This document shows, piece by piece, positions 1 to 64,000 of a DNA stretch of 64,000 nucleotides. The translations under genes were made by a program, and so were the position numbers. How positions within the stretch are numbered: position 1 is the stretch's first letter; each line of letters opens with the position of its first letter. This stretch comes from Gracilinanus agilis (lineage: Eukaryota): positions 166,026,044-166,090,043 of the forward strand of contig NC_058132.1 of assembly GCF_016433145.1 (NCBI RefSeq). The letters are read 5' to 3'. The notes beneath the pieces were generated by a model, which worked only from the letters and a program-made list of their open reading frames with translations, made no database searches and was not told the origin of the DNA.

Positions 1-1106
1 CAAACAAAAACAATGTAGTGAAAATCAGAAGGGAAACAACAAATTGGGAAAAAATCTTTATAACGAAAAACTCTGACAGGGGTCTAATTACTCAAATATA
101 CAAGGAGTTAAACCAATTGTATAAAACATCAAGCCATCCCCCAATTGATAAATGGGCAAGAGACATGAATAGGCAATTTTCAGGTAAAGAAATCAAAAGT
201 ATCAATAAGCACATGAGAAAGTGTTCCAAATCTCTAATAATTAGGGAAATGCAAATCAAAACAACTCTGAGGTATCACCTCACACCTAGCAGATTGGCTA
301 AAATGAAAGAAGGGGAGAGTAATGAATGTTGGAGGGGATGTGGCAAAATTGGGACATTAATGCATTGCTGGTAGAGCTGTGAACTGATCCAACCATTCTG
401 GCTGGCAATTTGGAATCATGCTCAAAGGGCTATAAAAGAATGCCTACCCTTTGATCCAGCCATACCATTGCTGGGTTTGTACCCCAGAGAGATCATAGAT
501 AAACAGAATTGTACGAAAATATTTATAGCTGCGCTTTTGGTGGTGGCAACAAATTGGAAAATGAGGGGATGTCCTTCAATTGGGGAATGGCTGAACAAAC
601 TGTGGTATATGCGGGTGATGGAATACTATTGTGCTAAAAGGAATAATAAACTGGAGGAGTTCCAGGCGAACTGGAGAGACCTCCGGGAACAGATGCAGAG
701 CGAAAGGAGCAGAGCCAGAAGAAAATTGTACACAGAGACTGATATACTGTGGTAAAATCGAATGTAATGGACCTCTGTACCAACAGCAATGCAATGACAC
801 ANNNNNNNNNNNNNNNNNNNNNNNNNNNNNNNNNNNNNNNNNNNNNNNNNNNNNNNNNNNNNNNNNNNNNNNNNNNNNNNNNNNNNNNNNNNNNNNNNNN
901 NATGATTGAGTGTGTGGACTCAAAACTACCACACCAATGCAACCACCAACAATTTGGAAATTGGTCTTGATCAAGGACACATGACAAAACTAGTGGAAAT
1001 GTGCATCGGCCATGGGTGGGGGGAGTGTGGGGGGCGAAGGGGAAAGGAGGAGCATGAATCATGTAACCATGTTAAAAATGAATATTAATAAATGTTTGAA
1101 AAAAAA
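1..1106 (+). mobile_element. Young L1 3' end (ORF2 C-terminus, 3'UTR, short poly(A)); 5' part lies outside the window
   Basis: ORFs 18..374 and 468..755 encode L1 ORF2p C-terminal motifs (ECWRGCGKIGTLMHCW, GEWLNKLWY, MEYY). G-rich 3'UTR at ~1010-1050 and A tract at 1099-1106. Nearly the same sequence as the L1s at 34490-35590 and 48697-50884. Confidence 0.95.
802..901. other. Assembly gap (100 N)
   Basis: Exactly 100 N in the sequence, inside the L1 3' region. Confidence 1.
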
Positions 1107-1270
1107 GATTATTACAAAGATGATTAATATGGAAACGTGTATTGAGTGATAATACCTGTATAACCCAGTGGAATTTCCTGTCGGCTCTGGGAGGCGGGGA
1201 GGAGGAAAAGGGAAGGAAGGTACATGAATTATGTAACCATGGAAAAATACTTAAATAAAAATTTAGAAAA
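1107..1270 (+). mobile_element. Older L1 3'UTR fragment directly after the young L1 tail
   Basis: Contains ataacccagtggaatt...ggaggaaaagggaagg...catgaattatgtaaccatggaaaaatac, resembling the L1 3' terminus seen elsewhere in the window. Confidence 0.6.
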
Positions 1271-2474
1271 AGATATTGTTTCTAACTACTTAAAAAAGAA
1301 AGCCATTATCTCCATAATCCAAAATAGATTGATTTTTAAAGGATACATGTGGAACAAAGTATTTTTTTAAAAAGGATTTTTAGATGAGGAAGCCTGGATA
1401 TTTTAATAAATACAGAAAACCTCAATTTAAGTAAATCATTTATCTTCCTGATGACCTCCATATGGAAAAGGAATAAAAATGTAGATTAAATGATAATACA
1501 ATTAGGCATGTCCAGACTTAGTTAATATTTATTTAAGTATTGTTAATGGATTTTTGATTGTAAGACTTTAGTGAAGTTCTCTAGATAGTTGTTTTTGGCT
1601 ACATTTTGTTTAAGATTTTATAATGATTGAGATAAAAGCATAGATATGATTCTTATGAAATAGAAAGTTGACATAAGGCTGGGCTGCATAATTGATAGGA
1701 AATATGACAAAGTTTGCATCTAAAATTATCTTGACAGACTGAAACAGCAAGCAAAATCTAATAAAATGAATTTTATGTATACTTTTATTCATTTTTTTAA
1801 TGGAAGGAAGAACTCCACTTATTGACAAGTATTACAGTGTACTTATACTTTACTGTGTACTTCTTTTTCTAAAAATAAAATTTGTTGATGTTCTTAAATC
1901 ACCATAGTTATCTCTAATAATACTATCTAATAATCTCTAATAATACTATCACAGTATTCTTTCCCCTATTTCTCCAAGAAACCCATTTTATATGATAAAT
2001 AAATAAAATAAAAATAAAAATTTTTAGAATGGAAAAAATTTCATCCTAAGTAGACTGACACAATAAAAAGTCCAAAACCATCTCCTTGAAGAGGGTAGGT
2101 CAGGGAAATAATTTTTGATTGTGGCACAGTCTAATCATGAGCACTTAATATTCTTCAGCTACTTAGCTTATTCTCTATTTCTTTAAAGGGCTCTTTGTAA
2201 TTGAACCTATGCAAGTCTTTTGTGTGTTTTGGGAGATGAGATCCACATTTTTTGTATTTATTTAGAAAGGGATTTCCCTTTGTATTATTGTTTCTTTTTA
2301 CTTTGTTATTGTTTTGTACATATGCTGTTTTATGTTGGTCGCTGCAACTTTGCTGAAGCTTTAAATTTTCAGTTAGTTGTCTGCTGATTTCCTAAGATGT
2401 TCCAAGTAAACTTTCATATTGTTGACTTATAGGAATTGTTTTATCTCCTCTCACCTATCATTTGTCTTTTAATT

Positions 2475-2735
2475 GGCACAGTTAGATGGTGCAGTGGACA
2501 GAGTGCCTGGCCTGGAGTCAGGGAGACATCTTCCTGAGTTCAAATCTGGTGTCAGACACTTGTTAACTGTGTGATCCTGGGAAAGTCACTTACAGTTTTC
2601 CTTAGTTTCCTCATCTATAAAATGAGGTAGAGAAGAAACTGGCATACCACTACTACAGTATCTTTGCCAAGAAAAACCCATATAAGGTTACAAAAAGAAG
2701 GACATAATTGAAAAAAAACAAGTGAAAACAACAAA
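2475..2735 (+). mobile_element. MAR1/MIR-type CORE-SINE
   Basis: tRNA-like head (ggcacagttagatggtgcagtggacagag...gagttcaaatc), CORE segment (agtttcctcatctataaaatgagg) and MAR1-like tail (agtatctttgccaagaaaaaccc). Confidence 0.8.
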
Positions 2736-2859
2736 ATCCTTATAAGTAAGAAATAATTGTGTTTTCCTATGTAACTGGAGTTTATTATTTAGAGTTAAGA
2801 TATTTATGATGAACTAGGCTAAAATGTTTTCCTCTTTCAAAATTATTCTTGCTTTCTCA

Positions 2860-3185
2860 AATTATCTGTGAGCACTTGTCCCCTATACCTAGAATGTACT
2901 CCCTCTTTATCGCTATATCTTTTAATTATTAGTTTCCTTTGAAGTTTTACCACTCCCTTCATAATATTCTTGGTCTCTTCTTTTGCCAGTGCTACCCCTT
3001 GAAAACACTTTTTAAAATATACATTTTGTATTTACTTAACTATATGTACATTATTTTCTCCAAGTAGATTGTCAGCTCCTTGAGGGCTGAGATTGTTTTC
3101 CTGTTTGTCTTCAAATATCCACTAACCTACCTAGTATAATATATGATACATAGTAGGTATTTAATAAACACTTGTTGTTGAATAT
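2860..3185 (+). mobile_element. L2 3' end (ancient)
   Basis: Typical L2 terminus: agattgtcagctccttgagggc...acatagtaggtatttaataaacacttgttgttgaat. Confidence 0.65.
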
Positions 3186-4078
3186 GTTTACATTTTATTT
3201 ATATTTGCATTTAAGTTATATTCTTTCTGGTAGAGAATAAACTTCTTAGGTAAGGCACTTTTCATCTCTGTATTTCTAGCCTCATAACACTATATTTTGC
3301 ATTTTCAAAGGGAGCAGAACTGTGATTTCATTAACAGAGGGAACTCTGAGGAAGAAACTCCCTCTACCAAAGGAAATAGATGCCTGATTTGAAACTTATT
3401 GGTTTGTAAAATTATCTGAGGACATTGAAGATTAGGTGAATTGTTCAAGGTCAAATAGCTAGAAAATCTCAGAAGTAGTCTTGAATCCAAGTCTTCCTGT
3501 TTACAAGGATAACTAGGTCAATTATGACACAATTCCTCTCACTTTGTTCTGGTATAAGCATAATAATGCACTCTTATTTATTTCAAATCAATTAAATTAA
3601 GTTGGGTCTTTAAGATGGTGTTTCTCAGGATTAGACCTAACTCTGGAGTTATCTTTCTGAATCTCTATCCCAAACCACATGATTGGATAAAGTGGGATTA
3701 CAGCTACACTTTCCTTATTCCTCCAAGGAATTTTGGTAAACGATTGGGAAATTAAATGATATGTCAAAGCAAAGGGAGCAAAGTGTTTACTTGCAAAATC
3801 TTCCCCACAGAGATGGATCCCTGATCAGGCCAGACACTGGGGATGGGGGGGTGGAGCCTTAGTCTGGGTTGTTCCTAATAAATTCCTTGAAATCTTCATA
3901 TGGATACTAAAACTGCCACATTACATCAATGAGCACCTCTGTTATACCTAAAAAGTTATGGTTTATCTGTTGCATCTGTGGAAGATTTCATATATGAAGC
4001 CATAATAAGAATTAATCAACTTTACCTTCACACTCTTTAGATTGTTTTTAATTGATATCAGTGTTTTCATCCATTTAG

Positions 4079-4150
4079 CAGGAAGCTTGAGATGATCACC
4101 AATGACAAAGTGGATGAAAAATAAATAAAATACGGTACTGGATGGTGAGT
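4079..4150 (+). promoter_or_regulatory. Candidate upstream 5' exon of the first OR, with splice donor
   Basis: Pyrimidine-rich acceptor ...ttttcatccatttag|cag (tandem NAGNAG at 4076-4081) and strong donor ATG|GTGAGT at 4144/4145, about 1.4 kb upstream of the OR acceptor. Predicted from motifs only. Confidence 0.4.
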
Positions 4151-4963
4151 GTCTCACATGGTTGTCATGATCTGTTCTTTAAAACTCCTATGCATGGTAT
4201 TTTAGAGTTGTAAACTATCACTTTTCTATCCTGTTCAGTCCATTTGTAATGAAAATTAGACTAATTTGAGCCTGGTAAAGCCTTTAATCTAAGAATTAAT
4301 AATGTACAAATATAATAGAAATTACAGTAGCTCCAGTTTCTTAGCATAATAAAATCTATAAATAGCCAACAGCTATTTCAATGAGATATTGGAAAACTAC
4401 AAAACCCCTCTGAGATAACTCTCCAACTATTCAGAAAGAAAACTCCAGAGTTAGTTAGTTTTATTTCTGTGTCAGAAATAAAAAGGGGCTTTAGTTTCTA
4501 CAATGCCAGAATTTAATCTCCATTTCTAGTCAATTCAGGAATTTGCTAGGTGACTTTGTACACTTTAAACTTCAAACACATGAACAGAAGCTTGATAAAT
4601 AAAAGAGAATGTAAAATAAGGTTGGCGATTTCTCCCTCATTTTTTTCTTTTAAAATGTTATTTGTTGTTCTATAAGTCTTTAGAAAAAAGATAAGGGGGA
4701 AACAAAGAAGGGAGAAAGTTTTTATTTTGTTTATGTATTTCAATTGTATCTTACTATTTCTGACCTCATTTGGAATTTTCAATGATACCAGAAATGTTTT
4801 TGTCATTTATGTCTTCAGCTCATTTTACAGATAAGGAAACTGAGGCAAACAGAATAAATAACTTGCCTACACTCACACAGCAAATAAGTATTGGCTCAGA
4901 AATTAGATCTTCCTTGTTTTAGGGTTGGTGCTCTATTTATTGCTTTAAATAACTACTCCCATC

Positions 4964-5147
4964 TTTTTTTTTTAACCCTTAACTTCTGTGTATTGGCTCC
5001 TAGGTGGAAGAGTGGTAAGGATGGGCAATGGGGGTCAAGTGACTTGCCCAGGGTCACACAGCTGGGAAGTGTCAGAGGCCGGATTTGAACCTAGGACCTC
5101 CCATCTCTAGGCCTAACTCTCAATCCACTGAGCTACACAGCTGCCTC
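4964..5147 (-). mobile_element. Young opossum-type tRNA-derived SINE (SINE1_Mdo/SINE-1_MD-like)
   Basis: Reverse complement of the head (cagctgtgtagctcagtggattgagagt...ggttcaaatccggcc) with poly(T) at 4964-4973. Same family as the copies at 30125, 54356 and 61605. Confidence 0.9.
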
Positions 5148-5489
5148 CTAGCCCCATCTTTCTAGCCTTCTTCAGGGGAAACTATGATGCTGCAGCCAAA
5201 AAAAAACCAACACTATAAAATTTATTTTTTAAAAGTTCTGGGAGGATCTCACAATTTCTAAAGTCCCTTTCCCTGAGTGATACATTCTCTAACTTAATAC
5301 CAAAATTTTCATTCTTTTGCTTAAAAAAAGTCAGAAATAGTATGTTCTTGGATTTAACTGGACTATATGACTGTGAAATAGTAAGAGGTATCCTGGAGGA
5401 CAGATACAAAAGCAAAATGAAAGTCCTAATTAATGAGTTTCTTCAATTTTGTGAATTGCCTCTGGCTGCAGGTAATCATGAACATATTC

Positions 5490-5519
5490 TTAATGACTTT
5501 TTTATTCCCATCTCCACAG
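5490..5519 (+). promoter_or_regulatory. Splice acceptor of the first OR coding exon
   Basis: ttaat branch-like motif, pyrimidine tract and ccacag| ending at 5519, 14 nt before the ATG. Same layout in all four ORs. Confidence 0.75.
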
Positions 5520-5533
5520 ATGCCATCCAGGCC

Positions 5534-6469
5534 ATGGAAACAGGAAATTACTCCACCGTGACTGACTTTATCCTCGCAGGATTAACAGATCAGCCAGAAC
5601 TTAAGTTCCTCCTTTTCTTCTTATTCCTGTGCATCTATGTGACCACTGTCGTAGGAAATTTAGGCATGATCACACTGATTGCGTTCAGTTCCCACCTTCA
5701 CACCCCCATGTACTATTTACTCAGTTGTTTGTCCTTCATTGATCTTTGCCATTCCACTGTCATCACTCCCAAAATGCTTGTTAACTTTATGTCAAAGAAG
5801 AACATGATCTCCTACAATGAGTGCATGACTCAACTCTATTTCTTTATCATTTTTATTGTTTCTGAGTGTCATTTGTTAACAGTGATGGCATATGACCGTT
5901 ATGTCGCTATTTGTAGCCCTTTGTTATATAATGTCATTATGTCCTATCAGGTCTGCTCATGGCTGTTGGGTGGAGTGAGCATAATAGGCTTTCTTGCTGC
6001 TACTGCTCAGACAGGGTGCATACTCAGATCATTTTTCTGCAAGGACAACATCATCAATCATTATTTCTGTGATCTCAATCCCCTCTTAGAGCTTTCCTGC
6101 TATAGTACCTACACCTGTGAAGTGGTCATTCTATTCTTTGGTGTAATTAACATAATTTTCCCAATTCTGACCATCCTTAGTTCTTATTTCTTCATCATTG
6201 CCAGCATCCTCCGTATCCAATCGACAGAGGGAAGATTTAAAGCCTTCAGTACCTGCAGTTCCCACATAATTGTTGTTTCCATCTTCTATGGCTCTGCAGC
6301 ATTCATGTACCTGCAACCCTCCTCGGTTAGTTCTATGGACCAGGGAAAAGTTTCCTCTGTGTTTTATACCATCCTTGTGCCCATGCTGAACCCTCTGATC
6401 TATAGCCTGAGGAACAAAGATGTCAAAGTTGCACTAATCAAAATCCTGGAGAGAAAAAAATTCTGGTGA
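5534..6469 (+). CDS. Olfactory receptor, class II, family 8 (OR8B/OR8G-like), 311 aa, intact
   Basis: N-glycosylation sequon NYS and OR motifs [58 protein letters not shown] in GCCATGG context at 5534. The 64 extra N-terminal codons in the ORF track are intron. Confidence 0.95.
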
Positions 6470-8249
6470 AGAAAAGAAAAGTGAGAGTGACAGTGTTAGA
6501 GATTGGAAGATGCAATGTTAATTATTGGAAAATTGGGACCCACTAACATATCCATTGTGGGCATAGTCACTTTTCTATTATTTTTCTCTTTTCCTTGGCT
6601 TCTGTGTCTTTTTATCCACATTGGCCTGCATTTCTGAGAAGTAATGATAATGATTGATTCTACTTAGAAATAGTATCTATATCTTGTGCATTGGGTCTGA
6701 TCTGTTGTTAATATTTTTACAATCCAATTATTGAGTAGGTGTAAGGGTACCCTACTCAATAAAAATAATTTTGTAATTCTACTTTATCAAGTCTAGATTT
6801 ATGATTATTTCCAGGTTAAAGGTTGATTTGGTTTGGGTTCCAAATTCTGTCTTTCATACCCTATTAACCTGGAATTTCACCTTGTTGTATTCTTCAGCAG
6901 GAATCACTAGGAAATCTTAAAAATATTTTTGATCCTCTAGCCACCCAACCCTACTAAAGGTACTTGTGCCCCAGCAATAGGCATTGAGACTATTGGTCAT
7001 TCAGTCTGTCAACTGCTGTATTCTTCAGGGCTTGGCAAAATCTTAAGGTTCACAGCAATTCAGTTGTACCTTTGTTTACTCTTCATGTTTTTGCTTTGAT
7101 CAGAATCAAGAAAAATCCAAATAATTGCTGATAAGTCCTATTATGTTAACTTTTACTGTAAGTTTATTAAAATTAAATAAGTTGAAGAGGATCAGGTTAT
7201 AAAGAAATAAATACACTATGGAATGTAGAAAAGAGAACCATCATATAGCTTCACCAATTGTTTCCAGTTTTATAAAGGGCACCACACACATGCACATACA
7301 CACACATGTGTGTGTGCACATACCATGTCAGTTACCAGACTACTATCTCAATAAGGAGGAGAATACTGGAAGATCTATTCTCAGGCAAATATAACATGAA
7401 TCTAGTTTGATTTAGCCCCTAAAATTATTAAATATGGCTACATGACTATATGAAATCTGAAGAGAAAGGAAATATAATTCAGAGGAAAGTGTGATGAGAT
7501 TAGAGTTAAAGTACTTGGATTGAAATCCCAGAACTTTTTCCTCTGAATTTTATTGCTTCTCTGTTCAGATTTTATAAAATAGGAGAGCCATAATTAGTAA
7601 TTTTAGGAGCTACATCAAATTAGATTCATATTACATGTGTCTGAGAATAGATCCTCCACTATAACTATGGACAAGTCATTTGAACTCTGATCCTATTTCC
7701 TCATCTGTAAAATCAGATAAATGACATTTAAGTTCCATCCCAACTCCAAATCAGAATCTCTGTTGTTGTTTTCCCTGAGTGACACACAAAGGGAATTATT
7801 GAAATGAGCAGTCAAACCTCTGAAATAGTCAAAACTTAGTTTATACTAATGGGGAAACATTTTACAGAATCAAAGAAAGCATTTTTGCTGTACTCATGGG
7901 ATAAAGAGGTAATAGCATTCTTTAAAAGTGATAGGAAGAAAGATGTCCATAAATTCCATTGTTCTGTTTTTTTGGAACTACTTGTTACCAGCAAACAATG
8001 ACACAAAGAACAAAAAAGAATCCTACCAAAAAGCAAAGTTTCAAAAATGTTCTTTGAATGTCTTACAAAAATTCCTAATATAAAGCAAGAGTTTTAAAAA
8101 AGAGCAAAAAAATCTTCAAAAACCAAATGAGAACAAGAAATGGCAAAAGAAATGAGAACTAGAGAAGAAAGAGATAAAAAGAAAATTAACAAACATTTCA
8201 ACAAAACCTTACTTAAGAAAATAATTTCTTGAAAATTAGAATAAAATTC

Positions 8250-8490
8250 AAAGTCTCAAAAAAGAATAAAACAAAGATGAAAAACAGAATAAAATGTGAA
8301 GTATATCATAAGAAAAATAAATTATTTGGAAAGCAAATCTAGATACAATTTAAAAATTATGAGATTACTTGAATGTCCTGAATAAAAATTAGTCTAGACA
8401 CCACATTTCAAGAAATAATAGAAGAAAACTCACCATATCTCTTAGAATCAGAAGGAAAAATAAAATTTGAAAGAATGCACTGGTCACCTC
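8250..8490 (+). mobile_element. Old L1 ORF1 fragment
   Basis: Degenerate match to the ORF1 RRM-encoding region (caagaaataatagaagaaaac...aaaatttgaaagaatgcactggtcacctcctg). Confidence 0.6.
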
Positions 8491-9199
8491 CTGAAAAAAA
8501 AATTCAAACTTTAGAATTAATAGAACTAATATGTGGAGCTATCAGATAAAGGACAGTAAAAGAACAATTTAGAAGAGTGATGTGTTTGGGAGTGGTGGAA
8601 AAGAATAAGTTTTTTCTTTGACATATTTAATTTAAGATATCTAAGAAATTATGATCACATAAAGGAATTTTGGAGTTAATAAACAATGAAGTGGAGCACT
8701 TGTAGGTAGAAATATCTATATGATGGCTCCATATGTATCTGAGGTGGAATGGAGGAATAGGTGATCACAATTTCTTAAATTGAAGGTTTTATTAATTGGG
8801 GAAGTATAGATAGTGAAGTCTTCTACATTCATGGCAGGATCTCTGATAATCAATAAAAGTCATCAGGATGTGGATTTGTCCATACATTTGGGTAGTGAAT
8901 CTAGAGGAATGAGTGAAATTTTAGATTTACCAAAATCAAAAAGAGATAAATAAAGGTCCCTTTTATTAAAATTTGATTGTTCACTTTTCCTTACAACCAA
9001 TTTTTTGATGTTATGCCACTTGGTATATATATATTACAAAAATTTGCCAAATATACATATATGCTTTGTTGATACTAATTCATTGCCTATGGTACCTTTC
9101 AGCAAAATGCAGAAATTGGCTTTGACACAGACATTCTTTATTTTAAGACCAGTACTCTATTTGTAACACCACATTGTCAAATTTATATGAATATTAACT

Positions 9200-9955
9200 A
9201 TTCCCAATTAATAAATGGTCAAAAATATAGAAAGTTTTTAGATGAAGAAATCAAAGATATAGTTCGTATGAAAAATGCTTTGAATCATTATTGATTAGAG
9301 AAATGCAAATCAAAATAATTGAAATGTCATTTCACAACTATCAAGTTAACTAAAATGAAAAAAGGGCAAAATGACAAATGCTAGAGGGAATGTGGAAAAA
9401 TGGGGAAACTAATAGACTATTGGTGGAACTGTGAACTGATATTTTGGAGAGTAATCTGTAATGATGTCCAAAAAGTTACAAAACTCTATATTAGGTCTGT
9501 TTTCTAAGGTGATTGGGGAAAAGGGAAAACATTCCAAAATATTTATAGCAGTTCTCTTTGTTATGGCAAAGTCCTGGAATTTGATAGGATACTCATCAAC
9601 TGGGGAATGGCTAAGCAATTTGTGGAATATTACTATGATGGAGTACTACTGCCCCATAATAAATGATGAGCAGACCGATTTAATTTTACAAATGGAAAGA
9701 CCTACATGAATTTATGAAGAGAGAAATGAGCAGAACCAAGAGACCATAATGTACAGTAATAGAAAAATTGTTTGATGAATAACTTGGCCACCTCCAGGAA
9801 AGAACTGATAGATAGAAATAAGTAAGACAGTTTTATATGTACTTATATATTTGTCAAATTATGCCTTCTCTAGTTCATGGACAGATGGGATGGAAGGACA
9901 GAGAGAGATACCTTGAAATTTTAATGTTATGAACAATTTTTAAAAAGTAAAAAAT
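9200..9955 (+). mobile_element. Old L1 3' end (ORF2 C-terminus plus 3'UTR)
   Basis: ORF 9461..9709 retains GEWLSNLWNITMMEYY. Flanks are collinear with the younger L1 3' ends. Confidence 0.8.
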
Positions 9956-10895
9956 TATACTTTCTAATCCTCAAAATGAAATATAACTGTTTGATACATT
10001 GTTTGTTCTATTATTTCATGGTAGTTTGTTAGTATTATCTCCCCAATTCAAAAGCAAACTACTTCTAGACTAAGTTTTATAATTCCACCACTTTAACACA
10101 TTGGTGAGCACAACCTAGTATGAATAAATACTTCCAGATTCATTACTTGGTGATGATAAACTGGTGAGTAGGGAAGATAAAATGCACCCACATTGAAGTT
10201 ATTTTATACTGAGGAGCAAAAGATTATTTCTCTAGATTCTCATTTAACTTTTCCAATTTTTCTGCACGTTTTCTCTCTGTATTCCTGCCTACATTTGAGT
10301 TAGATATTACTTGTTCACATACTTAGAAAGTTGATTTCATGTTTTCTTGGAATATCACCTTTCAAAGGTCTTATTTTCTATATAATTTAATTGAATTTTA
10401 TATTAATTCATAAATATTGGGTGATTTAACTATTGTAAAGATAACAATGCTAAATTTTACTCTATCAACTTGTTAAGGCTAGAAATTCCAAAGCAGTTAC
10501 TAATCTTTGTTAGATTTTTCCACATTGGGAGCCTCCTTTACCTAAGAAATTGCAGGTCTAATTTTTAAAAAAACCTAACATAACCATCTCATGAGCACGC
10601 CAGAATTATTTTTCCTTTTCATTATTTCAAAATTTCCAGATGTGTTGCACTTCTAAGAAAGTTTGCCAGAAACTCACATACTTGTGACCTATTTATATAT
10701 CTTGAGTACTCAAGAAAAGATGAAAAGAGGAGTATTCTATAAAGCAGCTGAATAAGTAAGCAAAGCATGATTAGAAGTCATTGATTAAGATGAATTGGGA
10801 CAAGAATATGATCTAGAAGACAAATTATCTTTTCCAGGATAAGTCTGTATTGTAGATGAACTAAAACCCTAGAGAGGTATACACCAGTGTGTTCA

Positions 10896-11028
10896 TAATA
10901 AGGTCCTTGGAAACTATGCATTAAAAATAAAATCCTAATGTCTCATGAACCAACAGTTCCAGTGAGATTGAGAGATGATATTTTCTTTCCTGCACAAACA
11001 AAGAACCCTTGGGATAAACTAATAATGA
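10896..11028 (+). promoter_or_regulatory. Candidate OR promoter/enhancer motifs (homeodomain TAAT plus O/E-like sites) upstream of the second OR
   Basis: TAATAAGGTCCTTGGA at 10896-10911. CCCTTGGGA at 11006-11014 followed by TAATGA at 11023-11028. HD plus O/E (EBF) pairs are the established OR promoter signature. The 11006 site may derive from a decayed MIR. Confidence 0.35.
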
Positions 11029-11892
11029 AAACATCATCTTATCATCTTTCAGAACTCCTAGGGCAACTGAGAAATTAAAATACATGCTTACATCGCTACA
11101 GAAGGAAAAGGAACAAAAAGATCCATACTGCAGATGATCACACTTGACTTCTTGACAAAGTGCATAGATTTCTTCAATGGAGACCCAACAGTGGAGGGTG
11201 TGTGCCTCAATTCAATTGTCTTAATCGTTTATATAAAAATCAATCATTGTGGGGGCCTCTCTGAAACCTGATTTTCTCATTTTCTTTGGTTTATTGCTAG
11301 CCCTGAGCATTATGGAGAATGCCTCTGAGTAGAAGACATCTAGAAATGTCTAAAAGTGTTTGGAATGCTAATGGCTTTAATCCCTTAGTGCCTTGGATAA
11401 CTGCTTCAATATGAGAAGAATAGGAGAATAGGAGAAGAATAGAAGAATGTGAACAGGAGCTGAAGAGATAAGGGCCTTAGAAAGTGACTTAATGGAATAC
11501 CTGGAAGTTATCCTCTTCCATAACTCCTGAGCATTCATTTTTGTCAACAGAATCAGTCTATACCAGTAACAAATTCCTCGCTAGTACAGGATGAGGAAAA
11601 GTTGGGCATAGTTCATTTCTGACTGTTGCATTTTGATGAACTATCATTCCAATATTAATTCTTAGACAAAGTAATAATAAGAATAAAAATAAGGTTAAGA
11701 TGATGACTAAGGCAAAGACTAAAACCTAATAGTAATTAAGACTTTGACATGTCTTATCATGCCAAACATCAATGAGATCAACAACAATGAGAACAAGTAC
11801 TACATAATCAAAAAGTTTGGGATTTAGAGGGACCCATTCGATGGAAAAATTTCCTTGGTGTACTGGGGAGAAGGGGGTATATGGAGATCTAC

Positions 11893-11921
11893 TCTAATGG
11901 ACTGCTTTCCCTTTCCTACAG
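11893..11921 (+). promoter_or_regulatory. Splice acceptor of the second OR coding exon
   Basis: CTAAT branch motif at 11893-11897, tract gctttccctttcct and acag| ending at 11921. Confidence 0.8.
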
Positions 11922-11930
11922 GTCCACCAC

Positions 11931-12863
11931 TTAGAGAAAGGAAATCATTCTGAAGTGACTGAGTTTATCATTGCAGGCTTAACAGACCAACCTGAACTCC
12001 AGATACCCCTTTTCATCTTCTTCCTGGGCATCTACATGGTCACTGTGGTAGGAAATCTGGGAATGATCATCCTAATTATTCTCAGTTCCCACCTTCACAC
12101 CCCCATGTACTTTTTCCTCAGTTGTCTGTCCTTCTTTGACTTCTGTCAATCCACTGTCATCACCCCCAAAATGCTTGTGAACTTTGTATCAGAGAAGAAC
12201 ATCATCTCCTACTCTGAGTGCATATTTCAGCTCTATTTCTTCATCTTTTTAATAATTTCTGAGTATTACATGCTGGCAGTGATGGCATATGATCGCTATG
12301 TTGCCATCTGTAGCCCTCTACTCTATAATGTCATCATGTCCCATCAGGTCTGCTCCTGGTTAGTGGGTGGAGTAGTTGCTATAGCTGTGGTTGGTGCCAC
12401 AGTTCATACAGGTTGCATGCTTAGAGTTTACTTCTGCAAGGACAATATTGTGAATAATTTCTTTTGTGATCTTCTTCCCCTCTTCAAACTTTCTTGCTCT
12501 GACACCTATATCAATGAAGTAGTACTTCTGGCTTTCAGTTCATTTAACCTTTTGGTCCCAACTGTAACTATTGTTAGTTCTTATGTTTTCATCCTCTTCA
12601 GCATACTCCGTATCCAGTCCACTGCTGGCAGATCTAAAGCCTTCAGTACTTGTAGCTCCCATATGATGGCTGTTTCTCTATTCTTTGGTTCAATTGCATA
12701 CATGTATCTTCAGCCTTCTACCAACTCCATGGACCAGGGGAAAGTGTCCTCTGTGTTTTATACCATAGTTATCCCCATGCTGAACCCCCTTATCTACAGC
12801 CTCAGGAATAAAGATGTCAAGGTTGCGCTGAAGAAAATCCTAGAGAAAAGAGTATACTCATGA
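11931..12863 (+). CDS. Olfactory receptor family 8-like: open frame but no in-frame ATG at the N-terminus (start-loss pseudogene or start supplied by an upstream exon)
   Basis: Frame reads [12 protein letters not shown], with TTA at 11931 where paralogues have Met. In-frame TAA at 11895-11897 lies upstream. The 7-TM motifs are present and there are no internal stops. The ORF track starts at GTG 11955. Confidence 0.85.
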
Positions 12864-13199
12864 AAAGGGAAATGGTCATGATGATAGTATCAATCACTTT
12901 GTCAATGTTGCTTTTCTCTTACAGAAATATTATCTTGTCTTTTCATATGGCAGAATACAGTGATATGTTCCTTATTTCCACAACCCCATTCCTATCATGT
13001 CCCCTTGACTTCTGCCTCCCCTCCCAATCAGTCACATTATAGATTCTGTGTAATAATCAAGTGCAGATCTATTAGTAATGAAATGCTAAGTATCATGTAT
13101 TAAGCCAGGGTGAATGCAAGCATTTTTAGAACCTTAGTGTTGTTTTTCACTCATACTATAGAGTTACCATTCTGTAATTTCCCTTCATTCTCATAAGAA

Positions 13200-13435
13200 G
13201 CTGATTTTCTATATTTAATAGCTAACATTTGCAAAGACTATGAAGCTTATAAAATTATTTACCTACATTATCTCACTTGATCCTCACAACCTTGAGAAAA
13301 GGTACCAGTGTACAGGGAAAGCAAAGATGAAAGAGGTTAAATTATTACTGCTAGTACTAGCTTGAGGTAACAATTGAACTCATATCTTTCTGACTCTAAG
13401 TACAAAGTTATTCACTATGCCACGTAGCTGCCTTA
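13200..13435 (-). mobile_element. MIR/MIR3-like SINE (ancient)
   Basis: atagctaacatt...attatctcacttgatcctcacaac...ttgaactcatatctttctgactc matches a reverse-strand MIR. Confidence 0.6.
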
Positions 13436-13599
13436 TTGTACTAGAGAATTTTAGTTCTAAAAAGGGAGGAACTTCTAGTTTTTAAAATGAGGTATTTTAG
13501 ACCTAGCATTAATAAATGCTTTGCTCAAGATTACACATGTTGAATTAAATTGGAATTTATGCAAGGGTATTTGATTCCTGAACTACTGCTCTTTCTACT

Positions 13600-15981
13600 G
13601 TAGCATTCTATCCCCCAGATCCATCTGTCTCTCACCTTGGCCTGCCATCCACTTCGTGATCGCATTTACTCTTATCTGTTTTTCTATGCTGCACTTAGTC
13701 AGGGTTTGTGACTCATAGCCTTCTTTATGTTCCACTTCTACTCTAGCTCATTTTATTGATGTGCTACTCAGGTCACCTTATTCTCTCATTCAACTAAATT
13801 CAATGATCATTTAGTCAACATTATATATGCATAACCCAAAAGTTAGTGAGAGTTCACTCATTTGAAAGGTAGTCTCTGAGTACAGTTACAACAAATTTAT
13901 TTTTATTGATAATTTAGACAATATTTTTCTTAATTTTTAATGTCAATAATTTATTAGAGTAATATGGATACTAGATTAGTTGTGGGATATATATAATTTA
14001 TTAGATATGGACACAGATGAAAGTTTTGATGCAAACCATAAACTAAGGTGGAGTCATTTACAGCTTGGGCAAAGTTACTAAACCTAAAGAAGGAAGGGGA
14101 GAGAGAGATGATAAGATATATCTAAGTTAATATTCTCTGCCCTCAAGGAGCATGTAGTGTATTCAGAGACAACACGTACTTATATTAAATATGTAGAAGA
14201 TATTTTTGCTAGAAATACATGAAAGGAACTTGAGGAGGAAGGGTGGAGGTGAAAAGGTTTCATATACAAGGTGGTGTCTGACCTGAGCTGTCAAAAATCT
14301 AGGTATTCTAAAAGGTAGAGGGGAGGAGTGAATATATTTTAGGTAAGGGGGACAGTCAATGCAAAAGCATAGAAATTGGAGATCAACTATCATATGTGAG
14401 GAAGACTATGGGAGTCAGTCTTGCTGGATTGTAGTGTGAATGAAGGGAAGCAATATGCAATAATGCTAATATAGATTGGTGCTAAGTTGTTGAGGCTTTT
14501 AAATGATAAATGAAAACAATTATATGTGATCCTAGAATTAATGAAGTTTACTGAACAGGAGATTGGCAGGGTCATACCTAAGAATTAGGAAAATCACTTC
14601 GGCATCTATCCAAAGGATGGATTTGGAGTGGGGAAAATATCAAGTGGGGACTATTGCAGTAGTGGGGATAGAAGGGTATTGAAGAAGTTCAGGCAAAAGA
14701 TAATAAAAATCAGAACTAGATTTTTGTGTCTTCAAATTGCGAGAGGGGACAAACATGAAAGAATCTGTATAGGTAAAAATGACAAGATTTGGCAACTGTT
14801 TTTATGTGATATGAAAATGATTATTTAAAACTAAAAATGAAGTTGGAAACTTGGGTAACTGACAGGATGGTTATACTTTTCAGCAGAAATGGGGCATTTC
14901 AGAAGAGAGATGAATATGGAAGAAAGATAATTAGTTGATTTGGACAGACCGAGTTTGAGATGTCTAAGTGATATTTTCTTTGCAATGTCCAGAAGACAGC
15001 GGACAACATGAGATAACAGTTCAGGATAGGAAAAAAATATATATGCATATATATACATAGCTTGCATATCAGATAGATAGATAGATAGTTAGATAGATTT
15101 GGAAGCCATTAATAGAAAGATGATAATTCAATATTGTGCATTGAAGCTAACCAAAAAGGAAAGTATAGAGGGAAAAGAAAAAAGAACCCAGGATGAAACC
15201 AGGGGGAGGATAGTTGGTCACAAAAAGTCAAATATGGCTGAATGGAAGAACGTATAGTAAGAATGAAAATTAGTATGGCTCTTTCAATCTCATAGAACCT
15301 AAACTTGCCTAATGAAATCCTTATCCAACTAATTTTTGTTTATTGATTGACCAAGATCAGTCACTGAGCCTCCATATGACCTTTTTTTTTTTTTAATTTC
15401 TTTCATGAAGGCATTATCCTGTCTTATTAGTGGCCAGGATAGGGGGCTGCTCCAAGAAAGAATTTCACAAACATAATGCAGAAACTGGAGGAAGAAGGAG
15501 TATGAGTATCAAAATGGAACAGCTAAAAGTCACTCTCAATTATATTCTCTTAAACCTGGGAGTCTGGGGGAACCTTGAAAGTCATCTAGTTTGATGCTTG
15601 CATTTTGTAGATGTAGAACTAAGGTCCACAGAGTTTAAATGACTTATCCAGGATAATAGATCTAGAAAGTAGTTGAAGTGAGATTTTAACCCTGGTCCTG
15701 CTAACTCCAAGTCAAATGCATTTACTCTCAATGTGTGGTTAAAAGCTCCATTTTATTTTCCATCAGCTATATATTTCCTATGCTAGTACAAAGTGACACA
15801 CAGCTTTCATGTCAAATATGACTATGGAGTTAGAAGAATTACTTAGTGTCCATGAGGGTCTGAGAGGTAGATGTAAAGGGAATGAGAGAGAACAAGGATG
15901 AGTCTACCTTTCTGTGTGAGCCTCTGATGGATGATGACGATTATTGGGAGTCTCTCTAAAGTAATACCTTTTTCCTATTCA
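13600..15981 (+). pseudogene. Ghost OR locus: diverged duplicate of the third OR's upstream region (~22010-24678) with no coding exon
   Basis: Collinear blocks: ctcaccttggcctgccatccac (13630) / ctccaccttggcatcaatccac (22037); the L2 segment 14120-15230 / 22820-23930; cagctaaaagtca; gagagagaacaagga / gagagaaaacaagga; ctctaaagtaatacctttttcctattc / ctctaaagtagtacttctttcctatcc. Homology ends just before the acceptor AG. The 13600-14100 part is the least certain. Confidence 0.75.
14120..15230 (-). mobile_element. L2 fragment (ancient), part of the duplicated block
   Basis: Purine-rich reverse-strand L2 sequence (ctgccctcaaggagc...gagtttgagatgtc...). Carries a (GATA)n microsatellite at ~15071-15098 that is absent from the paralogous copy. 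Confidence 0.65.
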
Positions 15982-17916
15982 TAATGGATATTGCAATGAT
16001 TGTGGCACAAATGTAACTTTTTTCCAGCTATTTACTCAGAGCTCTCTAAGGATGTCTATGCAAATGCCACTTTTAAAGTGATCTCCCAGGCCCTTTTCTT
16101 CCTAGACATGCAAAGTTTTTTTGCGTTTTTTTTCCCCTCATACAGGATTCATTGCAGTCCTGAGATTGTAGACTTAAGAGAAGGTCCTTTGCACAGTCTG
16201 AGACTGTAGCAGAGTGAAGACTAGGTATCACAATGGTTGCCCAATCTAGAGATGCAGGCGATACATTCAGATCAGGATATGTGGATATGTAGATAGGTAG
16301 GAAACAGCTAGAGAACTGCACCAAGTTCTTTTAGTCCATCTTCTGCATCAGGACACAAATCAACTTAATGTTTTCAAAAACACCTAGCAAGATAATTCAC
16401 ACCTCCTAAATCACTTTCAAAACTATGATATAATAAAGTGTAAAGAATCCTGAAAATGGAGTCAGGAAAATCGGTTTTGGATCTTCAGACACTTGATATG
16501 TGGTCCTAGAGAAGTCACCAAATCTCTCTGGGCCTCAGTTTATTTTTCTGTAAAATAAGGGACAGAATGATTCCATGTCTTTGCAAATCCCCTCAAGTTC
16601 TAAATCTGTGATCCTGCGATTTATGATCCTTCATGATTAACTAAAATCCATTTTTGACTTCTGAAAAATTAGTGAAAAAGTATGTTGGGGAAGAAGAGAA
16701 ACAAATTTGCCTATTTCCACTGGTATGGAGAAGCTTGGCATGAGACATGTTTGTTTATGTTCACATTGATGCCCATCAATTCATACAGATTGATATACAG
16801 ATATACCGATATGGATATGAATAAAACACTGGCCTCAAATCTTCGTTTTCAGATGCCAAAACACAGAGAGACTTCTCTGCTCATCTGATATCTTCCTAAT
16901 TCAAAGAACTATTAAAATGAACTAAAAAAAGATCATGAGGATCCAGATTATGATTTCTGTTTATCACTATTTAATTTATTTCATAGTTAAAAAACATATC
17001 TGCAGAACAATTAACTCAACATAAGCCATAGAAGATAAACTGATACAGTGAGGAAAATATCAAAGGAACTGGGAATACAGCAAATATCTGGCTTCTTGGT
17101 ATGACCCTGGGCAAGTCACTTAACCTCATTTTGCCTCAGTCTCTTCAGAATAACAATAGCAGTACCTCCCATTTGTGAGGATCAAATGAGATAATAATTG
17201 TAAGCAAGAATATAAATGTTAACTGCTACTATTATTATTATTCCTGAAGTTTACTCATTGATCTGTGACAGGATACTTAGAAAGTAAAGTGAATGAAATG
17301 AATAACCATTTTTTCCTTATTATGTCTAACTTTTTATGCTTTGATATTTTGTCTACTCTCACCTAACCCAGTTATCTACCCATGTCCTCTAATACTACTC
17401 AAATTAAGCCTTTCCTTCTAGTAAGTCTCATTTTTTCATATTTCACGCACTTTACACATTCATTGTGTTCCCTAGCTTTGCTCAGGTAATTCCATTTAAC
17501 CAGAATGTCCTTTCTTCATGCTAAATATCAAATTTTACCTCTTTTTCTAAGAATGGATCAATTTTCACCCTCTCAGTGAAGCCTATATCAAAGGTGCTTA
17601 TATAAGTTAACATTCATATTAGCACTTAATTTCATAATTTTGAATAGAATTAAAATTATTCCATTGGTATCATCATGTCTCAAATTACTAAATTGAACCA
17701 GTTTAAGGCAGTAAACAGTTGTGCTTCATATCGATGTCCCTCAACTAAGGGCCACAGGTATAATTTATGTTTAATAAATATACTGATGTGTTAATTGATG
17801 GTCCTCATTTATTGAGAAGGTAAGGAGGTACAAGATGATGGAAGAGTCACTTTATTTCACCATGATGCCTCAATACAAGCAAAATTTCTGGGTCTATTAT
17901 TTCATGCAATAATTTT

Positions 17917-18123
17917 TTTTATTTTTTTTAAAACCCTTACCTTCCGTCTTGGAGTCAATACTGTGTATTGGCTCCAAGGCAGAAGAGTGGTAAGGGTAGG
18001 CAATGGGGGTCAAGTGACTTGCCCAGGGTCACCCAGCTAGGAAGCATCTGAGGCCGGATTTGAACCTAGGACCTCCCATCTCTAGGCCTGGCTCTCAATC
18101 CACTGAACTACCCAGCTGCCCCC
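17917..18123 (-). mobile_element. Young SINE (SINE1_Mdo-like) with 15 bp TSD
   Basis: TSD tcatgcaataatttt at 17902-17916 and 18124-18138. Reverse-strand tRNA head and poly(T) tail. Confidence 0.92.
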
Positions 18124-18244
18124 TCATGCAATAATTTTAAGGATGACCCATTTTTCTTCTTTTGGTGCTTTTCCTAAAATCAAATAAGAGACTATGAACA
18201 TGCTGAAAGAATAGAATAAGTTTCTTCTAATATGTCTTCTTGAC

Positions 18245-19790
18245 TTTTTTATAATTTATTTTTGTTTTTTATATATAACATAATATACTATGTAACATTA
18301 TTCATTATAAATTTGTAATAAATATGCTTATCCAAGAGAAACAAATTCTCACATTAATTATATTCAAAAATGTCTCATTCTTTTCTTCCCCATCCATTCC
18401 ATTTTCTCACTTCCCAAGAAAGCAGTCTGCATATATATGTATGAACATAAATATATTATATATATGAACATACATATATTTCCCTGCTTGTCATATTGTG
18501 AAATAAGACCAATATTGCTTACACTAGAGAAAAATTTATTGAGGAAATCAATTGAAAAACGGTATGCTTCAACCTGCCTTCAAACTCTATCTGTTCCTTC
18601 TATGGAGGTGGACAGCCCTTTTCACATTGAGACCCTTGGATCCTTCTTGTGTTGAAAAAATTGAGTCACCCACAGTTGATAATTATGTACTATTATTGTT
18701 ATTATGTGCAAGGATCTCCTGATTCTGTTTATTTCACTTTGCATCACTTCATAGATGTCTTTCCAGGATTTTATGTGATCATTTTATTTGTCATTTCTTA
18801 AGGCACAATAGTATTCTATTAAAATTATATACCACAACTTTTCCAACCATTCCCCAATTGAGGGACATCCCTTCAGTTTCCAGTTCTTTACCACCACAAA
18901 GAACTGCTATAACTATTTTAGAGCATATTCTTTTCCTTTTTTCTTGATCATTTTAGGAAATCTAATTGTGGTATTAGTTCTAGGTATATTACTTAATCAA
19001 AAGGTATATGCAGTTTTAAAACTCTGAGTATAATTCCAAATTGTTCTTCAAAATGGTTTCAGAAATTCACAGTTCCACCAACTATGTATTAGCATTCCTA
19101 TTTTCCATATCCTCCTCAACATTTGCAATTTTGTCCTTTTATCACTTTAGATGTTAAATAGTATTAAAGAGTTGTTTTAATTTGCATTTCTCTAGTCATT
19201 AATGATTTCGAGTTATTTTCAGATAGTTACATATAGCTTGGACTTCTAAATCAAAAAACTATCTTTTCATATTTTTGACCATTTATCATTTGATGAATGG
19301 TTCAGACTCATATATTTGACAAAGTTCTCTAAATATTTTAGGTATTAGAACTCTATCAAAGAAACTGTCCAAGATATTTCCCAACTTATTGTTTTCACTC
19401 TACTCTTGGATAGATTAGTTTTATTTGCACAAAAACTTCAATTTAATGAATACAAAATTATTTTGCAATTCAAAATACTTATATCTCTTGTTCATTTATT
19501 AATTATTTTTCTATCCATAGATAATATGTTCCCTATTCTTCTAATTTTTATGACAGGTCATGTATCTTTCTTTTATTCTATTTAGAAAAATGGTGCAAAA
19601 CATTAGTCTCTATCTAATTTCTGCCAAATTGCCTTCTAGTTTTTTTAATAATTTTTATGAAATAGTGAACACTTATTACCAAAACTTGGAACTTTATCCT
19701 TGTCAAACATAAGATTACTATAATATTTTAAGACTATTTGTGGTATGTTTATTCTGTACTACTAATCTACTTTTCTATTTCTTAACAAGT
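18245..19790 (-). mobile_element. Old L1 3' portion
   Basis: Reverse-strand ORF2 C-terminal and 3'UTR motifs (caaccattccccaattgagggacatccc..., gttgttttaatttgcatttctctag). Confidence 0.8.
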
Positions 19791-20374
19791 ACCAGATTTT
19801 CTTTTTATTCATGATTTCTGGACATTTTGAATTTTAAAATTGTTTCTCTCACAGAGTCATATTCACCTGTGAGGATATATTAAGTAGACTTTTATCCTGT
19901 GTCAAACATCTATGTAAAAAATTTTAGTACAAAGTCAAAAGGAGAGAGTTGGAACATACATGTGAAATTTCTTTTAAAAAATCTTTGAGGTGTTATTGCA
20001 TAAAATGTATTATTGAATAAACTTCCATATAAAAACCCAATGAAATCAATATTTGTTTAATGAAAAAGCAATAATCATACAAACAACTCGCTATACAGAG
20101 CACTTTACCAACATTACTGAATAGCAAATGGTATTCTGTTATTATCTTGTCATAAACTGAAGATACTGAAGAGGCTGGTCAATATGATATGAATGAAACA
20201 ATTGCAGCCATGGCTTAAGGAATTGGAATTCAACATTTGACTCTCATTTTTAGATTAAATATAATTCATAATTAGCATAGTACCTGGCACATAGTGTTTA
20301 ATAAATGTGTGTTACCTTGTTGTTGACATGAGAACAAACTGATAAAGGCTTAACTGCAATTCTTACTAATTTAA

Positions 20375-21690
20375 GGATATCCATTCATATCCAAACCTTT
20401 AAGTGTTTTAATAGGAATGTGCTGTATTTTGTCAAAAGATTTTTCTGTATCTATTGATATAAATTACTTTGGTGATGTAACCAATTATATTAAACATTTC
20501 CCATGTAAAATTATATCTATATAATTGGCATAAAACCTGTTTGGTTATTATTTATAATTTTGATGACATATTGTTGTAGTCTCCTGACTAATATTTTATT
20601 TAGAATTTTTACATCCATATTCATTAATGGAATTGGTCTATAATTTTCTTCCTCTGTTTTTTATCTTACTGGTTTAGATATAATCTATGTATTTGTTTCA
20701 TGAAATGGGTTTGGTAGAATTTCTTCTTCACCAGTTGTCCTAAATAATTTATTTGATATTAGAACAAGATGATCTTTAAATATTTGATAAAATTCAATTG
20801 AAAATCCATCTGGCCCTGAGGCTTTTTTCTTAAGAAGTCCTTTCATAACCTGTACAATTTCATTTTCTATAATAGGTTTATTTAAATATTCTGTTTCCTC
20901 CTCTTTTGTGTAGGTGATTCATATTTTGTAAGTATTTATCCATTTTATTTAATATTTAATTTATTGACATATAATTAGGCAAGATAATTACTAATAATTG
21001 TTTTTATTTCATTTTCATTACTGTAAGTTCACCTTTTTTCATTTTCGAGGCTAGTGATTTGGTTTTCTTCTCACTCTTTTTAAATCATATTAGTCAATGA
21101 TTTGTCCCATTTGGTTTTTTCATGAAACTGCCTTAATTTTATTTATTAATTCAATAGTTTTTGTACATTCAGGTTTATTCATCTAAACCTTTAATTTTTA
21201 GGTTTTCCAATTTAGTATTTAATTAGGGATTTTTAAAACCCTTACCTTCTGGCTTAAAACCAATACTGTGTGCCTCAGTGGACAGAGAATCAGGCCTACT
21301 CACTTAATCCCCATTGCCTAGTCCTTATCACTCTTCTACCTTGGAGCCAATATTTAGTATTGATTCTAACATGGAAAGTAAGGGTTTTTTTTAAATCAAT
21401 ACTCTGAATCTGTTCCAAGTCAGAAGAGTGGTAAGGGCTAGCAAGGGGGTTAAAGTGACTTGCCCAGGGTAAGAGCTAGGAAAGTGTCTGAGGTCAGATT
21501 TGAACCCAGGACCTCCCATCTCTGGGACTGGCTCTCAATCCACTGAACTATGAAGGGGTATCCCCAATTTGTTTTTGTTTTCAGTCTTTTAGTTGTATAT
21601 TCAATTCATCCATCTATTCTTTCTCTATTTTCTTAATATAAGTATTTAAATATATAAATTTTCTTTTAATTATTGCTTGAGACATTGGAC
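20375..21690 (-). mobile_element. Old L1 ORF2 fragment, interrupted by nested SINEs
   Basis: Reverse-strand RT-region motifs (ttttgtcaaaagatttttctgtatctattgat, aaatccatctggccctgaggc). Confidence 0.7.
21231..21552. mobile_element. Nested SINEs: minus-strand SINE interrupted by an internally deleted plus-strand SINE (~21273-21392)
   Basis: Minus-strand tail 21231-21272 resumes at ~21393. Degenerate TSD aaaccaatactgtg (21257-21270) / aaatcaatactctg (21393-21406). Confidence 0.7.
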
Positions 21691-22189
21691 AAAAGGCCAG
21701 AAAAAAAGATATTTTCACTATATTTTTCTCCTTCAGCTCCTTTTCTGAAAAAGATACCTTTCTGAACCCACTTTTACATAATGGAAGGCAAAGAAAATGA
21801 TCAATTTATTTATGCTATTATGTGATTAATGGAAATCAATAGGAAAGGGAAGGAAGGAAGAAGGGAGGGGAGAAAGAAGAGGGGAAGTGGAAGAAGGGAA
21901 GGAGGGAAATAAATACACTATTGCATCTTTTTTTTCCATTACTTCAAATTTCCCAGAAATGTTTCATCTTTAGGAAAGTACTAGTAAGAGACTCATTCTA
22001 AATCTTTAGTGTGATGTGTCTGAATCAATCCTACCACTCCACCTTGGCATCAATCCACAAGCCAGGTTACAGCAGGGAATTCTTCCCTCCAGAGGAAATC
22101 TATTAAACAAGAAGAGATGAAAGGGGTGTGCCAAGTTAAAAAAGAAGAGACAAACACCAGTGATTTCTTCCCAACACTGCTGGATATTT

Positions 22190-22645
22190 ACTGAGGTAAG
22201 ACCTGGGGGATCCACTGTCTCAGAACCCCTAATAAGGTCCAAGGAATTTGCAATTGAAGGCTCAGACTCTCATATTGATTAATTAAGACTGGAGAGATTA
22301 TGGTAAGATAAGCACATTTATACACTGGTGGTCAACCTATGAATAAATAGAATTAATAAAAATTATTTTATTAATTTGGAAATTTACAAATAATAAGTGG
22401 TTATATCAACCAATTCTTCTGCTAAAACTGAGAAGTTATATTTTTCTTTCATGTATTATTAGACAGTTATCTGAAATGATGATTCCAGTATTTGTCTCCT
22501 CAAGATAAAGACATGTTTATCTTGTTTTCACAAAAGAAGCAGAAGGATCAGAGCCAGAGATTATTGCTGATTGCCCCATTAAGGCCATTTCTCATTTGTA
22601 TATTGTGTCAAAGACAGTAGAAGGCTTAATATTAGAAGGTAAGTA
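22190..22645 (+). promoter_or_regulatory. Candidate promoter and 5' non-coding exons of the third OR
   Basis: Donors GAG|GTAAGA (22195), ATG|GTAAGA (22302) and AAG|GTAAGT (22638). TAATAAGGTCCAAGGA at 22230-22245. Possible acceptor near 22536. Confidence 0.4.
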
Positions 22646-22759
22646 TATGACTCACATTTCCTGGTTCATCTTTCTGAACTCAAAGCTAGGGGAGCTCAGT
22701 GCTACTGAAGGTTTTGCCCATTCTCTTTCACTTTCCACTAACTATGACTAGTGAAATGC

Positions 22760-23930
22760 TGGTGACTCAAAGAACAAGCACTCACTAAGTATTTACAATG
22801 TACTAGGTGGTTGGATAGAGACAAAAGTTATATATTTTCCTCAGTGACGGACCTTGCAATTTAGCCAGAGACAGCGTGCACTTATATCAAACACATAGAA
22901 GATAACTTTTGTAGGAAAAGTATTAGGAACTGAGGATGGGGACAGGACAGAAAAAGTTTCATGTAGAAGGTGGTACTTGATCTGCGCCATGCAGAAATCT
23001 AGGGATTCTAAAAGGCAGAAGTGAAGAGTTAGTATATTTCTGATATCGGAGACAACCAGCATAATGGCATAGAAAATGGAGATGAACAGTTGTGGATAAG
23101 GAAACTATAATGTACATTAAGGGGGCAATATGCAATAAGGCTTGGAAGGATAGGTTGGTGCTAAGCTGTGGAAGTCTCTAAATCACAAATGGAAAATGTT
23201 ATATTTGATCCTAGAGGTAATGAAAGTTATGGAATAGAAAGAAGATTGGCATAGTCACACCTGAGAATTAGGAAAAATCACTTCTTTGCCTATACAAAGA
23301 ATAGATTAGAGTGGGGAAATATCAAGTAGGAGACTGTTGCAATAGAGGAGACAGAAGGGTATTTTAGAAGTTCAGCCAAAAGGTAATAAGAACCAGAACA
23401 AAGTCATTGGGTATGTAAGGGAAGAGAGGAGACAAATGTTGTAAAGGTAAAAATGAAAAGATTTAGCAACTGTTTTGATATATGGGACTAAATGAAAATT
23501 TAAGAATGATCATGAACCTGGGTAACTGAGAGGATAGTGATGGTTTCAGAAGAAATGGGGCAGTTCAGAAGAGAGATGAATATTGAGGAAAAGATATGGA
23601 GCAGCTTTGCTCATTTTGAATTTGAGATGTCTAAGAGATTTTTTTAATGTCCAAGAGACAACTAGTGATGATGTGGGATGACAGCTCAAGATAGAAACTA
23701 GGGCTGCATATAATTTGGAAGTCATTAACATAAAGATGAAAATTAAATGCCTGTGAGTTGATAAAGTCTACCAAAAAGGAAAATGTAGAGGGAAAAGTAA
23801 AATAAATTCAGGATAGAATTAAGGGGAGGGTAGTTAGTGGGTATGATATAGGTGTTGTTCCAGCAAAAAAGACTTGAGAAGGATTACTCAGACGGATAGG
23901 AGGAGAACCATGAGGGAGCAGTGTCACGAA
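22760..23930 (-). mobile_element. L2 fragment (ancient), paralogous to 14120-15230
   Basis: Reverse-strand L2 terminus (caagcactcactaagtatttac) and body, collinear with the ghost-locus copy. Confidence 0.65.
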
Positions 23931-24697
23931 AACCCAAATATAGTTATATGGAAGCATGAATAGTGAGAAAGAGAATTATAATGGCTCCTTCAGTTGCCCA
24001 GAATTTAATCTATTCTTATATAATCCTTATCTACTTAATTTTCTTTTACCAAATGATTATTGGTCACTGATCCTCTACATGACCTTTTTCTTATTTTTGA
24101 CATGGAAATATTATCCCACCATAGGAAAGTACAGCCCCCAAGTAATGACTGATCCAACAGAATTCACGAATATGTTGTAAAAGCTAGAGGCAGAAAAATG
24201 CATATGAGTATTTAAAGAAAAAAACAGCTAAAAGTCATTCCCTTCCTTGTAGGATTTTATACAATTTATAGCTAAAAAAGCCTTCTAGTTGGATGTCTAT
24301 ATTTTATAGATGGGAAACTAAGGTCCACAGAACTTAATTGACTTACCCACGAGCTTTAAAGCAGCAAAGATGGGATTTTAACCCAGGTCTTGCTAATTCC
24401 AAATCAAAATATTCCATCCACTACAGCATATTTCATGTTGTCAGCAATTGTATTCCATTTTCCAACAGCCATATTTACATCTTTGCTATTCTAGAACAAA
24501 ACTGGAAAGAGATTCCATGACAATTACTATGAGGTTAGAAGAATCACTTGATATCCAGTGGCATAAAATGTAAAGGGTCTGAGAGAAAACAAGGATATCA
24601 ATCTACCATTTTGCATGAGATTCTGATGAGTAAGAGTAATTAGGAGTTTCTCTAAAGTAGTACTTCTTTCCTATCCCCACAGATGCTTTCCCAGAAA

Positions 24698-25630
24698 ATG
24701 GCCATGAGAAATAATTCTCCAGTGACTGAATTTATCCTTTCAGGGCTAACTGACTGGCCAGAGATCCAGCTGCCCCTCTTCTTCCTATTTCTTGGTGTTT
24801 ATGTGGTCACTGTGGTGGGGAACCTGGGCATGATCATACTGATTGGGCTCAGTTCTCACCTTCACACCCCCATGTACTATTTTCTCAGTAGCTTGTCCTT
24901 CATTGATCTCTGTCACTCCACTATAATCACACCCAAAATGCTGGTGAAATTTGTGTCAGAGTATAACATAATCTCCTATCCTGAGTGCATAACTCAGCTC
25001 TACTTCTTCCTTATTTTTGCTATAGCTGAGTGCCACATGTTGGCAGTGATGGCATATGATCGTTATGTTGCCATCTGTAACCCCCTGCTTTACAATGTCA
25101 CCATGTCCCATCAGGCCTGCTCATGGCTCATGGGTTGGGTGTACCTGCTGGGCTTAGTTGGTGCCACAGCTCACACCAGCTGCATTCTTAGAGTGCTCTT
25201 ATGTAAGAATCACATCAGTCATTACTTCTGTGATCTCCTTTCCCTCTTGAAGCTCTCTTGTTCCAGTACTTATGTCAATGAAGTGGTGATTTTGTGCTTT
25301 AGTGCATTTAATATCCTCATCCCCAGCATTACCATTATCTGCTCCTACATCTGCATCATTGCCAGCATCCTCCAAATTCGCTCCTCTGAAGGGAGGTCCA
25401 AGGCTTTCAGTACCTGCAGCTCTCATGTGTCAGCAGTTGCCCTCTTCTATGGCTCTGCCGCATTCATATATCTGCAGCCCTCTTCAGAAAACTCCACAGA
25501 CCAGGAAAAAGTGTCTTCTGTTTTTTATACCATCTTTGTGCCCATGTTGAACCCCCTGATCTATAGCCTGAGAAACAAGGATGTAAAAGTTGCCATCATG
25601 AAAATTCTGGAGAGGAGAAGGCTCATATAA
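24698..25630 (+). CDS. Olfactory receptor family 8-like, 310 aa (315 aa from the in-frame ATG at 24683), intact
   Basis: [12 protein letters not shown] start and all OR motifs ([55 protein letters not shown]). Acceptor ...ccccacag| ends at 24682. Confidence 0.95.
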
Positions 25631-26129
25631 TCAATGTCAATACTAGTTCCATGAAACCAGTCACAAATAATAGTGCTATTTGTTTTCACTTGAGATTTTT
25701 GGGATGGGATGTGAAAAGTTCATCATCTTTCCCTTATAGTTAGTGGGATTCCTCTATTTCTTCTATTTCTCCACCGCCGCTTCCTAAGCTTGCCTCCATT
25801 CCCATTCATTCTACAGATATGATGTAGAGAAATTCTAAGAGCAAAAGTCTACTAATAGCAATGATGGTATTTCACCTGCAATATATTATAGTAGGTCTGT
25901 GATTTAACTAATGAAATCCATTATTTTTGTTTCTTCTTAGTTGTATTTCATTAGAGGAATAGGCTTAACTAAATTATGATAAAGGATAGTGGGTTAAAAG
26001 CATTGTAGCTGAATGGAAAACACAGAACCACTTGGATTAAGAGGGATGGAAGGGGAAGGAAATAAGTATTTATATAGCAACTGCTATGTGCCAGAAACTG
26101 AAAAAAAATTGCAAATATTGTCTCATTTT

Positions 26130-26986
26130 CACAATTAATTGGAGAAATACAAATTAAAACAACTCTGAGGTACCATCTCATATCTGTCAGATTGGCTAAC
26201 ATGACAGAAAAGGAAAATAATAAATATAGGAAAGGATGTAGGAAAATGTAAACACTCATACACTGTTGGTAGAGCTGTGAACTGATGCAACCATTTTGGA
26301 GTACAATCTGGAATCATGTCTGAAGGGTCATAAAACTGCATACCTTTTGATCCACTACTAGGTCTGTAAATTAAAGAGATAAAATATGGGGGGAAAGGAC
26401 CTATTTGTCAAAAAATATGTACAGCAACTCTTTTGGTGGTGACAAAGAACTAGAGACAAATGATGTCCATCATTTGGGGAACGGCTGAACCAGTTGTAGT
26501 GTATGATTTTAATGGAATATTATGCCATAAAAAATGACGAACAAAGTAATAACAAAAAAACCCTGGAGAGATATAGATGATGTGAGGCAAAGTGAGGTGA
26601 GCAGAACCAGGAGAATGTTGTATACAATAACAATAACGTATAATGATTGTGGTGAATGACTTAATTATTATCAACAAGGCAATAATTCTGGACAACTCCA
26701 AGAGACTCATGACAGAAAAGCTCCTCAACCACCATAGAGGGAATTGATGGTCTGAATGTAGATTAAAGCATGTCATTCTTCATTTTATTTCCTTCACAAA
26801 TTTTTCTCTAGTGTAAATGATATGTGTCTTGTTTCATAGGATGATGAACATGGAAATATGTATTGTGTGATAATATATGTACTACCTATGTAATATTGCC
26901 TGAAAGAGGAGAGAATATGGATTATAAAATGTCAGAAATAATTATTAAAAATTGCATTGATGTGTAATCTGAAATACAAGTAAATA
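26130..26986 (+). mobile_element. 5'-truncated old L1 inserted into a minus-strand MIR/MAR SINE
   Basis: 17 bp TSD with one mismatch: aaatattgtctcatttt (26113-26129) / aaatattatctcatttt (26987-27003). MIR halves at ~26045-26129 and ~27004-27175. Confidence 0.8.
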
Positions 26987-27554
26987 AAATATTATCTCAT
27001 TTTATCCTCAAAACAACCCTTCAATGTAGTTGTTGTTATTATCTCATTTTTATAATTGAAGAAATTATAGAAATTAAGTGACTTGTCCAGGGTCACAAAG
27101 CAAGTAAATGTCTTGAAGCCATATTTTAAATCAGATATTCCTGATACCAGGCATGGCACTCTATCTACTGCACATCTTTGCTAAAATAAAAACATCTCTC
27201 TGGTTATAGATGAAGAGAACTTTCCAGTTTAGCCCCAAAGGGAACATAATGAACCATAAGCCTGACTATAAGGGGAAAAAATGCATAAAGGAATTCAATA
27301 TTCGCCTCTTCCTGATTTAAGTAAGCACAAGTAATTTATTTCATGTCTGATTTAAGGAAGGTCTAGTTCTTCTATAGGCCATAGAAAAATTAAATTCCAA
27401 AGCTAGATTGTAGACATTTTGTGAATTACAAATTCTAAGAAGGAATTTGGTGGGGGCAACTGTACTTTTGCAATATACTTGGTCCTGGCTTTCCTAGATT
27501 GGAATTTTGTAGGAAGAATTTAAAGGATGTGTTAGGAATGCTATTGAATTTCAC

Positions 27555-28170
27555 ATAAACCAAAACAACTTTAAGATATTACTCACACTTATCAGACTGG
27601 CTAAAATGGCAGAAGGACCAAATAACATATGTGGAAAAATGGGGACACTAATACAGTGTTAGTGGAGGGATGAACTGATTAAACCGTTTTGAAAAGCATA
27701 TTGGAATTACAACCAGATTGTTATAAAACTGTGTTATAATAAATAAAAGACCATTGCTGAATCTGTTTCTCAAGGAGATGATGGAAAGAGGAAAAGAACG
27801 TATATGTTCCAAAATATTTATACCAGCTTTTTTGTGGTGGCAAAGAATTAGAAATTGAGGGGATGCCCATCAATTATAGGATGGCTAACTAAATTGTGGC
27901 ATATGATTGTGATGGGATACTACTCTGCCATAAAACAACAATGAGCAGACAGATTTAAAAAATGCTCGGAAAGAACTACACAATATGATGAATAGTGAAA
28001 TTAGCAGAACCAGGAGAACCTTATGCTCAGTTCCAGAATTAATGGTGGAAGAATAAATCTTCAAAAAGTGAACAAAAAGGTGAAACATGAAAGACAATTT
28101 ATATGTATATGTTGATCTACCTGATGGTATCTTTTGTGATGTGGGAAAGGTGGGGAGGGAATGGAACACT
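27555..28170 (+). mobile_element. Old L1 3' fragment
   Basis: ORF2 C-terminal motifs (ggatgcccatcaatt, aaattgtggcatatgattgtgatgggatactac). Confidence 0.75.
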
Positions 28171-28854
28171 TATGGCCAAGCTTTATTATATAGAGATGAA
28201 AAAAAGTAAGTTAAATACATAGAAGTCATGATTTCATTTGTGTACTATCTTCCTTTATTTGGGGAAATTTTTTTTTGCCTTTTTTTGTAAAATTTGGGGA
28301 AAAAATTTAAAAAGGAAAGCCAAAAAACAAAAAGAATTTTGGCATAATAAGCATGCAACATTCATAGATAGTTTATAGAAAGCTGTTACTTTGAGATTAA
28401 TAGGTTCTCTTTTTGGCCTATCTAGGAGTTGTATCCATTCTGACTAAATAAGATAACCCATCTCTGTCTTAATGGTATGAACAGGGTCATTCTATATTCA
28501 ATTTATTTTAGTACATTAACATATATGTTTCTAGCTATGATCTTCTGAAGTATTATTTAATGTATATTTTAGTTGTATGTGTATTTGATAAATACTTTCA
28601 CTTTTCAATGAGAAGTCTGTGAGTTTGTAATTTATCAGATTATATTTCACAAAACATGCAATCACTATATTTATTAACTCATTTAATTTTCTGGTATCTA
28701 AACCATTGATCATTATAGTCTTTAAATAGCCAAACAATTCATGGAGGTTCAAGCCATTTATGTAATTTAAATAATATTTCAATAACTCCTAGACAAAAGA
28801 AATCTATAGGAACAAAAAATCACATAAAAGTTGCTTTCAAAAATATAAAAGCAG

Positions 28855-31800
28855 TTTCAGGTTAGGATGGTGGCAGAGTAGAAGCAGCTTGCTTAACCAC
28901 TCCTAACCCACACATACTGGACTCCTCAAGAAGGCATAAAAAACAAATCCAGACAAACGAAGGGAAGCCACAACAGAGTGCAGCATTGAAGGTACGTGGA
29001 ATCGGGGCATTTCCATGCTATAATGGGATGAAACAGCTCTCACTAAAACGTGAGCTGAGCAACCCCTTTCCATCACACCACCTACAGTGCCAAAGACAGT
29101 GCACAAGAGCTAGAGCAAGCTTGGGGCACCCATTATGTCCTTGGCAGCTACCTAGGGTCACCAGGGCCTGCTCCTTAGAGCACCACAACTTAAGACCCCA
29201 AGAGGCTAAAGAACTCGCACACTTTGAACACAGACCTGGAGCACAAGTGTGGACAGGGATCGTGAGCTCAGGCATGGACTCAAGTTCAGACTCGGATCCT
29301 GAGCACAGGCACAGATGAGGAGTTTCAGACAGAGGAACAAGCAAGGGGACCACCAGGAGGCTTGACCCTGAGAACAACTAGACCTGTGACCTTAGGAGCC
29401 TAAAGAGTGCATACAGACCCTGGGTGTGAGGATAAACCTGAAAGGGCACACAGCTCACAATAGCAAGCCATCCACAGGAACCCCAAAAGAGAAAGATCAG
29501 CAAGAAGAAATCTGTAACACTCGACAACTTTTATACAGAGAAAATCCAGACAACAGAGCAAACAGCAGAGGAGAATAAACAAATAATCATATCCAAACCT
29601 TCCCAAAATAATGAAAACTGGTCACAAGTTCTTGAAAAGTTGAAATCTGAGAAGATGAAAAAGATGGAAGAGATTTGGTGAGAGAAGTGGGAGATAGCTT
29701 AAAAGGAAATTAACAGGTTAGAAAACAGAAACTCCCAGTTGGAGAAAGATGCCCCAAAATCAAACGAAATGGTAAGCAAATTGGAAACCAAAATGGGCAA
29801 AAAAAAAAATAATAACAGTTTAAAAGGCAGAATTTTGCAATTAGAAAAAGTTAATCGAAGACCAGAAATGACCGGATTGAAAAGGAAAACCAGTCTCTAA
29901 AGGCTAGAATTGAGCAATTAGAAACTAATGACCTCTCCAGACAGCAAGAGCAAATAAAACAAAGTCAAAAAACTAATAAAATAGAAGGAAACATGAAATA
30001 TCTCAATGAGAAACTGACAGATCAAGAAAACAGGTTTAGAAGAGACAAATTGAGAATCAATGGTCTCACTGAAAAAGTAGAAATTAATAGACATTTGGAC
30101 TCCATACTAAAAGAAATTATTCAGCGGGGCAGCTGGGTAGCTCAGTGGAGTGAGAGTCAGGCCTAGAGACAGAAGGTCTTAGGTTCAAACGCGGCCTCAG
30201 CCACTTCCCAGCTGTGTGACCCTGGGCAAGTCACTTGAACCCCATTGCCCACCCTTACCACTCTTCTACCAGACAATACACCGAAGTACAAGGGTTTAAA
30301 AAAAAAGAACTATAAAAGAAATTATTCAGTAAAACTGCCCTGAAGTTCTACAACAAAAGGGCAATATAGGCATTGAAAGGATCCATAGATCACCCTCTAC
30401 ACTAGACCCTGAAAAGACAACACCCACGAATATAATAGACAAATTCAAGAGCTTCCAAGTAAAAGAAAAAAATTTTACAAGAAGCCAGAAAGAGACAATT
30501 CAGATATCAAGGAGCACCAATCAGGATCACACAGGATCTGGCAGCCTCCATGCTAAAAGACAGCAAGGCTTGGAATATGATATTCAGAAAGGCAAGAGAA
30601 ACTGGGTCTACAACCAAGGATCACCTACCCATAAAAACTGACTATATACTTCCAGGGGAAAGTTTGGGCATTTAACAAGATAGAAAATTTCCAAGTATTT
30701 GCACAGAAAAGACCAGGACTAAAAGGAAAGTTTGATATCCAATCACAAAAATTAAGAGAAACATGAAAAGGTAAATAAGAAACAGAGGGGAAAGAAAGAA
30801 AACTCTTATTTTTAAAATTTGCCTCTTTAAGGACTTCAATAAGATCTAATTATTTGTATTACTATGTGGAGAAATGTTATGTATAATTCTCTGTAGTGAA
30901 CTCTATTCACTATTACAGTATTCACTATTATAGTAATGAGAAGAATTATTCATAGGGAGAGGTTGGAGTACTAAATGATCTAAGATGATATGGGGGGGCG
31001 GGTAGGAAAGAGGAGAGTGAATAGTAGAGGACACCAAGAGAAATTTGAATGAATAAGAAAAATAGGATATTCTATTACACACAAAGAGGACATGGGAAGA
31101 GGAGGGGAAGAATACTTTTATAAGAAGGAGAGGAAAAGAGCATTAAGAGTTAATAATTAAACCTTATTCTCAGTGGAATTAACCCTGAGAGGGAAGAGTA
31201 GCTATATCCTTTTGGGATATAAAACTCTATCTAACCCTACTGAGCAAGTCAGAAGAGATAAACCAAGGGGAGCAGGGGACTGGGGAGGTCAAAAAAGGGA
31301 TGGGAGAAGAAGGGGGAGGGAATTTATTAGGCCTTAAAAATAAAAAGAGAGGAATAATAAGGGAGGGGACAGAAAGGGAAGTAAATCAAGGGAGAGGACA
31401 GGGGTTACTGGCTTAAAGCAAACCACTGGTTTAAAAGGAAATAGGGTAAGAAGAAGGAGTAGAACTAGGAGAGGATACCAAAATGTTGGCGAATAAACCA
31501 CTGATAATTATAACTCTGAATGTGAATGGGATGAACTCGGCCATAAAAAGGAATCAAATAGCAGAGTGCATGAGAAACCAAAATCCTACCATATGTTGTC
31601 TACAAGAAACACATATGAGGCAGATGGACATACACAGGTTTAAAGTAAAGGGCTTGAGCAAAATCTTTCGGGCTTCAAATGAGAAAAATAAGGCATGATT
31701 TCTGACAAAGCCAAAGTAAAAATAGATATGATTAAAAAAGACAGGGAAGGTCATTACATCCTGATAAAAGGCAATATAGACAATGAGGAAATAACAGTGC

Positions 31801-34800
31801 TCAATATGTATGCACCAAATGGCACAGCATCGAAATTCATAAAGGAGAAACTGGAAGAGCTCAAGAAGGAAATAGATAGCAAAACCATAATAGTGGGAGA
31901 TCTAAATATTCCTCTTTCAGATCTAGATAAATCAAACCAAAAAAATAAATAAGAAAGAGGTAAAAGAGGTGAATGAAGTCCTATAAAAATTAGATTTAAT
32001 AGATATGTGGAGAAAAACAAATAGGGAAAAAAGTAATATACCTTCTTTTCAGCTGCACATGGTACATTCACAAAGATTGACAATGTAATAGGGCATAGAA
32101 ACATTGCAAACAAATGCAAAAGAGGAGAAATAATAAATGTAACCGTCTCAGATCATAGTGCGATAAAAATAATAATTATTAAGGGCACCTGGACAAGCAA
32201 ATCAAAAACTAATTGGAAATTAAGTAATGTGATTCTCCAAAACCAGTTAGTCAAAGAAGAAATCATAGAAACAATCAACAATTTCATTGAAGAGAATGAC
32301 AATGATAAGACATCCTACCAAACTCTGTAGGATGCATCTAAGGCAGTACTCAGGGGGAAATTTATATCCTTGAGTGCATATATTAACAAATTAGGGAGTC
32401 CAGGGATTAAAGAATTGGGCATGCAACTCAAAAAAATAGAAAGCGAGCAAATTAAAAATTCTCAGATGAAAACTAAATTAGAAATACTAAAAATCAAGGG
32501 AGAAATTAATAAAATCGAAAGTAAAAGAACTATTGAATTAATAAATAGGACTAGAAGCTGGTATTTTGAAAAAACAGATAAAATAGACAAGGTACTGGTC
32601 AATCTAATAAAAAAAATTAAAGAAGAAAACCAAATTGATGGTATCAAAGATGAAAAGGGAGACCTCACCTCTAATGAAGGGGAAATTAAGGCAATCATTA
32701 AAAACTATTTCGCCCAACTATATGGCAATAAACATAACAACTTAGGAGATGTGGATGAATATTTACAAAAATATAAATTGCCTAGATTAACAGCAGAAGA
32801 AATAGAATACCTAAAAAATCCCATATTAGAAATAGAAATTGAACAAGCCATTAAAGAACTCCCTAAGAAAAAATCACCAGGACCTGATGGATTCACAAGT
32901 GAATTCTATCAGACATTCAAAGAGCAACTAATCCCAATACTATACAAATTATTTGATATGATAAGCAAAGAAGGAGTCCTACCAAATTCCTTTTATGACA
33001 CAAATATGGTACTGATTCCAAAGCCAGGTAGATCAAAAACAGAGAAAGAAAACTACAGACCAATCTCCCTAATGAATACAGATGCAAAAATCTTAAATAG
33101 AATACTAGCAAAGATACTCCAGCAAGTGATCAAGGGGATTATCCATCATGGTCAAGTGGGATTTATACTAGGAATGCAAAGATGGTTCAACATTAGGGAA
33201 ATCATCCACATAATTGACCATATCAACAATCTAAAAACAAAAATCACATGATTATCTCAACAGATGCTGAAAAAGCCTTTGACAAAATATAGCAGCAATT
33301 CCTATTAAAAACTCTGGAAAGTATAGGAATAGAAGGATCTTTCCTAAAAATAATAAACAATATATAGCTAAAACCATCTACAAGCATCATATGCAATGGG
33401 GATAAATTAGAAGCCTTCCCAATAAGATCAGGAGTGAAACAAGGATGCCCATTGTCACTTCCATTATTTAACATTGTACTAGAAACAATAGCAGTAAGTA
33501 GAAATTAGAGAAGAAAAAGAAATTGAAGGTATCAAAATAGGCAATGAGGAGACTAAGCTATCACTTTTTGCAGATGATATGATGGTCTACTTAAAAAATC
33601 CTAGAGAATCAACTAAGAAGCTTGTAGAAATAATCAACAACTTTAGCAAAGTTGCAGGATACAAAATAAATGCACATGAATCATCAGCATTTCTATATAT
33701 TTCCAAAAGATTAGAGCAGCAAGAGGTAGAAAGAGAAACACCATTTAAAATCACCCTAGAGAATATAAAATACTTAGGAATCTATCTACCAAAACAAACA
33801 CAGGAATTATATGAAAACAACTACAAAATACTTTCCAAACAATTAAAACTAGATCTAAACAATTAGAAAACATTGAGTAGTCATGGGTAGGATGAGCTAA
33901 CATAATAAAAATGACCATTCTACCCAAATTAATTTACCTATTTAGAATCATACCTATCAAACTACCAAAAAACTTTTTACTGAATTAGAAAAAACTAGAA
34001 CAAAGTTTATCTGGAATAACAAACGATCAAGAATATCAAGGGAAATAATGAAAAAAAATGTGAAGTAAGGTGGTCTAGCAGTACCAGATATACTATAAAG
34101 CAGAGGTCATCAAAACAGAAGGGAGGATCAGTGGAATAGACTTGGGGTAAGTGACATCAGCAAGACAGTGTATGATAAACCCAAAGAGCCCAACTTTTGG
34201 GACAAAAATCCACTATTTGACAAAAACTGCTGGGAAATTTGGAAAACAATATGAGAGAGATTAGGCTTAGATCAACATCTCACACCCTACACCAAGATGA
34301 ATTCAGAATGTGTGAATGACTTGAATATAAAGAGGGAAACTATAAATAAGTGAACACAGAATAGTATACTTGTCAGATCTCTGGGAAAGAAAAGATTTCA
34401 AAACCAAGCAAGAGTTAGAGAAAATTAAAAAATGTAAATTAAATGATTTTGATTATATCAAACTAAATAGCTTTTGTACAAACAAAAACAATGCAGCCAA
34501 AATCAGAAGGGAAACAACAAATTGGGAAAAAATCTTTACAACAAAAAACTCTGAGAGGGGTCTAATACTCAAATATACAAGGAGTTAAAGCAATTATATA
34601 AAAAATCAAGCCATTCCCCAATTGATAAATGGGCAAGAGACATGAATAGGCAATTTTCAGGTAAAGAAATCAAAAGTATCAATAAGCACATGAGAAAGTG
34701 TTCTAAATCTTTAATAATTAGAGAAATGCAAATCAAAACAACTCTGAGGTATCACCATACCCCTAGCAAATTGGCTAAAATGGCAGAAGGGGAGAGTTAT

Positions 34801-35596
34801 GAATGTTGGAGGGGATGTGGCAAAATTGGGACATTAATGCATCGCTGGTGGAGTTGTGAACTGATTCAACCATTCTGGATGGCAATTTGGAATCATGCTC
34901 AAAGGGCTATAAAAGACTGCCTGCCCTTTGATCCAGCCATACCATTGTTGGGTTTGTACCCCAAAGAGATCATAGATAAACAGACTTGTACAAAAATATT
35001 TATGGCCGTGCTTTTTGTAGTGGCAAAAACCTGGAAAATGAAGGTATGCCCTTCGATTGGGGAATGGCTGAACAAATTGTGGTATATGCTGGAGATGGAA
35101 TACTATTGTGCTCAAAGGAATAATAAACTGGAAGAATTCCATGTGAACTGGAAAGACCTCCAGGAATTGATGCAGAGTGAAAGGAGCAGAGCCAGAAGAA
35201 CATTGTACACAGAGATCAACACACTGTCATAAAATAGAATGTAACGGACATCTGTACTAGCAGCAATGCAATGACCCAGGACAATTCTGAGGGACTTATG
35301 GTAAAGAATGCTACCCACATTCAGAGGAACAACTGCAGGAGTGGAAACACAGAAGAAAAGCAACTGCTTGAACACATGGGTTGACATGGACATGATTAGG
35401 GATGTAGACTCAAAACTACCACACCAATGCAACTATCAACAATTTAGAAATAGGTCTTGATCAATGACACAAGTTAAAATCAGTGGAAATGCACACCGGA
35501 TGTGGGGGGGAGGGGAGGCTGGGGAGGTGAAGGGGAAAGTAAGAGCATGAATCATGTAACCATGTTAACTTTTCTAAAACATAAATATTAAAAAAA
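28855..35596 (+). mobile_element. Full-length L1 (5'UTR, ORF1, ~700 bp inter-ORF spacer, ORF2, 3'UTR), inactivated by frameshifts, stops and a SINE
   Basis: 5' end ggatggtggcagagtagaag. ORF1 from ~29460 to ~30775. ORF2 fragments 31483-31952 (endonuclease: LNVNG, CCLQETH, GDLN), 32370-33251 (PGPDGF, YRPISL), 33579-33866 (after FADD, KYLGI) and 34642-35232. A tract at 35590-35596. Confidence 0.97.
30125..30312 (+). mobile_element. Young SINE inserted in L1 ORF1, 17 bp TSD
   Basis: TSD taaaagaaattattcag at 30108-30124 and 30313-30329. A and B boxes with retained CpGs. Confidence 0.95.
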
Positions 35597-35845
35597 TTTT
35601 TTAAAATTTTGGCAATATTCCTGAGTTTTTTGGGTTTCTAGAAATGCTTTAAAATGTTATGGGTAAGGTCTTTTCATAATTAACTTTCTGTGAGAAAGTT
35701 ACACCCCTAAGAATGATGTAATGCTAAAGAACTCATGATTGGTTACTGATGCAGTAATAATGTTCCTTTAATTGTTTGAGAAAATTTTTTTCTATTTTTC
35801 TGGAATGGATTCTCAATAAAATATGAACTTGTGGCAGAAAAAAAA
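35597..35845 (+). mobile_element. Putative L1 3'-transduced segment with its own poly(A) signal and A tail
   Basis: Non-L1 sequence after the L1 A tract, AATAAA at 35815-35820, A run from 35838, then ataaaagcag (35845-35854), which matches 28845-28854 at the L1 5' end. Confidence 0.7.
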
Positions 35846-35994
35846 TAAAAGCAGCAATGAAGGAGTATCATGGGGTTTCAGAAGCTCTCATTTTCACTAA
35901 TGTCTCACCCTAAAATAAATGCGATGATCATAAAGAGCCATAATGAATTAATCAAAAATGAGTCTGTTATTTAAGATTACTCTCATTATTAATG

Positions 35995-36082
35995 AGACAG
36001 ACAGAGACAGAAGTAGAGACAGAAGGGAAGGAGTGAGGGGCAGGCAGAGGCAGTGAAAGACAGAGACAGAGACAGAGGCAGT

Positions 36083-36114
<32 letters not shown>

Positions 36115-36150
36115 TGAAGGGAGGGAGGAGATAGGAAAGGAGGAAAGGAG
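35995..36150. repeat. (AGAGAC)n / GA-rich low-complexity tract
   Basis: Imperfect gagaca repeats visible directly. Confidence 0.85.
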
Positions 36151-36319
36151 ATGGAACAGATTCTGATGTTTCTAGGACAAAGATTAAGATCCTTTCAGAA
36201 TTCTCAAGCCAACACCACAGTTGCTATTTTGCATAGAACAGAAAGTTTCTGGGATAGATTTAAAACTATTTTCTTTTCACAATGTTTCTCAATTCCTTTC
36301 CTCCAAAAAAAAAGTAGTA

Positions 36320-36615
36320 GGGAAAATATGGAAATATGGAAAGACTTGCATGAAATTATGAAGGGTAAAAAAAGCAGAACCAGGAGAACATTATATGCAG
36401 CAACAAAAATATTGTTTAAGGAATGACTTGTGTATGTCCACCTCCAGAGAAAGAACTGATGAATAGAATAGGTAAGACATAGTCTATAGACACAGACATA
36501 CACACATCCATCTTTTTTGTCAAATGCCACCTTCTCTAATGGGGAAGGGAAGAGGTAGATGAAAGTTAACTGGTTATTTTAATGTAACAAATAAATAAAT
36601 CTAAATTTAAAAAAT
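36320..36615 (+). mobile_element. Old L1 3' end
   Basis: ggaaagacttgcatgaaattatgaag...agcagaaccaggagaacattat...ccacctccagagaaagaactgat. Confidence 0.75.
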
Positions 36616-39164
36616 AAATTAAAGGAGGTCACAGGGCAGTCGATTTAACCCTATGCTTCTATATTTTTGGAGTAGTCTAAGTGAAAAGACCTTCTTAATC
36701 ATTGGTTGACAGAGATGACTGGGATACCTGTAGAAAGGTAGTTGGTTTAGAAGCCTGTGAGAAGTGTAATTTAGTTGTTATTGATTTAGAACATTGCCTG
36801 AAGAAAATTGTAGAATTCTTCTAGGGCATGGTTTGTTAAGCATAGAACTTTTGGTATATGACTCAGTTACATATGGCTCTGAAGGTAGCATCTAACATGA
36901 GAATTAAGACTGAATTATAAAAGGAAGATGAATGAGCTATTACCTCTTCTCTATCTAATTTTATGAATGAGAAAACAAGCCCAGAAAGATTGTGTGATTT
37001 GCCCACTTTTTGCACAATTGGTAAGTGGTTGGAACAAAATTTCAAACCCAATTTTCCTGACTCAGAGTCTACTGTTCTATTGACATTGTTTTACATATAA
37101 TGAGAATGAGACTCATAAAGGTTATGGATGATCCCATATGTTCACATATATCACTATGATCATGTACTAAGTTTTAGATTTAGAACACCAGTATAACAAA
37201 GAATTTTATCAAAGGTGGTCACTTGGGAAAAATTTTGAAGACACTAACCCATGCATTATCACAGAAGTGTAAAGTGGTATAGGTTAGTGTAAAGTACTAA
37301 GCTTCAATTCTACTACTACTTCCTACCTAAGCAACTTTGGATAGGTCACTTGCTCTCTTTAAATCACCTTCATTATCTGTCTAGGTTGCTTCCAGTTCTA
37401 AATGCCATGATCCCATAGAAATATCTTTAACATGGATACAGTGGTGCTGAAGGTGTTGCTTGAATAATAACTAGTGAGCTAAGCTATTTTGTTATGGATA
37501 CATAAAATTTTTTCCATTTTAAAATTAATAATGCATTTAATAAAACCCTGCTTCCATGAGAAATGAAAATTACTTCAAGCTGCAAATTGTTATTTTCTTT
37601 TTATTGCCAATGTTACTATCATAATCTATTACTAATAAGTTGTTGAAAGGGACATTGTAATTAATAAGTCAACTCAGAATTTTAACTTACACAATATTTA
37701 TTGCATGAAAGTACACAATGTCACTAAACTTTCTCCTGTCTATACTAATTATTCTAGGTGCCTTAAATCAATCTTTATGTGACATAATTTTGAGTCCCCT
37801 TACTATCCTTGATCATAACCCTCTAGGTATGCTACAATTTGTTGATAATGCTCTTAAAATTGTGTTTCTTTAAACTGATTTTTTGCCACCTTAAAGAACA
37901 TGGCTAGGAATATTTTCATACAAACTCTTTTTATTATTTTGGGGGTACAAACCTAGTAGTGGCATTGCTGGATGAAAGGGCATACATTCTTTTAAAGCCA
38001 TTTGGATATAATTCCAAATTGCCTTCCTAAATGGTTGGTTCAAATCACAACTCCACCAGCAGCGTATGAGTGTCCCAATTTTGTCACATCCCCTCCAAAA
38101 TTTATTATCTTCCTTTACTGTCATATTAGCCAATCTGCTTGTTGTGAGCTGGTACCTCAGAGTTGTGCTGATTTGCATTTATCTAATCAGAAGGAATTTA
38201 GAACTCTTTTTTCATGTAATTATTGATAGTTTTGATTTCTTCATCTGAAAACTGCCTACTCATATTCCTTGACCATTTTTCATTTGGGGAAATGGCTTGA
38301 TTTCTTCTACATTTGACTTAGTTTCTTACACATTTGAGAAGTTAGACCTTTGTCAGAGATTTTTGTTATAAAAATTTTTCCCAGTTTGCTGCTTCCCTTT
38401 AAATTTTGGTTACATTGGTTTTGTTTGTACAAATTTTTTTTATCTTAATATAATTGAAATCATTTATTTTATATCTTGTAATGTCCTTTATCTCTTGCTT
38501 GGTCTTAAATTCTTTTCTTACCCATAGATCTGACAGGTGCACTATTCTATGTTCACACAATTTACTTAAAATTTCCCTCTTTATATTTGTCATGTACACA
38601 TTTTTTATTTATCTTGATATAGGATATAGATGTTGATCTAAACCTAATTTTTCCCATACTGTTTTTCATTTTCCCCAGCAGTTTTTGGCAAATAATGGGT
38701 CCTTGTACTCAAAGCTATGATTTTTGGGTTTTTCATATACTATCTTGCTGAGGTTATTTACCCCAAGTCTATTCCATTGATCTGACCTTCTATCTCTTAG
38801 CCAGTACCATAATGTTCTAATGAGCACAGTTTAAAATCTGGTACTGCTAAACCTCCATCCTTCACATTTATTTTTATCACATAGTCTTGATCTTTTGTTC
38901 TTTCAAATGAACTTTGTTATAATTTTTCTAATTCTATGAAAAAGTTTTTTGGTAGTTTGATATGTATATCACTGAATAAGTAAATTAATTCAGGTAGGAT
39001 TATCATTTTTATTATATTAGCTCATCCTACCCATGAGCAATTAATGTTTTTCCATTTGTTTAAATCTAGTTTTATTAGTGTGAAAAGTGTTTTGTAGTTG
39101 TGCTCATATAATTCCTGAGTTTATCTTGGCAAACAGATTCCAAAATATTTCATATTGTCTAAAG

Positions 39165-39540
39165 CAGTGATGGGTGACCTTTGGCCCATGGGCCAGATGT
39201 GGCCCCCTGAAATGTTCTATACAGCACTGAGACATTGTTCCTAATATGACAAATACAATGAGTAGGATACAATACAATGAAACTTCTAAAAGAGCTATGC
39301 TGATTTGCATTTATCTAATCAGAAGGAATTTAGAACTCTTTTTTCATGTAATTATTGATAGTTTTGATTTCTTCATCTGAAAACAACCTACTCATATTCC
39401 TTGACCATTTGTCATTTGGGGAAATGGCTTGATTTCTTCTACATTTGACTTAGTTTCTTACACATTTGAGAAATTAGACCTTTGTCAGAGATTTTTGTTT
39501 CCTTTACTTTGGCCCCCTCTTTAAAAGGGGGCCATCACTG
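39165..39540. mobile_element. Non-autonomous hAT (Charlie-like) DNA transposon containing a captured 202 bp L1 copy
   Basis: Termini cagtgatgg / ccatcactg. 8 bp TSD gtctaaag (39157-39164) / gtctagag (39541-39548), fitting the Charlie NTCTAGAN target. Confidence 0.85.
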
Positions 39541-39552
39541 GTCTAGAGTGAT

Positions 39553-39622
39553 TTTATTTTATTTTATTTATTTTTATTTAAACCCTTACCTTATGTCTTG
39601 GAGTCAATACTGTACATTGGCT
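39553..39622 (-). mobile_element. SINE 3' tail remnant
   Basis: (TTTTA)n followed by aaacccttaccttatgtcttggagtcaatactgt, matching the tail of the SINE at 17917. The head is missing. Confidence 0.8.
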
Positions 39623-40061
39623 TTGAATTTTGTATTTGGACAAATTTTCTGTTTAATTCTGGTATTTACTTCAGGAATGCTTTGAAATCTTCTATTTTAT
39701 TAACTGTCCCTACTTTCCCCTAAAAGTATATGTTCAGTTTTGAAGGGTAGGTGATTCTTGTTTGTAGACCCAGTTCTCTTGCCTTCTAGAATATCATATT
39801 CCAAGCTTTGCAGTCCTTCAGGGAGGAGGCTGCCAGATCCTGTGTAATCCTGACTGGGGCTCCATGATATCTGAATTGTTTTTGTCTGACTACTTGCAGT
39901 ATTTTCTCCTTGGCCTAGAAGCTCTAGAACTTGTCTATAACATTCTTTGGAGTTGTCATTTGGGGATTTAATATAAGGAGTGTTCTATGGATTCTTTCAA
40001 TGTCTATTTTGCCCTCTTATTCAAGAAGTCTCCTGAAATCATCAGCTTCTATGTGCCCAGT

Positions 40062-40624
40062 TGTGGGAAGCCAATAAGAGAATAGATCAAAATCTGAGAC
40101 TCCTCTTTTGACCCCTTTTATGATCCACACCTTTTCTTATTGAAAAACATTATAGCCTTCTAGGAAAACTTTAAGTTTTTAGTAAACCAGCACTTAATGA
40201 GTTAACAGCCTTTTTTCACTCAGCAGAGTAAAGCTGCAGCTGTGGGTATATCTCTCTAACTGCTCCAGGCATCCCAAGGTCACAGAGTGGCAAGCTCAGG
40301 CAAAATAACTTTTAGATAAAGTGAGGCTCACTTTTAACTTTGAGACTGTTTCTCATCCGGCATTATCTTCATAAGAAAATTCTTTGTAAAACTATAACTT
40401 TATTGTGCTTTGATGTGACATAATTTGTGTTTCTGCACAAACGCAAAGTTTTGGGGGGATTCTTTTGTGTGAAATGAGTCTTAAAATATATATAATAAAC
40501 TCCATGCTCCTGGAGCCAGAGCTGGAAGCATGAGGTAAAAGACAACTCCCTTGTTCTGTCCTTATTTCCTTATCAACTAAACTGTCCTTATCAGATTATC
40601 AGAAATGATAAAGAGATCTCCACA
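40062..40624 (+). mobile_element. ERV LTR (solo-like)
   Basis: TG...CA ends (tgtgggaagcc...gagatctccaca), AATAAA near 40494, homologous at both ends to the LTR at 54206. No TSD or PBS seen. Confidence 0.7.
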
Positions 40625-42059
40625 CTCAATTCTAGTCTTTAAAGACTGATTTTCCTCTATGATCTTTTGATTCTCTTTTTTGATTTGGTCTATTCTGCTT
40701 TTCATGTCATTCTTCATCATTGGAGTTTTTTGCATCTTCTTCCAGCAGGTCAATTCTGGCTTTTAATGTGCTTATTACTTCGTTTTATTTCTTTGTCTCT
40801 CTTTCCATTTGTATAATTTTGTCTTTTAAGCTGTTATTTCCTTTTTACATTACTTTCATTTCTTTTTCCCATTTATCTTCTTTCTGTCCTACTTGGTTTT
40901 TTAACTCCTCTTTGAGTTCCTCCAGAGCTTGCAAACAGTTTCCTTTTTTTTTTTTTGGAGAGATTACAAGTGTTTGGTTGTTTCTCAACCTCTCCTGTTG
41001 CTTCTGTTGTTTTTTTACTCTTTCTTTCCATAGAAATTTTTCAGGACTGAGCTTTTTATTTATTTATTTTTTTGCTGCTGTTTACTCATTTTTCAGCTCA
41101 AGGACTAGGAATCCTGCATGTTGCTGGTTTCTATCTTATCTTCTGTCTTGCAGGGCTTTGCCTTGGGGACATCTTCCCTTCTCTGTTGGAGGCCTGAGAG
41201 AGCCCAGTATTATAGGACTCTGACCCTCACCTCCAGGACCTGGGATTTACATGGGCAGGTAGGTATGTAGTATAGCTTGCTTGGCAGTGTTTTACCCTGA
41301 GGCTGTCTTCCCTGCCTCTGCAGCTATCTTATAGCGCTGTTGCCACCTCCACTAAGGCCAAGTAAGTCTGGCACTATTAAGCTTTGAATCTCACTGCCAG
41401 TGCCTAAAGCCACCATAGGTAAGTCTATGGTACTTTTAATTTAGTGTAGCCAGCAGTCTAAACTGTCCAGGTCCTGACTCTGCCTCTGGTGTGGTAGATT
41501 GGGGGAGGAGGGGGGAGTGGTCAGCCTGTACTTTACTTTGTGCAGCTTTTCCCCCTTATAATGTGGAAATCCTCTCTCACTGCCTACCTTTCATGCTGTG
41601 TCCAGTGGAAGAGCCCCTTGGCTTGTCCTGCTTTGACTTCTGTTCTTTTGAGATGCTTTTTAATGACTGATTTGGAAGTAAATTCAGAGCAGTTTTATGA
41701 TTTTCCTGCTACTATGCCACCATCTTGACTTCACCCTGTCAAGTCTGATTTTGGAAGAGCAGAGCCAACAAAATCTTGGGTGGAGGCACTTTCCCAGCAC
41801 AAGGCAATGTAGGAGGTCAGATGGAGAAGTCTGTGGCCCTTTGTGGGTACTTAATGTGGGTCCTATTTGGCAGCAACATCAGCTGCTAGCCTTGAAAGCA
41901 GCAATAGCAACCAAAGCAGCAGCTTCTGGAGCTCTCAAAACAGAGGTGCTAGAACTGCATTCATTGCCTATACTCATTTCCTAGCTCCAAGTCAAAGAAG
42001 ATTTCTTCCTGCTCCATGGGAATAGGAACACTGAAGAATGGTATCTCTTAGTTCACAAG

Positions 42060-45000
42060 GAAACAAGAGTCCTGAGAAATAGTATCACTGACAGCCACAA
42101 GAGAACAGTGACCACATCCCTCCCCAGATCACACTACCTTGGAAGTATTGAAAATTTTCAAGTCCCTAGAGCTAGCTCTGAAAATTAGTACAGTCCTATT
42201 CTAAAAACAGCCTAATTTTAACACAACAATACAGGTAAAAATAGGCTGGAAAAATGAACAAAAACAAAAAAAAAACCAATCATAAATTATTATGGTGACA
42301 ATGAAGATCAAAGATATGCCATAGCCCCCAATCCCTCTCCCTCCCTAGTATTACTTCCCTCCCCACCAGTCCTTTTGTTACCCTTCTACTTTTCTATAGG
42401 GCAAGAATCAATTCTCTGTCCCAATGGATCTGATTGTTCTTTCCTCTTTAGGTTAATTCCAATGCATTTATGAATTAAGTATTTCCTTTCACCAACCTCT
42501 TTACTCTTCCATTGTATTGGTCTTCTCCCCTTTTTGCCCCATGCACTTCTTTATGAAATATAAATTTACTCTATTTTGTCTGTTTTCCCCTTTCTCTTAA
42601 TATTTATCTCCTTTTTTACCTCTAATTTTGTATATATGTATATATATATATACATATATATACATACATACATACATATATCTTGACATTTCATCCTATA
42701 CAGTTTGTCCCTGTTCCCTCTAATTATACTTCTTCTATCTACCCTGTTGGTAATAACAATTTTTAAGAGTTACCAATATCTTCTTTTCTTATAGGGATAT
42801 GTCAATTGAACTTATTGGGTCCCTTAAAGAAAAGGTTTTTTGTTTTTTGTTTTGTTTTGTTTTGTTTTTCACCCCACTCTCTTAATTACCTTATGGTGAT
42901 TCTCTTGAGTTCTGTGCTTGAGCAGCAAACTCTGTGCTTAAGTCCTGTTTTTTTCCTTATGAATGCTTGAAAGTCTTCAATTTTATTGGATGACCATACT
43001 TTCCCCTGCAAGAATATAGTCAATTTTGTTGGATAGTTAATTCTTGGTTGTAGACCTATCTCTCTTGCTTTCTGGAATATTGTATTCCATGCCTTCCTGT
43101 CCTTCGATGTAGATGCAGCCAGATCCTGTGTTATCCTAACTGTGGTTTCCTGGAATCTGGATGACTTCTTCTTAGCAGTTTGTAATATTTTTTCTTTGGT
43201 CTGGCAGTTTTTTAATTTGGCTATAATATTTCTGGAAGTTGTTAGTTGTGGATTAAATGTAGGTGGTGTTCTATGGATTCTTTCTATTTCCACTTTTCCC
43301 CCTTGTTTGAGAATGTCAGGACAGTTCTCTTGTACAATTTCCTGTAGGATAATGTCTAAACTTTTCCTTTTGTCGTGATGTTCTGGCAGACCAATAATTC
43401 TTAAGTTGTCTCTTCGAGATCTATTTTCTAGATCTGTGGTTGTGTCAATGGGGTGTTTCATACTTTCTTAAAATTTTTCATTTTTTAAATTTTGTTTTAT
43501 ATATTCTTGCTGCCTTGTAAAGTCATTTTTTCTAGTTGTTGAATTCTAATTTCTAAAGACTGAATTCCATCCTTGGCTTTTTGCTCATCCTTCTCCTTCT
43601 GATCTGCTTTTCTTTGTAGATCATCTTTTGCCTTCTTTGCTTCATTTTTCAGCTGGTCAGTTTGGGCTTTTAAGACATTATTTTCTTGTTCCAATTGTTT
43701 TCAGCCTCTGTTGATTGTTTCCTGAGTTCCTGAGTTATTTGGATTTTGAGTTCTTTGAGTTAATTGAATTTTAAGTTCTTCCAAAGCCTGTGTCCATTTC
43801 ACTGAATTTTCTATGTTTTTTCTTGGTGTTCCTTTATCTTCTTCTGATCCATTTGCTTTTTTTTTTCAATTTCTAGATAAAAGCTATTGATTGTAGTTTC
43901 TTTTTTCTTTTTTCTGTTGTTTACTCATGTTTTTTCCTTCTTTCTCCCCTGTAAATTGGCTGTAATCTTGATCCTTTGATCATATTTTTGGGTTTGGGCT
44001 ATTCAGCCCTGGGAGAGCTTCTTCTCTGTTTTGTTGATTAATTAGGTTAGTGGAACCTGAGGCCAGATTTTCTCCAGCTGTTGGTGAAAGCTAATAAGTG
44101 AATTCTGCTACTTTCCTTGTAGTCTGTGGGGGAGGGGTATTGGAGCTTCCTGTCCTCTGAAGACCTCTTGTCTATTGTATTGATAGGATTAAGCCTGGGT
44201 GTGGTTGATCTACTCCACTCTGAGTACCCTGAGGTCAAAGCCTCAAGAGAAATGGGGGAGGTAGCATGAGGTGGAGGGTATGTTCATCCTCTCTGGGTTT
44301 CTCCCCCAGCAGCTTCCATGCTGTCTGTGATCAAAGTGTCAAGTTTGGTACAGCTCTTTCAGTGAGGCACTCTCTTGGACTAGTGGCCCAGCCCACCCAG
44401 GGATTCCAGTATCCACTGGAGACTCAGCACATTAGGTGGAGGAGGGGATCTGGCATCTTCCTCCTTTCTTTCCCCTCCCACCCTAGAGTTCCAAGAATTA
44501 AGGATTTTTTTTCTCTCCTCCCCCCCATACCTTTTAAGTTGGGTTCAGCTGGAGGATCCCCCAGCTCTGTTCTGTTGTCATATTTGGTTTTCTGTTCCCT
44601 TGGAGCCCTTTGTCCTTAATTGGTGGTGAAGGGTTTTACAAAGATTTTGAGCCTTGCTGCTTGTACACCACCATCTTCCCAGAATTCCCCCTTCAGACAA
44701 TGAAGATCAAGACACAAACTTAAAGAAGACAATGTCCTGCCCACCAAATAAATCAGACTTTGCTCAGAGACTACTTTGCCCAGTCTTTTTTCTCTTAATA
44801 TAAACAGTTCTCAAAAGAAATGCAAAGTATTCACAACCATGTGAAAAAATGCTCCAAATGACTTCTCATAAATAAAATGCAAATTAAAATAACCTGAGGT
44901 TTTACTTCCCATAATCCAAACTGAAAAAATTTATAACAAATGGCAATAGTCCATATTGAAGAAGATATGGGAAGATAAGCACACTAATACAATGTTGGTG

Positions 45001-45900
45001 AAAGTGTTAAATAATACAACTTTTTTGGAAAGTAATTTGAAATTATGAAATAAAAGCAACTAAAATGTCCATATCTTCGGAACCAGAGATTTCATTGCAC
45101 ATCTCATACTTTAAGGAAGCCACCCATAAGAAAATATACTCATATTGTCCAGAATATTTATAGTACTTTTTTTTGAGATCTAAGAATTGGAAAGAAGATA
45201 GATGTCTATGAATTGGGGGGAGACTAAACAAATTCTGGTACAGAATGTAAAGGCATATTACTATGCTTTTGGAAATAATGTATGTGTGGGCAGCAAGGTG
45301 TCACAATGGATAGAGAGTCAGATCTGGAGATAGGAGATCCTGGCTTTTTAATCTGGCCTCAGACTTTCTAGCTGTATAATCCTGAACAATTCACTTAACC
45401 CAATTTGTTTATTTCTTATTACTCTTCTGCCTTGAAACTGATAATTAGTGACACTTCTAAGACAGGAGGTGAGGATTTCTTTTTTTAAGATGTGATATGT
45501 ATGATGAATACACATAAGAGAATCATGGAAAGATCTATATGAACTGATACAGAGTGATGTAAGCAGAGCCAAGAAAACAACATACACAATAAAATACAAT
45601 ATAAATGCAAAAGATAAATGACACTAAAAAATGAAAAGTGAAACAAAATTATTAAGATCAATAGGATTAAAATGAAGAAATATGAGAAGATATTCTAAGA
45701 TATCCTTTATGAGGTAGAAGGCTTAGATTTTTAAAAAAATGTATCCATCAAGTGTGCTGAGTTTTTATTCCTTTCTTTAAAAATAACAGTGAAATGGCAT
45801 TATAATCAGGGAGAGGGAGGAAGAGAGATACATGGGACACCAAAGTGATAAAATTATAACAGAAAATATAAATAAAAAATTTTTTAAAAGAAAAAAATTG
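42060..45900 (+). mobile_element. Old L1 pieces (5'UTR/ORF1 start and 3' end) hosting the minus-strand L1 insertion and an older SINE (~45289-45490)
   Basis: ORF1 start (aaaatgaac...ggtgacaatgaagatcaa|gacacaaac) is split by the insertion. ORF2 C-terminal and 3'UTR motifs at ~44790-45290 and ~45500-45900. Confidence 0.6.
42312..44695 (-). mobile_element. TSD-flanked L1 consisting only of 5'UTR, ORF1 and part of the inter-ORF spacer
   Basis: 15 bp TSD gacaatgaagatcaa at 42297-42311 and 44696-44710. ORF1p fragments 43497..43694 and 42886..43461 (ENRSRRDNLRIIGLPE, IERIHR). (TA)n/(CATA)n at ~42630-42680. No ORF2 and no poly(A). Confidence 0.85.
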
Positions 45901-46420
45901 GTAAATGCTTTTAGGAGTTGAAAGAAAGAAGCAAGTTAAGGATGAATCCAAAATCATGATACATGGATGACTAGAAAAATTTGGGTTTTGGAGAGAAAGA
46001 AAATGGATTATTATTATTTTGAGACATATAGAAGACTTTTTCACTTATAGATACCCTCAAGGCAGTTGGTGCTGTGAGAGTAGAGATCTTGAGAGACAGT
46101 ATCATGGATATATTTTGTAATTAAACATATAGAGATGATAATTGAACCCCTAGGAGTTAATGTGATTACTAAGATAAAAGACAAAAATCTATATTGAAAG
46201 AAAATTAGAGGTCCCAAACATAAGCCTTGTGAGACACCCATAGTTAGCGGATGGGACACAGATTTTGATCTAGCAAGGGACAGATTGAGGTGTGGCCAAA
46301 TTGATTAAAACAGGCAGAGAACCCAGAGAGGGGAAACTATTCAACTGGAAGAGGTAGCTATAAATGTCAAACATTTTAGATTTCAAGATTTACAAAAACT
46401 GAGAAAAGGCCATCCCAGAA
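45900..46420 (-). mobile_element. L2 fragment (ancient)
   Basis: Reverse-strand L2 body motifs (gttttgagacatat, agatgataattgaacccc, gagacacccatagttagc). Confidence 0.6.
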
Positions 46421-47680
46421 ATGAAGTTCTCCATTGCATCTTTAAGTAATATAGAAACATTGAGTTTTTTCCTATTTGGTTAAAACAGACATTCCATCCC
46501 TCACAATGCCAAGTAGATTATTTACAGGATTCATTTGAAAGATGAATGAAGACAAAGAAGAGTTGAGAATAGAAATGAAAAGTTGAAATACACCGTACAA
46601 CATTGTTTGGTTCCATAAAGAAAAATCTGTTATAAGAATTTCAGCTTCCTCTGTTTTCATATTTTGAAGTCTAGAATTATTTGACCTCATATAAAGAAGG
46701 AAGCAATGAAGTTATCCTGAGAAATTTTACATGCCAGGATGAATATGAAAAATTTTTCTCCTATGAATTCGCATTGTAGAATAAAATAGTCTTTCAAGAG
46801 TTATTCAACCCTGATACCTTTCTCCCCATTTCCTTTATCTTGATTATCAATAAATAATTCAACACATTTTTAAAGCATAGGAAGGGGAGATAGAAAGAGA
46901 TGTAAATAAGATAAAAGATTGGTATCTGACTTTAATGAGCTGTCAATTGCTTTGGGAGAAAAAAATGAACAACTATTAAGGAACAACACAAATATTGCAT
47001 AATATCTCATGAATGAGTGCTACATTAAAGGTAAAAATTGCATTTGGTAAAGATGAATATTTAGAGAACATTTTATTGACAGTAAAAACTAGGTGGATGT
47101 TGAAGTCTGAAAAAATTAAAGGTTCAGAAAGAAAATATTCCCAGTAAGAGGGAGATGGGCAAACAAATAATTAGGAATTAAAATTTCCCTCTTTTACCTA
47201 TTCCTAAATACAGTTTATTAGCTTAAGCCATTGGATCCCAAAGGTATCCAACTGAATCAGGAGGTTTTTCTACATTTTTTGATCCAAATGTAAAAATGCA
47301 TACACCTACTTACATATGTACATATTTTATCTCAAGATAGAAAGTAAAGTCTGAAATAAGGAGCTATTTTTTGTCTATGTATTCCTACTGCCTATGACAG
47401 TGCCTAATGCATAGTAAAAGCTTAATAATTGCTTGGTCATCAATTGCGTATACAAACATATGTGTGATTTCTATTATAATTTTGCTATTTTTCAGTCAAA
47501 ACCAATGGCAATATCAGTTTCTTCACTATGGTTGTGGGTTCATTTTGTGTGTATGTGTGTGTGTTTGCTTTACTTTTTATTTTAGTTAGGTAGTAAGACA
47601 AAGTAGAAATAAGCCTAAAGTATACTATGAAAGACTTTGATCACACCTCTAAATATTCTTAGACCCTAGAACCGTACACA

Positions 47681-48696
47681 TGTGGAATGGCTTAGCTAGG
47701 AAATATTTCAAATGATAAGACTGAATTCAGCCTCAAGGGGTTAAATTAGATGAGCTCCTGATTTTTCTTCTATAATTGTTTCCTTCCTTTTAAAATTCCA
47801 ATATAAAGAATCTATACCAATTTCACTGTAGGGAAAGTCATTAAAACTCCCAAACTCTAGCCTGTTTACTTATGTCCCTGTGTACAGGGACCAATAACTC
47901 ATTGACAAAACCAACACTGAAATTAATCTCACAAGGCAAACTCTTCTTGAACCTCTGGGGAAAAGGAGACCTTAGTGATTAATTTAAAAGTTTTACTTTC
48001 TCTAGAATCCTTAGAGGGACTTGATTGGAGCAATAGCTGGAGAAGTTCCTCTGAGGTCATGTTAGAAACACCGTAGGTTCTTTATTTATATAACTCTCTA
48101 AGGAAAGAATCTCCATTGCAGAAAATCAAGGTTATACATTGAGTGCAAACTGTACTCAGGTGGGTACAATATACATCATAACTGTCTCTAGTGTCTCCTC
48201 TCCTTGAACTAGAAAATGCACTTAAAGGCAGTCTCATTTAAAATAGTTTTAAATTGAGTGAATATTAATGAACCAATTACATTCACAGAAGCTATGTTTT
48301 ACATTTATAACAAAGGCCACCAATTTAAAGTCCAGAAAGTTTAAGCCTCTATCTATACTGTAGAATACTTGATTACAGACTCTAGATAGGAGAGGAGCTT
48401 TTTCTATCATCTCTCACATTCCCTGTTTCACACTGTTGAGTGACTCTGAGGCTTAATGGGAAAAGAATTGGTCCTTAAAAGTATCCTCAAAGATATCCCA
48501 GCTAAGTGTGGTTGGAAGATTTCCTGTTCTTGTTGGAAGCTTAGTTGTATGCACTAAGATATCCAACTTTGGGGAAAAAAGGTGTGGAGAGTATGTTTGT
48601 AAAGAATAAAGTGTATATCATCCTGAGACATGCTCCTTTTCCAGTCTTTCCTATTCCCAGGGTCCTTCGGGTTATTCGACTTCTGAATGCATTTTT
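47681..48696. mobile_element. Possible ERV LTR-like sequence into which the young L1 inserted (may continue past 50900)
   Basis: TG start, AATAAA at 48605-48610, composition unlike the LINE/SINE neighbours. No TSD found. Confidence 0.3.
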
Positions 48697-50884
48697 TATT
48701 AGACATTTATTAATATTCGTTTTTAATCTGTTTACATACTTTATGTCCCTACTTTCCCCTTCACCCCCCGCTATCCCCCCACCCATGGCTAACGCACATT
48801 TCCACTGATTGTAACAAGTGTCCTTGTTCAGGGTCTATTTCCCATTCATGTCCGCCTCAGTCCATGCATTCAAGCAATTGTTTATCTTATATGTTTCCTC
48901 TCCTGCAGTCCTTCCTCTGAATGTGGGTAGCATCTTTACCATAAATCCCTCAGAGCTGTCTTGTGTCATTGCATTGTTGCTGGTACAGGAGCCCATTACA
49001 TTTGATTTTACCATAGTATATCAGTCTCTGTGTACAATGTTCTTCTGGCTCTGCTCCTTTTGCTCTGCATCACTTCCTGGAGGTCTCTCCAATTTGCATG
49101 GAATTCCTCCAGTTTATTATTCCTTTTAGCACAATAGTATTCCATCACCAGCATATACCACAATTTGTTCAGCCATTCCCCAATTGAAGGACATCCCCTC
49201 ATTTTCCAGTTTTTTTGCCACTACAAAAAGCACAGCTATAAATATTTTCATACAAGTCTGTTTATCTATGATCTGTCTGGGGTACAAACCCAGCAAAGGT
49301 ATGGCTGGATGAAAGGGCAGGCAGTCTTTTATAGCCCTTTGGGCATAGTTCCAAATTGCCAGTCAGAATGGCAGGATCATTTCACAACTCCACCAGCAAT
49401 GCATCAATGTCCCAATTTTGCCATATCCCCTCCAACATTCATTACTCTCCCCTTCTTTCATTTTAGCCAATCTGCTAGGTGTGAGGTGATACCTCAGAGT
49501 TGTTTTGATTTGCATTTCTTTAATTATTAGAGATTTGGAACACTTTCTCATGTGCTTATTGATACTTTTGATTTCTTTACCTGAAAATTGCCTATTCATG
49601 TCTCTTGCCCATTTATCAGTTGGGGAATGGCTTTATTTTTTATACAATTGCTTTAACTCTTTGTATATTTGAGTAATTAGACCCCTGTCAGAGTTTTTCG
49701 TTATAAAGATTTTTCCCAATTTGTTGTTTCCCTTCTGATTTTGATTACATTGTTTTTGTTTGTACAAAAACTTTTTAGTTTAATATAATCAAAACCATTT
49801 AATTTACATTTTGTAATTTTCTCTAACTCTTGCTTGGTTTTAAAGTCTTTCCTTTCCCACAGATCTGACAGGTAAACTATTCTGTGTTCACTTAACTTGT
49901 TTATACTTTCCCTCTTTATATTCAAGTCCTTCACCCATTCTGAATTTATCTTGGTGTAGGGTGTGAGACGTTGATCTAGACCTAATCTCTCCCATATCGT
50001 TTTCCAAATTTCCCAGCAGTTTTTGTCAAATAGTGGATTCATGTCCCAAAAGTTGGGCTCTTTGGGTTTATCATACACTGTCTTGCTGACATCATTAACC
50101 CCAAGTCTATTCCACTGATCCTCCCTTCTATCTCTTAGCCAGTACCATATTGATTTAATGACTGCTGCTTTATAGTATAGTTTGATATCTGGTACTGCTA
50201 GGACCCCTTCCTTCACATTTTTTTCATTATTTCCTTTGATATTCTTGATCTTTTGTTATTCCAAATGAAATTTGTTACAGTTTTTCCTAATTCAGTAAAG
50301 AAGTTTTTTGGTAATTTGATAGGTATGGCGCTAAATAGGTAAATTAATTTGGGTAGGATGTTCATTTTTATTATGTTAGCTCGTCCTACCCATGAACAGT
50401 TAATGGCTTTCCAATTGTTGAGGTCCAGTTTTATTTGTTTGGAAAGTGTTTTGTAGTTGTTTTCGTATAATAGCTGTGTTTGTTTTGTTAGATTGATTCC
50501 CAAGTATTTTATATTCTCTAGGGTGATTTTAAATGGTGTTTCTCTTTCTACCTCTTGCTGTACTAATGTGTTGGAAATGTATAGAAATGCTGATGATTTA
50601 TGTGCATTTATTTTGTATCCTGCCACTTTGCTGAAGTTGTTGATTATTTCTACAAGCCTCTTAGTTGATTCTCTAGGATTTTTAAAGTATACCATCATAT
50701 CATCTGCAAAAAGTGATAGCTTAGCCTCCTCATTGCCTATTTTGATACCTTCAATTTCTTTTTCTTCTCTAATTGCTATTGCTAGTGTTTCTAGTACTAT
50801 GTTGAATAATAGAGGTGATAATGGGCATCCTTGTTTCACTCCTGATCTTATTGGGAAGGCTTCTAATTTATCCCCATTGCATAT
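48697..50884 (-). mobile_element. Young 5'-truncated L1 (~2.2 kb) with 16 bp TSD
   Basis: TSD ttctgaatgcattttt at 48681-48696 and 50885-50900. RT ORF 50213..50896 ([20 protein letters not shown]) followed by frameshifted ORFs 49701..50216, 49363..49599 and 49008..49202. Confidence 0.97.
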
Positions 50885-51699
50885 TTCTGAATGCATTTTT
50901 GAAGGATAGACCCAAAAACAGAGAATGCTACATATGAATAAATTGAGGTTTTAATTTACTGAAATTACTGAGGTTTAACTTACTGAAAATGACCAAGTTG
51001 GTAACATTTGAACTGGAAATAGAAACTAGTAGTTCCATGACTCCCCTAGCCCAACACACAATTTTAGGGAACGTTGAAAGAAAACAACTTTCCTCATTTC
51101 AAAATTCCACTTCTGTTGCCAACCTTTAAAACAGTAGTTGTATGTCTAATTCATGACACACAAAGCCCAAGTCCATGTTGACACATCAGTGCAAGCCAAG
51201 GGTAAGGGCAAGGAATAAACACAGGTATACTGAAAGTCTGAGGGTTTAGGAAGACAGTCAATGGTCCTTTAAATTCTGCCTTTAAATAAGACATTGGTAG
51301 CCCCAGTTTTAATATTGCATTCTGGAGCTTGACTTTCAGTACTCCAGGAAAACCCAACCTATCTATCTATCTGGCCTGAGTACTGGAATCTATTAACTTA
51401 GATACAAATTTGGACTTCAATATTATTCTAAATTCTATGAGTTTCTTTCCTTAAGATTTCTGGAGGGTTAGAGATGACCATAATCATCATCACTATGAGT
51501 TCAATGCTTGTAATTTGTCATTATTACTGGCCCCCCTGATCAGATTGCCTAAAGCCAACAATGGCAGAGATCTAAGATCTTACTCTAATTGGAGTAATCT
51601 TCATTGTAACTGGATGCATTGCAAGGTATTTTTGGTCCTATATCTGAAGCAAAAGCTTGACTCAGGTACTAGGTGGAATAATAAAAACTACACGCTGGT

Positions 51700-52190
51700 A
51701 GAAGTTCAAGTCTCCCATGCTTTTTTTTTTAATTGTATTGCTATATTTTGTTTTTATATCATCTTCATTTATAATAAAATCTCTCACATTCCAAGAGCCA
51801 TCCACAAAAAGAAAAACAAAGGAAAAGGGAAGAAAAAAATTACTAAGAAAAAAATCAACCATACATAATGGCATATGTAGTGTTGGTAGACACCAATAGT
51901 CTCCTATCACTGCAAAGAGGGAAGGGAAGTGTCCTCTCAGTTTTCTTCTTCAGAACTAAACTTCATCATTATAATTATGCAGCCTTTCATCTTTACTATT
52001 TTTAGTTGCTATTCTTTACATTTGTTACTATTAGTTTGAATATTGTTTTTCTGTTTCTCATTATTTCAGTTTGGATCAGTTCATCTATTTTTCTGTACTT
52101 CTTTCCATTTTTTAAGTTCATTTATTATGGCAAAACTACTTTCCCTTCTATTCAGATACTACAATTTGTTTAGCCTCTAAATGATTGATG
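51700..52190 (-). mobile_element. Old L1 3'UTR fragment
   Basis: Reverse-strand old-L1 terminus with a T-run near 51720. Confidence 0.5.
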
Positions 52191-52429
52191 TATATCTATT
52201 GTTACCAGTTATTTGTTCTAAATATATCTCTACTATAACTTTATTGAGGGTATATGGTAACTTTCTTTCTTCATTTGACCTTCTTAGTTTAAATACAATA
52301 GAAGTGGACTTCTGCTCCAAAGAATATAAATATTTGGAGCATTTTCTTAACATAGGTCAAACTTTCAAAGAGTTGGAGCAATTTACAGGTGTAGATAAGC
52401 TTATCAAAATAAAATCCATTCAAAAGTCA

Positions 52430-53215
52430 GACACTCATGCATTGCTGGTGGAGCTGTGAACTGATCCAACAATTCTGAGGGCAATTTGGAAGTATGCTCA
52501 AAGGGTTACAAAAAATACATACCCTTTGATCCGGTAATACCACTTGAGATTGTATCCCAAAAAGATTTTTTTAATGGGAAAGGACATTCTTATAAAAAGT
52601 ATTTATAGCAGTTCTTTTTGTGGTGACCAAGAATTGGAAATTAAAGGAATATCCATCAATTAGAGGATGGCTGAACAAATTGTGGTATATGACAGTGATG
52701 GAATACTATTGTACTTTAAGGAATGATGAACAGGATGATTTCAGAAAGAGCGGGAAAGACCTTCATGGACTGATGCAATGAAATAAACAGAAACAGGAAC
52801 ACGTCATACACAGGAACTACAATATTGTGGAAAGATTAATTGTGATAAACTTAGCTATAATCAGCAATAAAATTATTCAGGACAATTCAGAGTAACTTAT
52901 GACAAAGAATGCTTATCTGCTTCCAGAGGAAGAACATTTGGAGTCAGAATGCAGATGAAAGCAAACTATTCTTCATTTTTTAAATTTGGATTTATGTTTT
53001 GGGGTTCTGGTTTTATAAGACTACTTATCAAAATGAACAATCTGGAAATATGTTTTTCATGATAATATGTGTACAACCCAATCTGAATTGCCTGCCAGTA
53101 CCAGAAGGAGGATGAAAAGGGAGGGAGGAAAATAAGTCTGATCATATAACTTGGGAAAACTTGCATGGAAAGTTATTACATGTAATTGGTAAAAAAGGAA
53201 AATATTTTAAAAATG
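52430..53215 (+). mobile_element. Old L1 3' end
   Basis: cactcatgcattgctggtggagctgtgaactg, ggatggctgaacaaattgtggtatatgacagtgatggaatactatt and 3'UTR. Confidence 0.85.
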
Positions 53216-54355
53216 AAATGCAACCAATAGGTACTGAGATGTGATTTCTGCCCTAGCAGTCCTATTTACAGACTTTCTCCTTCAAGTGTAACCACTCATT
53301 ATGACCCATCTCACTTAATAGGTAAGCTATGGGCGATCTAACTTCCTGTAACACAAAAAGAAGTCAATCATACTATTCTCTTGCTTTTAAAAAGTCTTCT
53401 GTAGCACATGCCCCATGTACATGGTATACCCAGATTAGATACTCAGGAACACTACATTGAGACAAGTCCTGAAATACATATTAAATATCCCTTCCCTGAC
53501 TGATCCAGATTCATGAGTTGGGTATTCTTCTAATTACCATAATTGGATAATATATTCTTTTTAGGAGCCAATATATAGTAGCAGATTGAATACTGGACTT
53601 GTAGTCAGTAAACCTGGAATTGAGTCCTGTCTCAGGCATTGGATTCTGGCATTTTCATCAGGAGGCTGGCTTTTTGGCCAGAATCCAAAAGAAAGTCCTG
53701 GAATATGAGTATATGAGGTATATGACTGGAAGAATGAGAAAAGAGGACCATGTTATGAAGGGATTTGACTACCAGAGGGTTTTTGTATTAATTCTGAAGA
53801 TAATGGGGGGAGGGGACTACTGGAGTTTATTGATTAGAGGAGTCACATGGTCAGCCCTCTGCTTTATGAAAATTACTTTAGTGACTGAATTGGAGTGAAG
53901 CAAGACTTGTGGCAAGCAAAGCTCTTACACCAGCACAAGCCTGAAGAGATGAAGACTTACATGAGGGTAGTGGCAGTATTAGAAGAGAGAAAGGGGAGCA
54001 TTTGAAAGATGTAATCAAGATGAAATTGGCAGGTCATAGCAAGAGCTCAGATGGCAAGTGTAGAGATCCATAAACAAACAGTTTAATCTGTAAATCCTAT
54101 CAGATCCAGCTATAGCTGATGATTATAACTAATTGATGACTCCTTTCATTATTAAAAGTTTTCCTGTGTAATAAATCATTTTAATTTAAAGAAAAGAGGG
54201 GAAAATGGGGGAAGCCAATAAGAGAATAGATGAAAATCTGGGACTCCTCTTTTGAGCCCTTTTGTGATCCTTGTGATTTCTTGTTGAAAAGTATTGTGGC
54301 CTTATTGAAGAGCTTTAGGTTCCTAGCGGGCCAGCAGTTAAAAGGTTAACATTCT

Positions 54356-54617
54356 GGGGGCAGCTGGGTAGCTCAGTAGATTGAGAGTCAGGCCTAGAGA
54401 TGGGAGGTCCTAGGTTCAAATCCGGCCTCAGACACTTCCCAGCTGTGTGACCCTGGGCAAGTCACTTGACCCCCATTGCCTACCCTTACCACTCTTTCAC
54501 CTATAAGTTGTAAGAAGAAAATTTAGGTGGTTCCTGGTGGCCACATATTTAATATATATCTATAAATACCTAAATTTTCCTTCTTACAAAGTCAATATGC
54601 AGAAGTTAAGGGTTTAA

Positions 54618-54660
<43 letters not shown>
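54356..54660 (+). mobile_element. Young SINE inside the LTR, with (AAT)n tail and 16 bp TSD
   Basis: TSD aaaaggttaacattct at 54340-54355 and 54661-54676. (AAT)n at ~54618-54660. Confidence 0.95.
54509..54588. mobile_element. 80 bp TG..CA element with 20/21 bp terminal inverted repeats and 4 bp TSD, inside the SINE
   Basis: tgtaagaagaaaatttaggt (54509-54528) versus acctaaattttccttcttaca (54568-54588). TSD aagt at 54505-54508 and 54589-54592. Confidence 0.85.
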
Positions 54661-54664
<4 letters not shown>

Positions 54665-55554
54665 GGTTAACATTCTTCCCCTTTGGTCAGAAATGCAGCC
54701 AAGGCCGAAACCTTAGTTAGCTGGGGCATTTGCCCCTGAGAAAAGTATTCTCAGACTTGGCTTGGTGATAACAAATATAGCTGAAAGTCCAGCCTGGTTC
54801 TTATCTTCACCTTGAAGCTTCTAAGCCTGTTGTATTGTCTATGTTAAAAATACAGCTTTTTGTAGTTGTGGGAAACTATCCTTGTGCTTTTGGGTGAAAG
54901 GGAGTTTGAATTTCTTATATAATAAACTTGTGACTCAATGGCACTTCGAGAGAAGCAGCTATGAGTTAACAGTCAAGATCTTCTCCCGTGTCCGGTTATT
55001 TCCTTATCAATGAAGCCGTCTTTATCAGATTATCAGAGATGATAAATAGATCTGGAGAGACAAGGGGTGAGATATAGTGAGGATTTTAGGGTGACACCTA
55101 GATGGTGCAAGATGATCCACTGGTGTGTAGAGATGAAACTTATATTGCATTTGAATTTGTCTTATCTAAAAGTTAGAAACAAAGTAGACTTTATTCATAT
55201 TTAACAGAGAGTTTTTCATTGGTACTTTTACTTAGTGTTTCAGTTGGTCTACAAAGCATTCTTAGGAAGAGTGGGAATTCCATTGTGCAGAGGGATTGAT
55301 AGTAATGAGGTAAACCTTACTCATTTATTTTCAACATATTGTGGCACATTACATTTTATATGTGCCCATTTAAGTGGGTTTACATGGTAATAAACCCTTC
55401 AGACTTTGAACCACATGGAAGTGGCTAGGGTACAGATTCAGTACTTGCTGGGGTGTGTTTCAATCCATCCCCCATTGCAAATTAATTATATTATCTAGTT
55501 TTAAGTAAAGCTCCCTCTCAAAAATTGGAAAAGTAACTTAAAAAGGATTTCTAT

Positions 55555-56134
55555 TGTAAATGCTGAAAGAAAATCTATCACTATGTTCTCACAAAAACTT
55601 TATTAAAAAAAAACATGGGAGTTCCCCTAGCCTGAAATTGACTCTCCCCTCTAAACCTGAATCTAATCAGATTCAAAGTTCCCTCCTTGGGGGGATTGGT
55701 TCTTCTATAGACCAATCCTGTACCATTCAAGACCGATTCCACACCAGGAAGTAGGGGGGAGGGACTTCTGGGGCATGTTGTGGGATGCAGTCCCCAGGCC
55801 ACAATATTTATAAAACCCACACTATAAAGAAACCGTTGGTGAAAGATAATAATTCTAATGGGAACATAAGTGAACAAAGCTGACAAGTGGCCAGGCTGAC
55901 ACTTCTCTTACTGCTAAAATATTTCTTTTGCAGCCACAACATGAGATTGTTAGTGGAAATTTGGGGTTCTTTGGGGTCCTTGGTCTTACTATCAGATCCA
56001 TGATATAAACTTCCTGTGGAAGCTTAGGGGACTTGAGAACTACACTTCCCATGATTCAAAGGACTTCCTGTCTTACGTGGTGAGAAGCTTAAATAGGGAG
56101 AATGGGATTGGTACTGTCTCTTTCCTGTGGAACA
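55555..56134 (-). mobile_element. ERV LTR-like sequence
   Basis: Minus-strand TATAAAT (55806-55812) upstream of minus-strand AATAAA (55599-55604), TG/CA candidate ends. No TSD confirmed. Confidence 0.45.
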
Positions 56135-56389
56135 AGCTAGGTGGGCAGAAGTAATGGCGGGGTATTTGAATTAGATCTTAGCAGGCCCATGACCTTCTTA
56201 ATTACCAATATGGCTTTAAATAAACTATTAAACATTTTGAATATATCCATCTATATCAATATTATTTGTAACAAGGTAAAAATAATGAGGATCTTATATC
56301 TCTCAAAAGGGTACACATATGCAAAATTATCAAGATTATTTGCATCATGGCTATATATCCACTACACTTAATGTTGAACAGTTGCTTAA

Positions 56390-57670
56390 GTGTACATTGC
56401 CAAAAATTGTATCTAGCCTAATTGCCAAAATCAACAATTTTTTCAGTTCTCATTTTTCTGGGTCTATCTGCAGCATTTACAATGTTGATCACTCTCTCTT
56501 CTTTGATACTCTTTTTTTTCTATGTTTTTGGGACAATACTTTCTTCTGGTTTTCCTTCTACCTATTAAATGATTTCTTCTCAGTTTCTTTGCTGGAGCCT
56601 TATTCAGGTCATGTCTGCTAACCACAGACGTCCCACAGGTTCTGTCCTGGGCACTCTTGTCCTGGGCAATCTCATTAACTTCCATGAATTTAATTGTCAT
56701 CTCAATGCTGATGATTCTCAAATCTACTTATTCTGTTCTAACCCTTCTGCTGACCTCCAATCTCACATTTCCAACTGCCTTTCAAAACTAGTACACATCT
56801 TAAGCTCAACTTGTTCAAAACTAAACTCATTTTTCTCCCTAAACTCTTTTATATTCCTTTTTAATTCACTACTATGGAAATCATCATCGCCCAGGGTCCC
56901 AGGATTGCAACTTACGTGCTATCCTTAATTTCATGGTCTCTCACTTCCCATATCCTATCTATTGCCAAAATCTCTCCATTTCACCTTTGCAACATTTTTT
57001 CAAATATACTCCCTTCTCTCCTCTGATACTACCAATACCTTGGTGCAGATCCTCATCACCTCATTCTTTGACTATTGCAATAGCTTGCTGGTGGGTTTGT
57101 TGCAAGTATCTCTCTACTTCAATCTATCCTTCAACAACTAAAATGATTTTCCTAAAGCATGGTTCCAAATATATCAATCCTCTGTTCAATAAACTACATT
57201 GGCTTCAAGAACAAATATTAATTTTTGTATTTAAAACCTTGTATGCAAAACCAAATCCCCTCATTCATCACCTTTCTTCTTCTTACTTCATCTTCATCTT
57301 CATCTTCTCTGTACCACATACTTGGATTTAATGGAACCAGTTTTCTTGCTGTTCCATCAATTAGACACACATTCTCTTGACTTTGGTCATTTTCTCCGGC
57401 TGTCCCCCATGTCTAGAATGTTCTCTTTCTTGTCTCATCTCTGCTTCCTGGTTTCCTTGTTTTTCTTGAAGACTGAACTAAAATAGTACTTTTCTCAGGG
57501 AGCCTTTCCTATCCCCTCTTAATCTGACATTTTTTTTAATGATTTCTTATATCTTCTGTCAATCGTTTGTATATATTTATTTGCTTCTTGTTTCCTTCTT
57601 TAGATTATGAGTTCCTTGAGGGCAGGGTATTGTCTTTTTATTCTTTCTGTATTCATAGCACTTAGAGAGG
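56390..57670 (+). mobile_element. L2 fragment, RT region to 3' end
   Basis: L2 motifs (gcagcatttacaatgttgatcactctctc, tgctgatgattctcaaatctac, ttgactattgcaatagc, agattatgagttccttgagggcaggg). Confidence 0.8.
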
Positions 57671-57730
57671 TCTATCATCTCAACCTGGAAACAAAGTCTC
57701 AAATCTTAATTAAGGAAGAATCCCCTAGTC

Positions 57731-58034
57731 CAGTAATGGTGAACCTATGGCATAGGTGCCAAAGATGGTGCCCAGAGTGCTCTCTGTGAGTACTTGTCTA
57801 CCCTTTCCCATCCTCCAGTTTACTACTAGAAAGGCAGATGGACTCATGTGGAGCTGCTCCCTTCCTTCTCTCCACTTTTTCATATCTCCTGCTCCTCTAT
57901 CCAGGAGCCCAATGGGAGCACTTCCTCCCTCCCCTTTGTGGGGTGAGGGGGGTCAGGGAGTGCCCAGCACTTGGTGGGTGTGTGGGGGAAGAGCAGGGCC
58001 CAGAACTCAGTCTCTAAAAGGTTCACCATCACTG
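57731..58034. mobile_element. Non-autonomous hAT DNA transposon (304 bp)
   Basis: 16 bp TIR with one mismatch: cagtaatggtgaacct / aggttcaccatcactg. Degenerate 8 bp TSD ccctagtc / ccctaatt. Confidence 0.88.
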
Positions 58035-58779
58035 CCCTAATTTCTAGTGTAGGTCTCAAGCTAGATAAAGGAAGATAAGAGGTTGCTGGCTCCTCTAAAT
58101 GTCAGTTTCTTTGAGTTTTTCTCTCCCTTCAAGGGAAACTTGGAATGTCATTATTTCTCTTAAAATTGGAAACGGAACACAAGAATCTCACTTTTCTCCT
58201 GCTCCCACTAACTCTGTCCCTCATACAAGAACAGAATACTGTGGATAGTCCCTTGCAATTGGTCCTTGCAGCCATCACATACCACACCCCGGTACCCCTC
58301 CATCAAACATACAGTAAACATAATGCTTATTAATGATTAATGTTCAAATAAAATTGACAGCATCAGGAAAAAAGAAAATTAGTAGCAAAATCTCAGTTAA
58401 AACCTTTCTATAACTGGTGGATGGGATTGAAAAATGAATTTTATGATTCAGTAAATGCAACCAGTGATGAACTTCTTCCATTTGAAGTTACAACTTTTTG
58501 AGGTGGAGGTTGCTGTTTTTTAATTATGGCATCAGTTAAAACCTAGTATCAAAATCAATTGAATTTATAAACAGGTTTTTTAATAATTTCATCACAAAGT
58601 ATCTAACCAACATTTCCAAATATAATGAAACAATCAATCATGTTCTCATCAAAATATTAGTTTATTTAATATGATTTTAATATGATTTTATTTCAAGTCA
58701 AAATGGTTTTGCACATCAATGAAAATGCAATATTCTTAAATGTTATTTATTTCATTTTATCTCATTCTTTTAAACTTTA

Positions 58780-59905
58780 ACTTCACATATGTTGCATAAT
58801 GTCCTGGGCCCTCTTTCATCTCTCTATATATTATTTGATTCAGTCATAAGCTCTCAGTTATCATCTCTAAGCTAATGAATCTCAAATCTATTTATCCAGT
58901 TCAAACCTCTCTCTGACCCTCGTTCTTACATTTTCTACTTCCTAATGGACATCTTGAAATGGATTTTCTATAGACAGATATCTTAAATGCAATGTGTCCA
59001 AAACTGAATTCATCATCTTTTCCTCATGCCCTCTCCTCCTCCTAACTTTCTTATTATGTTTGAGGGTACCATCATCCTCTCAGTCACCTAAGCTTACAAT
59101 GTAGGTGTCATACTTGATTCCTCTCTATCAACTTACCTCCCCATATTTAATCTCTTGCCACATCCTATTAATGTTATCTTCATAATGTCTATCATATACA
59201 CCTCCTCCCTTCTGATACCATAACCATCCTGGGGTTGGCCTTCATTATCTCATTCCTAGGCTATTGAAATAACCTTTCTGTTGGTCTCCTTACCTCAAAT
59301 ATTTCCCATTCCAGTCCATAATCCACTAAGTCTTTATAATGATCTTCCAACTTGTTCCATCATTCCCCAATTAATATTCAGCCTCTCAATTTCTAAATCT
59401 TTGCTACCATGAAAAGAGCTACAATAAATATTTTTATGCAAATTGGTCATTTTCCTTTTTTAAAAATCTCTTTGGGAGACAAACCTAGTAGTGGCATCAC
59501 TGGATCAAAGTGTATACAGCTTTAGAGCCCTTTGGCATAGTTTCAAATTGCTCTCCAGAACAGTCAACTCCATGCACTTTCATGGACTGTCTCCATGCCA
59601 GTAATTCTTTCCCTTCTTATCTCCAGCATCTGACTTCCTTGATTTTTCCTGCAAGAATAATCCACTTCCACAAGAAGCCTTTCCTGATTCTTTTTAATAC
59701 AAATATCTTTTCTTTTCTCTATCAATTATTTTCAATTTATTTGTATATATCCTTCTTGTACATTGTTGTTTGTAGGTTGTCTTACCCCATTATATAGATG
59801 ATGAACTTGAGAACAGAAACTTTTTTAACCTTTCTTTGTATTCCCAGCACTTAGCATAGTGCCTGAAACATAACAGCCACATAATAAATCTTTGCTGACT
59901 TGCAT
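58780..59905 (+). mobile_element. L2 fragments with a small intervening reverse L1 piece (~59345-59560)
   Basis: L2 body and terminus motifs (aatgtgtccaaaactgaattcatcatc; cccagcacttagcatagtgcctg...ataataaatc). Confidence 0.65.
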
Positions 59906-60824
59906 ACTATATTAGTAGAGAATAATAGGTATCTCACTTATAAATAAATGATTATAGTTATTGATGATGCAGGCTCAAAAATGTTAAGAGTACATGCTTA
60001 GAAAATTGTGAAGAACACTATTCCAATGCACTCATTAACAATTATGACCACATCAGTGAAAATAAACAAATCTCCAAATACAAGGTACATCATTTGTAGC
60101 AATCCCCTGATTCCTCATCTAGTCTCTTGAAAACAATCCCTATCTTCTTAAATCAGTATGGGTTTCAGTTGGCAAAATTCTCTTATGTAAACAATAATTT
60201 TTAATGCCACTCTTTTAGAATAGCTGTAATGTATCCTAATAGGAATCACATTATGAACAAATCTCTAGTTTTCCTGCCTTAAACTTTGGCTAGTACCCAA
60301 GTGGTACCATCTTCTCTGTCTTCCTTTCCAAGATGGCATTTCTCAATTACTTGTCATAGGAGCTATCTATATCTGAGAAGCAGACAAAAATGGTCTTCAT
60401 ATTTAAAAACTAGTTTACACTGATCCAGAAAACCAGTATTTTTTCTGTTGTCTTTTAAAGATATATGTTTGTATGAATTATTACACTGAGTTTAGTGAGG
60501 ATGAATATACTGGAGCATTGTACAAAAGAGATTATAGGAGAAAGTTTATTTGAGCTTGTAAACCATATGTACCAAGTCATCAAAGGTATCAGTGGAAGAA
60601 AGAAGACTTCCATGATATTCCAAGGGAGTAATCATGGGTGGATTTTCAAGCATACTCTTAGGGTAATGGACAGTTTTAGAGCAGTGCTTAATCACATTGC
60701 AACCTGGGCTGTCTGATGTAGGTTCTCATCTCATATTGAAACTTTACCTAAAATTATTCCCTAATGTAGGAAATAGTATCATATGTTATAATGGTCCAAA
60801 AGACACAAAAAAACCCAGAAATTC

Positions 60825-60945
60825 TCTGTCTCTCTCTCTCCCTCCTCCCCTCTCTCCTCTCTTTTATACCTATCTCTGATTATGTCTGTCTCTTCTCTTT
60901 CTTCTCTGATTCTGTGACTGTCTCTGTCTTTCTGTCTGTCTCAGT
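60825..60945. repeat. CT-rich low-complexity tract
   Basis: (TC)n and (TCTG)n-like runs visible directly. Confidence 0.8.
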
Positions 60946-61604
60946 GGTCCGATTTTTCTTACACATAGCAGTATTTTAAGTTCATAAAGTTTCTAAATGT
61001 TTTTTTCTCAAGCCTGAGCATCACTATTTCCTTCAAATGATTGTAATGTGTGGTGTTTATGAGAATTGTATACTGAGAGTTTCTTCACACACGTTAAAGT
61101 GACAAAAGTATTTTACATCTGCACAAGTAAACGGATTCCCTGCAGTAACACTATTAACAGCTGGTAAGCTTATATTTTGATGTATTATAACTCTTCTGTC
61201 AATGTTTTCTCAATTTGTTTCCTCACACTTACAGAGCTTTAGAGCACACAAAATTGAAGAGATCAATGTTGAGTTTTTATGAACGTTTAGGATTTTACAA
61301 GATTACTGCAAACTAGTGGTGACATGGGTAAGTGACTAATGACTATACAGCTTACTGCATGACACAAAGACATCCACAGCTTGGAGCAGTTTATAATCCT
61401 AAAACATAAGACATTTACCAAAGAGAAAGAAATATCACATTAGTAATATATGAAAGAATAGATTTAAGCCACAATTCAACCAGTCAGTTGATTGAGTAGA
61501 TCAAGTACAGGCTTAAAGGAAACAGATGAAAATTGAGTTGAATTACATAACAAAAGGCAGTCAAACCTAGAGATAAGACAGAACTGTTAAAAGTACACAA
61601 GCAG

Positions 61605-61786
61605 GTGCAGCTGGGTAGCTCAGTGGAGTGAGAGCCAGGCCTAGAGACAGGAGGTCCTAGGTTCAAACCCTGCCTCAGCCACTTCCCAGTTGTGTGACCC
61701 TGGGCAGGTCACTTGACCCCCATTGCCCACCCTTACCACTCTTCCACCTATGAGACAATACACCGAAAGTACAAGGGTTTAAAAAA
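61605..61786 (+). mobile_element. Young SINE with 16 bp TSD
   Basis: TSD aaaagtacacaagcag at 61589-61604 and 61787-61802. Tail gagacaatacaccgaaagtacaagggttt is nearly the same as in the copy at 30125. Confidence 0.95.
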
Positions 61787-61802
61787 AAAAGTACACAAGC
61801 AG

Positions 61803-62036
61803 GATTCTGCTAGGTGGTTCAGTAAAAAAAGAGTTGGGTCTAGAGATGGGGAGTCCTGGGTTCAAATATGAACTCAGACACTTCCTAGCTGTACGATTCT
61901 GGGCAAATCATTTAACCCCAATTGCCTAGCAAAGTCACTTAACCCCAGTTGCCTAGTCCTTACCATCCTTCTGTCTTGGAACAGATATTTAGTAACAAAC
62001 CTAAGACAGAATGCAAGGTTTTAAGTTAAAAAAAAT
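61803..62036 (+). mobile_element. Older SINE with an internal tandem duplication
   Basis: tRNA head and B box gggttcaaat, duplicated unit aaatcatttaaccccaattgcctag / aagtcacttaaccccagttgcctag, A tail at ~62028-62036. Confidence 0.8.
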
Positions 62037-62403
62037 TCATACACAGTTTCTTACAATGGTAATATCGGTTACACAAAGATCAGAATCTGGAGAAAAGTGA
62101 AATCTTTAGGGTAGATGGGCTAGCATGGCAACTACACCACTCTGAAGTTCTTAAATGAGTAGTGACTCATCAAAATAAAGATCAATATTTAGATGTTTCT
62201 TTTTGGTATGCCTAATCCTTATAATTGTTCCAAGAGCAATCTGTTTGAAAAGATATAGGATCATGGAGAGATTTCAGAAAAAGAGGTTGTGAGAGGAAAG
62301 TGTACATCAGTGGATCTCAGCATCTGAGAAAAATAACTGATTTTTCCAAAAGGAACACATTTTCCAGAACAAACTACAAACATTACCCTGGCATTTCTTT
62401 TCT

Positions 62404-63336
62404 TCACTGAAACGGTCTTCTTTCTATGAATTTCTTCATGGCCACTTTGACATCCTTGTTCCTCAGGCTATAAATTAGGGGGTTCAACATGGGGACAAGG
62501 ATTGTGTAAAACACAGAGGACACTTTTGCTTGTTCCATGGAGCTGACTGAAGAGGGCTGAAGATACATGAATGCAGCTGAGCCAAAGAAGATACCAACAG
62601 CTGTCATGTGGGAGCTGCAGGTGCTAAAAGCTTTGGACCTTCCATCAGTGGAGCGGATGCGGAGGATACTGGCAATGATGAAGACATAAGAGCTAAGAAT
62701 GGTCAGAGTTGGGGTGAGGATATTAAATGCACTGAAGCAAAGAACTAGCACTTCGTTAACATAGGTGCTGGAGCAAGAGATCTCTAGGAGAGGATTGAGA
62801 TCACAGAAATAATGGTTGACGAGGTCCTTACAGAAGAACACTCTAAGCATGCAGCCTGTGTGAGCTGTGGCGCCAACAAAGGCCATCATGTACACCCCAC
62901 CGACCAACCAAATGCATACCTGATGGGACATGATAACATTATATAGCAAGGGGCTACAGATGGCAACATAACGGTCATAGGCCATAGCTGCTAACATGTG
63001 ACACTCAGCAATTACAAAAATGAGGAAGAAATAGAGTTGAGCCATGCACCCATTGTAGGAGATGATGTTCTTCTCCGACACAAAATTCACCAACATCTTG
63101 GGGGTTATTACAGTGGAATGACAGACATCAATGAAAGACAAACTGCTGAGTAAGTAGTACATGGGAGTGTGCAGGTGAGAACTGACACCAATCAGTGTTA
63201 TCATGCCCAGGTTCCCCAAAACAGTGACAACATAGATGCTCAAGAAGAGGAGTAAGAGGGGAATCTGGAGCTCTGGCCTGTCTGTTAACCCTTCAAGGAT
63301 GAAATTTGTCACTGCAGATTTATTTCCTCTGTCCAT
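62404..63336 (-). CDS. Olfactory receptor family 8-like, 310 aa, intact
   Basis: [12 protein letters not shown] start (ATG at 63336-63334) and all OR motifs. Acceptor ...ttctcccattctcacag| ends at 63351, 14 nt before the ATG. The ORF-track extension to 63381 is intron. Confidence 0.95.
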
Positions 63337-64000
63337 TTGAAAGGGATACTCTGTGAGAATGGGAGAAAAGCAGCACATCAAAAGATATCCTTGGGATTTT
63401 TCAGCAGTTCATAAAAAATGGGAGACCAAACCCAGGGCTCTTTGGCCATCATTCAGCATTTCCTTGTTGTCTCTGAACATCCAGTATCTCTAATGTCCTC
63501 AAAGGGCTATGAGACACATATGCCTAACCACTGAAATTTGCTCTACCTGGTTTTCCTCCAGTGAGTACTGTTTGGGCAATGTTAACAATATAGAAAATAG
63601 TGAGAAATCAGTTGTAAAAAAGAAGTGACTACAAATTTTTCCTTGTGGTCACTGATTTATCCTTGTCTCTTTCCATATCCTGACTTATATTTAAAGCCCT
63701 AATCCAAATTCATATGGCCAGGAATAATGATTTCTGTACTTATTTCAAAGATAAGAAAATGTTTTCTGAGATTTTCGTTTGTTGACTAAGGTAAATAAAT
63801 TAGAAATCCAATGGAATTTGATCCTCTCCTTAATGAAAGACTACTGCTTCTTCACTAACCTTATGTTGAGCTCTCTTGCTGACCAAATAGGCTGTTTAGG
63901 TTAAGCTTCAAAAAACTCTGGACTCCTGTGATTCTAGGTTTATAAGGAAATTAAGGAGGCCATTTACTCACCCTTCAGCCTTGGAACTTGGGTCAGTTTA

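What the first reader, a model, noticed from the sequence alone, without database searches (positions are those of the whole stretch)
28839..35854. Full-length L1 with an apparent ~240 bp 3' transduction
No TSD follows the L1's own A tract (35590-35596). Instead ~240 bp of non-L1 sequence follows, then AATAAA (35815-35820), an A run starting 17 nt later (35838), and a match to the 5' flank: aaaaatataaaagcag (28839-28854) versus aaaaaaataaaagcag (35839-35854), 15 of 16 identical. L1, short A tract, unique DNA, poly(A) signal, poly(A) and TSD is the established signature of 3' transduction. The carried segment is a lineage tag pointing to the source element, and such events are poorly catalogued in marsupials.
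Basis: partly seen in the sequence, partly recalled or inferred. Interest (0 to 1): 0.7.

Follow-up and report, generated by a model that had tools for sequence, protein, structure and literature searches.

The report
Old opossum L1 with 3' passenger DNA
A decayed full-length L1 jumping gene in an opossum genome carries about 240 bases of foreign DNA behind its own tail, inside one pair of insertion scars; this is most likely an ordinary "3' transduction", though its source could not be looked up here.

Summary
A structurally full-length but dead L1 (28855-35596) is followed by 241 nt of non-L1 DNA. Then come AATAAA (35815-35820), 17 nt, an A8 run (35838-35845) and a 15/16 direct repeat of the 5' flank (28839-28854 vs 35839-35854).

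- **The repeat is unlikely to be chance.** It is the only match of 15/16 or better between the flanks. Random places in the window give one 0.2-0.6% of the time, and its 10-mer core occurs nowhere else in the window.
- **No repeat follows the L1's own A7 tract.**
- **The extra DNA is not the family's 3' UTR.** The two closest L1 relatives in the window end in AATAAA plus an A tail without the 241 nt. The focal copy lacks that AATAAA.

The signature of 3' transduction therefore holds (confidence about 0.6).

A short poly(A) retrocopy dropped into the L1's tail would look identical. The window holds one such arrangement, at 1100-1270.

3' transduction is well known, including 94 somatic events in Tasmanian devil tumours. 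The scan's first readers flagged three other candidates in this genome, all unchecked. Ordinary; low interest.

The parts
28839..28854 (+). 5' copy of the target-site duplication (aaaaatataaaagcag). The implied bottom-strand nick is TTTTT/G, between 28838 and 28839.
28855..29840 (+). L1 5' end and about 1 kb of 5' UTR. The first 5 nt (tttca, 28855-28859) are either L1 or filler. The 3' limit is an estimate from the position of the ORF1 domain. No other copy in the window covers this part.
29841..30950 (+). ORF1 remnant (limits approximate). The Transposase_22 RBD-like match lies at 30348-30494. The remnant is interrupted by the nested SINE.
   Evidence: E 0.0011, just below Pfam's cut-off
30125..30306 (+). 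Nested tRNA-like SINE with an A9 tail (30298-30306). It has its own 16-nt perfect TSD, aaaagaaattattcag, at 30109-30124 and 30314-30329. It is a later, separate insertion.
31450..35232 (+). ORF2 remnant with many stops and frame changes. Endonuclease matches lie at 31510-31632 and 31791-31931; reverse-transcriptase matches at 33015-33224 and 33549-33785.
35233..35589 (+). L1 3' UTR with the G-rich tract and the catgaatcatgtaaccatg motif shared with the relatives. The relatives' AATAAA is missing here (it reads CATAAA or AAAAAA depending on the alignment). Only ATTAAA at 35587 remains.
35590..35596 (+). The L1's own A7 tract. The relatives' tails are 6-8 A.
35597..35837 (+). 241-nt non-L1 passenger segment, 29% G+C, with six T runs of 4 or more. 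It has no other copy in the window.
35815..35820 (+). AATAAA poly(A) signal, 17 nt before the A run.
35838..35845 (+). A8 run: the remnant of the new poly(A) tail, merging into the A-rich start of the TSD.
35839..35854 (+). 3' copy of the target-site duplication (aaaaaaataaaagcag), 15/16 identical to the 5' copy.

Best explanation
This is one L1 retrotransposition event that carried 3' flanking DNA of its source element (3' transduction).

Inferred sequence of events:
1. A source L1 elsewhere in the opossum genome was transcribed from its internal promoter.
2. RNA polymerase II passed the L1's own weak or damaged poly(A) site.
3. The transcript was cleaved and polyadenylated about 240 nt further on, 17 nt after a genomic AATAAA.
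4. The L1 endonuclease nicked the target at TTTTT/G, and the whole read-through RNA was reverse-transcribed in place.
5. The result was TSD, full-length L1, the source's A tract, 241 nt of source flank, a new A tail and TSD.

Shown here: the anatomy, the non-chance flanking repeat, the lack of a repeat after the L1's own A tract, and the absence of the segment from two related L1 copies. Inferred: the read-through itself and the existence of a source locus.

The element has since decayed. It is not active, and a SINE has landed in its ORF1.
For: - **L1 identity and completeness.** ORF1 RBD, endonuclease and reverse-transcriptase matches lie in canonical order over 6.7 kb.
- **Flanking repeat.** The 15/16 repeat brackets L1 plus segment. 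It is the only such match between the flanks, has an empirical chance of 0.2-0.6%, and its 10-mer core is unique in the window.
- **No repeat next to the L1's own A tract**.
- **Poly(A) signal.** AATAAA lies 17 nt before the terminal A run, about 3.5% by chance.
- **Segment is not family 3' UTR.** The two nearest relatives (423-1108 on +, 50884-48690 on -; 89-91% identical) end ...aataaatgtttg + A8 or A6 without the segment.
- **Lost signal.** The focal copy has lost the relatives' AATAAA, which would favour read-through.
- **Not a Pol III SINE.** T runs of 4-7 inside the segment argue against one.
- **Consistent age.** One mismatch in 16 nt fits the 1.4-1.8 expected from the L1's 9-11% divergence from its relatives.
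- **Typical length.** 241 nt is close to the human mean of 206 bp for transduced sequences (PMC9311842).
- **Known in marsupials.** The process is documented in Tasmanian devil tumours.
- **TSD length fits the machinery here.** The SINE nested in this same L1 has a 16-nt TSD.
Against: - The defining evidence is missing: no source locus and no empty site were obtained.
- The new poly(A) tail is at most 8 A, and only 1 A if the full 16-nt repeat is taken as TSD.
- The loss of the L1's AATAAA may have happened after insertion.
- The implied nick site TTTTT/G is a variant of the TTTT/A consensus, not the consensus itself (the consensus is from established knowledge).
- An independent short retrocopy abutting an L1 tail exists in this very window at about 1100-1270. 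Two-event look-alikes therefore do occur here.
- Two relatives cannot exclude a small L1 subfamily that carries the segment as its regular 3' end.
Confidence: 0.6

Rival explanations
1. Two events. The L1 inserted normally with the 28839/35839 TSD. Later a short, 5'-truncated poly(A) retrocopy landed in the L1's A tail in the same orientation. This retrocopy could be the 3' end of a cellular mRNA or of an unrecognised Pol II retroposon. Its own TSD would be made of A's only and so would be invisible.
For: - A tails are preferred L1-endonuclease targets (established knowledge).
- A runs lie on both sides of the segment, A7 and A8.
- The segment ends like an mRNA, with AATAAA plus 17 nt.
- In this same window a related L1's A8 tail (about 1100-1107) is followed directly by an independent 5'-truncated L1 3' end (about 1110-1270).
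Against: - The segment resembles no L1 3' end or other repeat in the window. It lacks the G-rich tract and the catgaatcatgtaaccatg motif.
- By far the commonest short retrocopies are truncated L1s and SINEs. The T runs argue against a Pol III SINE.
- The right-hand A8 would have to hold the insert's tail, an A-only TSD and the rest of the L1 tail.
- It needs two events where one suffices.
Confidence: 0.2
2. The flanking repeat is coincidental or irrelevant. The 241 nt are original target DNA, and the L1's true TSD is lost or was never made, through decay, a 3' flank deletion or endonuclease-independent insertion.
For: Both repeat copies are A-rich and of low complexity. The terminal A run is short. 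The L1 is old and decayed.
Against: A match of 15/16 or better occurs at only 0.2-0.6% of random place pairs, and in 0 of 4806 tests with this flank. The 10-mer core is unique in 128 kb of both strands. The repeat sits exactly at the L1 5' end and exactly after AATAAA + 17 nt + A run, with a joint chance well under 1%.
Confidence: 0.07
3. Template-switch chimera. Reverse transcription began on the poly(A) tail of a cellular mRNA, copied its last roughly 240 nt, then jumped to the 3' end of an L1 RNA and copied all of it. This would be a single insertion with a single TSD.
For: It gives the same layout, including a few A's at the junction. Template switching by LINE reverse transcriptases is documented from birds to mammals, and opossum is among the genomes surveyed (PMC4476161).
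Against: In catalogued chimeras the switch goes from L1 RNA or a trans-mobilised mRNA to U6 or U6atac, and 'might be restricted' to these snRNAs (PMC4476161). L1 as the second template, copied for 6.5 kb, is not the usual form. Such chimeras are far rarer than transductions (established knowledge; not measured here).
Confidence: 0.06
4. The 241 nt are the regular 3' end of a small L1 subfamily, that is, an older transduction that became fixed as a new 3' UTR extension and was copied on. This copy would then be an ordinary insertion of that subfamily.
For: The focal copy's terminal 35 nt differ markedly from its relatives' and lack their AATAAA. That is what a lineage dependent on a downstream signal would look like.
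Against: Both relatives in the window, at 89-91% identity, end without it. There is no second copy of the segment in 64 kb rich in L1 3' ends.
Confidence: 0.05

Closest known systems
L1 3' transduction (read-through of the L1 poly(A) signal; Moran 1999, Goodier 2000 and Pickeral 2000, as listed in PMC9311842 and described in PMC6681178)
   Same: The order is TSD, L1, short A tract, non-L1 DNA, AATAAA, A run, TSD, all in one orientation. The 241-nt length is near the human mean of 206 bp.
   Different: The source element is not identified. The new tail is nearly gone. The copy is old and dead, so it does not mark a currently active source.
Somatic L1 3' transductions in Tasmanian devil transmissible cancers (bioRxiv 10.1101/2022.05.27.493404)
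   Same: It is the same process in a marsupial: 94 insertions with 3' transductions and 35 source elements.
   Different: Those events are recent, somatic and traced to their sources by read mapping. This one is an old germline copy in a didelphid, with its source untraced.
Chimeric retrocopies by L1 reverse-transcriptase template switching (Buzdin 2002/2003; PMC4476161)
   Same: Two unrelated RNA-derived parts sit inside one TSD with a terminal poly(A).
   Different: Known chimeras have U6 or U6atac as the 5' part and a truncated L1 or mRNA as the 3' part. Here the L1 is the 5' part and is full length.
Nested retrocopy in an L1 A tail (for example the arrangement at window 1100-1270)
   Same: A short poly(A)-ended piece lies directly after an L1's short A tract, in the same orientation.
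   Different: At 1100-1270 the added piece is recognisably an L1 3' end. The focal segment matches nothing in the window.

Membership tests
L1 (LINE-1) retrotransposon, structurally full-length copy | ORF1 (Transposase_22), then ORF2 endonuclease, then reverse transcriptase, in order on one strand, with a 5' UTR and a 3' UTR ending in an A tract | tested here: met
   Pfam matches lie at 30348-30494, 31510-31931 and 33015-33785. The ORF1 and endonuclease matches fall slightly below Pfam's cut-offs because the frames are broken; RVT_1 is above its cut-off. The 3' end is homologous to two other L1 copies.
L1 3' transduction | Non-L1 DNA follows the L1's own 3' end and A tract in the same orientation, and is not part of the family's 3' UTR | tested here: met
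   The test is limited to the two relatives present in the window.
L1 3' transduction | The extra DNA ends with a poly(A) signal 10-30 nt before a poly(A) tail | tested here: met
   AATAAA at 35815-20, then 17 nt, then A8. The tail is very short.
L1 3' transduction | One target-site duplication brackets L1 plus extra DNA, and none lies directly after the L1's own A tract | tested here: met
   15/16 repeat with a chance of 0.2-0.6%. No repeat at 35597 onwards.
L1 3' transduction | The extra DNA occurs elsewhere in the genome directly 3' of the source L1 (or of its empty site), with different onward flanks | not testable with these tools
The assemblies GCA_016433145.1 and GCA_027887165.1 were located, but no DNA was returned.
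L1 3' transduction | An orthologous or allelic empty site lacks L1 and extra DNA together and holds one copy of the TSD | not testable with these tools
   The Monodelphis orthologue of the neighbouring OR gene was identified (XP_007495112.1), but its locus could not be read.
L1 endonuclease-dependent insertion | The target nick resembles TTTT/A on the bottom strand, and the TSD is about 7-20 nt | tested here: inconclusive
   The 16-nt TSD fits. The nick site reads TTTTT/G, a variant and not the consensus. The consensus is from established knowledge.
Template-switch chimeric retrocopy | The 5' partner is U6, U6atac or another small RNA joined to a 5'-truncated L1 or mRNA 3' partner | tested here: not met
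   The 5' partner is a full-length L1. The definition is from PMC4476161.

The most novel reading that the evidence does not exclude
The focal copy descends from an L1 lineage that had lost its own AATAAA and so depended on the downstream signal. The 241-nt tag would then be shared by a set of sibling copies. That would be a new L1 3' UTR caught in the act of being acquired in didelphid opossums, and a usable lineage marker.
Probability: 0.08. Interest if true: 0.35.

Novelty: new member of a known kind. Interest (0 to 1): 0.15.

Why it matters
If confirmed, the segment is a barcode linking this dead copy to its source locus. It would be one data point for how often didelphid L1s read through their own poly(A) site. 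It changes nothing about how L1 is understood to work. The process has been textbook knowledge since 1999-2000 and is already shown in a marsupial. Its practical value is as a clean, well-delimited test case for a genome-wide catalogue of transductions in the Gracilinanus assembly.

Tried and rejected
- **Orthologous or allelic locus via the neighbouring intact OR gene (24683-25630).** The exact protein is on record only in GCA_016433145.1, with no DNA ('file too large'). Its 90% cluster holds the Monodelphis orthologue XP_007495112.1, whose locus in GCA_027887165.1 also gave no DNA. I did not spend search for homologous proteins on more distant orthologues, because chromosome-scale assemblies are unreadable here and short contigs would not span the 3.2 kb to the site.
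- **Second copy of the segment in the window.** There is none. The best weak match, 35719-35805 against 28213-28290 (about 68% over 88 nt), has an expected count of about 0.3 over the window. I rejected it as chance, although it lies right after an old L1's A tail.
- **Minus-strand retrocopy.** I considered whether the T6 at 35597 is the tail of a minus-strand retrocopy. There is no TTTATT within 45 nt, so I rejected this.
- **L1 inserted just upstream of an older short retrocopy.** I rejected this because no TSD flanks the L1 alone.
- **Papers.** PMC1899126, PMC310862 and PMC156586 are not held.

Full report
**What is there.**
The window comes from assembly GCA_016433145.1. The intact olfactory-receptor protein encoded at 24683-25627 matches a record of that assembly exactly, on a 683-Mb sequence. 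From memory, and according to an earlier follow-up note of this scan (s1-192260), that is the agile gracile opossum, Gracilinanus agilis.

Between 28855 and 35596 lies one contiguous L1 on the + strand. Stop-free pieces give Pfam matches in canonical order:
- ORF1 RBD-like domain at 30348-30494
- endonuclease at 31510-31632 and 31791-31931
- reverse transcriptase at 33015-33224 and 33549-33785

About 1 kb precedes ORF1, and the 3' UTR (35233-35589) is homologous to other L1 copies in the window. So the element is structurally full length. It is long dead: no ORF exceeds 293 aa, and every frame of the ORF2 region holds dozens of stops. A tRNA-like SINE with its own 16-nt perfect TSD sits in ORF1 at about 30125-30306.

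**The observation.**
Every coordinate in the finding is right. The L1 ends in A7 (35590-35596). Then follow 241 nt (35597-35837), which hold AATAAA at 35815-35820 followed by 17 nt. Next come A8 (35838-35845) and aaaaaaataaaagcag (35839-35854), which matches aaaaatataaaagcag (28839-28854) at 15 of 16 positions.

Several tests bear on whether this repeat is chance:
- It is the only match of 13/16 or better between the 96 nt around the L1's 5' end and the 516 nt after its 3' end, apart from shifted registers of itself.
- Random pairs of places in the same window give 15/16 or better in 0.2% (30-nt 5' piece) to 0.6% (95-nt piece) of trials. This 5' flank never reached 15/16 against 4806 random 515-nt pieces.
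- The 10-mer core occurs only at these two places on both strands of the window.
- An AATAAA in the right range before a given point is expected about 3.5% of the time.
- Immediately after the L1's own A tract nothing matches the 5' flank beyond AAAAAAT.
- One mismatch in 16 fits the element's age. It differs by 9-11% from its nearest relatives, which predicts 1.4-1.8 mismatches between two TSD copies.

**Is the segment L1?**
Two related copies lie in the window: 1-1108 on + (interrupted by the N gap at 802-901) and 50884-48690 on -, at 89-91% identity. Both end ...catgtaaccatgttaaaaatgaatattaataaatgtttg followed by A8 or A6 and then unrelated DNA. Neither carries the 241 nt.

The segment lacks the G-rich tract and the catgaatcatgtaaccatg motif that mark the L1 3' ends seen here, including a more distant one at about 1140-1270. 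It has no second copy in the window by BLAST or by Smith-Waterman scanning of both strands. Its best weak match (28213-28290) has an expected count of about 0.3 per window, so I take it as chance. Six T runs of 4-7 nt make a Pol III SINE unlikely.

The focal L1 has lost the AATAAA that both relatives keep. Depending on the alignment it reads CATAAA or AAAAAA, and only ATTAAA at 35587 remains. That would favour read-through, but the change could equally have come after insertion.

**Mechanism.**
The simplest account is a single event. A source L1 was transcribed past its own poly(A) site. The RNA was cleaved 17 nt after a genomic AATAAA about 240 nt downstream. The whole RNA was then inserted by target-primed reverse transcription at a TTTTT/G nick, giving a 16-nt TSD.

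The anatomy and the statistics are shown; the read-through and the source are inferred. The 241-nt length is ordinary: the mean in human polymorphic events is 206 bp (PMC9311842).

**Rivals.**
- **Two events: a short retrocopy in the L1's A tail.** A short, 5'-truncated poly(A) retrocopy inserted into the L1's A tail gives exactly the same picture, because its TSD would consist of A's. This is not hypothetical here. At about 1100-1270 a related L1's A8 tail is followed directly by an independent truncated L1 3' end. Against it, the focal segment is neither L1 nor SINE, which are the usual short retrocopies, and two events are needed. I give it 0.2.
- **Template switching.** This also fits formally. 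But catalogued chimeras run from L1 or mRNA to U6 or U6atac (PMC4476161), not from an mRNA to a full-length L1. I give it 0.06.
- **Chance repeat, with the segment as original target DNA.** The statistics above argue against this. I give it 0.07.
- **A small subfamily carrying the segment as its regular 3' end.** I give it 0.05.

That leaves about 0.6 for plain 3' transduction.

**What could not be done.**

The neighbouring OR gene led to its Monodelphis orthologue (XP_007495112.1). The DNA of both chromosome-scale assemblies is not retrievable with these tools. None of the other collections on hand (viral, metagenome, and bacterial and archaeal genome contigs; phage, plasmid and E. coli records) holds marsupial genomes, so none could be used.

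**Comparison and novelty.**
3' transduction is a long-established L1 behaviour (PMC6681178; reference list of PMC9311842). It is documented in a marsupial: 94 somatic events from 35 sources in Tasmanian devil tumours. First readers of this scan flagged three other candidate 3' transductions in this same genome (s1-179314, s1-173188, s1-154157). These are unchecked, and I count them only as a sign that the pattern is not rare.

This is a probable new member of a known kind. It is cleanly delimited, but dead and untraced. Interest is low.

Noticed in passing
window 30104-30329: A tRNA-like SINE (about 182 nt with an A9 tail, 30125-30306) is nested in the focal L1's ORF1. Its perfect 16-nt TSD aaaagaaattattcag lies at 30109-30124 and 30314-30329. 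Five more copies are in the window at 80-92% identity: 4962-5145 (-), 17963-18122 (-), 21422-21550 (-), 54357-54496 (+), 61604-61789 (+).
   Followed up: partly
window 1060-1275: A related L1 ends in A8 at about 1100-1107. It is followed directly by a second, 5'-truncated L1 3' end of another subfamily (about 1110-1270, ending aaataaaaatttagaaaaag). Two retrocopies sit tail to head, which shows that independent insertions at L1 tails occur in this region.
   Followed up: partly
window 28213-28290 vs 35719-35805: There is a weak similarity (about 68% over 88 nt, Smith-Waterman score 23.5 against a window maximum of 19.5 elsewhere) between part of the passenger segment and DNA lying right after the A7 tail of an old L1 fragment (27805 to about 28205). 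The expected count over the window is about 0.3, so it is probably chance. The position behind another L1 tail is curious.
   Followed up: yes
window 24683-25630: An intact 315-aa olfactory-receptor gene (7tm_4) lies 3.2 kb upstream of the L1. Its Monodelphis domestica orthologue, at 90% identity or more, is XP_007495112.1 (OR 8G1). It is a useful anchor for finding the orthologous insertion site.
   Followed up: partly
window 35562-35607: The last roughly 35 nt of the focal L1 differ much more from its relatives than the rest of the 3' UTR does. There is an extra cttttct, the AATAAA is lost, and an A7-T6-A4-T4 run follows that is partly self-complementary.
   Followed up: partly
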